A stretch of 64,000 nt of DNA from contig OY968796.1 in NCBI GenBank assembly GCA_963695545.1, positions 128,001 through 192,000 of the forward strand, written 5' to 3'. Under the pieces are notes generated by a model. The model searched no databases, was not told the origin of the DNA, and was given only the letters and a program-made list of their open reading frames with translations. The first letter of the stretch is position 1; every line of letters starts with the position of its first letter. This stretch comes from Terriglobia bacterium. GTDB taxonomy: Bacteria; Acidobacteriota; Terriglobia; Acidiferrales; UBA7541. Made by a program: the position numbers and the translations under genes. Shown one piece after another: positions 1 through 64,000 of the stretch.

Positions 1-969
1 GCCGGCACATTTGTGTACGCTCCGCTCGCCGGAGTAACGCTCGGCGGCGGCGCTCAAGTGCTCGCCACCACATTCACGCCCACCGACGCGGTTGACTACA
101 CGACCGCGACCGCGACGGTAACTTTGACCGTGAACCCAGCCGTGACGACCACGACGCTCGTCTCGTCGACCAATCCATCCAACGCGAACGCGAACGTCAC
201 GTTCATGGCCACCGTCACCTACGCCGCGGGCTCGCCCACCGGCAGCGTCACGTTCAGTAGCGGCGCCACACTGCTCGCGACGGTCACGCTCTCGAGCGGC
301 TCCGCAACATTGATCACCGCCGCTTTGCCGCTCGGCGCCGACAACATTACGGCCACCTTTATCGCGGGCACGAACTTCGCGACAAGTACCTCGCCAATCT
401 TGGTGCAAACCGTGATCGCCCCGAACTTCACGATCGCTCCTGCGTCGGTTGCGCCGCTCCCGCCAGTCGCCGCGGGCCAGGCGATCATCATTCCGATCAC
501 ACTTGGCCCGGCAACTGTAGCCGGAGGAACGGTGCTCTTCTCCGCGACTGGTCTGCCGCCGAACAGCAGCATCGTCTTCGCTCCGCCCAGCCTCTCGGTC
601 AGCACTGTGGCGCAGAACACAGTCATCACGCTGCAGACCACGCCGCAATTCCCCTACACCTCGCGCCACCCTGGGCCGTTTGGCGGCTGGCCTAGCCCGC
701 GGCAACTCGAGTTCGCCGCGATCGGTCTTCTGCTTGCAGCTTTCGGCCTCTTCTGGGCCACCACGCGCAAACGCCGCGGCTGGGTTCTGGCGTTTGGAGG
801 GCTCGCCCTTGCCGCAATTCTGGGAGGCTGCGCGACCACCGGCAGCAGCGGCAGCGGCACAGGAAACTTCTCGAGCTTCGGCACGACTCCGGGAACCTAC
901 CCCGTTGTCGTCACCGGAAGCGACGGAAGCTACCAGCATTCCACGACGGTCAACGTCGTCGTGAATTAG
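1..969 (+). CDS. Ig-like (Big_3-type) repeat surface protein, C-terminal part (begins before window)
   Basis: Thr/Ala/Val-rich beta repeats (TTTTLVSSTNPS..VTFMATV..PTGSVTF), then two hydrophobic segments around RKRR, LGGC and a terminal GTTPGTYPVVVTG..HSTTVNVVVN; frame open from base 1. Confidence 0.8.
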   Translation, partial: AGTFVYAPLAGVTLGGGAQVLATTFTPTDAVDYTTATATVTLTVNPAVTTTTLVSSTNPSNANANVTFMATVTYAAGSPTGSVTFSSGATLLATVTLSSGSATLITAALPLGADNITATFIAGTNFATSTSPILVQTVIAPNFTIAPASVAPLPPVAAGQAIIIPITLGPATVAGGTVLFSATGLPPNSSIVFAPPSLSVSTVAQNTVITLQTTPQFPYTSRHPGPFGGWPSPRQLEFAAIGLLLAAFGLFWATTRKRRGWVLAFGGLALAAILGGCATTGSSGSGTGNFSSFGTTPGTYPVVVTGSDGSYQHSTTVNVVVN

Positions 970-1122
970 TGCCGGGCCATTGGATCGCGCCGAATTTCGG
1001 AGATCCGGCAACGAAGCCGTTTGCCGATCGCGGCGCACGAAGCATTCATCGAGGCTTGCAGTTACATCGACGAAAGCAATGAGAACGGGATTGAGCACGT
1101 CCACGAGGAGGGATAGAAAGGC

Positions 1123-1752
1123 ATGGAACCGAACCGCACATCGAACTCATCGCACACGGTCACGTGGCAGCGCAAGAATCTTCTCGCCGCCTTAGTAACC
1201 TTCGCGCTCTTGCTGATCGCCGCACCCGCGGCGCGCGCCCAGAATACCAACGTCGGCAGCATCAACGTCGACTATTCCTATCTCCGCGCCGATTCCTCCG
1301 GAAACGGCGGCGTCTTCTCCGCGGTCGGCGGCACGATCATGGGCGGATTCGATATTCGTGGCCCGCTCAGCATCGTTGGAGAGGTGCAGGGCTATTCCTT
1401 CCAGGGCCAGCCCGTCGGGACGAAAGGCCAAATGCTGATCTACGTCTTCGGCCCCGAACTGCAAGTCCCCATTCATCATTCGCCGATTTCCGTTTCGGCT
1501 GACGTGCTCTTCGGCGGCGGCTATCTCCGCGGCGAAGAGTCCGGCCAAGTGGCCTCCTCGAACGCCTTCGTCTTCGATTTCGGCCCGGGATTGATCGCCA
1601 ACGTTCGCGACCGCTGGTCCATTCAAATCGTGAAAGTGGAATATTTGATGACCAACTTCGCGCGCAACGACGGCGCCGCCGGCCGTCAGAACGACATGCG
1701 AATCTCCGCCGGCTTCACCTTCAACTTCCAGCGCAGAAGGACATACCATTAA
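1123..1752 (+). CDS. outer-membrane beta-barrel protein
   Basis: signal peptide ending ARA-Q, alternating amphipathic strands, C-terminal RISAGFTFNF; RBS-like GAAAGG upstream. Confidence 0.75.
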   Translation: MEPNRTSNSSHTVTWQRKNLLAALVTFALLLIAAPAARAQNTNVGSINVDYSYLRADSSGNGGVFSAVGGTIMGGFDIRGPLSIVGEVQGYSFQGQPVGTKGQMLIYVFGPELQVPIHHSPISVSADVLFGGGYLRGEESGQVASSNAFVFDFGPGLIANVRDRWSIQIVKVEYLMTNFARNDGAAGRQNDMRISAGFTFNFQRRRTYH

Positions 1753-1780
1753 TCACGGCGCCATCGCGAGCCGCGCTCCG

Positions 1781-1812
1781 CACTCGCCACTCGCCACTCG
1801 TCACTCGTCACC
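1781..1812. repeat. short tandem heptamer repeat (CACTCGC/CACTCGT) x4
   Basis: cactcgc cactcgc cactcgt cactcgt cac between convergent genes. Confidence 0.7.
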
Positions 1813-1819
1813 AGCCTCG

Positions 1820-2758
1820 CTAGTGCGTCGGTGGCGGCAAAGCAGTCGGCGGCGGAAGCCCCGGAGCCACCGGATTCGGATCCATCAATTCCAGCCGCGT
1901 CCCGTCTGGATCGTACAAATTGCACTGCCACTTGTTGTCCGCGCCGATCTTCGGCACGATCGTCCTCGTGTACAAACCCGTCGCCGCGCGGCTCTTCAGC
2001 GTGTCGGCCGTCTTCGGCATCTGGCCTGCCTCCACTGCCAGCGCCACGTGATTGTTCACGCCGCGATGATCCGGCGCCGGATATGGCCCGTATAACATGA
2101 ACTCCACGTAGTCCACTCCGTCCGGCACTTTCATATCGATCCAAGTCACATTTTTTCCGTTACCCGAACCACGCCAGAATTCCGTGAATCCCAGAATCCC
2201 GTTGTAAAATTTGTTCGCCTTATCCAGATCGCCCACGATAAATCCCGTGTGCAAAATTCGATCGCAAATCCGCGTGTCCGGCAAATGCTTCCCGATGTCT
2301 CGCCCCGTCAGGCTATGCGGCTCGTATTGCACAAACTGAAGTAAGTGCCCATCCGGATCCTTCACCTCGAAACTCTTGTCGCCCGTCTGGTCCTTCATCA
2401 CCTTCGCCGGCACTTCCACGCCCTGCGACTTCAAATATCGCCGCATCTGCTCCGCGTTATCCGTGTATACGGCGGTGTGCTCGAGCTGCCCTTCTCCGCG
2501 ATCCTTCTCGTTATCGAGCTCGAGAAATTGATGATCATTGATCTTTACGAACGCCACGCGCACTCCGCCCGAATCGTTCGGCAGCGTGAACGCCTCCTGA
2601 TACCCCAGAAAATCCTCGTAGAACGCGCGCGATTTCGCCAAATCCGAAACGAAGTACGAAACATTCGCCAGCCCCAATATCTTCGGCCGCTTCACCGCCG
2701 TTTGCGCCGATAGCGACGTGGCCATCAGCAAGCATCCCAACAATCTCAATAATTTCAT
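1820..2758 (-). CDS. secreted VOC/glyoxalase family protein with two VOC domains
   Basis: start MKLLRLLGC with signal peptide; VSDLAKSRAFYEDFLG, KDPDGHLLQF, VGDLDKANKFYNGILG and YDPDGTRLEL motifs. Confidence 0.85.
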   Translation of the reverse strand: MKLLRLLGCLLMATSLSAQTAVKRPKILGLANVSYFVSDLAKSRAFYEDFLGYQEAFTLPNDSGGVRVAFVKINDHQFLELDNEKDRGEGQLEHTAVYTDNAEQMRRYLKSQGVEVPAKVMKDQTGDKSFEVKDPDGHLLQFVQYEPHSLTGRDIGKHLPDTRICDRILHTGFIVGDLDKANKFYNGILGFTEFWRGSGNGKNVTWIDMKVPDGVDYVEFMLYGPYPAPDHRGVNNHVALAVEAGQMPKTADTLKSRAATGLYTRTIVPKIGADNKWQCNLYDPDGTRLELMDPNPVAPGLPPPTALPPPTH

Positions 2759-2903
2759 TCCCGTCCCCCGTATCCATCGAGCCCTGCTAACGCCGCGGGC
2801 GCTCGCGTTCTTGCCACAATCGCCGCATATTGTGTCACCATCCGCCCTCGCGGTCCCTCGATATTTGCCCGGTGCCGGCGCTGCGAGCCTCCGCACAAAT
2901 TTC

Positions 2904-2942
2904 TTGACTCTCGAATTGCCCTAGGCTATTCAACTCTAGGCC
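2904..2942 (+). promoter_or_regulatory. putative sigma70 promoter with overlapping CCTAG..CTAGG inverted repeat (candidate PadR operator)
   Basis: TTGACT-17 bp-TATTCA; cctag-N11-ctagg spans the -10. Confidence 0.4.
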
Positions 2943-2990
2943 TTGGCGTAAATACCGTCAGGCCAATGCATACGCAAAGGCCCTTTCACC

Positions 2991-3332
2991 ATGAAAACCA
3001 GCGAACAACGAGATCTTTTCCCTGGCGCGCTCGAAATCATGATTCTCCGCACTCTCAAGCGCCAGCCGCTGCACGGCTACGCCCTGGTCCAGCACATCAA
3101 ACGCGCCTCCAACGATTTGCTTGAAATCGAGGAAGGCTCGCTCTATCCCGCTCTCCAGCGCCTGCTCAAGGATAAATTAGTCAGCGCCGAATGGGGCGTT
3201 TCCTCCACCCATCGCCGCGTGCGCGTTTACAAGCTCACGCCCGCGGGCAAAAAACATCTCGATCACGAAGTCTCAAAATTCGAGCGCATGCTCGACGGCG
3301 TCACGCGCGTCCTCGCGCCCGCGAAGTCATGA
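2991..3332 (+). CDS. PadR family transcriptional regulator (acidobacterial type)
   Basis: LHGYAL..IEEGSLYPALQRL..RVYKLTPAGKKHL winged helix; ATGA overlap with next gene. Confidence 0.95.
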   Translation: MKTSEQRDLFPGALEIMILRTLKRQPLHGYALVQHIKRASNDLLEIEEGSLYPALQRLLKDKLVSAEWGVSSTHRRVRVYKLTPAGKKHLDHEVSKFERMLDGVTRVLAPAKS

Positions 3333-5992
3333 ACTGGTTCACAAAATTGTTCTCCCGTCGCCGCTACGACGACATCTCCGAAGAAATTCGCGAGCATCTC
3401 GACGAAAAAGTCGACGAACTCGTCGCCGGCGGAATGTCCCGCGCCGACGCCATGGCCGCCGCGCGCCGCCAGTTCGGCAATGTCGCGCTGATCGAAGAAC
3501 GCACGCGCGAAGTCTGGCGCTGGGCATGGCTTGAAAATTTATTTGCCGACGTCCGCTACGCCCTGCGCATGCTCCGCAAGAGCCCCGGCTTCACCGTCGT
3601 CGCCATCCTCACGCTCGCGCTCGGCATCGGCGCCAACACCGCGATCTTCTCCGTGGTCAACGCCGTGCTCCTCCAGCCGCTCGCCTACCCCAATCCCGAT
3701 CGCCTCGTCGAACTCGAACTCAGCTCGCCGCAAGGAAATGGGAATATCACGTCGATCCCGAAGTTCAACATCTGGCGCGAGCAGACCCAGGTGTTCGATT
3801 CCGTCGCGGCCTACGATCTCTCCGGTCCCGGCATCAATCTGATCGCAGGAGATCGCCCCGAGCAGCTCAAAGGCATCCACGCGTCGGCAGATTATTTCCA
3901 GGTGTTTGGCGCGCCCGTCGCGCTTGGCCGCACCTACACCGACGACGAGGATCGCCCCGGTGGCCCCGCCGTCGTTGTGATCAGCAACGGATTGTGGCGC
4001 AGCACGTTCGGCGGCGATCCGAATATCATCGGCCGCACCATCGATCTCGGCGGAGATCCCTACACGGTCATCGGAGTCCTCGGCCCCACTTTCGCGAGCG
4101 ATCCCGTGAGCGACCTTTGGCTTCCGCTCAAGGCTGATCCCAACAGTATCGATCAAGGACACTATCTGCGCTCCACGGCGCGCTTAAAGCCCGGTGTCAC
4201 CTTGGCGCAGGCGCAAGCCGCGATGAAGCTTGCTGCGGATGAGTTCAATCGAAAATTTCCCAACGCCCGTTTGGGCCCCGGAGGAAGCTTCACCGCCATT
4301 CCGCTGCGCGACAGCGTGATCGGCGATGTGCGTTTCGGTTTGCTGCTTCTTTTCGGAGCCGTCGGCTTCGTGCTCCTGATCGCCTGCGCCAATGTCGCCA
4401 ACTTGCTTCTCGTCCGCGCCGCGATCCGCCGCGGCGAAATCGCCATCCGCGCCGCGCTCGGCGCCGGACGCGCCCGCCTGATCTCGCAATTGCTCACGGA
4501 AAGTTTGCTGCTCTCGCTCGCCGGTGGCGCTCTCGGCCTCGTCCTTGGCTATTTCGGTGTGCGCGCTCTTTTGACCATCAATCCCGGCAATGTTCCGCGC
4601 ATCGGAGAGCAAGGCGCCGCCGTCACGCTTGACTGGCGCGTGCTCCTGTTCACTTTCGCCGCGTCCGTGGTCACCGGAATTTTGTTTGGACTCGTTCCCG
4701 CGCTCAGCGCTTCGCGCTCCGATCTCAATAGCACGTTGCGCGAAAGCGGCACGCGCTCCGGCTCAGGCGTGCGCCACAATAAAGCCCGCTCGGTCCTGGT
4801 GATCACGGAAATGGCGCTCGCTCTCGTTTTGCTCGTCGGCGCCGCTTTGCTGATTCGCACTTTCGGCGCGCTGCGCGGCGTCGATCCCGGCTTCGACGCG
4901 CACAACGTCTTGACCTTGCAAATGTCCCTCACCGGCGCGCGCTTTGAAAAAACCGACGGCGTTGCCGCACTCGAGCGCGACGCGAGCCAGCGCATCGACG
5001 CCCTCCCCGGCGTCTCCGCCGCGGCCATGACCTGCTGCCTCCCGCTCGAAGGCGGCTTCGGTTTGCCCTTCACCATCGAGGGACGTCCGCTGAAAGATAG
5101 CCCGTATCACGGTGGCGCGGGCTATCTGCCGATTTCTGCGGGCTATTTCGACGTCTTTCACATTCCCATCCTCAGTGGCCGCGCCTTCACCGATCAGGAC
5201 ACCACCGCCTCGGATCGCGTCGTGATCATTGATCAGGCCATGGCCAAACAATATTGGCCCAAAGGCGATGCCCTCGGCGCACGCATCACCATCGGCAAAG
5301 GTGTCGGACCGGAATTTGATGAGCCGCCGCGCCAAATCGTTGGCATCGTCGGCGATGTCCATCAGGGCGCGTTAAGCAGGCCGCCGGATCAGATCATGTA
5401 CCTGCCCATCCCGCAGCTCAACGATGGAATTATGGCGCTCAATAACCGGATCGTTCCCATGACCTGGGTCGTGCGCACAAAATATCAGCCTTTCTCGCTG
5501 AGCGCCGACATTCAGCGCGAATTGCGCGAATCGAGCGGCGGCCTGCCCGTAGCTCACGTCCGTAGCATGGAACAAGTAGTTGGCAATGCCACCACGCGCA
5601 ACGATTTCTATATGACCCTGCTCTCCATTTTCGCCGGCGTCGCGCTCCTCCTCGCCGCCATCGGCGTCTACGGCCTGATGGCCTATTCCGTGCAACAGCG
5701 CACGCAGGAAATCGGCGTGCGCATCGCTCTCGGTGCCAGCCCGCAGCAAGTGCGTCGCATGGTCGTGTTCCAGGGCATGACGCTCGCGTTCATCGGCGTA
5801 GTTCTCGGCGTCGCCGCCGCGCTCGCACTCACGCGCCTGATGCGCACTTTACTGTTCGGCGTGAAACCATGGGATCCCGCAACGATCGTGCTCGTGGCCG
5901 TCCTCCTCAGCGCGGTCAGTCTCGTCGCCACCTATCTCCCCGCCCGCCGAGCCAGCCGCGTCGACCCCATGGTCGCCCTCCGTTACGAATAG
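3329..5992 (+). CDS. ADOP-type duplicated ABC permease (2x MacB_PCD/FtsX)
   Basis: EEIREHL..AARRQFGN N-terminus, KSPGFT..TLALGIGANTAIFS, LLIACANVANLLL, RRASRVDPMVALRYE. Confidence 0.95.
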   Translation: MNWFTKLFSRRRYDDISEEIREHLDEKVDELVAGGMSRADAMAAARRQFGNVALIEERTREVWRWAWLENLFADVRYALRMLRKSPGFTVVAILTLALGIGANTAIFSVVNAVLLQPLAYPNPDRLVELELSSPQGNGNITSIPKFNIWREQTQVFDSVAAYDLSGPGINLIAGDRPEQLKGIHASADYFQVFGAPVALGRTYTDDEDRPGGPAVVVISNGLWRSTFGGDPNIIGRTIDLGGDPYTVIGVLGPTFASDPVSDLWLPLKADPNSIDQGHYLRSTARLKPGVTLAQAQAAMKLAADEFNRKFPNARLGPGGSFTAIPLRDSVIGDVRFGLLLLFGAVGFVLLIACANVANLLLVRAAIRRGEIAIRAALGAGRARLISQLLTESLLLSLAGGALGLVLGYFGVRALLTINPGNVPRIGEQGAAVTLDWRVLLFTFAASVVTGILFGLVPALSASRSDLNSTLRESGTRSGSGVRHNKARSVLVITEMALALVLLVGAALLIRTFGALRGVDPGFDAHNVLTLQMSLTGARFEKTDGVAALERDASQRIDALPGVSAAAMTCCLPLEGGFGLPFTIEGRPLKDSPYHGGAGYLPISAGYFDVFHIPILSGRAFTDQDTTASDRVVIIDQAMAKQYWPKGDALGARITIGKGVGPEFDEPPRQIVGIVGDVHQGALSRPPDQIMYLPIPQLNDGIMALNNRIVPMTWVVRTKYQPFSLSADIQRELRESSGGLPVAHVRSMEQVVGNATTRNDFYMTLLSIFAGVALLLAAIGVYGLMAYSVQQRTQEIGVRIALGASPQQVRRMVVFQGMTLAFIGVVLGVAAALALTRLMRTLLFGVKPWDPATIVLVAVLLSAVSLVATYLPARRASRVDPMVALRYE

Positions 5993-6036
5993 GTGATGTC
6001 ATGACAAGTCCCAACCGCGCGCTCTGCGGTGCTTAA

Positions 6037-8706
6037 ATGAATTGGTTTACAAACTTGTTCTCGCGTCGCCGCCGCTACGATGACATCTCCGAAGAAATTC
6101 GCGAGCATCTCGACGAAAAAGTCGACGAGCTCGTCGCCGCCGGAATACCCCGTCCCGACGCCATCGCCGCCGCGCGCCGCCAGTTCGGCAATGTCGCTCT
6201 GATCGAAGAACGTACCCGCGAAGTCTGGCAATGGTCCTGGCTTGAAGATCTATTCGCCGACATCCGTTACGCTCTGCGCACGCTCCGCAAAAGCCCCGGC
6301 TTCACGGCCGTCGCCATCCCCACCCTCGCCCTCGGCATTGGCGCGAACACCGCCATCTTCAGCGTGGTCGATGCCGTGCTTTTCCGCGCGCTTCCTTATC
6401 GCGACCCGGGCCGCCTAGTCTGGGCGACGAACTTTTTCCCAGAGCAAGGTCAGGATTTCGTTTTTCAGAATATATATGCGGGTTGGCGCGATCAAAGCCA
6501 TGTGTTCAAGAGCATCGCAGCGTACTCGCCCTCGGCCGAATATACGCTTACTGGCGCGGGGTTCCCTGAACGCATGCGGGGCGCCCAAGTCACCTCAAGT
6601 TTCCTCGACGTCTTGGGCGTCACGCCGCAGCTTGGGCGCAACTTTATCCCGGAGGAAGGCCGCCCTGGCGGACCAAAGGTCGTGCTCTTGAGCGACGCAG
6701 TATGGAGGTCGATCTTTGGCTCCGATCCGAAAGTGGTCGGACGAGGCATCGCGCTTGACGGCACTCCCTATACGGTTGTTGGAGTGCTCCCGCGCGATTT
6801 CGAATTTCTCGACAATAGCTCGGTCGACCTGCTGGTTCCCATGCAGTTTGCGGACACTGCTATAGAGGAAGTGAACGGACGTGCGGTGTTCAGACTTGAG
6901 ACGATGCAGGTGGTGGCGCGGCTGCGGCCGCGCGTGAGTGTAAGCGCCGCAGTGTCCGAACTGGATCCGATCAACGAGCGCGTCGTGAGAGACCTTCCTA
7001 GCCACGGTATATGGCTGCTCAATGACGCGCAAGCCCAAGTGATTTCGCTCCACGATCGAGAGATCGGCAACGTGCGTCCGGCGCTGCTCGTGTTGTTGGG
7101 AGCGGTCGGGCTCGTGCTGCTGATTACCTGCGCGAACGTGGCCAACATGCAGCTTGCCCGAGCGGTCTCGCGTGATAAGGAGGTCGCCATTCGAGGTGCG
7201 CTTGGCGCAGGACGTTGGCGGCTGGCTCGGCTTCTGCTGACGGAGAGTTCTGCGGTAGCGCTGGCCGGCGGCGCAGCTGGACTGCTCCTGTCAGACTGGA
7301 CGATCCGGCTGATTCAGCGCTTTGGGCCCGCGAACATTCCGCACTTGCAAAGCGCGCGAATCGATGAGCGCGTGCTGATGTTTACGCTCGGGTTGTCGTT
7401 GCTCACGGGCATCTTGTTTGGATTCGCGCCGGTAGTGGCCGCGTTTCACGTCTCATTGAACGACACACTGAAGGACGGCGCTTCGCACAGCGGAGCGAGC
7501 AAGGCCACGCGGCGCGCACAACAGATGCTGATTGTGACGGAGATCGCGCTTTCCTTCGTCCTGTTCACTGGCGCCGGTCTGCTGGTGAAGAGCTTCCGTC
7601 GACTCACGGCGATCCATCTAGGATTCGATCCGCATGGAGTGCTGACGGCGCGCGTGGCGCTGCCGCGGGATCAATATCAATCCGAAGACCAGCAGCGGGC
7701 TTTTTTCCAGCAGCTTGTCGCGAAGCTCCAGGCTCTTCCCGGAGTTGATTCAGCGGGAGCAACGGCTTGGGTTCCGCTCCGCGGAATCACAATGTTCTCA
7801 TTGATAGGGATCGAGGGGCAGCCGCCGCCGGACTTTTCCATGTCCGACGTTCCGAACGCGAGCGCTAATTCCGTGACGCCGGGGTATTTCGCGGCTCTGC
7901 GCATTCCCTTGATTGAGGGCCGTCTTCTCGATGAGCGCGACGGCGCAAGCGCACCGAATCCAGTGCTCGTAAACCAGGTCTTTGTGCACCGGTACTTCCC
8001 GAACGGCAATGACCCGATCGGCCAGAAATTCAACGGCGACGTGGGCGCAGGAACCGACGGGCTGCAGACCGCCACCATTGTCGGAGTGATTGGCGACACC
8101 AACGAAGAAAGCCTGGTGCGCGAGACCATCCCGGAAATAACGGTGTCGGCGTTGGAGTATCCGCGATTCGCGATGACGCTTGTGCTACGCACATCGGCGG
8201 ACCCTCTAAGCCTTGTCTCGGCCGTTCGCTTGCAAGTAAGCGAACTCGATAAGAACCTGCCCATCTACGACGTGCAGACGATGGATAACGTGGTCTCCGC
8301 CGAAATCGCTTCGCAGAGATTCAATGCGGGTGCCGTGGCGGGTTTCGCAGGGCTTGCGGCGCTGCTGGCGGCGGTCGGAATCTATGGTGTGACGGCTTAC
8401 GCGGTCAGTCAACGGACGCACGAAATGGGCGTGCGCATCGCTCTCGGTGCCGGACCCCAGCAAGTGCGCCGCATGGTTGTGTTCCAGGGCATGACGCTCG
8501 CATTCGTCGGCGTGGCTTCGGGCGTCGGCTCCGCGCTCGCGCTCACGCGCCTGATGCGCAGCCTGCTCTTCGAGGTAAAACCATGGGATCCCATGACCAT
8601 GGTCCTCGTCGCCGTCCTGCTAGGCGCCGTCTCACTCGTCGCGACCTATCTCCCCGCCCGCCGCGCCAGCCGTGTCGACCCCATGGTCGCTCTTCGCTAC
8701 GAATAG
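6037..8706 (+). CDS. ADOP-type duplicated ABC permease, second copy
   Basis: same motifs as 3329..5992; near-identical ends, divergent middle. Confidence 0.95.
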   Translation: MNWFTNLFSRRRRYDDISEEIREHLDEKVDELVAAGIPRPDAIAAARRQFGNVALIEERTREVWQWSWLEDLFADIRYALRTLRKSPGFTAVAIPTLALGIGANTAIFSVVDAVLFRALPYRDPGRLVWATNFFPEQGQDFVFQNIYAGWRDQSHVFKSIAAYSPSAEYTLTGAGFPERMRGAQVTSSFLDVLGVTPQLGRNFIPEEGRPGGPKVVLLSDAVWRSIFGSDPKVVGRGIALDGTPYTVVGVLPRDFEFLDNSSVDLLVPMQFADTAIEEVNGRAVFRLETMQVVARLRPRVSVSAAVSELDPINERVVRDLPSHGIWLLNDAQAQVISLHDREIGNVRPALLVLLGAVGLVLLITCANVANMQLARAVSRDKEVAIRGALGAGRWRLARLLLTESSAVALAGGAAGLLLSDWTIRLIQRFGPANIPHLQSARIDERVLMFTLGLSLLTGILFGFAPVVAAFHVSLNDTLKDGASHSGASKATRRAQQMLIVTEIALSFVLFTGAGLLVKSFRRLTAIHLGFDPHGVLTARVALPRDQYQSEDQQRAFFQQLVAKLQALPGVDSAGATAWVPLRGITMFSLIGIEGQPPPDFSMSDVPNASANSVTPGYFAALRIPLIEGRLLDERDGASAPNPVLVNQVFVHRYFPNGNDPIGQKFNGDVGAGTDGLQTATIVGVIGDTNEESLVRETIPEITVSALEYPRFAMTLVLRTSADPLSLVSAVRLQVSELDKNLPIYDVQTMDNVVSAEIASQRFNAGAVAGFAGLAALLAAVGIYGVTAYAVSQRTHEMGVRIALGAGPQQVRRMVVFQGMTLAFVGVASGVGSALALTRLMRSLLFEVKPWDPMTMVLVAVLLGAVSLVATYLPARRASRVDPMVALRYE

Positions 8707-8787
8707 CGCAGAGCAACCACCGCAACTCCCGGCAAGCCCGGCGGCGGCGCAGCTCGGCCGACGCCCCAAGTCCTCACGACGGGCCAC

Positions 8788-9092
8788 CAATTCGAACGCA
8801 CCCCAGGAAGAGGAAATCCTGTGGATTCCTATTCGAATAGCTATATAATTATATTGACGCATACGCTATCGACATGCTATGGTTCGGTATGAATCGCGAA
8901 CGCAAACCATCGCTAAAAAGCCCCGAGAATCGCCATTTTCAGCACCTTTTCACCCGCAACACTTCTAGAATCAACACTTCTGAAAAACGCCATTTTAAAC
9001 CTTTTGGAATCACCACTTCTGGCGCAAAGGACTTAAAGTCGATTAGAATCAGCACTTCCAAAAAAGCACCCGGGGGGGAGGGGGTACCCAGG
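8788..9092 (+). repeat. dispersed intergenic element copy 1 (TTCGAA palindrome, promoter, 39-bp-periodic GAATCANCACTT array, G-tract)
   Basis: CTATTCGAATAG 8829-8840; TTGACG 8854, TATGGT 8878; GAATCANCACTT at 8968, 9007, 9046; CCGGGGGGGAGGGGGTACCC at end. Confidence 0.7.
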
Positions 9093-9264
9093 CCTCCACG
9101 CATCGTCTTTTTCGATCCTTTCGCGGAACGTCTCGCCCCGCGCGACCGTCGGCATCGGCCCGCCCTCAACTATGGGCAAACGTTTACTCACATCTTCGTG
9201 CTAGAATCGCCCCGTTCGCGCCCCGTTCGCGCAGACGCCCCTACTTCCGAGGAGGAAGCCCGCC

Positions 9265-11397
9265 ATGCCAAAAGACATCACTCGCCGTCAATTCGTCGCA
9301 ACCGCGCTTTCCAGCGCCGCGATTTCATCCTTGGCTCTCGCCAAAGGAACTTCCGCGGATGCCGCTAATGCCGGCTCTGCTGCCGCCGCGTCACGGCCGC
9401 GCCAGGATGCCGCCGCTCCCGGCACAGACCAATATTCCTCCTGGCACGATCAGGGCGTTCTGAATCTCGCCCACTCGCCCTACGCCAAGCTGCATAGCGT
9501 CCCCGTCCGCGCTGTCACCATCGAAACTGGTTTCTGGGCCGCGCGCCGCGACGCCACCTTCTCGCAAAGCATTCCCACCATGCACGATCTCCTCGAATCC
9601 CATGGCCGCATGGATAATTTCCGCCGCCTGGTCGGCAAAAGCGACGCGCCGCAAATCGGGCCGGTCTATTCCGATTCCGACGTCTACAAATGGACCGAAG
9701 CAGTGGCCTTCACTCTTCAGTCCGGAGATCGCCCCGAGCTGCACAAAACCGCCGCGGACATCATCGACCTGATTGTCGCGGTGCAAAAACCGAACGGTTA
9801 CATCAACACGTATTTCGTCGGCGACCGCGCCGCTCTGAGCATGACTCCCGATACACAGCAGTCCGGCCACGAGCTCTATTGCCTCGGACACATGTTGCAA
9901 GGTGCCATCGCTTACTACCGCGCCACAGGCGACCGCAAGTGGCTCGACGCCGGAACACGAATGGTGGATGACTTCCTGATGCCCAGTTACGGCCCCGCGC
10001 CGAAGTTGCCCATCATCGCCGGCCACCCCGAAATCGAAATGTCGCTCATCGAGCTCTATCGCATCACCGGCGACAAACGGCAACTCGATCTCGCCGGTTA
10101 CATCCTCAACGGCGACGACCGCATCAAGTTCCCACGCCAGGCCAACATTTATTTGTTCTGCGGCACGCCCTTCATCGAACGCACTCAAATCGAAGGTCAC
10201 GCCGTGCGCGCCATGTACGCGTGCTCGGGCGCCGCCGACTACTATCTAGAAACCGGCGACCCCGCTTATTGGAAGACGCTGAATGTTCTGTGGGAAAGCA
10301 TGGCGGGTTCAAAAATGTACGTCACCGGCGGCCTCGGCGCGCGCGCGCAGGGAGAATCCTTTGGCGCCGCCTACGACCTGCCGAATGCCAGCGCCTACGC
10401 CGAAACCTGCGCCGCGATCGGCAACATGATGTGGAATTGGCGTCTGCTCGCCGCCACCGGCGACGCAAAATTCACCGACGTCCTCGAACGCGCGCTCTAC
10501 AACGGCGTCAATTCCGGAATGTCGCTCAGCGGCACGCTCTATTGCTACACCAATCCGCTGGCCTTCGATCCTTCCGCCGGCATCACCATTCGCAACCCCT
10601 GGTACAACACGGATTGCTGTCCGCCGAATTTCGAGCGCACGATGGCTTCCCTTCCCGGCTATTTCTACAGCACCGCGAGCGACGGCCTCTACGTTCATCT
10701 CTACGATAATTCCTCGCTCGATTGGCATCTCGAAGACGGCACGCCTCTCAAGGTCACGCAAAAAACAAATATGCCGTGGGATGGAGACGTCGAAATCACC
10801 GTGGCGCCCGCCCAGCCAACTGACTTCACGTTTTATCTGCGCATTCCCGGCTGGGCCGGCGACACCACACGCGTCGCCGTCAACGGCAAGCTTGTCTCGG
10901 GAGCAATGCCCGGCACGTATCTCCCGATCCATCGCCACTGGTCTTCAGGCGATGTAATTCAAGTGCGTTTCCCCATGACGCCACAGCCGCTTTCAGCCAA
11001 TCCCCACGTTGCCGACGACACCGGCCGCGTCGCCATCCAGCGCGGTCCCTTGGTCTATTGCCTCGAGCAGCTCGATCAGCCCGCCGAGGTGGATCTCACC
11101 GACAATTCACTCGCGGTCCGCATGAGGCCCGGCGCCGAATTCACTAGCGAAGTCAGAGAAGATTTCCTGGGCGGGATTGTCGTTCTGCATCGAGACGGCG
11201 TAGTCGCGGAATCGCACTCGCCGCAAGGCTCGCCAAATTCCAAAGCCGCACCTGCGCCACTCTACGGTCCATATCAAGATCAGGAAGCCAACGCGCGGTA
11301 TAGCCACACCGTACAGCTAACGTTCATTCCCTACTACGTGTGGGCCAACCGCGAGCCCAGCCAAATGCAGGTCTGGACTCCGGTCTCAAAGGTATAA
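9265..11397 (+). CDS. Tat-exported glycoside hydrolase family 127 (beta-L-arabinofuranosidase-like)
   Basis: TRRQF Tat motif; DSDVYKW, HELYCLGH, GHAVRA, ETCAAIG, CCPPN and QRGPLVYCLE motifs. Confidence 0.92.
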   Translation: MPKDITRRQFVATALSSAAISSLALAKGTSADAANAGSAAAASRPRQDAAAPGTDQYSSWHDQGVLNLAHSPYAKLHSVPVRAVTIETGFWAARRDATFSQSIPTMHDLLESHGRMDNFRRLVGKSDAPQIGPVYSDSDVYKWTEAVAFTLQSGDRPELHKTAADIIDLIVAVQKPNGYINTYFVGDRAALSMTPDTQQSGHELYCLGHMLQGAIAYYRATGDRKWLDAGTRMVDDFLMPSYGPAPKLPIIAGHPEIEMSLIELYRITGDKRQLDLAGYILNGDDRIKFPRQANIYLFCGTPFIERTQIEGHAVRAMYACSGAADYYLETGDPAYWKTLNVLWESMAGSKMYVTGGLGARAQGESFGAAYDLPNASAYAETCAAIGNMMWNWRLLAATGDAKFTDVLERALYNGVNSGMSLSGTLYCYTNPLAFDPSAGITIRNPWYNTDCCPPNFERTMASLPGYFYSTASDGLYVHLYDNSSLDWHLEDGTPLKVTQKTNMPWDGDVEITVAPAQPTDFTFYLRIPGWAGDTTRVAVNGKLVSGAMPGTYLPIHRHWSSGDVIQVRFPMTPQPLSANPHVADDTGRVAIQRGPLVYCLEQLDQPAEVDLTDNSLAVRMRPGAEFTSEVREDFLGGIVVLHRDGVVAESHSPQGSPNSKAAPAPLYGPYQDQEANARYSHTVQLTFIPYYVWANREPSQMQVWTPVSKV

Positions 11398-11436
11398 GTC
11401 GCGCGAAGGTAGACAAACGAAGGTACAGAGAGGATC

Positions 11437-11508
11437 GTTCGCGACCAACGCGCTGGGGCGTACGGTTTTTCCCGTGTGCCCCACGCGTCGGTTTTACGCG
11501 CGGGGATT
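11437..11508. repeat. REP-like palindromes between convergent genes
   Basis: tgccccacgcgtcggttttacgcgcgggga hairpin with a degenerate inverted partner at about 11437-11461. Confidence 0.5.
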
Positions 11509-11543
11509 TTCGGTCCCGTTCCCTGCGCCGATGCTGCACTACC

Positions 11544-12128
11544 TCAGCGAAGCGCCGGCGCCGCTTCCGATGGTTTGCCCGCAGCCACAGTCCGCGGCTT
11601 GTTCCACGGCATTTTCCCCAGCAGCGTTGCCATCATGCAGATGTTGCTGATCCCCGCGAAGGTCAAACCCGCGCCGACAAAAATCGTCCCCGCGAAAAAC
11701 CATCGCGACACCGTCAATCCCAAAATCGCCGTAATCACAACCAAGCTCCCTGCAATCGTGCGCACCTGCCGTTCGAGCGACCACACCTTCGTCTCCAGCC
11801 GATCCAGCGGCAATCCCGAAGCGCGCCACGCGTCGATTCCGCCCGCGAGATTCGCCACGTTCGCAAACCCCGCTGCCGACATCTGTCGCGCAGCCGTCAT
11901 GCTCCGCTGGCCGACCTTGCACACGAAGATGTACTCCGCATTGCGATCCCAATTCTCCGCCGCCCGCTTCAGCGTCGATAGCGGCACCAACCGCGATTTC
12001 GATATGGCTCCCGCCGCAAACTCCGGATATTCGCGCACGTCGATCACCACGGCGTCCCGCAATTCCGCAACCCGCTCAGGTGTCAATTCCTGGATCATCG
12101 CGGCCTCCGATTCCACAACGCGCGCCAT
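11544..12128 (-). CDS. rhodanese domain plus DUF2892-type membrane protein (YgaP-like)
   Basis: IDVREYPEF, active-site loop CKVGQRS, LAGGIDAW, SLERQVR..GLTFAGISNICMM. Confidence 0.88.
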   Translation of the reverse strand: MARVVESEAAMIQELTPERVAELRDAVVIDVREYPEFAAGAISKSRLVPLSTLKRAAENWDRNAEYIFVCKVGQRSMTAARQMSAAGFANVANLAGGIDAWRASGLPLDRLETKVWSLERQVRTIAGSLVVITAILGLTVSRWFFAGTIFVGAGLTFAGISNICMMATLLGKMPWNKPRTVAAGKPSEAAPALR

Positions 12129-12159
12129 GGCGCGCCGCAACTCGAATTATCCTACCATC

Positions 12160-15100
12160 TCAATCGCCCGTCGCAGAAGCCTGCGGCAGATCCCGCTCGA
12201 GCCAATAGCTTGCCAACACCGGAATCAGCAAGAGTATCGCGAATGGCGCCGTGATCATGCCTCCCACAACGACTCGCGCCAGCGGCTGCTGGGCCTGCAC
12301 GCCGATCCCGCTCGAAATCGCCGCCGGCAGCAATCCGAATCCCGCCGCTGCGCAGGCCATGGCCACCGGCCGCATCTCGGCCAGCGCGCCTTGCTCGATC
12401 GCCGCGTGCATCGAAGCCGCGCCCTTCTCCTTGCGCCGGATGCCCGAGACGAACACCACGCCACCCAGCGTGCACACCCCGATGATTGACGCAAATCCCA
12501 CCGCCGCGGAAATACTGAACGGCGTCCCCGTCACCACCAGCGAAAGCAAACCGCCGCACGCCGCGAACGGCAGCATCACCAGCACCAGCAGCGCGTGCCG
12601 CAACGAATTGAACGCCGTGAACAACAACCCGAAAATCACGAGCAACGTAAGCGGAAGCACAATCGCGAGGCGCCGCTGCTCCTTCCGCAAGCTGTCGTAC
12701 TCGCCCGCCCATTCGTAGTGGTAGCCCTCGGGCAAATGAATCTGCTGCCTAAGTCGCCTCTGCATTTCTTCGATCGTGCTCGAAAGGTCTCGGCCGCGCA
12801 CGCTGAACTTCACTGGAATGTAACGCCGTCCATTTTCGCGATAGATCATGAACGCGCCTTCGTGCAGCGAGACGTCGGCGACTTGTCCCAATGGAACGCT
12901 GCTCCCACTCGGTGTGGGAAGAAGGATGTTGCGAATCTCCTCGGGCGTCGTGCGAAATCCGGGCTGATAACGGATCACGAAGTCGAACCGGCGGTCGCCT
13001 TCCAGAATTTGCGTCGCGGCGATGCCTCCGATGGCGGCCTGCACCGCGCTGTCAACGTCCGATGCCATCAGTCCGTAGCGCGCGCTCGCCGCGCGATCGA
13101 TCGAGATGAGCAGTTCGGGCTGTCCGGTCTCTTGGAACACGGCCAGGTCGGCGACGCCAGGTACGGTGGCCATCACGTCGCGAATCTCTCCGGCTTTTTC
13201 CACGAGCACGTCGATGTCATCGCCGAAAAGTTTCAGCGAATTCTCGCCCTTCACGCCCGACATGGCTTCTTCGACGTTGTCTTCGATGTTCTGCGAAAAA
13301 TTGAAGTCCACGCCCGGAAATTTTTCAAGCTCGCTGTCCATTTGGTTCACAAGCTTGTCCTTGGCCAGACCCGACGGCCAATCGCCCGGACTCTTGAGCG
13401 CAACCATGAACTCGATGTTGTTGAACGTGGTGACGTCCGTCCCATCGTCCGGCCGGCCCATCTGCGAAACGACTTCGGTGACTTCCGGATATTTCAGCAG
13501 GATCTCGCGGATGTCGTGCGCCATGCGCGCCCCGTCTTCGTACGAAGCATCCTGCGGCAGCGTCGCGCGTACCCACAAATTCCCTTCCTCGAGCTTGGGC
13601 ATGAATTCCCCGCCGACTCCGGTGCCCAACACCAGCGTGAACGCAAGCGCCGCGCCGGCAACGGCCAGCGTCGTTTTGCGGTGCGTGAGCACCCACCCGA
13701 GCATGCGCTCGTATCCGCGATACAACCAGGAGACCACGTGTGTCGGGGCGTTGCGAATTCGCTCCCGCCGAATCCACGAAGCCAGCACCGGCGCGAAGAT
13801 CACCGCAAAAATCAACGCGCCCACGAGCGCGAAACCGTAGGTTTCCGACATCGGCGCAAAAATTTGTCCCGGCACGCCCTGCATCGTAAATAACGGAATC
13901 AGCGCGACGATGATCACCAACACCGAAAACAGCACTGGCCGCACCGCTTCGGCGGTGGCGTCCGCAACCACTTCTCGCGTCGACGCATTCGGCGGCGATT
14001 GTTGCAGGCGCCGATACACGTTCTCAAGCACGATCACCGAAGCGTCCACCAGAATGCCGAAGTCGATCGCGCCAATCGAAATCAGATTCGCCGAGCCGCC
14101 GGTCAAAACCATCAGCGCAAATGCAAACAGGAGAGAGCACGGAATGGTCAGCGCAGCCATCAGAGAAACCGGCACGTCGCCCAAAAACACAATGAGCACG
14201 GCCGTCACCAGGATCAATCCCTCGATCACGATGTCGCGCACGGTCGCCGTCGTCACGTGAATCAAATTGGTGCGATCGTACAGCGTGATCAATTTCATCC
14301 CGCGCGGAAGCAATCCGCCGTTCAGCTCCGCCACTTTCTGCTCGAGCGCGCGCAACGCGGGCAAGGATTGCTCGCCGCGCTGCAACAGCACGATCCCCTG
14401 TACGGCGTCGTCGTCGTGATCCACACCCACTTGGCCGAGTCTGGGTTCCGAGCCCTCGTGCACGTCGGCGACATCGCGCAAGAAAACGGGAACGCCGTTG
14501 CGCTCAGTGATCAGGACGTCCTGCATCTCGGGAATGGTTTGCAGCAGGCCGAGACCCCGCACGTTCACGCTCTGGCTGCCCATGGTGAGATAGCTGCCGC
14601 CCGCGTTGGCGTTGCTGGCGCTCACGGCGGCGACAACTTGCGGCAACGTCACGTTGTACTGCAAGAGTTTGCGCGGATCGACTTCGGCGGAGTATTCGCG
14701 CGTGGTGCCGCCGAACGACGCGACGTCAATAATTCCGGACACTTCTTTGATTTCGCGCGTAACGAACCAGTCTTGCGTGGCCTTCAGTTCGTTGAGCGAA
14801 TATTCGGGGCCATACAAACGATAGCGGTAGATTTCGCCGACCGGCGATTCCGGCGAAAGTTGCGGCGAGACGTTGCCGGGCAGCGTGGCCAGTTGCAGGC
14901 GATTCAGAACCTCCTGGCGGTCCCATTTGTAGTCGCTGTCGTAATCGAAGTAGAGCTTGACGTCGCTCAAACCAAAAATCGAAATGGAGCGCACATACGT
15001 AAGCTTGGGAATTCCGAACAGAACCGTCTCGATCGGCACGGTCACTTGCCGCTCCATTTCCTCCGCGGACCACGAAGGATTCTGGGTGATTACTTCGACC

Positions 15101-15234
15101 AGAGGAGGCGAAGGGTCGGGATAAGCTTCGATATCGAGGCGCAGGAAAAAATAAATTCCCGCCGCGATCCACGCGAAAAGCGCCACGATCACGAGCGGGC
15201 GATAGCGCAACAGAGCGGCGATGAAATTGCGCAT
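12160..15234 (-). CDS. CusA/CzcA family heavy-metal RND permease
   Basis: LDIEAYPD, GAIDFGILVD, EFMPKLEEG, RPVAM..QQPLARVVVGG; 1024 aa. Confidence 0.95.
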   Translation of the reverse strand: MRNFIAALLRYRPLVIVALFAWIAAGIYFFLRLDIEAYPDPSPPLVEVITQNPSWSAEEMERQVTVPIETVLFGIPKLTYVRSISIFGLSDVKLYFDYDSDYKWDRQEVLNRLQLATLPGNVSPQLSPESPVGEIYRYRLYGPEYSLNELKATQDWFVTREIKEVSGIIDVASFGGTTREYSAEVDPRKLLQYNVTLPQVVAAVSASNANAGGSYLTMGSQSVNVRGLGLLQTIPEMQDVLITERNGVPVFLRDVADVHEGSEPRLGQVGVDHDDDAVQGIVLLQRGEQSLPALRALEQKVAELNGGLLPRGMKLITLYDRTNLIHVTTATVRDIVIEGLILVTAVLIVFLGDVPVSLMAALTIPCSLLFAFALMVLTGGSANLISIGAIDFGILVDASVIVLENVYRRLQQSPPNASTREVVADATAEAVRPVLFSVLVIIVALIPLFTMQGVPGQIFAPMSETYGFALVGALIFAVIFAPVLASWIRRERIRNAPTHVVSWLYRGYERMLGWVLTHRKTTLAVAGAALAFTLVLGTGVGGEFMPKLEEGNLWVRATLPQDASYEDGARMAHDIREILLKYPEVTEVVSQMGRPDDGTDVTTFNNIEFMVALKSPGDWPSGLAKDKLVNQMDSELEKFPGVDFNFSQNIEDNVEEAMSGVKGENSLKLFGDDIDVLVEKAGEIRDVMATVPGVADLAVFQETGQPELLISIDRAASARYGLMASDVDSAVQAAIGGIAATQILEGDRRFDFVIRYQPGFRTTPEEIRNILLPTPSGSSVPLGQVADVSLHEGAFMIYRENGRRYIPVKFSVRGRDLSSTIEEMQRRLRQQIHLPEGYHYEWAGEYDSLRKEQRRLAIVLPLTLLVIFGLLFTAFNSLRHALLVLVMLPFAACGGLLSLVVTGTPFSISAAVGFASIIGVCTLGGVVFVSGIRRKEKGAASMHAAIEQGALAEMRPVAMACAAAGFGLLPAAISSGIGVQAQQPLARVVVGGMITAPFAILLLIPVLASYWLERDLPQASATGD

Positions 15235-15240
15235 CGGGAT

Positions 15241-16377
15241 TTATTCCTGCGGCGCCGCGCGCAGCAGCAGCGCGCCTTCGGAAACCACCGTATCGCCGGG
15301 ATTGATTCCGGAAACGATTTCAAGCGAGCCATCGACCGCGCGTCCGAGCTTCACGTCGCGGCGCGCGTAGCGATTATTTCCGACGCCCACAAACACGTAA
15401 GCGCCGCTGCCTTCACGGATCACGGCGGCGGACGGTAGCAGGATTCCCGGTGAAGCAGAACGCAACAACCGGATCGTGCCGAACAGCGAGGGCTTCAACT
15501 CGCCTCTCGGATTTTCGAGCACCACGCGGACTTGCAACGCGCGCGTGACGGCGTCGACTGCGTCGGAGACGCCGCTGACGCGCCCATTCCACACCTCGCC
15601 CGGATACGCGTCCAGCGTCACCTGCGCTTGCTGGCCCGCCTTCGCCGCGGCCAGATCTTTCTCGTAGATATCGCCGACAGCCCAAACGGTCGAAATATCC
15701 GCGATCGTGCAAAGTGGCGCGGGCGCCGCCAGAGCGTTGGAATATTCGCCGGGCGCGGCGCCGACATCCAAAATTACGCCGCCGCGTGGCGCGACGACAT
15801 TCAGTCGATTGCTCGCGTGATCCGGATCCATTCCGAGTTCGCGAATCTGATCGCGCGTAGCCACAAGTTCCGCAGCGGCCATCTGCGCGTCGCCTTGCGC
15901 TTGCTGTAAATCTTTTTCGGCAATGGCCTGATGATCGTAAAGATCGCGCGCGCGCACGAGTTCATCCTGTTTCACCTGATTGTCAGCTTGCGCCTTGTGA
16001 TAGTCCGCGACGGCGCGCGCAAGGTCGCCGCTCTCGATCACCGCGAGCGTTTGTCCCTTTTCCACGCGATCCCAGGGACGAACTTTCATTTCAATGATCC
16101 GGCCGGTGGCGGGCGGATAGACGTGAACCACGAGCGTTGGATCCGGATCGATGTGCGCGGGCAATTCGAGATATTCGGGAATCGGAGATTCCGCCACTTT
16201 CACGGTCTGAATGCCGCGCGCATCGGGGGCAACGTACTCGCCGGCGCTTCCAGCGGAATCCGCCGCGCTTGCATCGGCCTGAGACTGCACACCCGCGCCG
16301 GCGGAGCCGCCGCAGCCAACGGCGAGAAAAGCGGCGATCAATCCCACACATCCGAGGAACCACGCCCGTGCTTTCAT
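15241..16377 (-). CDS. RND periplasmic adaptor subunit (lipoprotein)
   Basis: start MKARAW, lipobox AVGC, barrel-sandwich RVEKGQTLA, IADISTVW. Confidence 0.92.
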   Translation of the reverse strand: MKARAWFLGCVGLIAAFLAVGCGGSAGAGVQSQADASAADSAGSAGEYVAPDARGIQTVKVAESPIPEYLELPAHIDPDPTLVVHVYPPATGRIIEMKVRPWDRVEKGQTLAVIESGDLARAVADYHKAQADNQVKQDELVRARDLYDHQAIAEKDLQQAQGDAQMAAAELVATRDQIRELGMDPDHASNRLNVVAPRGGVILDVGAAPGEYSNALAAPAPLCTIADISTVWAVGDIYEKDLAAAKAGQQAQVTLDAYPGEVWNGRVSGVSDAVDAVTRALQVRVVLENPRGELKPSLFGTIRLLRSASPGILLPSAAVIREGSGAYVFVGVGNNRYARRDVKLGRAVDGSLEIVSGINPGDTVVSEGALLLRAAPQE

Positions 16378-16420
16378 GAAAGAAACTCCGTTGCGGCAAG
16401 CCGCGTGAATAATATTGACG

Positions 16421-17011
16421 CTATTTGCGATGTCTAAAAATGCCAAAGGCCACGCGCATCTGAAAAGTATTGACGCCGGGGTTCGATTGCGTGAGCCCCG
16501 CGTCCGAAATATGCATATATCGAAACTCCGCGCTCCAGTTGTATTTGCCGGCCAGAAAATAGACGCCCGTGGCGCCACCCGAGGCGAAATTTACCCGCGA
16601 GACTTCCGGAGGCACGTCGCGGTTTGTAAACAACGATCCACCGCTGAACTCGAAATAGGGGACGACACGACGGCGCTCTCGGAAGTCCCACTTGAAGACG
16701 AACGGATCGAGCACAACCCCGTAAGCTGTTCCGCCGGGCTCAAAGACGCAGAATACCGGTGCGACATCCACGGCAAATTCAAGTTGGCTGCGCAGGATTC
16801 CTGGACCATGCGGGCCGGTGAGAATCCAGCCGTAGCGCAGGCCGAAGTTCAAAGTACCAACGTCCCTCACGCCGACGTTCCCGATGCGTGCGCTGTCGCC
16901 GCCGCCGGCCCACAATTCCAGTTCGCGGTCTCCTTGCAAGGGCCCGGATTGCGACATCGCAGGCGAGGCATACAAGAGAAGTAGCAGCAGCGATCCGGCC
17001 AGATATTTCAC
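16421..17011 (-). CDS. PagL-like acyloxyacyl hydrolase outer-membrane barrel
   Basis: signal peptide; RYMHISDAGL..NPGVN resembles the PagL His-x-Ser catalytic motif. Confidence 0.8.
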   Translation of the reverse strand: MKYLAGSLLLLLLYASPAMSQSGPLQGDRELELWAGGGDSARIGNVGVRDVGTLNFGLRYGWILTGPHGPGILRSQLEFAVDVAPVFCVFEPGGTAYGVVLDPFVFKWDFRERRRVVPYFEFSGGSLFTNRDVPPEVSRVNFASGGATGVYFLAGKYNWSAEFRYMHISDAGLTQSNPGVNTFQMRVAFGIFRHRK

Positions 17012-17210
17012 CGATTGCTCCTCGTCGTTTTCGGGAACGATGGAGTTCTGAATGCGTCGGTCGCATTCCGGATTCTTGCGCGAGGCGGCAGATCAGAACA
17101 GTAGCGCCGGCGCCCAGCGAACCATCAGACGTAACCGGCACAATGATTCTTCTCGGGACGAATGAGAACGAAACTCCGGAGTGGACTCCGGCGTATCGAG
17201 AGCGGAATGC

Positions 17211-17633
17211 TTAGAGGTTGGCGGGGGGCGCGCGAGCGACCGAGCGATCGCCCGCGAGAAACGAAATCGCAGGTTGGGCCGAAGGCGCGATCGCCGCGGA
17301 GGTGTTCAGCGGATTCGGCGAATCAGCGCGTGCCGGCATGGCGACGCTTGCCGACGACGGCGCGCACCGACTGCCCGGCGCGCGGTTCGCGGAACACCGC
17401 AGCAGCGCAGTGCGGCGGCCGGTGGAGCAGCCGTCGCACAACAGAATTTCGGGGTGCAGATCGTCCGTCATGGAGACGACGTAAAACATCAGGATCATGA
17501 CGCAAACGAACGCGGTCCATTCCTGAAGAGGATTGCGCCGCGACGCGCCTTTCTCGCGCACCCAACGCCGCTGCCAGACGCATAGTGCGACGGCGACGAG
17601 TAACACCCAAACTAAATTGAGAAATGTTTCCAT
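17211..17633 (-). CDS. small membrane protein upstream of the RND locus
   Basis: METFLNLVW TM1, TM2 ending VSMTDDLH, Cys-containing tail ending RAPP. Confidence 0.7.
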   Translation of the reverse strand: METFLNLVWVLLVAVALCVWQRRWVREKGASRRNPLQEWTAFVCVMILMFYVVSMTDDLHPEILLCDGCSTGRRTALLRCSANRAPGSRCAPSSASVAMPARADSPNPLNTSAAIAPSAQPAISFLAGDRSVARAPPANL

Positions 17634-17648
17634 GGGCGGTCGATTAAC

Positions 17649-17712
17649 GCAATGCGCTCCGCGCTGCCTATTGAAGCAATGCGCTCCCCGCAGGGCGGTG
17701 AACTAATGCGCA
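17649..17712. promoter_or_regulatory. three direct AATGCGC repeats at 27-bp period
   Basis: AATGCGC at 17651, 17678, 17705; the first two extend to GCAATGCGCTCC. Confidence 0.4.
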
Positions 17713-17917
17713 CTGCGCGAGACCGACGCGCCAACACCACAAGCAACCGCTGGCAGTTCGTGCGCGCCGAAAATTCAATGTACCACCGCCGCCGATTGAC
17801 GGCAATCGTTTGAGTTCGCGGGCGTTACGCGAGAATTATCGGCGCCGCGCGAGCGGACGTGACGCGACTCGACGGATTCGATTGGTGAGAAGAAACGGGA
17901 AATTGTGACGCTGTCTG

Positions 17918-18391
17918 CTACTGCTGCTGCTCAGCAGTGGTGGTGTGGGTGTCCTTCGCGTCGGTTCGCGGGGTCATGGAAACGACGATGTACTCGCGTT
18001 CCTTCTGGCCGCTTTCGGGGTCGCGGAGGAACAGCGAACTCTTCTCGATCCTGAACTCGACGGCGTCACCGACGGGCAGGAGAATCGGATGCTTCGCATC
18101 CTTCAAGCGGATGTGGTAGACGATGCGGTCGGACTGAAGCACGTAGTCCTGGCAGAGAATTTGCTGCGTCGTTTTCTTCCCGGAATCGGTTCCGAGGATC
18201 TCGCCGGCGACGCTCTTCCCGCCGACCTCAGTCGAGCCGCACGCTTGCGAATCCATGGAGAGCAAAGTGCCGCGGTCGTAGACCGGATCCTTGGCCGATA
18301 GCGACGGCGCGACGGCGAGCAGCGAGACTCCGGCAAGAACGAAGACGATTCCCGCACGCGCGAATTGCAGCTTCACAGTGGAGTGGCTCAC
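17918..18391 (-). CDS. secreted hypothetical protein
   Basis: signal peptide ending SLSA-K, Cys pair, globular beta composition. Confidence 0.7.
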   Translation of the reverse strand: MSHSTVKLQFARAGIVFVLAGVSLLAVAPSLSAKDPVYDRGTLLSMDSQACGSTEVGGKSVAGEILGTDSGKKTTQQILCQDYVLQSDRIVYHIRLKDAKHPILLPVGDAVEFRIEKSSLFLRDPESGQKEREYIVVSMTPRTDAKDTHTTTAEQQQ

Positions 18392-18645
18392 GATTTTCGC
18401 CTCGCAGAATGTAATTAAAGCGCCCGTGGGACATCAAATGATTTAAGGCCCACAGGGACACACGAACGCGAATCACGTTTGCAATCGGGCAGCCACGCGC
18501 TAACCCTAGCGTTATCAGTGACTAACGAGGATCGCGAGAGGACCGGGGACACCCGGCGATGATCAGAAACGTAACGCATTCGGAAGAAAGGGCCCACCCA
18601 CAGCCGAGGCGGGCGTTTTGCGAGTAAGATAGAGGAATAGAATTT

Positions 18646-20646
18646 ATGCGCGGATTCCACTCCCACACTTACACAGCTCGCGGCAGGGACGCGCGGGATT
18701 CCGCCGCCGGCGGGAAAAAATCGAAAAAATCGTCTGGCAGCTTTCTGACGCTGCTTCCGGAAGTCTGGGTTTTTGTGCGGCCGCAGCGGTGGCTGTTGCT
18801 GCTTGGCTTCGGACTGATGGCCATCAATCGTCTGGCGGGATTTGTGCTGCCGGCATCGATGCAGCCCATCGCGGATAAGGTGATCCGGAACGGGCAACGA
18901 CAGTTGCTGGTTCCGATCGTGATTGCCATCCTGGCTGCGACCACGATTCAAGGGCTGACGTCGTTCGCGCTGACGCAATTGCTCTCGAAAGCGGCGCAGC
19001 GCATGATCGCCGATTTGCGCAAACAGGTGCAGGCGCATATCGGCCGGCTGACGGTCGCGTTTCATGATTCCAACAAGTCGGGCTCGCTGCTGACGCGGAT
19101 CATGACCGACGTCGATGGCTTGCGAAATCTGATGGGCACGGGGCTTGTGGATTTCGCCGGCAGCCTGATGACCGCGGTGATTGCGCTGGTGTTGCTGCTG
19201 CGCGTCAGCGTGATGCTGACCTCGGTGGTTCTGGTGATTCTGCTGGCGACGGGGCTGAGCCTGAACGTGGCGATCGGGTGGATCCGGCCGATATATCGAG
19301 CGCGGTCGAAAATATTCGCGGAGGTGACCGGGCGTCTGGCGGAATCGCTCGGAGGCATTCGCGTGGTGAAAGGCTATCGCGCGGAGGCGCGCGAGGAAGA
19401 AGTGTTCGCGGGCGGCGTGAAGCGGCTGCTGGAGAACGTGCTGCAGACGCTGACGGCGACTTCGTTGATGAGCCTGGCTTCCACGATGCTGCTCGGTACC
19501 GTGAGCGCGCTGATCATTTATCTGGGCGTGCAGCGAATACCCAGCGGAAATTCGTTGCCGGTCATCGGCCAAATGTCGTTCGGCATGTTCCTGAAGTTCG
19601 TGGGCTACATGGCCATGCTGGTCTCGCCGATTTTTCAGATTGTGAGCATCGGGCCGCAATTCAGCGACGGCATGGCGGGACTTGAGCGCACGACGGAAAT
19701 CCTGAAGGAAAATTTGGAAGACGCCGAACCGCGGCGCACCGTGGACATCGGCACGATTCGCGGCGACGTGGCGTTTGAAAACGTGAGCTTCGCGTACGAA
19801 AAAGAGCGCATGGTGCTGCACGACGTGAGTTTTGAATCGAAGCCGGGGACGGCGACGGCGCTGGTGGGTCCATCGGGCGGAGGCAAATCGACGATGATTG
19901 GGCTGGTGGCCGCCTTCTATACGCCGAATTCCGGGCGTGTGCTGGTGGACGGCGTGGACCTTGCGACGGTGCGCTTGGAAACTTTCCGCACGCAGCTGGG
20001 AATCGTGCTGCAGGATACATTTTTGTTCGACGGCACGATCCGCGAAAACGTGGCCTTCTCGCGGCCCGATGCGTCCGAGGAAGACATTCTGGCGGCGAGC
20101 CGCATCGCGCGGGTGGACGAATTCGCCGAATCGTTCGAGGAAAAATACGACACGGTGATCGGCGAGCGCGGCGTGCGATTGTCGGGCGGGCAGAAGCAGC
20201 GCATCTCGATCGCGCGCGCGATTTTGGCGGACCCGCGCATCTTGATTCTGGATGAAGCGACTTCGAGCCTCGATTCCGAATCGGAAGCGCTGATTCAGGA
20301 AGGATTGTCTTACTTGATGCGCGGGCGCACCACGTTCGTGATCGCGCATCGGCTTTCGACAATTCGCCGCTCGGATCAAATTCTGGTTGTGGAGGGCGGG
20401 CGCATCGTCGAGCGCGGGACGCATGCGTCGCTGTATGCGCGCGGCGGGCGATACTACGAGCTTTACACGAAGCAGCACGGCATCGAAACGAACCTGTTCC
20501 TCGCGCCGGGCGAAGGCGATCCGACCTCGGGCGACGGCGATGGCGCGGAGACCGCAACGACGGATCGCGGCGACGGCAACGGCTCCGCGGAAAACGACAG
20601 TGGAATTGCGCGCGCGGCGAGGCTTCTGCGCGGCCGCGAATCGTAG
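18646..20646 (+). CDS. ABC exporter, fused permease/ATPase (MsbA/Sav1866-like)
   Basis: TM domain; Walker A GPSGGGKST, LSGGQKQR, LILDEATS, IAHRLST. Confidence 0.95.
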   Translation: MRGFHSHTYTARGRDARDSAAGGKKSKKSSGSFLTLLPEVWVFVRPQRWLLLLGFGLMAINRLAGFVLPASMQPIADKVIRNGQRQLLVPIVIAILAATTIQGLTSFALTQLLSKAAQRMIADLRKQVQAHIGRLTVAFHDSNKSGSLLTRIMTDVDGLRNLMGTGLVDFAGSLMTAVIALVLLLRVSVMLTSVVLVILLATGLSLNVAIGWIRPIYRARSKIFAEVTGRLAESLGGIRVVKGYRAEAREEEVFAGGVKRLLENVLQTLTATSLMSLASTMLLGTVSALIIYLGVQRIPSGNSLPVIGQMSFGMFLKFVGYMAMLVSPIFQIVSIGPQFSDGMAGLERTTEILKENLEDAEPRRTVDIGTIRGDVAFENVSFAYEKERMVLHDVSFESKPGTATALVGPSGGGKSTMIGLVAAFYTPNSGRVLVDGVDLATVRLETFRTQLGIVLQDTFLFDGTIRENVAFSRPDASEEDILAASRIARVDEFAESFEEKYDTVIGERGVRLSGGQKQRISIARAILADPRILILDEATSSLDSESEALIQEGLSYLMRGRTTFVIAHRLSTIRRSDQILVVEGGRIVERGTHASLYARGGRYYELYTKQHGIETNLFLAPGEGDPTSGDGDGAETATTDRGDGNGSAENDSGIARAARLLRGRES

Positions 20647-20852
20647 TGCCTGCCAAAACAGACGCTCAAGAAGAACGAAACCACGCGGGTTTGTGCGCCG
20701 ATTGCAAGCACGCGCAGAAAGTGGTTTCGTCGCGCGGCTCGAATTTTTATCTCTGCGGGCGTTCATTCAGCGATCCTACCTTCGCGAAATATCCAGCGAT
20801 CCCTGTGCGCTCCTGCGCGGGCTACGAACCCGATCGCAAACTCCCGTCTTGA
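20646..20852 (+). CDS. small four-Cys protein
   Basis: GLCADC..FYLC..KYPAIPVRSC; GTG overlaps the upstream stop (TAGTG). Confidence 0.7.
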   Translation: MPAKTDAQEERNHAGLCADCKHAQKVVSSRGSNFYLCGRSFSDPTFAKYPAIPVRSCAGYEPDRKLPS

Positions 20853-20868
20853 TGGCGGCCGCCGCAGT

Positions 20869-21834
20869 TCATATGACCTCTTCCACTCGCGGGGACGGGG
20901 CGGCCAGGCGATCGACTTCGGCGAGTTCTTCGGCAGAGAGATGCCAATCGGCGGCGCGGACATTTTGCTCGACTTGCTCGGGCTTGGTGGCGCCGGCGAT
21001 GACGCTTGAGACGGGCTGCTGCGCGGCGAGCCACGCGATGGCCAAATCGAGAAGATTGTGGCCGCGCGGCGCGCAGAATTTTTCGAGACGCTCGACGACT
21101 TCCCAATTCGCGTCGGTGATGTAGCGATCGGCGAGGTGCTTGGCGGTGTTCAGGCGCGCGCCCGCGGGCATGGGCTGGCCGCGCTTGTACTTGCCGGAGA
21201 GGAAGCCGCCGGCCAGCGGGAAATATGGGAGCAGGCCGAGGCCGTACGCGCGCATGGCGGGAATCAATTCGCGCTCGGGCTCGCGGACGATCAGACTGTA
21301 TTCATCCTGGCAGGAAATGAAGGCGTGCGTGCCGATGGTGCGCGCGGTCCACTGGGCTTCGACGACTTGCCATGCCTGCAAATTGGAGCAACCGATGTAG
21401 CGGACCTTGCCCTGCTGGATCAGGTCTTCGAGAGCGCGCAGAGTTTCTTCGATCGGAGTTTTTGGGTCCGGGCGATGGAGCTGATAGAGATCGATCCAAT
21501 CGGTGCCGAGGCGGCGCAGGCTGGCTTCGGCGGCGGACATGACGTAGGCGCGCGCGGCGCCGCGCATGGTTTTGGCGTCGTCCATGGCCATGCCGAACTT
21601 GGTGGCGAGAACGATGTCTTTTCGGCGCGCTCCGAGGCTTTGGCCGAGCATGATTTCGGAGCCGCCCTTGTTGCCGTAAATGTCGGCGGTATCGAAAAGC
21701 GTGATGCCGAGATCGAGCGCTTTCGCGACCACGCGGCGCGTGGTCTCGAGATCGGTGCGGCTGCCGAAATTATTGCAGCCCAGACCGACGAGCGAAACTT
21801 CTAGCGGCGAGTTGCCGAGAGTGCGGTGCTTCAT
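20869..21834 (-). CDS. aldo/keto reductase
   Basis: FDTADIYG, LATKFG, SLRRLGTDWIDLYQLH, GKVRYIGCSN. Confidence 0.95.
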   Translation of the reverse strand: MKHRTLGNSPLEVSLVGLGCNNFGSRTDLETTRRVVAKALDLGITLFDTADIYGNKGGSEIMLGQSLGARRKDIVLATKFGMAMDDAKTMRGAARAYVMSAAEASLRRLGTDWIDLYQLHRPDPKTPIEETLRALEDLIQQGKVRYIGCSNLQAWQVVEAQWTARTIGTHAFISCQDEYSLIVREPERELIPAMRAYGLGLLPYFPLAGGFLSGKYKRGQPMPAGARLNTAKHLADRYITDANWEVVERLEKFCAPRGHNLLDLAIAWLAAQQPVSSVIAGATKPEQVEQNVRAADWHLSAEELAEVDRLAAPSPRVEEVI

Positions 21835-21932
21835 GGCGAGTTCTCCCGAGGGCTGACGGAGTATCGCGCTTTTGATGCGCGGCGGGCTCGCGGCGGCGCT
21901 GCAGTCGGGTCGAAAGAGGACGAGAAAACTTG

Positions 21933-22292
21933 GGGCCTATATACACCCCCGGTATGTTTTTGCGAAAGTATTGAAAATACATGGGTTGCGGCAAAAGAGT
22001 GCGGATGAGTGTGAAAATACAGGGACTTGAAATCGAGTCGATTCAATGTGTTGCGCACTCTTTTGCAATGAATTGAAAACAAATGGGTTGCAGAGGCGAT
22101 TTGTTGCATAGAAATGCAAAGTGCGACGGGGCTGGAGCGGAGTGGAAGGCGGGCGCTGGACGGAAGCGACGATTCGAAAAGTTTTCGCGAGTACATGCCT
22201 ACGTATACCACGATAATTCCCACACGTCAACAATAATTTATAAGTATACTATTCGAATAGATTCCGCGGCGCCGTTTTGCGCCATTCGAAAA
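21933..22292 (-). repeat. dispersed intergenic element copy 2
   Basis: CTATTCGAATAG 22249-22260; minus-strand TTGACG (22230-22225), 17 bp, TATACG; sites with TGAAAA cores at 21972, 22012, 22074; minus-strand AAAAACATACCGGGGGTGTA end. Confidence 0.7.
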
Positions 22293-22298
22293 GATTGT

Positions 22299-22548
22299 GT
22301 CGCCCCTACGGGGCTTGCACGGGCTGGGCTTGTGTACCCAGGGCTTCCGCCCTGGGCTAAAATGTATCGCCCCTACGGGGCTGAATCACAGTGCCGACCG
22401 CGATCGCACGGCGTGGCGCGCGGTTTTAGCAGCACGGCCACTCTTGGCGGTGCGGGGTCTGGATTTTTAATTCCGAAAAACCAAAGGCACACGGGCAAGA
22501 GTGCCTGTGCTACCGAAACCAAGATGGAGGCCTGAAGGCCTGCGCTAC
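22299..22548. repeat. cluster of REP-like palindromes (BIME-like)
   Basis: cgcccctacggggct x2 (22301, 22368) flanking cccagggcttccgccctggg; minus-strand GTAG-headed hairpins at 22486-22513 and 22528-22548. Confidence 0.7.
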
Positions 22549-22560
22549 GCAAGCCGAAGA

Positions 22561-23886
22561 TTAGCGTTGGAGGAAATCGTCGGAGTGGGTTAGGAATTCG
22601 GGGTAGGCGCCGGCGCCCAATTCGTAGAGGTCGAGGCCCTGGCGTTCGCCTTCGCGGGCGACGCGCTGGGGATAGAAGCGGTTGAGGAGCCAATTGAGGG
22701 AATAGGTGAGCGGGAGAACGAAACCGATGAGCGTGGCGATGCCGACGAGTTGAGCGAGCCATTGTCCGGGGGCCGCAGCGGCGCCGGGGTGAGCGGCGTC
22801 GGGAAAGCGGGCGAAGAGAGCGAGCGCCAGCAAACCCCAGAGGCCGGCCGCGGCATGCACGGAAATGGCGCCGCCGGGATCGTCAACGGCGAGACGCAAA
22901 TCGAGCCACTCGACAGACAAGGGCACGATGATTCCCGCGACAAGACCTACGATCATGGCCGCTGCGGGCGGCAAGAATGGCGCCGCGGCGCTGCTGGCCA
23001 CGAGGCCGCCGACCCAGCCGTTGGCGCAGAGCGAAGCGTCGGGCTTGCCGAAGCGAACGCGCGTGACGACGAGCGTGGCAAGCATGGCGGACGCCGCGCA
23101 CAGCGTGGTGTTGAAGGCGACGAGCACCGCGCTCGACGCCGGAACGCCGGCATACAAAATCGCGCCGGCGGAATTCAAGCCGCACCATCCGACGAGAGCG
23201 AGCACGCAACCAAAGACAATATAGACGACGTTGTGGCCGGGGATCGCGGCAGGCATTCCGTCGACTGCATATTTGCCGCGGCGCGGTCCAAGGATCCACG
23301 CAATGCTCAGCGCGGTGAGGCCGCCGACAACCTGAATTGTGGCCGTGCCCCCGGCGTCCTGAAAGCCGCGGCCCAAGCCGAAGAAAGAACCGAGTTGCGC
23401 GAGCCATCCGCCGGCCCAGACCCAGTGTGCAAATAGAGGATAGGTGATGCCGGCGAGCAAAGCGGTGGAAGCGCAGCAGGAGCCGAGGCGCCAGCGGTCG
23501 CCACCGCTGCCGAGAGGAATCAGGGCGGCGAGGCCGACGCTGAGCATTCCGAGCCAGGCTTCAAGAGAAGCGGGCGAACCATCGAGTTTTACTCCGCGCA
23601 GGAACCAGGGTTGCGCGGCGAGCAGGTTCCATCGATTGCCGGCCAGAAGGATGCCGTGCGCCGGTCCGCCGGCGAATCCTTGCCAGGAAAACCCGCAAAT
23701 AAAGTAGACGATGGCCGCTACGCTCACGACCACGAGCGACGCCAGAATCGCGTGCGCTGCGCTGCGCGAACGGCCGAGGCCGGTATTGATCAGAGCCAAG
23801 CCGGCGGCGGCGAAGGGAACCAAGAGAATGAAAACGATGCACAGCGCGGCGGAGGTTTCTGAAAACGCGGCGGCATTCGGCGTCAT
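22561..23886 (-). CDS. ammonium transporter (Amt) family protein, degenerate pore residues
   Basis: multiple TMs; YPLFAHWVWAGGWL, LGPRRGKY, PGHN, VDDPGGAISVH, C-terminal ERQGLDLYELGAGAY. Confidence 0.88.
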   Translation of the reverse strand: MTPNAAAFSETSAALCIVFILLVPFAAAGLALINTGLGRSRSAAHAILASLVVVSVAAIVYFICGFSWQGFAGGPAHGILLAGNRWNLLAAQPWFLRGVKLDGSPASLEAWLGMLSVGLAALIPLGSGGDRWRLGSCCASTALLAGITYPLFAHWVWAGGWLAQLGSFFGLGRGFQDAGGTATIQVVGGLTALSIAWILGPRRGKYAVDGMPAAIPGHNVVYIVFGCVLALVGWCGLNSAGAILYAGVPASSAVLVAFNTTLCAASAMLATLVVTRVRFGKPDASLCANGWVGGLVASSAAAPFLPPAAAMIVGLVAGIIVPLSVEWLDLRLAVDDPGGAISVHAAAGLWGLLALALFARFPDAAHPGAAAAPGQWLAQLVGIATLIGFVLPLTYSLNWLLNRFYPQRVAREGERQGLDLYELGAGAYPEFLTHSDDFLQR

Positions 23887-24062
23887 TCGTGCTCCCGCGG
23901 CGCGCCGAGATGCGCGCGGAAGAAAAGCACGAGGCCCAAAATCTCGACGCCAATTCCGGCGAAGACAAACGCGCTTCGCGGATTGGAGCGAGTGAGCAGC
24001 ACGAGGGCGCAAACCACGAGCAGCCACCCGGCTGGCAACAATAAAAGTCCGGCGAGCTTCAT
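23883..24062 (-). CDS. small two-TM protein coupled to the Amt-like gene
   Basis: MKLAGLLLLPAGW.., 59 aa, ATGA overlap with Amt start. Confidence 0.75.
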   Translation of the reverse strand: MKLAGLLLLPAGWLLVVCALVLLTRSNPRSAFVFAGIGVEILGLVLFFRAHLGAPREHE

Positions 24063-24627
24063 GGAATTTTCCCCGGTGGGCGCGAATCCATCCGGGCTAC
24101 GACCCGAACGCGCGCCCGCGAGGGTTCGCATAACATATCACAATCGTTCGGGCGGCTCCGCGCACCGAAGCGTCGCGAAAGAGTTCAGACGCGAGCGAAA
24201 GCGGAGAACGCGCCCGGCGCCGCCACGTGAGAAAGCGAGATCCGCGTAGTTCGGCGACATTCTGCGCGTTCAACGAATTGGGACAGCGACATTGGCGGAG
24301 GTGCGATGCCATTGGAATGCCATACGATGCAACAGATTGATCTAACCTGAACAGCTGCTTAGACCGTGGTGAAGCTCGGCGCACAGGCGGCGGCCCAAAC
24401 TCCGTCCGGGGAGGGGTGGCGATATCTGGAGACATTGCTGGCACAAGTGCTTGCGATTCAATTGGTTACGCTGCGCGGGGGGCGCGACCGGGCAGGCTGG
24501 GCCCCTAAACAAAACCTAAATTGATGCGATTGAAAATTCGCGTTGTACATAACGACACATAGACGCAACAATGCCGCCCTCGATGCAGTTCCGCACGTCC
24601 GCAATCCCTTAAGGAGGGAACAATTCG

Positions 24628-26421
24628 ATGGCCGATGAAGCCAAAGCAGAGATGGTACCAACTTTAGGCCTTACAGGGCTCACGGTGAACGGCATGGCAT
24701 TGATTGCGCCCGGCGCCTTTCTTTGGCTGACGTTTTACGGGCAGTCGACCGAGGGCGCCACGTCGCCGGCCATGTGGGCGGGGATTTTTCTCGCCTTATT
24801 GCTGTGTTTGGCGACAGCGGTGTCGTACGCCGAACTGGCAAAGCTGTATCCCGGCACCGGAAGTTCCTACTATTTCGCGGAGCAATCGTTCCTAAATCAT
24901 GAGAAGGCCTGGAAGTGGGCGCGCTTGATGAAATTTATCACCGGCTGGGGTTCGCATCTTTACTACTGGATCTACCCCGCGGTGATGGTGGCCACGACCG
25001 GAATCTTCTGCGGTTACGTGGTGGGCACGCTTTGGCCGAACTTCATGAGCGCCTCGAATCCGGGTCCGATGTTCATGATGCTCGTGGCGATCATCTTCTC
25101 GTTCGCGGTTTCGTACATCGCGCACAGAGGGGTGATCGGCTCGACAGGAGTGAGCGTGGCGATCAATGTGATTCAAATTTCGGCGTTGATCGTCTTCTCG
25201 GTGATGTGCATCAGCTACCGCGTGAAGCATGCGCCGGGCAGCGTGGCCTTCCAATTCGATCCGACCACGGGCGAGGCTTACACCTATCAATTCGCATCCA
25301 CAACGGCGGCGGATGGAACGGTGACGATCACGCGCGATGCGAACAATGTTCCGGTGCCGCTGATGGACGCGAGCGGCAAGCCGGTTCCTTACACCATCAG
25401 CTATCCGACCACAGACAGCAGCGGCAACTTCCTGACGCATCCGAGCGCCAAGTCGGTGATCGCGCCGCACGGAATCGCCAATGTGTTCGTGCAAGCCACA
25501 GTGGCGATCCTGATCCTGGTGGGATTCGAGTCCATCACATCGTTGGGCGGTGAGGCCAAAAACCCCAAGCGGGACATCCCCATCGCGGTGATCGCGTCAC
25601 TGCTCATACAGGGGGCCTTCTGTTATCTGTTTGAGTATTTTGCGACGCTGTATTTCTTAAATAGCGGCTACACCATGCAAAGTGCGGGAGGATCAGCGGC
25701 GCCCATCGGCGACATGATGGTGGTCGTCGGCGACGCGCTGTTCGGCCAAGGGCATGGCCGCACGTTCATGCTGGTGGAAGCGTTCACCGTGTTCCTGGCG
25801 CTGATCGGCACGACGCTCTCTTGCATCAACACCGGGGCGCGCGTGACGTACGCCATGGGCAAGGATCAGGAAGTTCCCGAACACTTCGGCATGCTGCACT
25901 CGAAGAACCTGAGCCCCCACCGCGCGATTTGGACGCTCGCGGTGATCTCGGCGGTCCTCGGGTGCGTCGGCTGCATCACGATTTTCGCCGACTCCAGCGC
26001 GCCCACGGACGCCGTGATCGCGGCGCTACCTCACGGCTTCTGGTCGAGTTTCGGGTACATGAGCCACGCCAGGCTGGCGAATCTGCCAAACTCGTGGACG
26101 ACGCTGACGCTGGCTTCCAACTTCGGCACGTTCCTGCTATACGGGCTGAGCTGCTTCATCTGCATGGTGGCCTATCACAACCACCCCAACTTCAAATTCA
26201 TCCGGCACTGGGCAATCCCGGCGTTCGGAATCCTGGCGAACGTGATTTGTATGGCGTTCTACCTGATCGGGCCGTTCCTGGGGTTCGGAACAAAAATGGA
26301 GCCGTTCACCGCGTTGGGAATTGCGGCGGTGTGGGCCATATACGGTGGCATCTACTTCGTGCGCTCAAGTAAGGCGAGCGGGCGAACGACGTTCGTCACC
26401 AATCGCGCCACCAACAGTTGA
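24628..26421 (+). CDS. APC family permease
   Basis: IAPGAF TM1, SYAELA..GSSY, LVGFES..EAKNPKRDIP; RBS AAGGAGG. Confidence 0.92.
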   Translation: MADEAKAEMVPTLGLTGLTVNGMALIAPGAFLWLTFYGQSTEGATSPAMWAGIFLALLLCLATAVSYAELAKLYPGTGSSYYFAEQSFLNHEKAWKWARLMKFITGWGSHLYYWIYPAVMVATTGIFCGYVVGTLWPNFMSASNPGPMFMMLVAIIFSFAVSYIAHRGVIGSTGVSVAINVIQISALIVFSVMCISYRVKHAPGSVAFQFDPTTGEAYTYQFASTTAADGTVTITRDANNVPVPLMDASGKPVPYTISYPTTDSSGNFLTHPSAKSVIAPHGIANVFVQATVAILILVGFESITSLGGEAKNPKRDIPIAVIASLLIQGAFCYLFEYFATLYFLNSGYTMQSAGGSAAPIGDMMVVVGDALFGQGHGRTFMLVEAFTVFLALIGTTLSCINTGARVTYAMGKDQEVPEHFGMLHSKNLSPHRAIWTLAVISAVLGCVGCITIFADSSAPTDAVIAALPHGFWSSFGYMSHARLANLPNSWTTLTLASNFGTFLLYGLSCFICMVAYHNHPNFKFIRHWAIPAFGILANVICMAFYLIGPFLGFGTKMEPFTALGIAAVWAIYGGIYFVRSSKASGRTTFVTNRATNS

Positions 26422-26447
26422 TCGCGGGGCGCAAACGAAAGCTGAGC

Positions 26448-26482
26448 ACCGGGCGGGCGCAAGCCCGCCCGGTCTTCTTTTT
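26448..26482 (+). terminator. rho-independent terminator
   Basis: accgggcgggc-gcaa-gcccgcccggt followed by cttcttttt. Confidence 0.85.
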
Positions 26483-26498
26483 GGAGCGGGTATAATAA

Positions 26499-27383
26499 AT
26501 GTTTGAAATCTATCGAGGGCAGGCGGCCGCGAGCGCCAGCGAGAATGTGGTGCCGCTCACCGCGCCCGTGGTCTCTACTATGCTGGATATTGAATTCACG
26601 CAGCTTTCCGATGTTGGGCGGGTTCGACCGCACAACGAAGATTATCTGGGGCATGTGCCGGCGGACACACCGGAACGAGCGCGCTCGCACGGCTGGCTAT
26701 TTGTGCTTGCCGACGGCGTGGGTGGGCACGCGCAGGGCGAGGTCGCGTCGCACGCGGCGGTGGAAAGCGTGCTCGAGAACTTCCGCACGGCCGGCGCTGG
26801 AGAACCGCCGGTCGGCCTGATAGGGCGCCTGGTGCAGCAAGCCAACGCGCGCGTGTTCAACGTAGCGCTTGAGGCCGGACGCGCCGGCGCGGGGATGTCT
26901 ACCACGATCGTGGCCGTACTGTTGCGGCACGACCGGGTTGCCGTGGCGCACGTAGGCGATTCGCGCTGCTATCTGATTCGGCGCGGCGGGATTGAGTCCC
27001 TCACGCGCGATCACACCATGGCCAATGAACAGGTGCGGCTGGGCGTGATTTCAAGGCAAGAAGCCGACGAGGGCGAGACGCGGCATTTTCTCAGCAGGTC
27101 GCTCGGCGGCGGGCTGTTCGTGAGCGTGGAAACGAACGATCACCAAATCTTCCCGGGCGACGTGCTGCTGCTGTGCTCCGACGGCTTGCACGGCGCGGTC
27201 CCGCCCGGCGAAATTCAGGAAATACTGGCCTCGGCCTCGTTCGACCTGAAGGACGCCGCCCGGCGGTTGGTCGAGATTGCCAACGAGCGCGATGGCAGCG
27301 ATAATGTGAGCGTTCAATTGATTCGCGTTCGAGGCGTCGAACGCGTTGGCATGTACCGCGGGCGGCCCTACAAACTGCGTTGA
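26499..27383 (+). CDS. PP2C/PPM Ser/Thr protein phosphatase (alternative start 26580)
   Basis: GRVRPHNED, LADGVGG, AHVGDSR, LCSDGL, GSDNVS. Confidence 0.93.
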   Translation: MFEIYRGQAAASASENVVPLTAPVVSTMLDIEFTQLSDVGRVRPHNEDYLGHVPADTPERARSHGWLFVLADGVGGHAQGEVASHAAVESVLENFRTAGAGEPPVGLIGRLVQQANARVFNVALEAGRAGAGMSTTIVAVLLRHDRVAVAHVGDSRCYLIRRGGIESLTRDHTMANEQVRLGVISRQEADEGETRHFLSRSLGGGLFVSVETNDHQIFPGDVLLLCSDGLHGAVPPGEIQEILASASFDLKDAARRLVEIANERDGSDNVSVQLIRVRGVERVGMYRGRPYKLR

Positions 27384-27421
27384 TTCTTCGCCCCGCCGCC
27401 TGCCGCTGATCTGCGCTCCCG

Positions 27422-28390
27422 ATGCCTTCTCTACATCCCGGCGACACGCTAGACCACTATCGCATCGAGAAGCTCGTTGCTCGCAGCGGGATGGCCTCGA
27501 TTTTTCGCGGCACGGATCTGCGGAACAATCGCGACGTGGCTATTAAGGTTCCCCACCCCGAAATGGAAGGCGACCCGACGTTCTTCGAGCGGTTCAAGCG
27601 CGAGGAGCAAATCGGCAAGGACCTGGACCACCCCGGCGTGATGAAAGTCTTCGCCGACGAGGATCGCAACCAGATTTACATGGTGATGGAGTGGGTCGAT
27701 GGCAAACTGCTGCGGCAGATTCTGATCGAGCAGAAGAAATTGCCGCCGGAACGCGCGGTGCACATCGCGCGGGGCGTTCTGGACGCACTCGCTTACATCC
27801 ACAGCCACGGCGTGGTCCATCGCGATTTGAAACCCGAAAACATCATGGTGGATCCAGAGGATCGCGTGAAGCTGATCGATTTCGGAATCGCGGGCGCGGC
27901 GGGCGCGCGCCGGCTGACGTTCGCCAAGCTCACGGCGGCCATGGGCACGCCCGATTACATTTCGCCGGAGCAAGTGAAGGGCAAACGCGGCGACGCGCGG
28001 AGCGACCTCTACTCGCTGGGAATCATCCTCTACGAGATGCTAACCGGCGAAGTGCCGTTCCACGGGCCCAACGCCTTCGTGATCATGAACGACCGCTTGC
28101 TGAACAGTTTCACGCCGCCGCGCGAGCTCAACCCGGCGATTTCGCCGCAGTTGCAGGAAGTGATTTACCGGGCGCTCGAACGCGACCCGAAGAATCGCTA
28201 CGCCAGCGCGCATGAATTCGCCACAGATCTCGAGCACCTGGATAAAGTCGGCGTTTCCGACCGGCCGGAAATGCACGACTGGCGGAAAAAGCGCTCGCCC
28301 TGGGGGCGACGGATCGCGTTCTACGTGATGCTCGCGCTGATCCCAGTCGCGATTTTTTGGCTGCTGCTCTACGTAGCGAAACATTCATGA
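27422..28390 (+). CDS. Hanks-type Ser/Thr kinase with a single C-terminal TM anchor
   Basis: VAIK, HRDLKPEN, DFG, GTPDYISPEQ; TM near the C-terminus with almost no extracellular part. Confidence 0.95.
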   Translation: MPSLHPGDTLDHYRIEKLVARSGMASIFRGTDLRNNRDVAIKVPHPEMEGDPTFFERFKREEQIGKDLDHPGVMKVFADEDRNQIYMVMEWVDGKLLRQILIEQKKLPPERAVHIARGVLDALAYIHSHGVVHRDLKPENIMVDPEDRVKLIDFGIAGAAGARRLTFAKLTAAMGTPDYISPEQVKGKRGDARSDLYSLGIILYEMLTGEVPFHGPNAFVIMNDRLLNSFTPPRELNPAISPQLQEVIYRALERDPKNRYASAHEFATDLEHLDKVGVSDRPEMHDWRKKRSPWGRRIAFYVMLALIPVAIFWLLLYVAKHS

Positions 28391-29226
28391 GCGATACCAA
28401 AACCAATGGCGACGCGCCGGTCGCCGCGCTCGCCGCGGCGATTGAAACCCACGCGCTCACGCGAATCTTCGGCGAAGTGCGCGCCGTGAACCACATTTCT
28501 TTTTCGGTACCGCACGGCGAGATTTTCGGGCTGCTCGGTCCGAACGGCGCGGGGAAAAGCACCACGATCAAGATGCTCACCACGCTGCTTGAGCCTACGT
28601 CCGGCACAGCGCGCGTGGCGGGATTCGACATCGTGGCCGCTCCGGCGGAGGTGCGGCGAAGAATTGGATACGTGCCGCAGATGCTGTCCGCCGACGGCGC
28701 GCTGACCGGCATCGAGAATCTGACGCTTTCGGCGAAGCTTTACGACATGCCGCGCGCCGAACGCAAGGTGCGCATTGCTGAAGCGCTCGAGTTTATGGGC
28801 CTTGCGGAGGCGGCCAAGAGACTCGTGCGCACGTACTCGGGAGGCATGATCCGGCGGCTCGAAGTGGCGCAGGCCATGCTTCACCGGCCGGCGGTCCTGT
28901 TTCTGGATGAGCCGACCATCGGCCTCGATCCGGTTGCGCGGCGCACGGTGTGGGACCGGCTGCGTGAACTGAAAGAACGCTACGGCATCACCGTGCTGAT
29001 CACCACGCACGATATGGACGAAGCCGAGGAACTCTGCGACGAGCTGGCCATCATGCATCAGGGAAAAATCGGAGTGATCGGCAAGCCCGCGGAACTCAAG
29101 GCGTCGCTGGGCGAAGGCGCCTCGCTCGACGACGTGTTCGCGCACTACAGCGGCGGCTCGATTCACGAAGGAGGAAATTATGGCGACATCCAACGCACAC
29201 GCCGTGTTGCCCAGCGACTCGGTTGA
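28387..29226 (+). CDS. ABC transporter ATP-binding protein (DrrA-like)
   Basis: GPNGAGKST, YSGGM, LFLDEPT; ATGA overlap with kinase. Confidence 0.93.
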   Translation: MSDTKTNGDAPVAALAAAIETHALTRIFGEVRAVNHISFSVPHGEIFGLLGPNGAGKSTTIKMLTTLLEPTSGTARVAGFDIVAAPAEVRRRIGYVPQMLSADGALTGIENLTLSAKLYDMPRAERKVRIAEALEFMGLAEAAKRLVRTYSGGMIRRLEVAQAMLHRPAVLFLDEPTIGLDPVARRTVWDRLRELKERYGITVLITTHDMDEAEELCDELAIMHQGKIGVIGKPAELKASLGEGASLDDVFAHYSGGSIHEGGNYGDIQRTRRVAQRLG

Positions 29227-30007
29227 GCCTTCGCACGTTTTCAGTCTTTTCAGGGAGAGCGCCGCGATCGCCGAAGTCGAGCTGAAAAAAGTGCTGCGCG
29301 ATCCCACGGAATTGTTCACGCGCGCGGTGCAGCCGACGCTGTGGTTGGTGGTTTTCGGTCAGGTGTTCAGCCGCGTGCGCGGCATTCCCACCGGCAACGT
29401 TTCCTACCTGGCTTTCATGACGCCCGGCATTCTGGCGCAAAGCGTTTTGTTCGCGGCGATCTTCTACGGAATCGCGGTGATCTGGGAGCGCGACCTGGGC
29501 ATCATTCACAAGTTGCTGGTAAGCCCCGCGCATCGCGCGGCGTTCGTGCTGGGCAAGGCGATCTCGTCCGGATTTCGCGGCGCGATGCAATGCGTGATCA
29601 TTTACCTGTTGGCGCTGGCCTTGCACATCCAGATTCAGTGGAAGGTATTTCCGATACTCGGCGTGTTTGCCGGCGTCGCGTTGGGCTCGGCAATTTTTGC
29701 AACGTTTTCGCTGATCATCGCGTGCATCGTGAAATCGCGCGAGCGCTTCATGGGCATCGGTCAGGTGCTGACGATGCCGCTGTTTTTCGCGAGCAACGCG
29801 ATCTATCCGCTGGCGCTGATGCCGAAGTGGCTGCGCATGGTCGCGCTGGTGAATCCGCTGACGTATCTTGTGGACGCGCTGCGCGGACTGATGATCGTCG
29901 GCGGGCAGAGCACACACGGTTTCATGAGCGATTTCGCGTTGCTCGCCGTGATTTTTGTGATCCTTGCGGCGATCGCTGCCCGGCTTTATCCAACGCTCGT
30001 GCGCTAG
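29180..30007 (+). CDS. ABC-2 type permease (DrrB-like)
   Basis: 6 TM pattern, WERDLG, PLFFASNAIYP, NPLTYLVDALR. Confidence 0.92.
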   Translation: MATSNAHAVLPSDSVEPSHVFSLFRESAAIAEVELKKVLRDPTELFTRAVQPTLWLVVFGQVFSRVRGIPTGNVSYLAFMTPGILAQSVLFAAIFYGIAVIWERDLGIIHKLLVSPAHRAAFVLGKAISSGFRGAMQCVIIYLLALALHIQIQWKVFPILGVFAGVALGSAIFATFSLIIACIVKSRERFMGIGQVLTMPLFFASNAIYPLALMPKWLRMVALVNPLTYLVDALRGLMIVGGQSTHGFMSDFALLAVIFVILAAIAARLYPTLVR

Positions 30008-30044
30008 CGGCGCTTTCGCTAACGGTAATCGTGGAGGACGACGC

Positions 30045-30947
30045 ATGGCCAAAATAAAAGCGTTCAATTTCCTGGACCGATTCCGCATCGAGAGCGGCCG
30101 CGGATTCCGGCTGAAGGATTTCGACCCGGCGGATACGCACGGATTCAAATCCAAGAAAAAGGCCGAGGATCGGCTTGAGCAAGACATCGAACGCCTGTGC
30201 GAACTGCAAAGCAAACTTTACGCGCAGGAACGCTGGGCGCTGCTGATCGTGCTGCAAGCGTTGGACGCCGCGGGCAAGGACGGCACGGTGAAGCACGTGA
30301 TGTCAGGCGTGAATCCGGAAGGCTGCGACGTGGCCTCCTTTAAGACTCCCACGCCCGAAGAGCTCGATCACGATTATTTGTGGCGAACGACGGTGCGCCT
30401 GCCGGAGCGCGGCCGGATCGGCATCTTCAATCGCTCCTACTACGAAGACGTCCTGATCCTCCGCGTGCACCCCGAGATGCTTGAAACAAATAAACTGCCG
30501 CCGTCGCTGGTCTCAAAAAAAATCTGGAAGGAACGCTACGAGGACATCAACGCATACGAACGCCACCTGGCGCGGAACGGCACGGTGATCCTGAAATTTT
30601 TCCTGCACCTTTCGCGCGAGGAGCAGCTCAAGCGATTTCTGGAACGCCTCGACCAACCGGAAAAGAATTGGAAATTTTCACTGGCCGACGTGCGCGAGCG
30701 CGCTTACTGGAAGAAATATCAGAAGGCTTACGAAGAGGCTATCCGCACCACCGCCACGCGCCGCGCGCCATGGTACGTGGTGCCGGCGGATCACAAATGG
30801 TTTTCGCGGCTGGTCGTGGCCGCGGCGATCGTCGAACAGCTCGAAGCGCTGCACCTGGCCTACCCGGTCGTCGACAAGGAAAAGCGCCGGGAACTGGCGG
30901 CGGCCAAAGAGACCTTGCTGGGAGAGAGCGACCGCGCCGCAAAATAG
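30045..30947 (+). CDS. ppk2: polyphosphate kinase 2 family protein
   Basis: QALDAAGKDG, FNRSYYEDV, KFFLHLS, APWYVVPADHKW. Confidence 0.92.
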   Translation: MAKIKAFNFLDRFRIESGRGFRLKDFDPADTHGFKSKKKAEDRLEQDIERLCELQSKLYAQERWALLIVLQALDAAGKDGTVKHVMSGVNPEGCDVASFKTPTPEELDHDYLWRTTVRLPERGRIGIFNRSYYEDVLILRVHPEMLETNKLPPSLVSKKIWKERYEDINAYERHLARNGTVILKFFLHLSREEQLKRFLERLDQPEKNWKFSLADVRERAYWKKYQKAYEEAIRTTATRRAPWYVVPADHKWFSRLVVAAAIVEQLEALHLAYPVVDKEKRRELAAAKETLLGESDRAAK

Positions 30948-30962
30948 GCTCTTTTCGCCGCT

Positions 30963-31532
30963 CTAGTTCGTCGGCGGCGGTGTGTTCGGCCCATTGCCCG
31001 GCCCGTTGCTGGGGCCGTTGTTCGGACCATTGTTCGGACCATTGCCCGGTCCGCCGCCGCGGTTCTGCATGCGTTGCTCGCGTTCCTGCTCTTCCTGATC
31101 GAATTTCGCTTTCTGCTTGTCATCGAGCACCGCGCGAATCTTGGCATTGGCGTCGGTGCGGATCTGCTCGAATTTCTGCCGCATGGCTTGGCGATCGCCG
31201 CCGGAATTGTCGTTCCGGGCGTCTTCCATCTTCTTTTGTTGGTCCACGAGAATAGGCTTGATCTGGGCCTGCTCGTCAGCCGTGAGGTTCAAGTCCGCGG
31301 TCATCTGTTTCAGGCGATCATCTGGAGACATCGGCCCTCTTTGGCCGCCGCCGCGTCCGTTCCATTGGCCCTGCCCTTGGCCTGGGCCCGACCCTTGGCC
31401 TTGACCTTGACCCTGGCCTTGGCCAGAGCCTGAGCCGTTGTCGGGAGACTGCGCCAATGCAGGTGCCGCGACGCAAAGCGGCGCCGCGAGCAGAACAGCA
31501 AGCCAGAAGCGACTGTAACGTATTGAAATCAT
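30963..31532 (-). CDS. secreted Spy/CpxP-like helical protein with GQ and GPNN low-complexity repeats
   Basis: signal peptide, LNLTADEQ..VLDDKQKAKF; RBS GAGGAGG. Confidence 0.75.
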   Translation of the reverse strand: MISIRYSRFWLAVLLAAPLCVAAPALAQSPDNGSGSGQGQGQGQGQGSGPGQGQGQWNGRGGGQRGPMSPDDRLKQMTADLNLTADEQAQIKPILVDQQKKMEDARNDNSGGDRQAMRQKFEQIRTDANAKIRAVLDDKQKAKFDQEEQEREQRMQNRGGGPGNGPNNGPNNGPSNGPGNGPNTPPPTN

Positions 31533-31659
31533 GGAGAATACCTCCTCGTTGGAGAACTCAGCTGCGGTGGGCAGGTCACCTGTGGGCCGACCCCCAGCGG
31601 ACTCTACGCCAGTCAGCGGCTCCGCAGCAAGGCTGAGAGGCGGACGGCGTTAGCGAAGA

Positions 31660-31693
31660 GAGGCCCCCAGCGCTTCCCAGTTTTGGGGGCCTC
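31660..31693 (-). terminator. hairpin, probable terminator downstream of thrB
   Basis: 10-bp stem gaggccccca/tgggggcctc; weak U-tract. Confidence 0.45.
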
Positions 31694-31775
31694 CCCTGCT
31701 TGGGTCAGTCTGAAACTGTTTCGCTTGGCGAGCGGCAAAAGTTCCCGAGAGTTTCAAGTATCCGTCTGCGTGCGT

Positions 31776-32738
31776 TCAGACGGCCGGTTTCCCGCCCACA
31801 CGAGCGCCCGGAACGCCCGCGGTCAAAACCCTGACGGTCGAGCGCATGCCGTGGCGCGCGAAGGCCGCGGCGATGTCTTCGCCGATCGCCTGGCAATGCC
31901 CGTCGGCAAAGGCGAGCACGCTTGGTCCAGCGCCGCTGAGGGCGACGCCGAGAAGGCCAGGGCGCTTGAAGAGCTCGAGCGCTTCGGCCAGGCCCGGAAC
32001 TAAGTTTCGGCGCTGCGGCTGATGCAAGCGGTCGCGCATGGCCTCACGGAGCAAATCGGGGCGGCCGGCATCTATCGCCGCGCAGAACAGCGCGACTCTT
32101 TGCAGATTGAAGACGGCGTCTTCGCGCAAAACCTCGGGGCTCAATTTCTTTCGCGAAGCGCGCGTGTCCACTTGCGCGTCGGGCGAAACGACGACGGCTC
32201 GAATCCTGTTCGGCCAGGGCCTGCGAACGACGAGGATTCCACTTGAAGCCTGCGCCAGAACGACCCAGCCACCATGCAGAGCCGCGGCGACGTTGTCGGC
32301 GTGGCCTTCGATTTCCGAAGCGCACGAGAGCAGGCGTTCGGGCCGCACGCGGCGGCCAGCGAATGCCGCGCCGATCAAAACTCCGGCGACAATCGCCGCG
32401 GCGCTGCTGCCGAGTCCGCCGCCGAGCGGAATTTCGTTGGTTACGTCGAGATCCAGCGGTGGGAGACGAAATCCTTCGCGCTCGGCGAGAAGCAGCGCCG
32501 AACGATAAATCAGATTGTCAGCTGTGCGCGGAATTGATTCGGCACCCTGGCCGGAATAATTCACGCGGCACGATTCGGGCGGTCCCGCGACCACGCGGGC
32601 GCGCACGTCAAGATAAAGGCCGAGCGCCAAGCCGAAGCAATCGAAGCCCGCGCCAAGATTCGCCGACGATGCGGGCACGCGCACGGCAATCGTTCGCGCG
32701 CGCGTTCCTGCGCTCGATTTTTTTGCGCTGCGCTTCAT
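31776..32738 (-). CDS. thrB: homoserine kinase
   Basis: PASSANLGAGFD, IPLGGGLGSSAAA, EGHADN, LSGAGPS. Confidence 0.95.
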   Translation of the reverse strand: MKRSAKKSSAGTRARTIAVRVPASSANLGAGFDCFGLALGLYLDVRARVVAGPPESCRVNYSGQGAESIPRTADNLIYRSALLLAEREGFRLPPLDLDVTNEIPLGGGLGSSAAAIVAGVLIGAAFAGRRVRPERLLSCASEIEGHADNVAAALHGGWVVLAQASSGILVVRRPWPNRIRAVVVSPDAQVDTRASRKKLSPEVLREDAVFNLQRVALFCAAIDAGRPDLLREAMRDRLHQPQRRNLVPGLAEALELFKRPGLLGVALSGAGPSVLAFADGHCQAIGEDIAAAFARHGMRSTVRVLTAGVPGARVGGKPAV

Positions 32739-34147
32739 CGAGAACGAGGCTCGGAGGACGAACGCTTCAGGTAATCGAGAATGCCCTCGCGCGTGGCCGG
32801 CACGCGTGCCGGAGGATTCGCAAACGCGCCCACGATCGGGCGCGGCTCAGCTGCTCCCGGCTCACCCTCGGGTTCCTTCAATTGCCCGGTGTGATATTTC
32901 GCAGTGTAATCGGTGTCCTTCAGAAGATGCCCGGTCAGGACGGCGACGACGGATTCGCTCTTCCGAATTCGACCGTCGGCCACAAGGCGCCGAATTCCGG
33001 CGACGGTCGTCGCGGAAGCCGGTTCGCATCCGATACCATCGCGGCCGATTACGGCCTTGGCGTCGGCGATCTCCTGCTCGGTGACGGCGAGAACCATTCC
33101 ATTCGTTTCGGCCAGCACGCGCAGTCCTCTCTGCCAGGAGACGGGCGCGCCGATGCGAATCGCCGTCGCAAGCGTGCGCGGTTCGGAGATCGGCACGATC
33201 GTCGCTTCGGGATTTCGCGCGCGTTCCGCGAACAGGCGCGCGAACGGCGCCGCGCCTTCGGCCTGAACAACGGTAAATCGCGGCAGGCGATCGATCAGTC
33301 CCCAGCGGCGCATCTCGATAAAGCCCTTGCCCAACGCGGAAATGTTGCCCAGATTTCCGCCCGGCACCACGACGTGATCCGGCACGCGCCAGCCGCGCTG
33401 CTCCATGATCTCGAACGAAACTGTTTTTTGCCCTTCGACGCGCATGGGATTGAGCGAGTTCACGAGATACAGCGATCCATCTTCGGCTAGCTCGCGCACC
33501 ACGCGCATGGCGGCGTCGAAATTGCCATCGAGCTCAAGCACCGCCGCGCCGTAATCCATGCTTTGGCCGAGCTTCGCGGAACTCACTTGGCCGCGCGGCA
33601 CCAGAATCACCGCGCGCACTCCGGCGCGCGCCGCGTACGCGGCCAAACTCGCCGCGGTGTTGCCGGTGCTGGCGCATGCGAGGGCTTGCGAGCCCAGGCG
33701 CACGGCGTGCGTCACCGCCGCCGTCATGCCCGTATCCTTGAATGAGCCGGTGGGATTCGCGCCTTGATGCTTCAGCCAAAGCTGATCGAGGCCGGAGTAA
33801 CTCGCCGCGCGCGGCGCTTCGTACAGCGGCGTATTCCCTTCGCGCAAGGTCACGAGCGGCTGCTGCGCGCCGATCGGCAGCATCTCGCGGAATCTCCAGA
33901 CGCCGCTTGAATCTTCGGGAAGATCGGACGTGCGGCGTTGCGCCCATAGTTTCGGCAGCGAAGTTCCCGCCGTCGGCGGCGCGCCCAATTCGACTTCGAG
34001 CAAGCCGCCGCAGCGCGCGCACACCACGACGCGTTCATCCAAGCCGTAATGCGCACCGCAGGACGCATCGACGCAGCGGAGTTCGGGCGCCGCGGCTGCG
34101 GCTCCCGCAATCGCGCTGGCCCCGGATTGATCGACCGCACGACTCAT
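32735..34147 (-). CDS. thrC: threonine synthase
   Basis: EGNTPL, NPTGSFKD (PLP Lys), CASTGNT, PGGNLGN, CEPASA. Confidence 0.95.
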   Translation of the reverse strand: MSRAVDQSGASAIAGAAAAAPELRCVDASCGAHYGLDERVVVCARCGGLLEVELGAPPTAGTSLPKLWAQRRTSDLPEDSSGVWRFREMLPIGAQQPLVTLREGNTPLYEAPRAASYSGLDQLWLKHQGANPTGSFKDTGMTAAVTHAVRLGSQALACASTGNTAASLAAYAARAGVRAVILVPRGQVSSAKLGQSMDYGAAVLELDGNFDAAMRVVRELAEDGSLYLVNSLNPMRVEGQKTVSFEIMEQRGWRVPDHVVVPGGNLGNISALGKGFIEMRRWGLIDRLPRFTVVQAEGAAPFARLFAERARNPEATIVPISEPRTLATAIRIGAPVSWQRGLRVLAETNGMVLAVTEQEIADAKAVIGRDGIGCEPASATTVAGIRRLVADGRIRKSESVVAVLTGHLLKDTDYTAKYHTGQLKEPEGEPGAAEPRPIVGAFANPPARVPATREGILDYLKRSSSEPRSR

Positions 34148-35676
34148 CGTTTCACTTCTCGCTGCGAGGCGCCACGCTCAGCGGCCGCGATCGCCGGTTC
34201 GGCCGGCGCGCCCATTATCGCCGACGTGCCAACCGGCATGCGTTGCGGAGCGCCCGCCGGAATTCCCTTCTCGAGATGAAATTCGTTGTGAATGCAGGAA
34301 ACGGCGCGCTGCAAAGAGTGCTCGTCGACGAGAAACGAAATGTTGTTCTCCGAAGAACCTTGCGCGATGGCGATGATGTTCACGCTTTCGCGGCCCAGCC
34401 GGCCGAACACGCGCCCCGCGACGCCCGTCGCACCGCGCATGTTATCTCCGACGACCGCGACGATCGCGACTTTGTCGTTCACGTGAATGTGATCGAGCTC
34501 AATCGGCCGCACTCCGAGAAGAAACGTGCGGCGCAGCGCTTCGACCGTGCGCTTGGCGTCGGCCGAATGGATCACGAAGCAAATATCGTCCTGCGACGAC
34601 GCCTGCGAGATCAGCAGAATGCGCGCGCGCGCTTCGGCCGTCGCCGCAAATGTCCAAGCGGCCACTTCGGGAACCCCGATGATGCCCGGGCCGCCGACGG
34701 TCAGCAAAGTGACATCGCGAATCGCCGTCACGGCCTTCACGCCTTCGAGCGTCGGATGACTATCGGGTCCAATCATGGTGCCGCGCGTCTCCGGCGAAAA
34801 ACTATTGCGAATCCACACCGGAATGCCGCGCCGGCGAACCGGATGCAGCGTGCTGGGATGCAATACTTTGGCGCCGAAAAAAGCCAGCTCCGCCGCTTCG
34901 TTGTATGAAATGTCGAGAAGCAGCGTGGCGTCGGGCACTAAACGCGGATCGGCGGTAAGCACGCCATCCACATCGGTCCAAATGATTACGTCGGCGGCGT
35001 CTAAAGCAGCGCCCAAAATCGTGCCCGTAAGGTCCGAGCCGCCGCGGCCGAGGGTGGTCGGCGTGCCGTCTTTGGCCGCCGCGATGTAGCCGGTGACCAC
35101 GGGCACCAATCCCGCGCGCAACCGAGGCACGAGCGCGGATTGCGCGCGCCCGCGCGTTTCGCTCTCGAGCGGAAGCGCGCCACCGTGCGTGTCGTCGGTG
35201 ACGATCACTTCGGTGGCTTCGACGGCTTCGCAGCGCACGCCAAGCGATTCGAGGGTTGCGGCCATCAATCGCACGGACAATCGTTCGCCGGCGCCAGAAA
35301 TGGAATCGAGAGTTCGCGGCGTCAGCTCGCGCAGCCAGGCCACGCCGCGGCAGCTGTTCGCCACTTCCTCGATGATCGCATCGATCTGCGACTGCAATGC
35401 GGCGCGGCGCACCGGATCGGTGACGAGCGCGGCGAGCGTTTCGGTGTGTTTGGCGGCCAGAAGACGGGCCAGTTTGTCGGCAGCGCTCTTATCGCCGCCT
35501 GCAGAGCGATGCGCGGCATCCACCAAAGCGTTGGTGACGCCGGCCATTGCGGAAACCACCACGACGATTTCGCGCTCAGGAATTGCGGCCGCCACAATTT
35601 CGGCGGCCTTGCGAATGCGCTCCGCGCTGCCGACGGACGTGCCACCGAACTTCATCACTTGTAGCGGACGAATCAT
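34144..35676 (-). CDS. lysC: monofunctional aspartate kinase with ACT domains
   Basis: KFGGTSV, TTLGRGGSD, WTDVDG, GAKVLHP, QGSSENNIS; no homoserine dehydrogenase domain. Confidence 0.9.
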   Translation of the reverse strand: MIRPLQVMKFGGTSVGSAERIRKAAEIVAAAIPEREIVVVVSAMAGVTNALVDAAHRSAGGDKSAADKLARLLAAKHTETLAALVTDPVRRAALQSQIDAIIEEVANSCRGVAWLRELTPRTLDSISGAGERLSVRLMAATLESLGVRCEAVEATEVIVTDDTHGGALPLESETRGRAQSALVPRLRAGLVPVVTGYIAAAKDGTPTTLGRGGSDLTGTILGAALDAADVIIWTDVDGVLTADPRLVPDATLLLDISYNEAAELAFFGAKVLHPSTLHPVRRRGIPVWIRNSFSPETRGTMIGPDSHPTLEGVKAVTAIRDVTLLTVGGPGIIGVPEVAAWTFAATAEARARILLISQASSQDDICFVIHSADAKRTVEALRRTFLLGVRPIELDHIHVNDKVAIVAVVGDNMRGATGVAGRVFGRLGRESVNIIAIAQGSSENNISFLVDEHSLQRAVSCIHNEFHLEKGIPAGAPQRMPVGTSAIMGAPAEPAIAAAERGASQREVKR

Positions 35677-36800
35677 CGACGTTCCTTGCTTCCCGCAACC
35701 TGCGCGGCGGATGCGCCCGACGGCGCTGCCGACTCGAGCAATCCCTGCGCCAGCAGCAACTCGGCATTCAGAATCGCCGCGCCTGCCGCGCCGCGAATCG
35801 TGTTGTGCCCGAGCACGACGAATCGATAATCCAGCACATTGTCCGGAAACAGACGGCCCACGGTCACGCTCATTCCGCCGCCCGCGTCGCGATCAAGACG
35901 CGGCTGCGGCCGGTCCTTCTCGCTGCGCACCAGCACGGGACGCGCCGGAGCCGTGCGCAACTTCAATTCCTGCGGCAGGCCCACAAAATTTTCCATCGCG
36001 CGCCGCACATTATCGATCGTTCCAGGTCGAGAGAGCTTCACGCGCGTGGCCACCATATGCCCGTCGGTGACGTCGACGCGATGGCATTGCGCACTGATGC
36101 GCAGCGGCGCGCCGGCGATCGTCATTCCGGAAACCGAGGCCGAAACCTTGCCCAGAATCTTGCGCACTTCGCGCTCCATTTTCTCCTCTTCCTGGGCGAT
36201 ATAGGGCATCACATTATCCGCGATATCGAGAGAGGCAACGCCCGGGTAGCCTGCGCCGGAAAGCGCCTGCAGCGTCGTCGCGGTCACGCTTTCGATTCCG
36301 AACTCCGCTTCGAGCGGCGCGAGCGCGAGCGCCAGAATGATCGTCGAACAATTCGGATTGGTGACCAGATAGCCGCGGCCAAAGCCGCGATTGCGGCGCT
36401 GCGCTTCGATCAGCGCCAGATGACCCGGATTGATTTCCGGAATCAGCAGCGGCACATCGGAATCCATGCGCCACGCCGCCGAATTGCTGACCACCGGATA
36501 TCCGGCGCGCGCGAATTTCTCTTCCACGTCGCGCGCCGAATCCGAAGGCAAACTCGAAAACACGAAATCGCAATCGAGCGGAGGTTCCGGTGCTTCGACC
36601 GGCAGGGCTCTTGCGATCGCCGGAATTTCGCCGGGCAGGCGCCAGGTGCACGCCTGCGCATAGGTCTTTCCCTGCGAGCGATCCGACGCCGCCAGCGCGG
36701 TGACCTCGAATTGCGGATGATTTTCGAGCAATTGCAGGAATCGCTGGCCGACTGTGCCGGTTGCGCCGAGAATTGCCGCACGAATTTTTCGCGGTGCCAT
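35673..36800 (-). CDS. asd: aspartate-semialdehyde dehydrogenase (archaeal/fungal-like type)
   Basis: GATGTVGQRF, NPNCST, QALSGAGYPG, HNTIRGAAG. Confidence 0.95.
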   Translation of the reverse strand: MAPRKIRAAILGATGTVGQRFLQLLENHPQFEVTALAASDRSQGKTYAQACTWRLPGEIPAIARALPVEAPEPPLDCDFVFSSLPSDSARDVEEKFARAGYPVVSNSAAWRMDSDVPLLIPEINPGHLALIEAQRRNRGFGRGYLVTNPNCSTIILALALAPLEAEFGIESVTATTLQALSGAGYPGVASLDIADNVMPYIAQEEEKMEREVRKILGKVSASVSGMTIAGAPLRISAQCHRVDVTDGHMVATRVKLSRPGTIDNVRRAMENFVGLPQELKLRTAPARPVLVRSEKDRPQPRLDRDAGGGMSVTVGRLFPDNVLDYRFVVLGHNTIRGAAGAAILNAELLLAQGLLESAAPSGASAAQVAGSKERR

Positions 36801-36883
36801 GGCTCCTCTTTCCTTTTCCCTGTCGGGCGTTTCTGGTTCGGCCTCGCTCGCCGCCGTGTCAACGGTGCCGCAGCGCCGGAGGC

Positions 36884-36928
36884 CAAAAACGCAAACGGCC
36901 CGCCGGCTTCATCCGCCGCGGGCCGCTT
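36884..36928 (-). terminator. attenuator terminator of the thr operon leader
   Basis: minus strand gcggcccgcggc-ggatgaa-gccggcgggccg then tttgcgttttt. Confidence 0.75.
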
Positions 36929-36956
36929 CGAGGAGACTTACGATTGCCGTCCTGCC

Positions 36957-37055
36957 TTAACTTGCCTCCCCCGCACGGTCCGCGGCGCGCGTCGTGGAGG
37001 TCGAACCTCCACGGCCAATAATCGACGTGCCGGTCGTGCGGGTGAAAGAAATCAT
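36957..37055 (-). CDS. Thr/Ile-rich leader peptide (thrL-like), not in the ORF track
   Basis: hand translation MISFTRTTGTSIIGRGGSTSTTRAADRAGEAS* (7 Thr, 3 Ile), just before the terminator. Confidence 0.7.
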   Translation of the reverse strand: MISFTRTTGTSIIGRGGSTSTTRAADRAGEAS

Positions 37056-37120
37056 TGCGAAGTTATGATAAAACATTCCATCGCAAAGTCAAGGATCAAG
37101 GTGCCGCGCTGCGCCGGGAA

Positions 37121-39733
37121 TTACACGGCCGCGAGCGCAGCCACGAGCGCGGCACGCAGCGCCTCTTGCCGCGCCGCGTCGAGTTTCTTGCCGTCTGCCG
37201 TCAGGTAAAAAACATCGATAGCCTTGGGTCCCTCCGTATCCACCAGCGCGATCTCAATGTTGCATCCGCCCTCAGCCAGAACTCGGCTGACTTGATAGAT
37301 CAGGCCGGGCCGGTCCTGCGCGATCAGCTCGAGCAGAGTGCTGTGTGCGGAGACGGAATCGTCGAAGCGCAATTGTGTCGCGACCGCGACCTTGCGCTCG
37401 AACCCGGCTTGCGTTGCGCCTCCCGCGCGCCGCGCGAGCATGTTTTCGAGACTTGCGCGGCCCACGAGGACGTCGCGCACGCTCTCGACCAAACGTTCGC
37501 TCTCAGACGGATTGAGCTCGAGCGTCCGATGCAAATCCGCAAATTCAAAGCTATCGAGCCCAAGCCCCGCGTGGCTTGCGAACGCATCGGCCTTCACCAC
37601 ATTCATGCCCCACGCGTACAGCACACCCGCCACCTCGGCGAATAGAAACGGCCGGTCGTCGGTCAATAATCGCAGCTCGAATAAATGATTGCGCTTCGTA
37701 AGGCGCAGCTCGACGCGGTCGCCCCCGAGGCGGCGCCCCATCGCGAAATCTTGAGCGATTTCTTCGGCACCGTGGCTCGCGAGATACCGCAACGGCAGTC
37801 CTTCAAGAAAAGTGGCCAGCGCGCCGGCGTCCGCCGAAGGGCCAAGAAACGGCAACATGCGCTCGATTTCGCGGCCCACTTCCCCGCCCGAATGAAATCG
37901 CTTTTCATCCACACTCTCAACGAGATAATTCGACGTGCGCGCGTACAGATGCCAGAGCGCGCCCGCCTTCCACGGAGTGAGCGCCTCCGGATTTACGCTG
38001 CGAATGTCGGCGTAGGTCAGCAAGCAGAGCATCTTCAGGCGTTCGATAGAGCCCATCTTCTCTGCGAACACGCGGATCGTGGCATGATCGAAAACGTCGC
38101 GCCGTTGCATTGTCGCCGACATTTCAAGGTGATTGCCGACCAGAAAGCGCACCGTCGCCGTTTCGTCGGCGTCGAGCTTCAACCGCTGCGCCACCGCGTC
38201 CACGGTTTGCAGGCTGCCAACGACGTGATCGTCCTCCGGCATTCCCTTGCCCACGTCATGCAGCAGCAGCGCGAGGTACAGCAAATCGGGACGTTCAAGC
38301 GTTTTCAGAATGTCGCCGAAGCCGCGCTCCCAATCCTGCCGCGGCTGGCTCAGTCGATGAACATTTTCGATCGTGCGAAACGTGTGCTCGTCCACCGTGT
38401 AACGATGATAGAAATCGCGGATCACCAGCGCGTCAATCACGCGAAACTCCGGAATCAGCAGACCCAAAAGCCCCACGCGATTCATGGACCGCAGCGCGTC
38501 GGCGGCATGCGGCAACTTCAGAATCGAGGCGAGACGCGGCCATAAACCGTCGATGTGGCACACCGCTTCTCCCGCGCGCGCTGCGGCCAGCTCGATTTGC
38601 TCTTCGGCCTGAGCGCTCAGCGGAATTCCATGCCGCGCGACAAATTCGAATGGCGCGAGCGACGCCGCGGGATCTTCGAGCGTCCGCAAATTTCGCAGGT
38701 AGACGCGTTCGCGGCGCACTCCGAACTCGTCGTTCGCGCGCCGCGACCGCCAATCCTTGTAGGATTCATAGATGTACGATGGCGCGGCGGGAATTTCTTC
38801 GATTTCCTGTGCAACCAGGCGGTCGATCGCGCGCACGTGGCGATAGTAGACGCGCATCCAGTCCGCGGGCGCGACCGCGCGCCGCGGCTCAAGCCCCAAT
38901 CCGAGCGACGCGGCGTCGTCCTGGAATTCGTACGAAAGCGCATTGTCGTCACGCCCGCGGCGATAATGCAGAAAGCATCGCACGGTCAGAAGAAACCGGA
39001 ATCCGCGCGTGGCCTCCTCGCCCAAGCCGCGCGGCCACTTCTCCGCCGGATCGACCCATTTTTTTGTTTTGTCGAGTTCCGAGATGCGCACCAGCCAGCG
39101 TGCCACGTCGTAGTCGCGAATTCCGCCCGGCACTTCCTTGATGTTGGGCTCGAGATGAAAAATCGTGTGGCCGTATTTCGCGTGGCGCTTGTCAGTCAAT
39201 TGCGCAAGACCCGCGATCAGCTCGCCGCGCTCGCGCGTCACGACTTTCGGCAGCACGCTTTCGCGCATGCGTATGAAAAGCCGAGGATCTCCCACGATCC
39301 GCCGGCAGTCCAGCACGGCGATCGAAAATTCCGCGTTGTCCGGATCGAAGCTTTCGAGTTCCGCCAACGTTCGCGTGGTTTGCCCGAGTCGCAGCCGCAG
39401 ATCCCACAGGATTCGGCACAACTCCGCGGTCGCTTCTTTGAATTCCGTCGCCGCAGCCGCGTCCTCGTACAGGAACAACAAATCCACATCGGATTGCGGC
39501 AGAAGCACGCGCCGGCCGTAGCCGCCCAGCGCGACAAGACACGTCTTCGCCGGCCGCTCAGGATCTTCCGAGAACAACGCGGCGTGCAGCCGCGTCACCA
39601 GCGCGTCGATCAAATCCGTGCCGGCGCTTACCGCCTTCGGCCCGTCGCCATCAGCCTCGAACGTTTGCCGGATGCGCGCGAATTCGGCGGCGTAGAATTC
39701 CTGAAGATCGGGCAGCGAAATCGAAACCGCCAT
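37121..39733 (-). CDS. glnD: [protein-PII] uridylyltransferase/uridylyl-removing enzyme
   Basis: GGYGR..SDVDL, EPNIKEVPGGIRD, HRYTVDEH, LLHDVGKG, two ACT domains (DRPFL, DRPGL). Confidence 0.93.
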   Translation of the reverse strand: MAVSISLPDLQEFYAAEFARIRQTFEADGDGPKAVSAGTDLIDALVTRLHAALFSEDPERPAKTCLVALGGYGRRVLLPQSDVDLLFLYEDAAAATEFKEATAELCRILWDLRLRLGQTTRTLAELESFDPDNAEFSIAVLDCRRIVGDPRLFIRMRESVLPKVVTRERGELIAGLAQLTDKRHAKYGHTIFHLEPNIKEVPGGIRDYDVARWLVRISELDKTKKWVDPAEKWPRGLGEEATRGFRFLLTVRCFLHYRRGRDDNALSYEFQDDAASLGLGLEPRRAVAPADWMRVYYRHVRAIDRLVAQEIEEIPAAPSYIYESYKDWRSRRANDEFGVRRERVYLRNLRTLEDPAASLAPFEFVARHGIPLSAQAEEQIELAAARAGEAVCHIDGLWPRLASILKLPHAADALRSMNRVGLLGLLIPEFRVIDALVIRDFYHRYTVDEHTFRTIENVHRLSQPRQDWERGFGDILKTLERPDLLYLALLLHDVGKGMPEDDHVVGSLQTVDAVAQRLKLDADETATVRFLVGNHLEMSATMQRRDVFDHATIRVFAEKMGSIERLKMLCLLTYADIRSVNPEALTPWKAGALWHLYARTSNYLVESVDEKRFHSGGEVGREIERMLPFLGPSADAGALATFLEGLPLRYLASHGAEEIAQDFAMGRRLGGDRVELRLTKRNHLFELRLLTDDRPFLFAEVAGVLYAWGMNVVKADAFASHAGLGLDSFEFADLHRTLELNPSESERLVESVRDVLVGRASLENMLARRAGGATQAGFERKVAVATQLRFDDSVSAHSTLLELIAQDRPGLIYQVSRVLAEGGCNIEIALVDTEGPKAIDVFYLTADGKKLDAARQEALRAALVAALAAV

Positions 39734-40006
39734 GGGCGTCGCTAGTCTCCGTGAGCCGCGGCGTGCCACGCGGACAGTCTGCGGCCTCGCGCGCAACTCC
39801 TGCTTAGAAATTAGAGTGTACCATCGTCGCTGTGCGCGCCAGAAAATTGGCGCGTCACCCGATAAGCAGATTATGCGAGGGTGCGGAAAAAACGCTGTAC
39901 TGAAATCGCGACGCGAAGGTCTCTGCGCAGGCGGCGCGGCACTCTCCCGCCGGCGAAATCTTCGCAACTGCCGGGCGCTGCAGCGCACCGGACTCGCGGA
40001 GCCCCA

Positions 40007-40732
40007 CTAGCGGGCCTGCGCGCCTGAGCCACCCCGTCCGCGCGGCGCTTCCGGCAAATCCCAATCGACGCCCCACAGGTTCTGATCGGTTAGCAGCTCC
40101 AGGCCGACTTCAAACGTGCCCCCATCCTTACGCGCCGACCACGCCACGCGCGCCTTGCCATGTTGTCCCGTGTCCAGGCGGGTGAGCTTCACCACTTCGC
40201 CTTGCGCCAGCGCGCGCCCGCAGCTCACGCAAGCGCCATGTCGCGACACCGTTTGCGTCTTGGTGGTCTCTTCCCAGGGATCGCTGTCGATCAAACTCGC
40301 CAGCACCACCGCGACCGACATCCCGACTCGCGGCCCTCGGCGCACCTGTTTCAGCAAATCGGCGCTCCAAAGCAGAATGTCCATCAGACGCGCTCGCGCC
40401 AGGTTGTCGGGCTCGGCCACGGACATGGCAATACTCGTGGTGGCGCGCACGCATTCGTCCAAACGCCGGGCGAGTTCCGAAGTGGTCGGACCGTGACGCG
40501 AGGAGTGCCGCAACTGCACGGCGGCGTCATCCAGGAGGCGGTAGGATGCGAGGATGAAGTGGTCGACGCACAGCGCCCGCCCGTCCAACGCAGAGGTAGC
40601 CGCGTGAGGGCAATGTTTGATCGAGCAATTCTCTTTCTGAATCATTACGGCAACGTACCGCGGGGAGTATCGTAGCAGATCGGCGACGGTTGCAAGCGGT
40701 TTCTCGCGCGAGTGGGCCTGCGCGGCGCTCAA
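40007..40732 (-). CDS. PilZ-domain protein with a Cys/His-containing N-terminal extension (start uncertain)
   Basis: RRGPR and TVSRHG PilZ-like motifs, VGLEL..NLWGVDW. Confidence 0.7.
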   Translation of the reverse strand: MSAAQAHSREKPLATVADLLRYSPRYVAVMIQKENCSIKHCPHAATSALDGRALCVDHFILASYRLLDDAAVQLRHSSRHGPTTSELARRLDECVRATTSIAMSVAEPDNLARARLMDILLWSADLLKQVRRGPRVGMSVAVVLASLIDSDPWEETTKTQTVSRHGACVSCGRALAQGEVVKLTRLDTGQHGKARVAWSARKDGGTFEVGLELLTDQNLWGVDWDLPEAPRGRGGSGAQAR

Positions 40733-40780
40733 TTTTCAGATTGGCGATGAGAACGTCTCAAATGGAAGCGCCGCTCTACT

Positions 40781-41770
40781 TCAAGCACCGACAGACAACG
40801 CCGCTTGATTCGCGGCCCCTAATAGCGGCGCCTTCTCATTGAGAATCACGTGGATCGGTATGCGCGAGAGCATCTCCCCGAGCTTTTCTTTCTGACAAAA
40901 CGCACGGAAAAATGTTCCGTCTTTGAGTTTCGGCAAAATCTTCACCGCGATTCCGCCGGCGACGTAGACGCCGTTGCGCGACATCGCCTTGAGCGCCAGA
41001 TTTCCCGCCTCGGCGCCATACAGCGCCGTCCAAAGATCGAGCGTGCGCACGCACACCGGACACGTTCCGGCCAAACCTTGCTCCGTGATTTCCGGCGCCG
41101 GGTCCACGCCGGGCTGGCCAAAACTCGGATGCTTCGCGGCGGGATCGAGAAAATTGTGGATCACGAGAAATCCGCGTCCGGAAAGAATCGCCTCGAAGCC
41201 CACGAACTCCTGGGTCTTCTTGAGATGCCGGAGCAGCTCGATTTCCTGTTCCGTGCGCGGCGCGAGGTCCGCGTGGCCGCCTTCGGAGCTGGCCACAAAG
41301 TAGCGATTGCCATCCCAATATAAAATTGCTTCGCCTAATCCGGTGCCCGCAGCAATCAGGATTTTCGCGGCGCGCGGCGCAACCTCGCCCACATTGAGCG
41401 TGGCTAGTTCTGCGGGGCGCAGCAATTCGATGCTGTAGCCGGAAGCCTCGAGATCGTTCAGCAGAACAATATGCTGGGTGCCGAGTTGCTTGGCGAGCGC
41501 CGCGGCGTCGATCACCCAGGGCAGATTCGTCGCGCGCACGCGGCCGTCCACCACCGGCCCGGCCACGCCCAAGCCAGCGGCTTCGAGCTTGATCGGCGCA
41601 CTGCCGAGCTCGGCGTGCGCGTCGACCAAAAATTGCGCGACGATTTTTTCAAATTGGTTATATTGTCCGCTCGGATAACGCTGCGTGACCACCGCTTCCA
41701 ATCGCCCGCCCCGCGGCTCGAACAGTCCCAAATTGCATTTCGTTCCGCCGACGTCGCAGCCCAGAATCAT
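40781..41770 (-). CDS. glk: glucokinase
   Basis: DVGGTK, TNLPW, LLNDLEA, GTGLG, SEGGH. Confidence 0.95.
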   Translation of the reverse strand: MILGCDVGGTKCNLGLFEPRGGRLEAVVTQRYPSGQYNQFEKIVAQFLVDAHAELGSAPIKLEAAGLGVAGPVVDGRVRATNLPWVIDAAALAKQLGTQHIVLLNDLEASGYSIELLRPAELATLNVGEVAPRAAKILIAAGTGLGEAILYWDGNRYFVASSEGGHADLAPRTEQEIELLRHLKKTQEFVGFEAILSGRGFLVIHNFLDPAAKHPSFGQPGVDPAPEITEQGLAGTCPVCVRTLDLWTALYGAEAGNLALKAMSRNGVYVAGGIAVKILPKLKDGTFFRAFCQKEKLGEMLSRIPIHVILNEKAPLLGAANQAALSVGA

Positions 41771-42603
41771 CGCGGGCCCTTGCCGCCGCTCGCGCGCCCC
41801 GCGCCGGTCGGAGAAGCTGGGCGCTGCGGAAACTGCGCTGCCGCGGCTTCATCCAGCAGGAAATACCGGTCTCCGTTGCGCGGCTGCACCATTTGCGCCG
41901 GCACCGGCGGCTCGGTGGCGCCTTCGATCACCTGCTTCACCAGCTCCGCCTTGTCGCTCCCAGTGATCAAAAAAAGAATGCGCTCGGCCGCGTCCAGCAC
42001 GGGTAGCGTCAGGGTCATGCGACGCGCGCCCAATTTCGCCACCAGAGGCGTGCTCACCCAGCGCGAAGTGTGCCGCAGCGTCCGCGAGCCAGGAAATAGC
42101 GAGGCGGTGTGCCCCTCCGTGCCCATGCCCAGCATGATCAAATGAAAGCGCGGGAAGCCGCGGTCGTCGAGCTCGAGATTCTTGCGCAAAATCTCCTCAT
42201 ATTCATGCGCGGCGCGGCCGATATTCGGACTTTCCGCTTCCATGCGGTGAACATTTGCCGGAGGGATCGGCACCTTCAACAGCAACTCGCGACGCACCGC
42301 GCCGTAATTGCTTTCTGGATTGTCGGGCGGCACGGCGCGCTCATCGCCCCAAAAAAGATAAACGCGAGGCCAATCCACCTGCGCGCGATATTCGGCCGTG
42401 GCCAGCAGGCTGTACATGCCCAGCGGCGTGTGCCCGCCGGAAAGCGCCACGCAGAATTTGCCTTCGCGCGCGATCGATTGCCAGGCCCAATCCACGAATT
42501 GGCGCGCCGCTACGCGCGTAAGCGCTTCAGCATCGCGGCACACGCGAACGCCCGGCAGAATTTCCCGCGTTACGCTATTCGGAATTGCGCCAGGATCGGC
42601 CAT
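41767..42603 (-). CDS. pgl: 6-phosphogluconolactonase
   Basis: ALSGGHTP, FWGDER, GMGTEGHTASLFP. Confidence 0.95.
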   Translation of the reverse strand: MADPGAIPNSVTREILPGVRVCRDAEALTRVAARQFVDWAWQSIAREGKFCVALSGGHTPLGMYSLLATAEYRAQVDWPRVYLFWGDERAVPPDNPESNYGAVRRELLLKVPIPPANVHRMEAESPNIGRAAHEYEEILRKNLELDDRGFPRFHLIMLGMGTEGHTASLFPGSRTLRHTSRWVSTPLVAKLGARRMTLTLPVLDAAERILFLITGSDKAELVKQVIEGATEPPVPAQMVQPRNGDRYFLLDEAAAAQFPQRPASPTGAGRASGGKGPR

Positions 42604-44122
42604 CTCGCTCCAGTAGCGCGTCGGATTCTTTCGGTCCCCAACTGCCGGCCGCGTAATTCGGAAAAGCGGGCTTTTGGCCGCTCCAAGTATTCAAGATCGG
42701 ATCCACCAGCGCCCAGGTGGCTTCCACGCTGTCGGCGCGATCGAACAGCGTGGCGTCGCCGCGCATGCAATCGTTCAGCAACGTGGTGTATGCGCTGCGC
42801 TCCGCGGCGCCGAAAGCTTTGTGATAACTGAAATCCATGGCCACGCTCTGCACGCGCATTTCCTGGCCGGGCAACTTCGCGCCGAACGAAATCGAAATGC
42901 CTTCTTCGGGCTGGATGTTCAGCACCAGGCAATTTGGAGCCACGTTCTGTCCGCGAAACACTTCGTGGGGCGCTTGGCGGAACTGGATCACGATTTCGGT
43001 CATGCGGGTATTCAGCCGCTTGCCCGTGCGCAAGTAAAACGGCACGCCGGCCCAGCGCCAGTTGTCCACTTGCAGCTTGACCGCGGCAAAAGTCTCCGTC
43101 GCGGAATCCGGCTTGACGCCTTTTTCCTGGCGATAGCCGGCTACGGGCGCGCCGGCCACTGTGCCCGGGCCATACTGTCCGCGCACAACATCGCGCGCGA
43201 CGCTCTCCGGCGTGAATCCTCGAATGGACTGCAGCACCTTGATTTTTTCGTTGCGCACCGCGGTGGCGTCGAAGACCGCCGGCGGCTCAAGCGCCACGAG
43301 AGCCGTCAGTTGCAACATGTGGCTCTGGATCATGTCGCGCACTGCGCCGGTTGTTTCGTAGAACGACGCGCGCTGCTCCACGCCCAAAGCTTCGCTCGCC
43401 GTGATTTGCACGTGATCCACGAAATTGCGGTTCCAGATCGGCTCGAAGATGCCGTTGCCAAAGCGCAGCACCAACAAGTTCTGCACCGTGTCCTTGCCCA
43501 AATAATGATCGATGCGGTAGACCTGCGACTCGTCGAACACGCACAGAACGGCCTTGTTCAACTTCACCGCCGATTCCAAATCGTGGCCGAACGGCTTTTC
43601 AATGATGATGCGCACCCACGACTGTTCGTTCCCCGGCTTCGACAATCCCGCCTTGTGCAACTGCTGAATGATCAGCGGATAGACTTCGGGCGGCGTGGCC
43701 AGATAGTAGAGGCGATTTCCGCCGAGCTGAAATTTCTTGTCGATTTCTTCCAGGCGCTGCGACAGCTTCTCGAATCCGTCGGGCTTGTCGTAATCGCCCG
43801 CAACGTACGAAAAACTTTGCGCGAAACTCTTCAAAACGTCCTCTTCGACTACGCCCGAATCGCTGCTGCTGCGTGTGGATTCCGCCGCCTTGGTTTGAAA
43901 TGCCGCGTCGCTCATGGGCGTGCGCGCGAAGCCGACCACGGCAAATTTCCGCGCGAGCGACTTGTCCGCCGCGAGACTATAAAGCGCCGGGATCAGCTTG
44001 CGATGCACAAGATCGCCGGACGCGCCGAAAATCACCACCGCGCAAGGATCCGCGGCGGGCCCGCTCTGAGGGCGCGGCTGCGCCTTCGGCGCGTCGGCCA
44101 CAAGCGTCGCGTTTGAGGTCAT
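42575..44122 (-). CDS. zwf: glucose-6-phosphate dehydrogenase
   Basis: FGASGDL, IEKPFG, RIDHYLGK, PFYLRTGK. Confidence 0.97.
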   Translation of the reverse strand: MTSNATLVADAPKAQPRPQSGPAADPCAVVIFGASGDLVHRKLIPALYSLAADKSLARKFAVVGFARTPMSDAAFQTKAAESTRSSSDSGVVEEDVLKSFAQSFSYVAGDYDKPDGFEKLSQRLEEIDKKFQLGGNRLYYLATPPEVYPLIIQQLHKAGLSKPGNEQSWVRIIIEKPFGHDLESAVKLNKAVLCVFDESQVYRIDHYLGKDTVQNLLVLRFGNGIFEPIWNRNFVDHVQITASEALGVEQRASFYETTGAVRDMIQSHMLQLTALVALEPPAVFDATAVRNEKIKVLQSIRGFTPESVARDVVRGQYGPGTVAGAPVAGYRQEKGVKPDSATETFAAVKLQVDNWRWAGVPFYLRTGKRLNTRMTEIVIQFRQAPHEVFRGQNVAPNCLVLNIQPEEGISISFGAKLPGQEMRVQSVAMDFSYHKAFGAAERSAYTTLLNDCMRGDATLFDRADSVEATWALVDPILNTWSGQKPAFPNYAAGSWGPKESDALLERDGRSWRNSE

Positions 44123-44136
44123 GGCTCCCCTCCTCG

Positions 44137-45051
44137 CTATTTCTTCGGTTCGGTTTTCACCGCGTGTCCGCCGAATTTATTGCGCATGGCCGCCAGCAGC
44201 TTATCGGAATATGAATCCGTGTCGCGCGACGTCAAGCGCTGCAAAAGTGAAAGTGTAATGATCGGCGCGGGCACGTCCAGGTCGATCGCTTCGGCCACCG
44301 TCCAGCGCCCTTCGCCGGAATCGGAAACGTACGGCGCAAGGCCGTCGAGCGTCGGATTTTCTTGCAGCGCCTGGCTTGTCAGGTCCAGGAGCCAGCAGCG
44401 CACCACGCTGCCGAAGCGCCAGATCTCCGCCACTTGATGCAAGTCGAGGGCGAAATCTTTCTTGTGCTCCAAAACCGAAAATCCTTCGGCGAACGCCTGC
44501 ATCATCCCGTACTCAATTCCGTTGTGCACCATCTTCACAAAATGTCCCGCGCCCGGCGGCCCCACGTGGCCCCAGCCTTTGTCCTTCGCGGGCGCCAGCG
44601 TTTCAAGCGCCGGGGTCAAGCGGGCCACCGCTTCCTTTTCTCCGCCGACCATCAGGCTATAACCTTCCTTCAAGCCCCAGACGCCGCCGCTGGTGCCCGC
44701 GTCCATGAAAAGAAATCCCTTGGCTTTCAATTCCGCCGCGCGCCGCATGGATTCCTTGTAATTACTGTTTCCGCCGTCCACCAGCAAATCGCCTTTCGCC
44801 AAATGCGGCAGCAAATCGTTAATCGTCTGGTCCACCGGCGGACCGTTCGGCACCATGATCCAAATCGTTCGCGGCGCTTTCAACTTGGACGCCAAATCCG
44901 CCAGAGAACTCGCTCCTCCCCCTCCCACGGCCACGACTTTCGCGACCGCAGCGGCATCGCGGTCATAGCCAACGGCGCGATGGCCGCCGCGCACCAGTCG
45001 CTCAACCATATTCGCGCCCATTTTTCCCAAGCCCACCATTCCGATTTCCAT
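44137..45051 (-). CDS. gnd: 6-phosphogluconate dehydrogenase, short decarboxylating type
   Basis: GLGKMG, DGGN, GHFVKMVHNGIEYG, MRNKFGGH. Confidence 0.95.
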   Translation of the reverse strand: MEIGMVGLGKMGANMVERLVRGGHRAVGYDRDAAAVAKVVAVGGGGASSLADLASKLKAPRTIWIMVPNGPPVDQTINDLLPHLAKGDLLVDGGNSNYKESMRRAAELKAKGFLFMDAGTSGGVWGLKEGYSLMVGGEKEAVARLTPALETLAPAKDKGWGHVGPPGAGHFVKMVHNGIEYGMMQAFAEGFSVLEHKKDFALDLHQVAEIWRFGSVVRCWLLDLTSQALQENPTLDGLAPYVSDSGEGRWTVAEAIDLDVPAPIITLSLLQRLTSRDTDSYSDKLLAAMRNKFGGHAVKTEPKK

Positions 45052-45089
45052 CGTCTTCTCTCCTCTTTCTCGATTCCTCGCGCGCGCCC

Positions 45090-45713
45090 TCAGGCGGTCG
45101 CTTGCCAAACCACGCCGAGGTCAGCCAGATCGCGCCGCAACTGCGCGCCGCCCCGAAATTGAATCGCGCTCATCCCCAATAGCCGCGCGCTTTCCAGGTT
45201 CTCCGCGCGGTCGTCGATAAACGCGCATTCGCCGGGCTCCCGCTGCGTCACGTCAAGCGCTCTGCGATAAATCTCAACGCCCGGCTTACGCGCCCCCATA
45301 AAGCACGAACTGAAAAACGCGCTAAAACTTTTCCTAAGTCCAAATTTCCGAATCCGGTAAATATTCAGCTCAACCGCCTCATTGTTGAGCGTGAACATTA
45401 AATAGCGCACAGAGCGCGCGATTTCATCCGCGATGGCATGGCCTTCCGGCAGATCCTGCGACTGCGCGAACATGAAATCGCGAAATTGTTCGGCCGTAAA
45501 CGCACGCGGTTCGTAGAACACCGTGCGCTCGAGATACGTCTGCAATGTGATGCGCCCGCATTCCCACGCCTCGTCCACTAACTTGTGACGCGCTTCAAAA
45601 TCGGCCGCGTCGAGACCGAACTTGCGCATCGCCGCGGCGCGTGCGTCGCCGTCCCAGCCATTCGATAGGAGCACGCCGCCCACATCCCAAAACATCGTCG
45701 TGATTTTGGGCAC
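45090..45713 (-). CDS. HAD family phosphatase
   Basis: FWDVGGVL, RKP, FIDD; GTG start with GGAG RBS. Confidence 0.88.
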   Translation of the reverse strand: MPKITTMFWDVGGVLLSNGWDGDARAAAMRKFGLDAADFEARHKLVDEAWECGRITLQTYLERTVFYEPRAFTAEQFRDFMFAQSQDLPEGHAIADEIARSVRYLMFTLNNEAVELNIYRIRKFGLRKSFSAFFSSCFMGARKPGVEIYRRALDVTQREPGECAFIDDRAENLESARLLGMSAIQFRGGAQLRRDLADLGVVWQATA

Positions 45714-45865
45714 GCATCGCTCCTGCCTTGTTGTCTCAAAATCCGAGGCTTCCCGCAAGCCGACTTTCCTCGGGGCCGCCGCCGGTTTGGCCGGCGCTCA
45801 GTGTGGTAAGATTTCGATGCGGAATCCGGTTGGATGGCACACGCCGGCCCGCGGAGCGTACTTCT

Positions 45866-46201
45866 GTGGCAGACGATTGCGGACCGACCAATCCCGCGCC
45901 TCCGAGCGAGCCCGCCGCTCCCGGCACACGCATGGTCCATTGCGTGAAATTCGATAAGGATATGCCCGGCCTCGATCGTCCGCCGTGGCGCGGCGAGTTG
46001 GGCAAGCGCGTGTACGAGAACGTATCCAAAGAAGCCTGGAAACTTTGGATCGAGCACTCGAAGATGGTCATGAACGAATATCGTCTGAACCCGCTCGATC
46101 CCGCGTCGCAAAAAATCATGGAAGAACAGCTCCAGGAATTTTTCTTCGGCGAAGGCGCTAAACTCCCCGAAGGCTACGTTCCGCAGCGCGCCAAAAGTTA
46201 A
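45866..46201 (+). CDS. Fe(II) trafficking / oxidative damage protection protein (YggX family)
   Basis: MVHCVK..GELGKRVYENVSKEAW..MNEYRL. Confidence 0.9.
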   Translation: MADDCGPTNPAPPSEPAAPGTRMVHCVKFDKDMPGLDRPPWRGELGKRVYENVSKEAWKLWIEHSKMVMNEYRLNPLDPASQKIMEEQLQEFFFGEGAKLPEGYVPQRAKS

Positions 46202-47523
46202 TCCGCTTCGCCGTAACCTCGCGCCGGCAAACGGCCTGTGGCTGGATGCTCGACCGGCAATTCCGCAATCAAATTGAAATGCAATTGTGCGTGTGCGGCG
46301 CGCACCGCCGCTTCGGCTTCTTCCGGACTCTCCGCGCGCGCAAAAATAAAGCCGAGATAACTTGCGCCCTCGGGCCAAGCCACCACGCGATCGCGGAGGC
46401 GCGCCGTTATTTCAATCGCCTCGATGTGCGCGACGCCGCGCGCGCGATCCAATCCTTCAACGCCATCCAGAATTCCGCTCGCCGGCACGGGAATCATCAT
46501 CACCGCCGCGGCTTCGGCCTCGCGCTCGGCGTCGCTCCCGGGCAGCGCGAATGCATGCCGCACCAGCAACTCTTCGAGCGGCATCCGCGCTGCGCCGAAG
46601 CGCAATGTGCGCGCGCAAAGCCCGCCGATCGGCCGCGGCGCGCATTCCAGAGCCCACGCGCCGCGATCGTTCCATCGAAATTCGGCGTGGATCGGCCCGC
46701 GCGTCAATCCGAGCGCCGTCACCGTGCGCCGCGCGCATTCTGCTAACGCTTCTTGCGCAGAAGCAGGCAATCGCGACGGCGTCACGTAAATCGTCTCCTC
46801 GAAATACGGCCCTTCGAGCGGATCGGGCTTATCGAAAATCGCGAGGATGCGCAGACCGCCGCGATCAATCAGGCCTTCGACAGCAACCTCGATTCCGGGC
46901 ACGTACTCCTCGATCAGCACGCGGTCAAGCTCCGGCTCGCGCGTCACCTGAACTTCCGGCGATTCAACCAGAGCGCGCACTCGCGCAACCGCCGCGCACA
47001 ATTCCGCGGCGTTGTTGGCGCGAATCACGCCTTGGCTTGCGGACAGGCGCAGCGGTTTCACCACGCACGGAAATTTCACGCGCGACAAAATTGCATCGAG
47101 CGAATCGGTGACGGCGAACGAGAAAAATCCGGGCACGGACACGCCGGCGGCTGCAAGGACTTCGCGTTGACGCAGCTTGCTCCGGCAATTCGCGACGGCC
47201 TCGGCAGAATTGTACGGCAGTCCCAACGACTGTGCGGCGAGCGCCGCGGCGAGTGGCGAGCGGTCGCCCAGCGCGAGAATGGCGGAGATCGGAACGCCGT
47301 GCGCGCGCGCCACGATTTCCGCCGCGGCTGCTTCGGCGTCCGCGAAATCCAGCGGCCAGGCGCGATCGTTCCACGGATCGTCAAGCTGATGGCAACAATC
47401 CGTGCCAAGCGCAACTTCAATGCCGAGGCGTTGCGCCGCGTCGATGAAGCCTCGCGTTTGGTAACCGAGCTTGCTCGCGAGAATCAGCAAGCTCGGATTT
47501 TTGCGATTATCCACGGCAGCCAC
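46198..47523 (-). CDS. ATP-grasp domain protein
   Basis: PCVVKP..SASQGV, IEEYVPGIEVAVE, HAEFR, ECAPRPIGG. Confidence 0.9.
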   Translation of the reverse strand: MAAVDNRKNPSLLILASKLGYQTRGFIDAAQRLGIEVALGTDCCHQLDDPWNDRAWPLDFADAEAAAAEIVARAHGVPISAILALGDRSPLAAALAAQSLGLPYNSAEAVANCRSKLRQREVLAAAGVSVPGFFSFAVTDSLDAILSRVKFPCVVKPLRLSASQGVIRANNAAELCAAVARVRALVESPEVQVTREPELDRVLIEEYVPGIEVAVEGLIDRGGLRILAIFDKPDPLEGPYFEETIYVTPSRLPASAQEALAECARRTVTALGLTRGPIHAEFRWNDRGAWALECAPRPIGGLCARTLRFGAARMPLEELLVRHAFALPGSDAEREAEAAAVMMIPVPASGILDGVEGLDRARGVAHIEAIEITARLRDRVVAWPEGASYLGFIFARAESPEEAEAAVRAAHAQLHFNLIAELPVEHPATGRLPARGYGEAD

Positions 47524-47534
47524 GCCTTTTAACT

Positions 47535-49043
47535 TCAAACGAAACCGTCGATCGCGGCGCGGGCCACGCGCGCTGCCGGTGCCGCGACGCCGGAGCCACA
47601 ATTGTCTGGCGCGGCCGGCGCGATTGGCTGCGCAATGCCGATTGAAACGAACTGCTCGCGCGCCGGTTCGGCGCAGCAATACCACGGCTCGTCGAAATGC
47701 GGGATCGCGGCGAGGGCGCCCGCCGGTAACTGCCATGCGGTAGCTTCGCCTGCAATACCGTCAGCTTCAGCGGCAGATTGCCAGATCGCCGCGAAGATTT
47801 GCGCGCGGCTCAATTTCGCCGCCTCGCCCCGCTCCACGATTTCCTGCACGCGTCGACCGAGCGCATCCACGCGCGGATCGCCATGGCGCCAAGGGTATGC
47901 GAGGCCCGCGCGATCGAACGGCTCGACGAGATCCTGCACTTCCGGCAATTCGAGCAACCGCGATCCGGCGGGAATCAATAGACGGATCGCTAGTTGAATC
48001 GGCGGAACGTTGGCCACGAAATCGCATTCCGCGATCACGCTCAGCAGATCGCGAAAGCCCGCGAGCGTCGTCCACGGCGTGAACGGAACGAAGGTCGGCT
48101 GAAGGATCAAACCCAGTTCGCGAAAGTTGTGCGCGACAGCCAAAAAATCCGCGCGCGTGTGGCCCTTGTCGAGACGCTCGAGAATCGCGTCGTCGACGGA
48201 TTCGACCGCGCTCGTAACGAACAGACAGCCCGTGTCGCGAAGCTCGGGCAAAAGATCGGCGTGGCGCAGCAAATGTTCGATCTTGATCGTCACGTCGTAC
48301 GTCACGCCCGGAAATTCGCGATGCATCGCGCGAACGATCGCGAGTCCATGCGTCGGCCCATTGAAAAAATCGGGATCGCCAAAAGTGATGTGCCGTGCGC
48401 CCGCGGCAACTTGTTGCCGCACGTCAGCAAGCACAATTTCGCGCGCAACAACGCGAAAAGTTCCGTTGTAGACCGGCACAATCGGGCAGTGCCGGCAGAG
48501 ATGTTTGCAGCCTCGGCTCGCTTCCGTGTATCCCGCGAGAATTTCTTCGCCGCTTGGCATTTGCAGCCGCGCATAAAGATCGAGCGCCGGCAATTCCTCG
48601 CGCCTCGGCACAAGAAAATCCTGTCGTGCGAGTGAAATCGTCGGCTCGGCTTGAGCGCCCGGCTCGCGACTCTCGCCGCGTTCAAGCCGATCGGCCAGAT
48701 CGGAGAGGCCCGTCTCAAATTCGCCGCCGAGAATTGTTTCGACGCCGAGTGCTTTAAGGAAATCCTGATTCATCGGCGCGTATAAGCCGTAGCAACAGAT
48801 GTTCGCGCGCGAATTCAGTCGCCGCACGCGCTCAATTTGTTCCGCCGCCAGCCGCGTCGCCGTGTGCATCGGCAAGTGAAATGCGACGAGATCCGCACCG
48901 CGAATTGCATCTTCGTCGAGCGCCTGCCGCGAACGATCGCGACACGCAACGTCGTGTCCGCGCGCGGCGAGCCACGCCGCCGGCGACGCCAAACCGAACG
49001 GCGGCCGACCGAGTTCGTACGTCGATATCAGAACGATTCGCAT
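47535..49043 (-). CDS. B12-binding radical SAM protein with CCAEP tail
   Basis: N-terminal cobalamin-binding-like domain, SRGCKHLCRHC, C-terminal EPWYCCAEP. Confidence 0.9.
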   Translation of the reverse strand: MRIVLISTYELGRPPFGLASPAAWLAARGHDVACRDRSRQALDEDAIRGADLVAFHLPMHTATRLAAEQIERVRRLNSRANICCYGLYAPMNQDFLKALGVETILGGEFETGLSDLADRLERGESREPGAQAEPTISLARQDFLVPRREELPALDLYARLQMPSGEEILAGYTEASRGCKHLCRHCPIVPVYNGTFRVVAREIVLADVRQQVAAGARHITFGDPDFFNGPTHGLAIVRAMHREFPGVTYDVTIKIEHLLRHADLLPELRDTGCLFVTSAVESVDDAILERLDKGHTRADFLAVAHNFRELGLILQPTFVPFTPWTTLAGFRDLLSVIAECDFVANVPPIQLAIRLLIPAGSRLLELPEVQDLVEPFDRAGLAYPWRHGDPRVDALGRRVQEIVERGEAAKLSRAQIFAAIWQSAAEADGIAGEATAWQLPAGALAAIPHFDEPWYCCAEPAREQFVSIGIAQPIAPAAPDNCGSGVAAPAARVARAAIDGFV

Positions 49044-49103
49044 CGCGTGGCTGGAGCTCGCCTCAGTTCGCCGTCGCAATCCATTGTAGTCCATCGCGGT
49101 GAG

Positions 49104-50048
49104 TCACTGTGGCACGCTCACAGGTTGGGGGAGCGACGGGAATGGCGGGCGGACGGAGACGGCGGTCGCGGTCGGAAAATCCGCGGGCACCGGAATCGTG
49201 ACGGGCCTGTGCGCCAGCCATTGAATCGCGCGCGGGATTAGCGTTTGCACGGCGGCGCAGCGCATGCTCACGGGTTGCACGTCGCCGGGCCAGATGTGGC
49301 CGTAGGTGGAAACGTAAACGCGGCCTTTACCGTAGCGTACGGTCCATTCAACCGGCCACAGCAATCCCTGGCCGGGTTTTGAATCGCGCGCGTAGGCGAG
49401 GACGCGTAAATTTTTCGCGGGGCCGCGCGTGTAGTAGTAAACCTCCATGTAGGGCGAGAGCCATTGGCGCGGCATTCCGGCGTGGATGGGATCTTCGCCC
49501 AGGCGCGTGACCAGCACGTCGCCGCGCGGGCCGTGATTCGTATCGCCGCCGACGCCCGGCGGGATGCGCACCATCTTTCCGTTCGCATCCATGCGAATCG
49601 AGGTTCCGTAGTCCGCTTTGCGCCACAACAGCGCGACCATCTTCTCGTATTCGGTCCAGCCGATGAAGGCGTTTTCGGCGCCGTGGAAAATGTAGACGCC
49701 GCCGCCATTGCGCACGAAATTCTCAAAATCTTTTTGCACCGGCTCGGGCCAAACATTCGGGTGGTGGTAATCGTTGCAATTTTGGATCACCACGTCGTAA
49801 TCGGAAAATTTCGGGCGCCAGGTGCCCCAGGCGGGATCGCCGGCTTTCGCCGGCGCTGTGCTCACGGAGACGTCGAATAAACCGGACGGCGCAAGGATCG
49901 CTTGAATCATCGCGGTGGTCTGCTGCCAATCGTGATTGTTGTATCCATCCACGATGAGCACTCGGATTTTCGGGGCGTCGGCTCGTGCGGGAGCCAGCGC
50001 GGCGAAGAACGCGATGACGAGGCAGATAATTAGCGAACGGCGATTCAT
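49104..50048 (-). CDS. secreted ThuA-like domain protein
   Basis: signal peptide, VLIVDGYNNHDW, FVRNGGG, YGKGRVY..GH. Confidence 0.85.
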   Translation of the reverse strand: MNRRSLIICLVIAFFAALAPARADAPKIRVLIVDGYNNHDWQQTTAMIQAILAPSGLFDVSVSTAPAKAGDPAWGTWRPKFSDYDVVIQNCNDYHHPNVWPEPVQKDFENFVRNGGGVYIFHGAENAFIGWTEYEKMVALLWRKADYGTSIRMDANGKMVRIPPGVGGDTNHGPRGDVLVTRLGEDPIHAGMPRQWLSPYMEVYYYTRGPAKNLRVLAYARDSKPGQGLLWPVEWTVRYGKGRVYVSTYGHIWPGDVQPVSMRCAAVQTLIPRAIQWLAHRPVTIPVPADFPTATAVSVRPPFPSLPQPVSVPQ

Positions 50049-50557
50049 TTTTTCTCCCGAGCGAGCAGCCGCTCGATTTGCTTCAGGTGATTGATATCGT
50101 GGCCGGCATTCAGACGCAGGATGTGCTCGATCGATTCCTGGCCGCGTTCGGCGTGCATGCCGTAGTGCTTCCACTGTTCGGGCGCGAGCGATTCGAGCAG
50201 CGCGAGATTCGCCTCGCGCACGGCGGTGAAATGCGCGAGCGATTTGCGCGCATCGCGCTTTTCGTAATGCAGCGCGGCGGCCCAGGCATCTTGATCGAAT
50301 GGTTGGATCGGTGTGCCGGGAGCGCCAAGAATCTGGCGGATGCGCCAGGCGGTGACGGTTTCGCAGTCGGCGAGGTGCGCGAGAATTTCCGCGACGGACC
50401 ATTTGCCCGGCGCGGGGCGCTTCCGCAATTTCGATGCGGCTTGGCCGCGGACAAGGCGCGCGATTTTTTTCGGCGTGGACGTTTGGACCTTCCAGGCATC
50501 CTGCCCTTCGACGTTTCCCAGAATGCGTTTGATGTAATCCTGCGGGTTTTCGGTCAT
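50045..50557 (-). CDS. DinB family protein
   Basis: GKWSVAEILAHL..GHDINHLKQI His triad. Confidence 0.88.
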   Translation of the reverse strand: MTENPQDYIKRILGNVEGQDAWKVQTSTPKKIARLVRGQAASKLRKRPAPGKWSVAEILAHLADCETVTAWRIRQILGAPGTPIQPFDQDAWAAALHYEKRDARKSLAHFTAVREANLALLESLAPEQWKHYGMHAERGQESIEHILRLNAGHDINHLKQIERLLAREKK

Positions 50558-50757
50558 AAGCTCGCTTCCCACGGAGATATCAATGCGACGAGCAAGCATC
50601 TTACAACGAAAGCCATCGCCGGCTCGAAACCGGAGATTCGCTTGAGGTGGTCGGCGTCGTGTGCTAGATTCCGGCCGCTGCGCTGACGCCGGAGCGCCGT
50701 TCTGGTGGGCGCGGGAAAAATCCCGCAATCTGATTCTCGATCTCGAGAGGTGCACTC

Positions 50758-51504
50758 ATGAAATCTCTTCGCAGTTCGGCCGCGCACATTCGCGCTGAGC
50801 GCTTCGATGGATTCGCGTTTGTGGCTGGCGTGCTCGCTCTTGCAATTGTTCTCGCGGCGACAGGTTGCGGGAAATCGCACGAAGAATCCACGTCCGCGCC
50901 CGCGGCGCCCGCGGCTCCAGCAGCACCGGCGGCACCTGCGGCTCCAAGCGGACCGGCGATGACTGCGGCCGCGCCGGCAGCCAACGGCGGCGCGGACACC
51001 ACGGCGAAACTCGCCGCCGCCGACTGGGCGATCAAGCAGGACTCGATCAAGAATGATCCCAACGGCCAGTGGGCCATCTCCGCCACTTCTTCCTCGAGCT
51101 ATAACGATGCGCAGGGCATGCAACCATGGTCCGCCAACCAAGCGACGGGCGCTCCGAACGTGGCGGCCTACGCCGACGATGGGAGTGCCTGGGCGCCAAA
51201 AACGCAGGACAGCGGCATCGAGTGGCTCGATCTGAAATATCCGAGACCCGTCCACGCGACGGACGTGCGCGTGCGCGAATCGTTCAATTCGGGGACGATT
51301 ATCAAGATCGAGCTGATCGATAGCGCCGGCACCGCGCACACCGTGTGGGCCGGAAACGATCCCACGACCGGGCTCAACTATATGCTGGTCACATTTCCGA
51401 AGACCGACTACAAAGCGGCGGAAGTGAAAATCACGCTTGCCACCAACATCGGTCCGGGATGGAAAGAAATCGACGCCGCCCAGTTGGTGGGGACCGACCA
51501 GTAG
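50758..51504 (+). CDS. lipoprotein with Ala/Pro linker and galactose-binding/discoidin-like domain
   Basis: lipobox ATGC, APAAPAAP repeats, QWAISATSSS..EWLDL..EIDAAQLVG. Confidence 0.75.
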   Translation: MKSLRSSAAHIRAERFDGFAFVAGVLALAIVLAATGCGKSHEESTSAPAAPAAPAAPAAPAAPSGPAMTAAAPAANGGADTTAKLAAADWAIKQDSIKNDPNGQWAISATSSSSYNDAQGMQPWSANQATGAPNVAAYADDGSAWAPKTQDSGIEWLDLKYPRPVHATDVRVRESFNSGTIIKIELIDSAGTAHTVWAGNDPTTGLNYMLVTFPKTDYKAAEVKITLATNIGPGWKEIDAAQLVGTDQ

Positions 51505-51575
51505 CCGATCCAGGGGAACTGTCACCGTTTCGAGGATTCGGGGATTGGCGTCGAGAGTGAGCATTCCCTCCGATC

Positions 51576-53723
51576 CTATCCGCGGAAATCTTTCCAGTTT
51601 GGCAGCGAAACGATCGCGGAATAATTTGACTGGTTGTACCAGGGATTTCGGATGGGCGCGTAAATTTTCGCGCCGGTGAATGGACGATCCTGCGTGTAAA
51701 TCCAAACGCTATTTTGATCCCACACGATCACTTCATCGCGCGCGTCGCCCGTGAGGTGAATGGGCTGGGCGCAGAGCGCGGGATGGCCGTCGTCGGGGAA
51801 CATCACGGCGCGTCGCAAGTGGCCATCGATCATGCCGCCATACTTCGCGTCGGCGGAGAGCAAGACGAATTCCTGGCCGTCGCCGCGCCAATTCACCGGC
51901 AGCATCTTGCTGCCGTTGTGAATGGGCTCGCCTTGTTCGAGGATGTTGCCCTGCCAATCGAGAAAGGTGACGATGCCGGGATTCCAGTGGAACGTAATCA
52001 GGGAATATTGCAAGCCGGGCAGATCGGGACGGAATTTTCCGACGCTCGAGCACTGGCCGTGTCCGAGCAGAATTTGTTTCAGCACATTGCCCTGATCGTC
52101 AAACATCAGAAAACCTTCGTCGCTCGCGGCGTAGTAGGCGCGCGGCTCAGTGCCTTCGACGCCGGAGAAATTTCCGACCGCGACGGAATCGGCGTGGTCC
52201 TGGTAATCGGTGTCGTGCGTCCAGAGGCGCTTGCCGGTGTGATCCCACAGCGAATAACCGATGGCGATGCGATCGTAGCCGCCAACGTCGTAAGGAAAAG
52301 GAAAATGGCCGGTTTGGCCGGTGCCTTCCCAGAGAAATTCGAGCTTGTTATTGAAAATCCAGAAATGCGAATAGCGATTTTTCACCAGAATGTCGCGGCG
52401 CGCGGGATCACCGGATACATTTACGAACGCGAGGCTATCGCCCCAGAGCAATTCGTAAGGGCGCAATTGCGAAGAGTAGATGTCGGGGCCGGGCGTTTTC
52501 GGCATCCAGACCCAGTGCAGGATTTCGCCAGTGCGGCCATCGAGAATTTGTAGTTTGAAATCGCGGATGGTGACAACTTCATTGCGGCCATCGCCATCCA
52601 CGTCATGAATCTGAACGGGATTGTCGTTGGTGAGCAGGCCGTTGCGCGGATCGGGGCGGCCGGATTGCCACAGGACTTTTCCATCGAGCGTTACGGCGGT
52701 GAGACAACTGATGGTGTCAAACGCGTCGGCAACAACGGTGGGGATATTTTGCACGATGAGCATTTCGGGAACGCCGTCGCCATCAAGGTCGCCAAAGCGC
52801 ACACTGCTGCCGGCGCCGAAACCCGGCGTATCGAATTTTTTCCAGAGACGCGGCTGCGGATTGGAATCGCGAAGCGCGGCGATATCACGATCGCGCGAGG
52901 CGATGCGCGTGTCCGCGGCGGCGCGTCCAACGGCAGTGACTTCGACGCGAAAATCCTCAAAGCGCGCAGGGATGTCGGCGCAGATTCCGACTTGGCCCAT
53001 CGGCAGCTTGTCGTTTGAAATCTCGAGAATTTTGTTACCGTCGATAAAGGCGCGGAGCTGCGAGCCTTGCGCTTCGACGCGGAGCTTGTAATAGCGTTCG
53101 ACGTAGTATGTGAAGGGCGCGGACGCGAGCGTTTCCCAATCGGCCAAGCGGAGTTTCGCCGCGATGGGATGCTGAACTGCGAATTGCGCGGTGTCGCCGC
53201 CGGCGAGCTGAAACGCGTAGTATTCGCGATTCGTGTGATAGCGGAACGCGAGGCCGGCGGTGCCGTCAAGCGCGAGCGGCTTGACCATGGCTTCGACGGC
53301 GTAATCGCCCCAATCGTCATCACCGGTGATCAGCACGGATTTCGCACCGACGCGCGGATGATCAATCTGCTGCTGCATGTAACTCGCGCCGTCTTCGCTC
53401 GAGACAAACCACGAATCGAGATCGGCGACGCCGTTGCTCCACGCGCCGTGCGGCCAGGCGCGCGCAGCGATCCAGTGATTTTCCTGAATCGCGGAATTGA
53501 GCTGGCCGAGCGGTTCGGTGAGCGAGCCAGCGGGCAACTTCGAGAAATCGTCGTGAAAAAGTTCGCTCCACGCGCCGCTATCCGCGGCGGGAGCGGGTGA
53601 CTGTGCGGAGTCTGCGGCGTTCGGCGCGGCACCGAACGCCCACGAGCGCGGCAACAGGGTGACGGCGGGCAGCGCGACGAGCGTGGACTTAAGCAAATGC
53701 CTTCTGGAGAATTTTTCGGACAT
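51576..53723 (-). CDS. Tat-exported protein: lectin-like beta-sandwich plus beta-propeller (rhamnogalacturonan lyase PL11-like)
   Basis: SRRHLL Tat motif; GDLDGDGVPE and HDVDGDGRNE Ca-binding repeats, DHAD, GHGQ..GKFRPDLPGLQ. Confidence 0.65.
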   Translation of the reverse strand: MSEKFSRRHLLKSTLVALPAVTLLPRSWAFGAAPNAADSAQSPAPAADSGAWSELFHDDFSKLPAGSLTEPLGQLNSAIQENHWIAARAWPHGAWSNGVADLDSWFVSSEDGASYMQQQIDHPRVGAKSVLITGDDDWGDYAVEAMVKPLALDGTAGLAFRYHTNREYYAFQLAGGDTAQFAVQHPIAAKLRLADWETLASAPFTYYVERYYKLRVEAQGSQLRAFIDGNKILEISNDKLPMGQVGICADIPARFEDFRVEVTAVGRAAADTRIASRDRDIAALRDSNPQPRLWKKFDTPGFGAGSSVRFGDLDGDGVPEMLIVQNIPTVVADAFDTISCLTAVTLDGKVLWQSGRPDPRNGLLTNDNPVQIHDVDGDGRNEVVTIRDFKLQILDGRTGEILHWVWMPKTPGPDIYSSQLRPYELLWGDSLAFVNVSGDPARRDILVKNRYSHFWIFNNKLEFLWEGTGQTGHFPFPYDVGGYDRIAIGYSLWDHTGKRLWTHDTDYQDHADSVAVGNFSGVEGTEPRAYYAASDEGFLMFDDQGNVLKQILLGHGQCSSVGKFRPDLPGLQYSLITFHWNPGIVTFLDWQGNILEQGEPIHNGSKMLPVNWRGDGQEFVLLSADAKYGGMIDGHLRRAVMFPDDGHPALCAQPIHLTGDARDEVIVWDQNSVWIYTQDRPFTGAKIYAPIRNPWYNQSNYSAIVSLPNWKDFRG

Positions 53724-53901
53724 CGGAACTCCCTCGGGCCCCTCCCAAGGCCCGCGCGATTCGTTTCGATGCAGGATGTTAGTTGGATTCGCATTCGATG
53801 GCAACCCCGCCCGATAAAGATGCGCAGAGACGGACTGCGTGCCGCGCGCGATTGCGATATGATTGTGTGTTCAAGACACGCCTCGAAAGGAACGCGACGA
53901 C

Positions 53902-56571
53902 ATGGCACTCGCCCGCAAGAATTCATTCGGCACTCGGGAAACGCTGAAGGTGGATGGGCGCGAGTACGACATTTTCGCGCTCGATGCGCTTGAGAAAAAA
54001 GGCGTGGGCAAGGTTTCGGGGCTGCCATTTTCGCTGAAGGTGCTGCTGGAGAATTTGCTGCGGCAAGAGGATGGGCGCTTCGTGAAGCGGGCGGAGATCG
54101 AAGCGCTGGCGGCATGGGCGCCGGGAACGACAGCGCGCACGGAGATTGCGTTCATGCCGGCGCGCGTGCTGCTGCAGGATTTCACGGGCGTGCCGGCGGT
54201 GGCGGATTTGGCGGCGATGCGCGACGCCATGGCGAAATTGGGCGGCGACGCGACGAAGATCAATCCCCTGCTGCCGGCGGAGCTGGTTATCGACCATTCG
54301 GTGCAGGTGGATAAATTCAATTCAGGCATGGCGTTCGCTTTCAACGCCGAACTGGAATTTCAGCGCAACGTGGAACGCTACGGATTTCTGCGCTGGGGAC
54401 AGCGCGCGTTTTCCAACTTTCAGGTGGTGCCGCCGGACACGGGAATTTGCCATCAGGTGAATCTGGAATATTTGGCGCACGTGGTGTTCAACCTTGCGGA
54501 AGATGGGCGCACGCTCGCGTATCCGGATTCGCTGGTGGGCACGGATTCGCACACCACGATGGTGAATGGGCTGGGCGTGTTTGGCTGGGGCGTGGGCGGG
54601 ATCGAAGCCGAGGCGGCGATGCTGGGGCAGCCGCTCTCGATGCTGATTCCGGAAGTCGTCGGCTTCAAGTTGCATGGGCGGTTGGCGCCAGGCTCGACGG
54701 CGACGGATTTGGTGCTGATCGTCACGGAAATGTTGCGCAAGCTCGGCGTGGTGAACAAATTTGTGGAATTTTACGGCACGGGGCTTTCGAGCTTGAGTCT
54801 GCCGGATCGCGCGACGATCGCGAACATGGCTCCGGAATATGGCGCGACGATGGGATTTTTCCCCGTGGACGCGGAGACGCTGGCATATTTGCGATTTACG
54901 GGGCGCGACGCGCATCGCGTGCGACTGGTCGAAGAGTACGCGAAGCGGCAAGGGATTTTCCGCACGGACGCGACACCCGATCCGGCGTATTCGCAGACGA
55001 TCGAGCTCGATCTGGCGAGCGTGGAAGCGGCGCTGGCGGGTCCGAAGCGGCCGCAGGATCGCGTGCTGCTGCGCAACGCGAAGACCGCGTTTGCCACGGC
55101 GATGGAAGGCGTGGCGCCGAAGCGCGCCGAAGTGCAGAACAATGGCGATCATTTCGAGCTCTCGAACGGATCGATTGTGATCGCGGCGATCACCAGCTGC
55201 ACGAATACGTCGAATCCGTCGCTGATGCTCGGCGCGGGATTGCTGGCGAAAAAAGCGATCGAACACGGATTGCACCGAAAACCCTGGGTGAAGACGAGTT
55301 TGGCGCCCGGGTCCAAGGTGGTGACGGATTATCTCGATGCCGCGGGGCTCACGCCATATCTCGATCAACTGGGATTTCAATTGGTGGGATTTGGGTGCAC
55401 AACGTGTATCGGGAATAGCGGTCCGCTGCCGGAGCCGATCGGCGCGGCGATCAAGGAAACGGGATTGGTGGCGGTTTCGGTGCTGAGCGGAAATCGCAAT
55501 TTTGAAGGGCGCATTCATCCGCTGGTGCGCGCGAATTATCTGGCCTCGCCGCTGCTGGTGGTGGCTTACGCGCTCGCAGGGCGCATGGACGTGGACATCG
55601 CGAGCGACGCGATCGGCGAGGATCGCGAGGGGAAACCGGTTTATTTGCGCGACATCTGGCCTTCGCCGGTGGAGATCGAAGAGACGGTGCGCGCGGCGGT
55701 GAAAACGCAGATGTACTCGAAAGAGTACGGCGAAGTGTTCAGGGGCGACGATCGATGGCGCTCGTTGCCGGTGCCGGAAGGAAATCTGTACGACTGGAAC
55801 GCGCAATCCACTTACATCGCGCGGCCGCCGTTCTTCGACGGCATGCCGCGCGCGCCCGAAGCGCCGGCGGACATTCGCAACGCGAGAGTGCTGGCGCTGC
55901 TGGGCAACAGCGTGACGACCGATCACATTTCGCCGGCCGGCTCGATTCAACCGGACGGGCCGGCGGGACGCTATTTGATTTCGCGCGGCGTGCGGCCGGT
56001 GGATTTCAATTCCTACGGAGCGCGGCGCGGGAATCACGAAGTGATGGTGCGGGGCACGTTCGCGAATATTCGATTGCGGAATCAGCTTGCGCCGGGGACC
56101 GAAGGCGGCGTGACGGTGCATCTGCCGGACGGCGAAGCGATGAGTATTTACGACGCGGCAATGCGCTACGCGAAAGAAGGCGTGCCACTGGTGGTGATCG
56201 CGGGCAAGGAGTACGGAGCGGGATCTTCGCGTGACTGGGCGGCCAAGGGGCCGCTGCTGCTGGGCGTGCGCGCGGTGATCGCGGAAAGCTACGAGCGCAT
56301 TCATCGCAGCAATCTTGTGGGCATGGGCGTGCTGCCGCTGGAATTTGAGCCGGGGCAAACGCCGGCGTCGCTGGGACTGACGGGACAAGAGACATATTCG
56401 ATCGAAGGAATCGGCGGACTTTCGCCGCGCAAGAAACTTACAGTGCACGCGCGGGACGATTCGGGCAAGACCATCACGTTTCAAACCATCGCGCGCGCGG
56501 ATACACCCGAGGAAGTTTCCTACTACCAGCACGGCGGGATTCTGCGCTACGTGCTGCGGCAGATGCTGTAG
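53902..56571 (+). CDS. acnA: aconitate hydratase A
   Basis: [60 protein letters not shown]. Confidence 0.98.
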
Positions 56572-56634
56572 AGCGTAGCTTCGCGCGCTGGAAATCACTT
56601 CGGACCTCCAAATTCCGCTGCCAGATTGTCTGCA

Positions 56635-57060
56635 GGATAATTTGCTGATTTTAAGGGACTTCGTCGCTGTCTTCGGCATTGCCACGCGCAGTGGATGCGG
56701 ATGGGGGAGGGGGTACCCCGGGTACCCAGTTTGTAAGTTTATGTAGATACAAGGCTTGCGGGAAATGTGTGCACGAGGAGTGTGGAATGTGCTGAAAATA
56801 AGCGAGTTATCAAATCCTCTTTGTGCCTTATTTTCAATGAGTTGCGCACTGCTTGGGAGGCGTGCGGATATTACTGATAACAAGGGAGTTGTTGGAACGT
56901 TTTGGTTCGGATTCCGGGGCGAGGCGGAGGCAGGCGGAAGACGGAGCGACGGCGGGAAAAGTGGGGTCGGCGACCAATTCGAATTGATTGCGGCGAACAC
57001 GCAGAAGAGTATCACAAATGAATTCAAGTGTCAACTACTAAATAAGTATTCGAAACAACA
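56635..57060 (-). repeat. dispersed intergenic element copy 3
   Basis: TTCGAA 57049-57054; minus-strand TTGACA (57034-57029), 17 bp, TACTCT; related sites at 56637, 56733, 56785, 56833, 56867; GGGGGAGGGGGTACCCCGGGTACCC at 56703. Confidence 0.7.
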
Positions 57061-57230
57061 TTCTCAAGGTGGCGACGCGAGGCTGGGCGAGCTCCGCGCC
57101 CAACCGTTCGCGTAAGAACATTCGGGGCGCAAGGGACGCGGAGATTGGCGTGCGGGGCGTCGCTATTTGAGCATGATCTAAGTGGCGGGGTGTTGACTGG
57201 CGCGGGCAAATTCGACAGAATGCGCGGCAA

Positions 57231-59183
57231 ATGCGCGGCCGAATTATTTATGGCGCTGCACTGCTTATCGCGGCAACAACCGCGGCATTGCCCGGAGTGG
57301 CCGCGGCCGGAGTGAAGCCGTGGATCGAAGTACGCAGCCCGCATTTTCGCGTGCTGACCGACGGCAGCGACGGGGACGGGCGGCGCGTGGCGCTCGATTT
57401 TGAGAAGATGCGCTACGTTTTCGCGACGCAGTTCCCCGCCTACAGACTGGAATCGGGCGCTCCGCTGCTGGTGTTCGCCCCAAGCGACGAAAGCTCGGCG
57501 AGGATCGTCGATCCAGCGCTAAAGAAAGCGAAAAACGCGGATCAAATTGCGGGCCTTTTTACGCACGGTTGGGAGAAGCAATACGCCTGGATTCGGCTGG
57601 ACACGATGGACACGATGGGTGAGTCGGTGGTGTTTCACGAGTACACGCATTCGATCGTGCACATGAACGTGCATTGGCTTCCGACGTGGATGGACGAGGG
57701 CATCGCGGAATTCTACACATACACGCAATTCCGAGGGAACAAAATCCTGATTGGAGTCCCTACGGAACGGTATCGAAGCATCGCGAGCGGCTATCCGATT
57801 CCGATCGAAACTCTCCTCGAGGTGAATCAGAACTCGCCCTACTACCACGACCCAGACAAGACGCAAATGTTTTACGGAGAATCGTGGGCGTTGGTTCATT
57901 ACCTTCAATTTGGCCCCGGCATGGAAGGCGGGGCGAAACTCAACGATTTCTTTCGTCTTATCCAGACGGGCGTGGATCAGAAAAAAGCCTTCGTTCAGAC
58001 TTTCGGCGATTTTAAAACGATGGATGACACCCTCGATAAATACATGCGGCTCTTCGCGTTTTCGGTGGGCGCGATAGCGGCTCCCGCGAGTATCGACGAT
58101 AAGACATTCGCCGTCCGGAAATTGAGCGTGGCGGAGACCGAGGCCGAACTGGCCGGCTATCAGCTTTGGAACCACGACATCGTGGCCGCGCGGCCTCTTG
58201 TGGCGCAGGCGCTTGCGGACGACCCCAAGCTGGGCTTCGCACACGAAGAAAATGGATTCCTGCTTTTCCAGGACGGGAAAACGCCTGAAGCCGCCGATGA
58301 ATTCTCAAAGGCCTATGAGCTGGATCCGACGCTCTATTTATCGCTTTTTTCCAAGACCATACTTTCGCCGATGGCGACTTCCGACGCCCCGGCAGATGAG
58401 CAGGCGTTTCGCCTCGCGCTGGTGATGGTGGTGCAAATCAATTCACAATTCGCTCCGGCGTATGTGCAATTGGCGCGGCTGGCTCTGCGCGCGGGCAATT
58501 TGAACGAGGCGCTGCGGGTTTCGCTGAAAGCCGAGGAGCTTGAACCCTGGAGAGCGGGCTACCATCTGCAGACCGGTCAAATCCTGGTGCGCTTGGGGCG
58601 TGGCGCGGAAGCCGCTGGGATCGCGCAATATGTTGCGCCGCGGTGGTTCGGGCCGGACCACAACGAGGCCGTGGAACTCTGGTACGCCGTGCCGGCAGAC
58701 CAACGGCCGGCGGGCGAAGTCCTGTTGCCAGCGATGCCGACGGACAGCCAAATGGCGGGCGGGATCATCAAGTCGGCTGATTGCGGTGATCCGCAGGACC
58801 CGAAGAATCCGGCACATCCGTTGATTGTTGTAATTGACCACAAGGGACAGACGCTGACGTTTCATCAAAAGCCGGGGCAGGGCTTCGAGGGCGGATTTTC
58901 CGACACGCTGTGGTATGGCGAGGATCACTTCGGATATTGCCACAACATCGAGGGCTTGCGCGGCATCGTGTTCTATCGCGCGCCGTCGCCGCCGGACCCG
59001 AGCTACACAGGCGATATCACGGGATTCGAGGTTCGCAACGATCTTCCGGCGCCGGCGGCGGGCGCGAACCCGGCGCCGGCGCAGACCTCCCCGCCAGCGT
59101 CATCACGGCCCGCACCGCCAGCATCGACACCACCCACGGCACCGGCGAAAGCGCCGCCCACGAGCCAGAGTACGGTCCACTAA
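57231..59183 (+). CDS. secreted DUF1570-like/TPR protein with HExxH motif
   Basis: signal peptide, WIEVRSPHF, FHEYTH..WMDEGIAE, FYGESWALVHYL, TPR-like helices, Pro-rich tail. Confidence 0.8.
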   Translation: MRGRIIYGAALLIAATTAALPGVAAAGVKPWIEVRSPHFRVLTDGSDGDGRRVALDFEKMRYVFATQFPAYRLESGAPLLVFAPSDESSARIVDPALKKAKNADQIAGLFTHGWEKQYAWIRLDTMDTMGESVVFHEYTHSIVHMNVHWLPTWMDEGIAEFYTYTQFRGNKILIGVPTERYRSIASGYPIPIETLLEVNQNSPYYHDPDKTQMFYGESWALVHYLQFGPGMEGGAKLNDFFRLIQTGVDQKKAFVQTFGDFKTMDDTLDKYMRLFAFSVGAIAAPASIDDKTFAVRKLSVAETEAELAGYQLWNHDIVAARPLVAQALADDPKLGFAHEENGFLLFQDGKTPEAADEFSKAYELDPTLYLSLFSKTILSPMATSDAPADEQAFRLALVMVVQINSQFAPAYVQLARLALRAGNLNEALRVSLKAEELEPWRAGYHLQTGQILVRLGRGAEAAGIAQYVAPRWFGPDHNEAVELWYAVPADQRPAGEVLLPAMPTDSQMAGGIIKSADCGDPQDPKNPAHPLIVVIDHKGQTLTFHQKPGQGFEGGFSDTLWYGEDHFGYCHNIEGLRGIVFYRAPSPPDPSYTGDITGFEVRNDLPAPAAGANPAPAQTSPPASSRPAPPASTPPTAPAKAPPTSQSTVH

Positions 59184-59209
59184 CGATTTGAAAAATATAT
59201 TTGGACGGT

Positions 59210-59240
59210 CTCCGGACGCCGGAAAGACCGGCGTCCGGAG
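59210..59240. terminator. hairpin between convergent genes (probable terminator)
   Basis: 13-bp stem ctccggacgccgg-aaaga-ccggcgtccggag. Confidence 0.65.
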
Positions 59241-59261
59241 CGACCGCGCGCGAAAAAACAG

Positions 59262-59690
59262 CTATGCGCCAAAGGCTTGCTTGACGGTTGGCTGGTTCAG
59301 ATACCACAAAATCAGGCCACTGATCACGACCCGGACCAAGACGAAGAACACGCGAATCATCGCGAAATGCATCATCAGAACCAGGATGTGAAACACGCCA
59401 AACACCAGGGCGATGGCCGCGAGCACCATGGCAATCACGCGCGCCCAGTTTCTTAGGCCGATCAAGCCGAAAGCGATGATCAGGGCCAGCGCCCCGAACA
59501 CGATGAATACGATGCCGAGGAACGCTCCGAGTCCGCCGGCGACGCCGCGACCAACGGTCATACCGAGTGACGCGGCGCGCATCATGAAGGCGCCGCCGAT
59601 GAAGAAGGCGGCCAAGCCGCCGAGAATCGCGAAAACTGCGCCGAGGATATAAAGGGCCGCGATGAGGATCACTCCGGTGGGTTTTTGCAT
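59262..59690 (-). CDS. four-TM membrane protein
   Basis: MQKPTGVILIA.., NWAR, WYLNQPTVKQAF; RBS GGAGG. Confidence 0.8.
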   Translation of the reverse strand: MQKPTGVILIAALYILGAVFAILGGLAAFFIGGAFMMRAASLGMTVGRGVAGGLGAFLGIVFIVFGALALIIAFGLIGLRNWARVIAMVLAAIALVFGVFHILVLMMHFAMIRVFFVLVRVVISGLILWYLNQPTVKQAFGA

Positions 59691-59809
59691 GGGCTTACCT
59701 CCAGGAAGAAAAATCGTCCCCGCGCGGGACGCCCAACTGATCGATAAAAAATAAATCTGCGAGACGCGGACGGCTGCGACGCGCACGCTACGTCAGATTT
59801 GGGGCAGCG

Positions 59810-60634
59810 TCAAGCGCGAGGGCGCGAGCGGGCGGGTTTCGAGCCGGCACGCGAAGCGGATCGCGAACCGGGATTCGGTTGGGCGCCGCTACGACCGCGC
59901 ACGAGCCAGAATAGAAGCGCGCCGGCCAGAATCGAGGCGAGGCTGGCGGCCTGCGCGTTGGTCATGCCGAAAAACGAACGGGGATTGATGCGGATGAACT
60001 CGATCAGGAAGCGGGCCACGCCGGTGAGCACGAGATACGCGGCGAAAATAATTCCAGCGGGGCGCGCGTCGCGAATCGCGCGGGCACCCAGGCGCCACAA
60101 GATCCAGAAAATCACGATGGCGATCAGAAATTCGTAAATTGGCGTGGGATGAACGCGCTGCGTGGTGGGCACGATGCCGTCGGGAAAGCTCATGCCCCAG
60201 GGCAAATTCGTGGGCTTGCCGTAATCGCCGTCGCCGGAGATCAGGCAGCCGATGCGGCCGACGCCGTAGCCGAGCGCCGCGGCCGGGGATGCGGCGTCAA
60301 GCATGGTGAGGAATCCGATTTTGTAGTGCCGCGCGAGAAGCACGAGCGCGATAAAGCCTGCGATGACCGAGCCGAACCACGCGAAGCCCATGGTGCTGAA
60401 CAGCAGATGCCAGGGATCGGCGAAAAATTCGCCGGGGCTTTCCATCAGGTGATAAAGGCGCGCACCGACGAGACCGGCGAGGCCGGTGATTCCGACGACA
60501 GTTTCGGCGTCAATCGGCAGCGCGCGACGGAGGAAATCGGCGCGCAGCACGAAATAGGAAACGAGCAGGGCGATCGCCACGAGGATGCCGTAGGTGCCGA
60601 GCGTAATCGGACCGAGATGGATGAATGGATACAC
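59810..60634 (-). CDS. lgt: prolipoprotein diacylglyceryl transferase
   Basis: GARLYH, GRIGCLISGDG, LPWGMSFP, HPTPIYE, RFLIEFIR. Confidence 0.9.
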   Translation of the reverse strand: MYPFIHLGPITLGTYGILVAIALLVSYFVLRADFLRRALPIDAETVVGITGLAGLVGARLYHLMESPGEFFADPWHLLFSTMGFAWFGSVIAGFIALVLLARHYKIGFLTMLDAASPAAALGYGVGRIGCLISGDGDYGKPTNLPWGMSFPDGIVPTTQRVHPTPIYEFLIAIVIFWILWRLGARAIRDARPAGIIFAAYLVLTGVARFLIEFIRINPRSFFGMTNAQAASLASILAGALLFWLVRGRSGAQPNPGSRSASRAGSKPARSRPRA

Positions 60635-60644
60635 GGCGGAGATT

Positions 60645-61547
60645 TTAAGAGCCGAAGGCGCGTTTTAGCGCGAGCCACGGCAATTGAAAAATCGTGAGTG
60701 GATGCGACCAGAGGCGCTTGGCCATCAGCCAGGGATGGCGGCGCGAACGGACGAAGCTGCCGTCTGCCGATAACATGTGAGTCGCGTCTGCGATCGTGTA
60801 CAAGTGCCACCAGCCGCCGATCAGCGCACGATTACGCTTGGCTTCGGGGCCGGTCCAGACGCCAGCCGAGCCGGCGGGGTGGTGCGAATAATCGTGATTC
60901 TGGTGGATGGCCATGACGGCGGCGCTGGCGTCAACGACATCGGCGCCGCGCGAACGCGCCAGCCAGACAAGATAATTGTCCCAGTAAGCGCGGCCGATGG
61001 CCAGCGGCAGCAGGCCGTCGAACAGGCCCTTGCTGAAAGCGAAGTAGTCGACGAAATTCGGCGAACGCTGCTGGCCGGCGGAGGGCGTTTCGCGGCGCAG
61101 CGCTTCCTGCCAATCGGCGCCGAAGGAATCGAGTGGTCGGACCAAATCGAGGTCCCAGCGGCGGCCGACCATCAGAAAGCGCGGGCGCGAAGCGGCCACG
61201 CGAGCGACGGCGGCGGGGAAATCGGGAAGGAGAATGATGTCGGAATTGCAGTAGACGAGCGTGGCGCCGGTGGCCTCGCGTGCGGCGCGCGCGAAAAGAT
61301 CGTCAAGCAACGGCGTGCCGAATTCGTTGCGGCGAACTTCGGGCATGTGGCGCGCGCCGAGGTCGCGCGCGGCGTCAGCGACGCCTTCTTCGTCACCGAA
61401 GAGCAGCACTTCGGGCCGGGGGGAGAGCGAGGCCCAGCTGGCGATCGCGTTGCGCTGCATCGTGGCGGTCGAGCCGCGAAACGGCTTGGGCATGCCGAAA
61501 AACGTCAGCGCCGGCGCGGACGTGGGCGTTAGCGGCGTTGTGGGCAT
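60645..61547 (-). CDS. glycosyltransferase-like protein (GT-A like; start uncertain)
   Basis: PKPF..QRNAI, CNSDIIL, GRRWD, WDN, HQNHDYSH. Confidence 0.6.
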   Translation of the reverse strand: MPTTPLTPTSAPALTFFGMPKPFRGSTATMQRNAIASWASLSPRPEVLLFGDEEGVADAARDLGARHMPEVRRNEFGTPLLDDLFARAAREATGATLVYCNSDIILLPDFPAAVARVAASRPRFLMVGRRWDLDLVRPLDSFGADWQEALRRETPSAGQQRSPNFVDYFAFSKGLFDGLLPLAIGRAYWDNYLVWLARSRGADVVDASAAVMAIHQNHDYSHHPAGSAGVWTGPEAKRNRALIGGWWHLYTIADATHMLSADGSFVRSRRHPWLMAKRLWSHPLTIFQLPWLALKRAFGS

Positions 61548-61845
61548 GGGGCAATGCGAGCGGCGCGCATGAAATTCATCTTAGCTTGGGCGAATCGAGA
61601 CGGGCAAGCCGGGCGGTATTGGAGAGGGGGAAAACAAGTATGACCAATTGAGCATTCGGGGAGCGCGGCGCTGTTGTCGCGCATCCGATTCGGCGGGATA
61701 ATTCTGGTTGTGATTTGCTGAGACGCGCCCAGCCGCCCCTTTGCACCCCTCGCCTGGGACGTTAGAGAACGGTAAGCAATCTCGGAGGCATGCGCCGAGC
61801 GAGTGCGCCACCGTCACCGGCTTCACCTGAGGGGTGAATTAGAAC

Positions 61846-62406
61846 ATGCAGGAACTTCCAACTTTAAAGACGTCGCGGTTGAAGTCGGGCGCAGCCGCGC
61901 ACGACGAACGGCGCCGCTCCACGCGGCACGCGGTTTCGGCCGTGGTGCAGATCATGGACACGCGATCGGGAACGCGGCTGACCACGCGCGCATCCGACCT
62001 GGGATTGGGCGGCTGCTACGTGGATACGCTCACGCCTTTGCCGGTGGGAACCGAGGTGAAGCTCGGCTTGCATAAGGACAAGGTGCTGATCGAATTGACC
62101 GGGAAGATCATCTATTCGCATCCCGGCCTAGGCATGGGCATAGCGTTCGTGGACGGTGCGCCGACGCATCGGGTTGCTCTCGAGCAGTGGCTGAGCGGGC
62201 TTTCCACGGTCACGTACGCCGGCAATCCAGGTTCCGACCGCGGGGGCGAGGCTCCTCCGACGGCGGCACGCGCTGGCGAGACCAATGGAACCGGCGCGGA
62301 CGCTCGGGGTGCTATCGCGAGACTCGTGAATTTGCTGCTGGCGAAGGGCATTCTGACAGAAGACGATGCGGATATGATTCTGCAGAAGCGCAAGAACGTT
62401 ATTTGA
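61846..62406 (+). CDS. PilZ domain protein
   Basis: ERRRSTR, SDLGLGGCY, GMGIAF. Confidence 0.82.
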   Translation: MQELPTLKTSRLKSGAAAHDERRRSTRHAVSAVVQIMDTRSGTRLTTRASDLGLGGCYVDTLTPLPVGTEVKLGLHKDKVLIELTGKIIYSHPGLGMGIAFVDGAPTHRVALEQWLSGLSTVTYAGNPGSDRGGEAPPTAARAGETNGTGADARGAIARLVNLLLAKGILTEDDADMILQKRKNVI

Positions 62407-62538
62407 GTATCCGTTAGCGCGCGCATCGGGGTCGCTTTGGCGATTCCCAGCCTGGACCTGTGAGTTCGTGCCGCACTTCCGAGTTGCTAAATTCAGCGTG
62501 AAAAAATTTCCTGGATTAGCGTACGGTCGCCTCCGGGC

Positions 62539-62556
62539 CTGACATCAATTTGTCAT
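62539..62556 (+). promoter_or_regulatory. PHO-box-like direct repeat
   Basis: CTGACAT-CAAT-TTGTCAT; 11-bp period, one mismatch per half to CTGTCAT. Confidence 0.55.
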
Positions 62557-62641
62557 GCCGGCCATGGACTGCTTCCACGCCTCGCGGTGGCTTGCGCTTC
62601 CACAGGAATCCAAGCTATCGTGCATTGGAACATCTCCTGCC

Positions 62642-63340
62642 ATGAAGCGCATTTTACTGATCGAAGACGACCGCGATATCGTCGAGTTGGTTCGATACAA
62701 TCTTTCGCGCGACGGCTTTGACGTGGTCGCGGTCGGCGACGGCTCGTCGGGCCTGGCGCAACTCCGAAAATCCGCGCCCGATCTTTTAATTCTCGATCTG
62801 ATGTTGCCGAAGCTGCCTGGCCTTGAGGTGTGCAAAGAAATTCGCCGCGACCAGAAGCTCAATCGTTTGCCGATCCTGATCCTGAGCGCGCGCGGAGAAG
62901 AAGCGGACCGCGTGCTGGGGCTCGAGCTTGGCGCCGACGATTACGTCACCAAACCTTTCAGTCCGCGCGAACTTCTGGCGCGGGTGCGGGCGCTGCTGCG
63001 CAGAATGGAACCTTCGGCGGCGGGCGGCGAGAAAGCCATCACGCGCGGCGCACTGCAGCTTGATCCGGCGTCGTTCCGCGTGACGCGCGACGGCGAAGGC
63101 CTGCCGATGAGCACGCTCGAATTTCGCCTGCTTTATTTCCTGGCCTCGCATCCGGACCGCGTGTACTCGCGCGATCAACTGCTCGACGCGGTGTGGGGTT
63201 CGGAGCGCTTCGTGACGCCGCGCAGCGTGGATGTCTACGTGCGGCGAATCCGCAAAAAGGTCGAAGTCGATCCCGAGCGGCCGATGTACCTGAAGACGCT
63301 GCGGGGCGCCGGCTATATTTTCCAAGGCCGTGCGGAATAA
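62642..63340 (+). CDS. OmpR/PhoB family response regulator (PhoB-like)
   Basis: ILLIEDD, LDLMLP, GADDYVTKPFS, winged helix RSVDVYV..RGAGY. Confidence 0.93.
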   Translation: MKRILLIEDDRDIVELVRYNLSRDGFDVVAVGDGSSGLAQLRKSAPDLLILDLMLPKLPGLEVCKEIRRDQKLNRLPILILSARGEEADRVLGLELGADDYVTKPFSPRELLARVRALLRRMEPSAAGGEKAITRGALQLDPASFRVTRDGEGLPMSTLEFRLLYFLASHPDRVYSRDQLLDAVWGSERFVTPRSVDVYVRRIRKKVEVDPERPMYLKTLRGAGYIFQGRAE

Positions 63341-64000
63341 TCTGCTTTGGAAATTGGGGCTGGCGTTCGCCGCGCTCTCGCTGGGCTTCCTTGCAGTGCT
63401 CGATTTTTATTCGGCGCGCCTGCCGCGCGGGCTGACTCTGGCCACGCTGATCCTGCTCGCGCTCGCGAGCGGCGTCCTTTTGCTTTCCGCGCAATTATTT
63501 TCAGCGCGGGTCGAGCGCCTGAAAGAACTTTCCGAACGCATGTCTGAAGGCGATTTCCGCACCCTGCCGAGCGACCCGGCGGGCGACTCGCTTGCGGAGC
63601 TGCGCGGCACGCTGAATCGCACAGCGCAACGACTCGAGCGATCCATGGGCGCGCTCGAGGAGGAGCGCAATCGTTCGGGGGCGATTCTGGCGAGCATGGC
63701 CGAAGGCGTGGCGGTGATCGACGCGCAGGAGCGCATGGTGTTCTGCAACCAGGCATTCCGCCGGATCTTCGCGCTAGGAATGGCTCCGTGCGAAGGACGG
63801 GCGATGATCGAGCTGGTGCGCGAACCGGAACTATTAACCATCGTGCGCCGCGCGCTGGCCGGAACCGCGCCGGATGCGGGGGAGCTCGAACGCGGAACGG
63901 TGCACCGCCAGAGCTTTCGCGTGACGGCGTCGCCGCTACAGGCTGGAGACACGGCCGGCGCGGCGCTAGTGCTGCATGACATCACGGATCTGCGGCGTCT
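63330..64000 (+). CDS. sensor histidine kinase, N-terminal part (TM-HAMP-PAS, PhoR-like), truncated by window end
   Basis: hand translation from GTG 63330: MRNNLLWKLGLAF.., HAMP-like segment, AILASMAEGVAVID..FCN, LVLHDIT. Confidence 0.85.
   Translation, partial: MRNNLLWKLGLAFAALSLGFLAVLDFYSARLPRGLTLATLILLALASGVLLLSAQLFSARVERLKELSERMSEGDFRTLPSDPAGDSLAELRGTLNRTAQRLERSMGALEEERNRSGAILASMAEGVAVIDAQERMVFCNQAFRRIFALGMAPCEGRAMIELVREPELLTIVRRALAGTAPDAGELERGTVHRQSFRVTASPLQAGDTAGAALVLHDITDLRR

What the first reader, a model, noticed from the sequence alone, without database searches (positions are those of the whole stretch)
8788..9092. Dispersed non-coding element family (copy 1): operator + promoter + periodic site array + G-tract
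Seen: palindrome CTATTCGAATAG (8829), TTGACG-18-TATGGT with TGn extension, then GAATCANCACTT at 8968, 9007 and 9046 (exact 39-bp period). The sites are pseudo-palindromic (e.g. AAGTCGATT-AG-AATCAGCACTT). The element ends AAAAAAGCACCCGGGGGGGAGGGGGTACCC. The same ordered architecture recurs at 21.9-22.3 kb and 56.6-57.1 kb beside unrelated genes, so it is not a gene-specific promoter. Inference: a genome-wide family that is (a) a regulated ncRNA carrying repeated protein-binding sites, (b) a non-autonomous element with recombinase-like core sites, or (c) a chromosome-architecture or loading site. I know of no named element with this layout, but could not search.
Basis: partly seen in the sequence, partly recalled or inferred. 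Interest (0 to 1): 0.85.

Follow-up and report, generated by a model that had tools for sequence, protein, structure and literature searches.

The report
Scattered origin-like cassettes in soil Acidobacteria
A soil acidobacterium carries about 110 evenly spaced copies of a small DNA cassette (promoter, a reading frame kept open whatever it encodes, repeated protein-binding-like sites), and its strand bias in base composition flips about 4 kb beyond nearly every copy, so they likely act as many local start points for DNA copying, probably inherited from a phage DNA-packaging module, in a domain of life thought to use one start point per chromosome.

Summary
This Ca. Acidiferrales-related genome has 112 evenly spaced copies: TTCGAA operator, sigma70-type promoter, leaderless start codon, a frame open through IHF-like sites (88 of 93; other frames 5 and 13), and a G-rich end. 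The peptide is not conserved. Codon-corrected GC skew flips, origin-like, about 4 kb downstream: 56 of 62 flips have a copy pointing at them (null 21), sign changes fall midway between copies, and no global skew remains, although oriC and KOPS-like polarity are intact. Four copies carry a zinc-finger gene ending in a small-terminase-type tail; a single-copy phage head cluster occurs in 77 of 112 family genomes. Other genera use a second, mutually exclusive array family with the same flip; a capsid-bearing stretch without arrays is flat; 8 of 20 array-rich genomes show no terminase. Best reading: transcription-gated start sites for local two-way DNA synthesis, derived from a terS-pac module (0.5); rival: packaging sites (0.25). 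Nothing is shown experimentally. This scan reported the family and skew link before, from other windows of this genome.

The parts
8791..8796 (+). Copy 1: upstream TTCGAA half-site
   Evidence: family D7
8810..8828 (+). Copy 1: degenerate DnaA-box-like stretch (GGAAATCCTGTGGAT, also present upstream of dnaA in this genome)
   Evidence: such a 9-mer lies upstream in 38 of 101 copies against 0.007 per 45 nt of intergenic DNA; binding is inference
8829..8840 (.). Copy 1: palindromic operator CTATTCGAATAG, 19-28 nt before the -35 box in most copies
   Evidence: 48 of 49 genomic TATTCGAATA sites lie in copies; binding protein unknown
8854..8883 (+). Copy 1: sigma70-type promoter TTGACG-18-(TGC)TATGGT
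   Evidence: activity inferred, no RNA data
8889..9368 (+). Copy 1: leaderless open frame (159 codons) running through the array and into the next gene; peptide not conserved across copies
8968..9057 (+). Copy 1: subtype A array, three pseudo-palindromic IHF-like sites at 39-bp period
   Evidence: IHF-consensus matches (<=1 mismatch) 131 in copy bodies against 28.6 shuffled; consensus recalled
9060..9089 (+). Copy 1: A-run, CCGGGG and G-tract end; in gene-bearing copies the zinc-finger gene starts shortly after it
14000..16000 (.). Origin-like flip of codon-corrected GC skew (about -0.4 to +0.4), pointed at by copy 1 and copy 2
   Evidence: (genome minimum 142,500)
21831..22260 (-). Copy 2 (subtype B): operator 22249-22260, -35 from 22230, ATG 22196, array, CCGGGGGTGTATATA end near 21952; the 121-codon frame stops overlapping the start of the next gene (21834)
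48000..50000 (.). Second origin-like skew flip, pointed at by copy 3
   Evidence: (genome minimum 177,000)
56703..57055 (-). Copy 3 (subtype B): operator 57046-57055, -35 from 57034, GTG 57000, array, GGGTACCC end near 56721; its frame stays open antisense through the convergent gene to 54322

Best explanation
The cassettes sit about 4 kb upstream of origin-like flips in strand bias and likely act as transcription-gated start sites for local two-way DNA synthesis, probably descended from a phage small-terminase/packaging-site module. Shown: fixed layout, open leaderless frame, coupling of its stop to the next gene, skew flip with orientation and offset, midway sign change, zinc-finger gene with a small-terminase-type tail in full-length copies. 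Inferred steps: (1) an IHF/HU-family protein bends the array; (2) release of the TTCGAA operator lets RNA polymerase fire, and a ribosome loaded at the leaderless start keeps the transcript coupled, so that it is not terminated in the AT-rich array and runs on for kilobases; (3) the zinc-finger protein, made from a few copies, binds the arrays in trans and brings a large terminase that cuts near the G-rich end; (4) the downstream end is resected for a few kb and recombination-dependent forks start there and run both ways until they meet forks from the neighbouring copies; (5) this happens in the heritable lineage often enough to overwrite the oriC-based skew. Steps 3-4 are the weakest; direct loading of the host helicase is the alternative trigger.
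For: Frame open to the G-tract in 88 of 93 copies, 9 stops against 218 and 231 in the other frames; subtype B uses all three frames at a fixed anchor (33/9/2); third codon positions no more variable than second in 14 subtype A copies (0.17 vs 0.18). Leader stop within -12..+20 nt of the next co-oriented start in 21 of 64 copies (other frames 8, 4); it reaches the convergent gene in 23 of 24 (13, 15). Skew: 56 of 62 minima have a copy pointing at them within -1..12 kb (shift null mean 20.9, max 36), median offset 3.8 kb; 1 of 63 maxima (104-copy set); same for genes on either strand, intergenic DNA and either downstream orientation; one oriented kernel explains 47% of 1-kb variance (null max 6%), global replichore term 0.003 (null sd 0.0035); jump positive at 105 of 112 copies; sign change at 0.49-0.58 of the interval in all four orientation classes and moves out with interval length. 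Spacing CV 0.57 against 0.98 for random intergenic picks. Replicated around 27 zinc-finger loci of other genomes (-0.31 to +0.25), 11 family-1 arrays in 5 genomes and 7 family-2 arrays in 2 genomes; a 200-kb stretch of capsid-bearing G083 without arrays is flat (sd 0.079 vs 0.20-0.32). Ancestry: tail IIWD[IM]PGP shared with genes directly upstream of the large terminase in viral contigs and relatives (hhalign 92%, E 7e-7); model has zinc-finger region, two long helices and tail, the domain order given for small terminases in PMC6854486 (passages). Co-folding with the terminase: weak support, score 0.35, best of 3 controls 0.00, runs agree in at least 41% of contacts, partner pLDDT at least 62; that mark was reached by 116 of 157 solved and 2 of 215 mismatched pairs, but at 0.60 or under by only 18 solved pairs and both mismatches, and it may reflect likeness to solved terminases.
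Against: No experiment; skew records asymmetric mutation, not initiation. oriC looks intact (boxes and TAG repeats between dnaA and dnaN), one dnaA and one dnaB, and GMAGGGAA is polarised about the dnaA-terminus axis (144/57 and 39/147). Only 48% of genes lie on the local 'leading' strand. The 4-kb offset is unexplained and does not follow the length of the downstream transcription unit (rho 0.18, p 0.14). Against the terminase trigger: no large terminase found in 8 of 20 family-1-rich genomes and 2 of 15 family-2-rich genomes, and no zinc-finger homologue in any of those 15. Flips without a detected array remain: 6 of 62 here, G062 at 81 and 545 kb, G015 near 238 kb, the G076 stretch (sd 0.32); array-free, capsid-free G021 still has sd 0.136.
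Confidence: 0.5

Rival explanations
1. The cassettes are packaging-start (pac) sites for the resident gene-transfer-agent-like head cluster or for related helper phages; the skew is a by-product of repair synthesis around the ends of transferred fragments, not of chromosome replication.
For: Small-terminase-type tail and weak co-folding support; capsid gene in 77 of 112 family genomes, mostly single copy, mostly 74-92% identical, syntenic in G001; the cluster's own small-terminase-like gene is short, three helices plus tail; mean spacing 36.7 kb is near a podovirus headful (recalled); tails persist in terminase-less genomes, which fits helper phages.
Against: Sign change scales with spacing rather than a fixed length; no kernel feature near +40 kb; array-rich genomes without terminase keep strong skew (G090 sd 0.24); no terminase, portal or capsid within 8 kb of 32 zinc-finger loci and no array in 80 viral terminase loci; most fixed mutations would have to come by this route.
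Confidence: 0.25
2. The cassettes are selfish or domesticated mobile promoters that drive the next gene and settle at a fixed distance from skew flips made by something else.
For: 76 of 104 have a co-oriented downstream gene and leader stops are coupled to it; positions are lineage-specific: 1 of 41 matching downstream genes in six relatives had an array within 900 nt, and in 5 cases the flanking genes abut where this genome has 4-5 kb extra; some flips lack a copy.
Against: 28 copies face convergent genes and show the same skew; the skew of orthologous genes is only weakly shared between genomes (rho 0.25, n 73, G062), so flips follow the present copies; two unrelated array families give the same kernel; even spacing.
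Confidence: 0.1
3. The arrays are chromosome-architecture or loader sites (IHF-bent boundaries, loading of a translocating or repair complex) that expose one strand on each side without starting replication.
For: IHF-like site enrichment; even spacing, no strand or replichore preference (56/56); intact oriC and KOPS-like polarity.
Against: Does not account for sign changes midway between copies, the loss of global skew, or the terminase-type gene.
Confidence: 0.1
4. The copies are recombination sites whose inversions chopped a normal two-arm skew into pieces, or they are regulated non-coding RNAs with protein-binding repeats.
For: Pseudo-palindromic sites; subtype B folds below shuffles (mean z -1.97).
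Against: Inversion would give up and down switches exactly at copies and flat segments; seen are up-switches only (50 of 62 minima, 1 of 63 maxima), 4 kb away, with sloping segments, and global octamer polarity is intact. The antisense strand folds as well (z -1.71), consensus fold is empty for 78 B copies, and the frame is kept open.
Confidence: 0.05

Closest known systems
Bartonella BaGTA with its run-off replication origin (PMC2697382, passages read)
   Same: A domesticated phage head cluster plus a probably phage-derived extra start site for bidirectional replication of host DNA.
   Different: One origin with its own helicase there; here about 110 sequence-defined sites, no second DnaB-family helicase, a lasting genome-wide skew imprint, and sites that persist without a detectable head cluster.
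Gene transfer agents RcGTA and DsGTA (PMC6854486 passages; PMC5786225 abstract)
   Same: Conserved single-copy head cluster; short small terminase; DsGTA packaging peaks are regularly spaced.
   Different: No pac-equivalent sequence has been implicated in those GTAs; here a sequence family and a separate zinc-finger protein with the terminase-type tail are dispersed over the chromosome. Particles are not shown here.
Phage terS-pac modules (P22, SPP1, P1) and the TerS of phage satellites (recalled, not read)
   Same: Promoter, bent repeat array with IHF-like sites and a G/C-rich end directly before a small-terminase-like gene.
   Different: Chromosomal, about 110 copies of which 4 carry the gene; no large terminase nearby; marks replication-like skew.
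Phage lambda origin inside gene O, and break-induced stable DNA replication of E. coli (recalled, not read)
   Same: Repeats inside a translated frame behind a promoter with a DnaA-box-like site; initiation that depends on transcription or on a cut.
   Different: The frame encodes no conserved initiator; the cluster's O-like gene is found in 0 of 17 genomes of an array-rich genus and 3 of 3 of an array-poor one; the flip lies 4 kb away.
Proposed multi-origin bacteria (PMC3269012, passages read) and eukaryotic skew N-domains (recalled)
   Same: Many polarity changes; sharp up-jumps with linear decline between.
   Different: In the passages seen, those bacterial cases rest on skew shape, with a warning about other causes; here each flip has an oriented sequence element.
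IHF-binding REP composites RIP/BIME-1 and mobile promoters (recalled)
   Same: About 100 intergenic copies with IHF-like sites or a promoter.
   Different: No REP hairpin arms, no terminal repeats; own leaderless frame and skew link.

Membership tests
Rfam non-coding RNA family | Match to a covariance model; conserved strand-specific fold | tested here: not met
   No match over the copies at gathering score or, for copy 2, above noise; consensus fold empty for B, z equal on both strands
MITE / IS end | Terminal inverted repeats | tested here: not met
   Longest inverted match between own flanks 6.3 vs 6.5 in shuffled pairings, 94 copies
MITE / IS end | Target-site duplication and precise empty sites | tested here: inconclusive
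   Direct matches 6.7 vs 6.7, but copies are old (median identity 66-80%) and relatives too distant for precise empty sites
Bacterial oriC | Cluster of DnaA boxes with unwinding element at the skew flip | tested here: not met
   No perfect box near any copy; a variant 9-mer in 38 of 101; flip 4 kb away
Replication origin (any type) | Bidirectional strand asymmetry, sign change between neighbours | tested here: met
Replication origin (any type) | Fork initiation shown in cells | not testable with these tools
   Needs nascent-strand or marker-frequency data
Small terminase (zinc-finger gene) | DNA-binding N-terminus, helical core, C-terminal TerL-binding segment | tested here: inconclusive
   Domain order and tail fit; 91 of 168 full-length homologues match the tail pattern; fold searches gave only generic helical matches; co-folding weak
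Small terminase (zinc-finger gene) | Encoded next to a large terminase | tested here: not met
   No terminase hit in 32 loci with up to 8 kb flanks
Gene transfer agent (head cluster) | Conserved single-copy head genes at a fixed chromosomal place | tested here: met
Gene transfer agent (head cluster) | Particles that carry host DNA | not testable with these tools
   No culture or particle data
pac site | Cleavage and packaged-DNA ends at the site | not testable with these tools
   No particle reads

The most novel reading that the evidence does not exclude
Acidiferrales chromosomes are routinely replicated from about a hundred dispersed, transcription-gated origins domesticated from a phage packaging module, in two interchangeable sequence families, while oriC is kept as a minor or licensing origin: a eukaryote-like multi-origin bacterial chromosome.
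Probability: 0.3. Interest if true: 0.97.

Novelty: categorically new. Interest (0 to 1): 0.86.

Why it matters
One origin per chromosome is the rule for bacteria, and proposed exceptions rest on skew shape. Here an oriented, deletable 300-bp element predicts half of the local skew of a whole chromosome and recurs across an abundant soil lineage, which makes the multi-origin question directly testable. If the packaging reading is right instead, it would be a gene transfer agent with sequence-defined start sites tiled over its host genome. The rule 'keep the frame open, ignore the peptide' also explains a large class of spurious hypothetical proteins in Acidobacteria annotations.

Tried and rejected
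Rfam: nothing over the copies. Literature: 0 papers for Acidobacteria + intergenic repeat + leaderless, Acidobacteriota + repetitive element + integration host factor, terminase + cos site + stable DNA replication + double-strand break; one unrelated listing each for GC skew + Acidobacteria + multiple origins and gene transfer agent + Acidobacteriota + terminase; lateral transduction + GC skew gave 7 unrelated listings. The library lacks most subscription papers; no supplements were read. Zinc-finger protein: no Pfam family, no match in viral contigs or GenBank phages, no Foldseek match at E<=0.001 in PDB or viral models, best VIA Z 6.8 at rmsd 2.6 over 67 residues, generic; Atlas nearest named cluster DUF5763 at 0.84, a lead only. 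No solved structure by sequence for the terminase; no Phage_portal Pfam hit. The small-terminase alignment found no such gene in three family-2 genomes although they have one before the terminase, so that search is insensitive. Sequencing runs: four soil DNA assemblies of one study, no RNA holder listed; read-level ends, coverage and expression, and the orthologous site of copy 1, stayed unchecked. O-like initiator as the trans factor: rejected by distribution. Codon-usage or gene-strand artefact, transcription-associated mutation (wrong sign for the first 4 kb, extends 20 kb upstream) and assembly artefact (replicates in other genomes): rejected. Conserved small peptide: rejected.

Full report
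Observation. The window lies at 128,001-192,000 of a 4.16-Mb single contig, 60.6% GC. Its zinc-finger gene has homologues in records named Ca. Acidiferrales, Ca. Acidiferrum and Acidobacteria gp2; I place the genome there by that evidence. A profile of 79 strict promoter modules found 104 copies at E<0.01; array profiles found an array behind 102 of them and 12 further array hits without a module hit, of which I kept 8 as extra copies and dropped 2 weak hits and 2 arrays cut off from their promoter by an insertion, giving 112. They split 56/56 by strand and 56/56 by replichore, with mean spacing 36.7 kb and CV 0.57 against 0.98 (minimum 0.75) in 2000 random intergenic picks. A DNA search with copy 1 hit 10 of 18 other family genomes and 0 of 12 outside the family.

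Anatomy. Order is fixed: a variant DnaA-box-like 9-mer (38 of 101 copies; 35 of the 74 genomic ATWTCCACA sites lie at copies; the same variant stands upstream of dnaA), TTCGAA operator, TTGAC-17/18-TGnTAnnnT promoter, start codon 34-36 nt after TTGAC (98 of 101 parsed; 3 copies had no parsable -35), 150-600 nt with an array, then CCGGGG. Subtype A (15) has the 39-bp period; subtype B (80, a label that also holds unassigned copies) has other spacing. Matches to the recalled IHF consensus number 131 against 28.6 in shuffles, and the genome has three IHF/HU-family genes. Conservation fades about 20 nt before the operator and 15 nt after the G-run; there are no terminal inverted repeats or flanking direct repeats above control.

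The frame. In 93 copies with a start codon and a located end, the frame from the predicted +1 is open to the G-run in 88 (other sense frames 5 and 13, antisense 2-4); stops number 9 against 218 and 231. Subtype B reads its conserved anchor in three frames (33/9/2), and subtype A shows no third-position excess. The stop is coupled to the next co-oriented start (21 of 64 against 8 and 4), in-frame fusion is not enriched (11 against 9 and 7), and convergent genes are entered in 23 of 24. Selection is thus on continuous translation, not on a peptide; avoidance of transcription termination is my inference.

Skew. Using fourfold sites with the codon mean removed, the element strand is C-rich from about -22 kb to +4 kb (-0.32) and G-rich from +4 to +30 kb (+0.20). 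It holds for genes on either strand, more weakly in intergenic DNA, and for 76 co-oriented and 28 convergent downstream genes. 56 of 62 cumulative minima have a copy pointing at them (null 20.9, max 36 of 2000 shifts); the kernel explains 47% of 1-kb variance (30 shifts: max 6%); the global replichore term is zero within error. Between inferred start points the skew declines steadily and changes sign near the middle in all orientation classes, further out in longer intervals (the rank correlation 0.68 is partly built in, the binned profiles are not). This is the shape expected from forks that start together and meet. Against a simple multi-origin reading: oriC features (recognised from recall) are intact, GMAGGGAA is polarised about the dnaA axis, and genes are not co-oriented with local skew (48%).

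Other genomes. Around 27 of 32 zinc-finger loci (5 dropped at contig edges) pooled skew runs -0.31 to +0.25; 14 show the promoter pattern and 9 the strict end motif upstream. In 60 genomes that I picked by hand to mix capsid-positive and capsid-negative ones, 20 have at least 7 forward hits of the end motif, and 18 of these have the zinc-finger gene. Stretches of genomes lacking the motif still had saw-tooth skew, which led to a second array family (TCTAATCG repeats around the same IHF-like core). It has at least 7 hits in 15 genomes, none of the 20 above, and none of the 15 has a zinc-finger homologue. In 2.7 Mb of fetched stretches, 11 family-1 and 7 family-2 arrays give the same kernel, crossing zero near +4 kb (detection filters were tuned after seeing profiles, and kin are not independent). 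G034 has three flips in 200 kb and an array pointing at each; G083 (capsid present, no array in the stretch) is flat; G021 is intermediate; several flips stay unexplained, above all in G076. Positions are not conserved: 1 of 41 matching downstream genes had an array within 900 nt (one more at about 1.2 kb; some matches may be paralogues), and in 5 cases copy plus upstream DNA looks like a 4-5-kb insertion between core genes.

Phage link. Four copies are followed by a roughly 140-residue CCCH-type zinc-finger gene, a family of 2,132 clusters at 50% identity without Pfam name. Its tail matches a short gene in the genome's phage head cluster (3.384-3.418 Mb: terminase, capsid, transglycosylase, O-like initiator) and genes directly upstream of the terminase in 9 of 80 viral loci, with looser versions in many more and in 5 of 6 relatives. 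PMC6854486 (passages) gives the C-terminus of small terminases as the terminase-binding part. Co-folding gave weak support (0.35 against 0.00; figures under best explanation). The capsid gene is in 77 of 112 family genomes, but the terminase was not found in 8 of the 20 and 2 of the 15 array-rich genomes, several 97-100% complete, while tails persist in some of them (5 of 12 loci from terminase-less genomes). The O-like gene does not track the arrays.

Mechanism and odds. Start sites for local two-way synthesis derived from a terS-pac module 0.5; packaging sites with secondary skew 0.25; mobile promoters 0.1; architecture or loader sites 0.1; inversion sites or ncRNA 0.05. The layout, open frame, skew relation and gene homologies are shown; binding, cutting, initiation and particle production are inferred. 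Comparisons with lambda, P22, SPP1, P1, stable DNA replication, N-domains and BIME-1 are recalled. Papers seen: PMC6854486, PMC2697382, PMC3269012 (passages), PMC5786225 (abstract); others as listings only. Searches found no description of this element. Expression, read-level ends and the orthologous site of copy 1 remain unchecked.

Noticed in passing
window 22337-22382 and 22422-22520: Rfam Acido-Lenti-1 match inside a REP-like palindrome cluster, with a further 31-nt inverted repeat, directly upstream of copy 2.
   Followed up: no
window about 24230-24650: Two isolated IHF-like sites and a C/G-rich stretch between divergent genes, without promoter module; not counted as a copy.
   Followed up: no
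L012:1-20000, L013:1-7000, L014:12400-20000 (genome 3.384-3.418 Mb): Single-copy, family-wide phage head cluster near the terminus: a candidate undescribed gene transfer agent of Acidiferrales. Two genes that look like an IS3 pair (by eye) sit between portal-like and capsid genes.
   Followed up: partly
L280-L285; G062, G034 stretches: Second dispersed array family (TCTAATCG repeats 65-70 bp apart around an IHF-like core), in genera that lack family 1; no partner gene identified.
   Followed up: partly
L070-L079 (G076), L242-L259 (G021): Strong or moderate skew flips without either array family; a third family or relic skew is possible.
   Followed up: partly
whole genome G000: GMAGGGAA is the most polarised octamer about the dnaA-terminus axis, a likely KOPS equivalent.
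   Followed up: partly
genome 245,288 and 346,842: Two subtype A arrays are cut off from their promoters by an inserted element, apparently an IS.
   Followed up: no
whole genome G000, +3 to +8 kb from copies: Genes tend to point back toward the copy in the zone of the flip (strand bias -0.2 to -0.3 after +0.45 at 0-2 kb), so flips fall in convergent zones, unlike ordinary origins.
   Followed up: no
window 6037-8706; L150 (G062 571.9 kb): A gene ending DPMVALRxE (ABC-permease-like, by recall) lies directly upstream of an array in two genera and two array families; upstream DNA has lower coding density and GC.
   Followed up: partly
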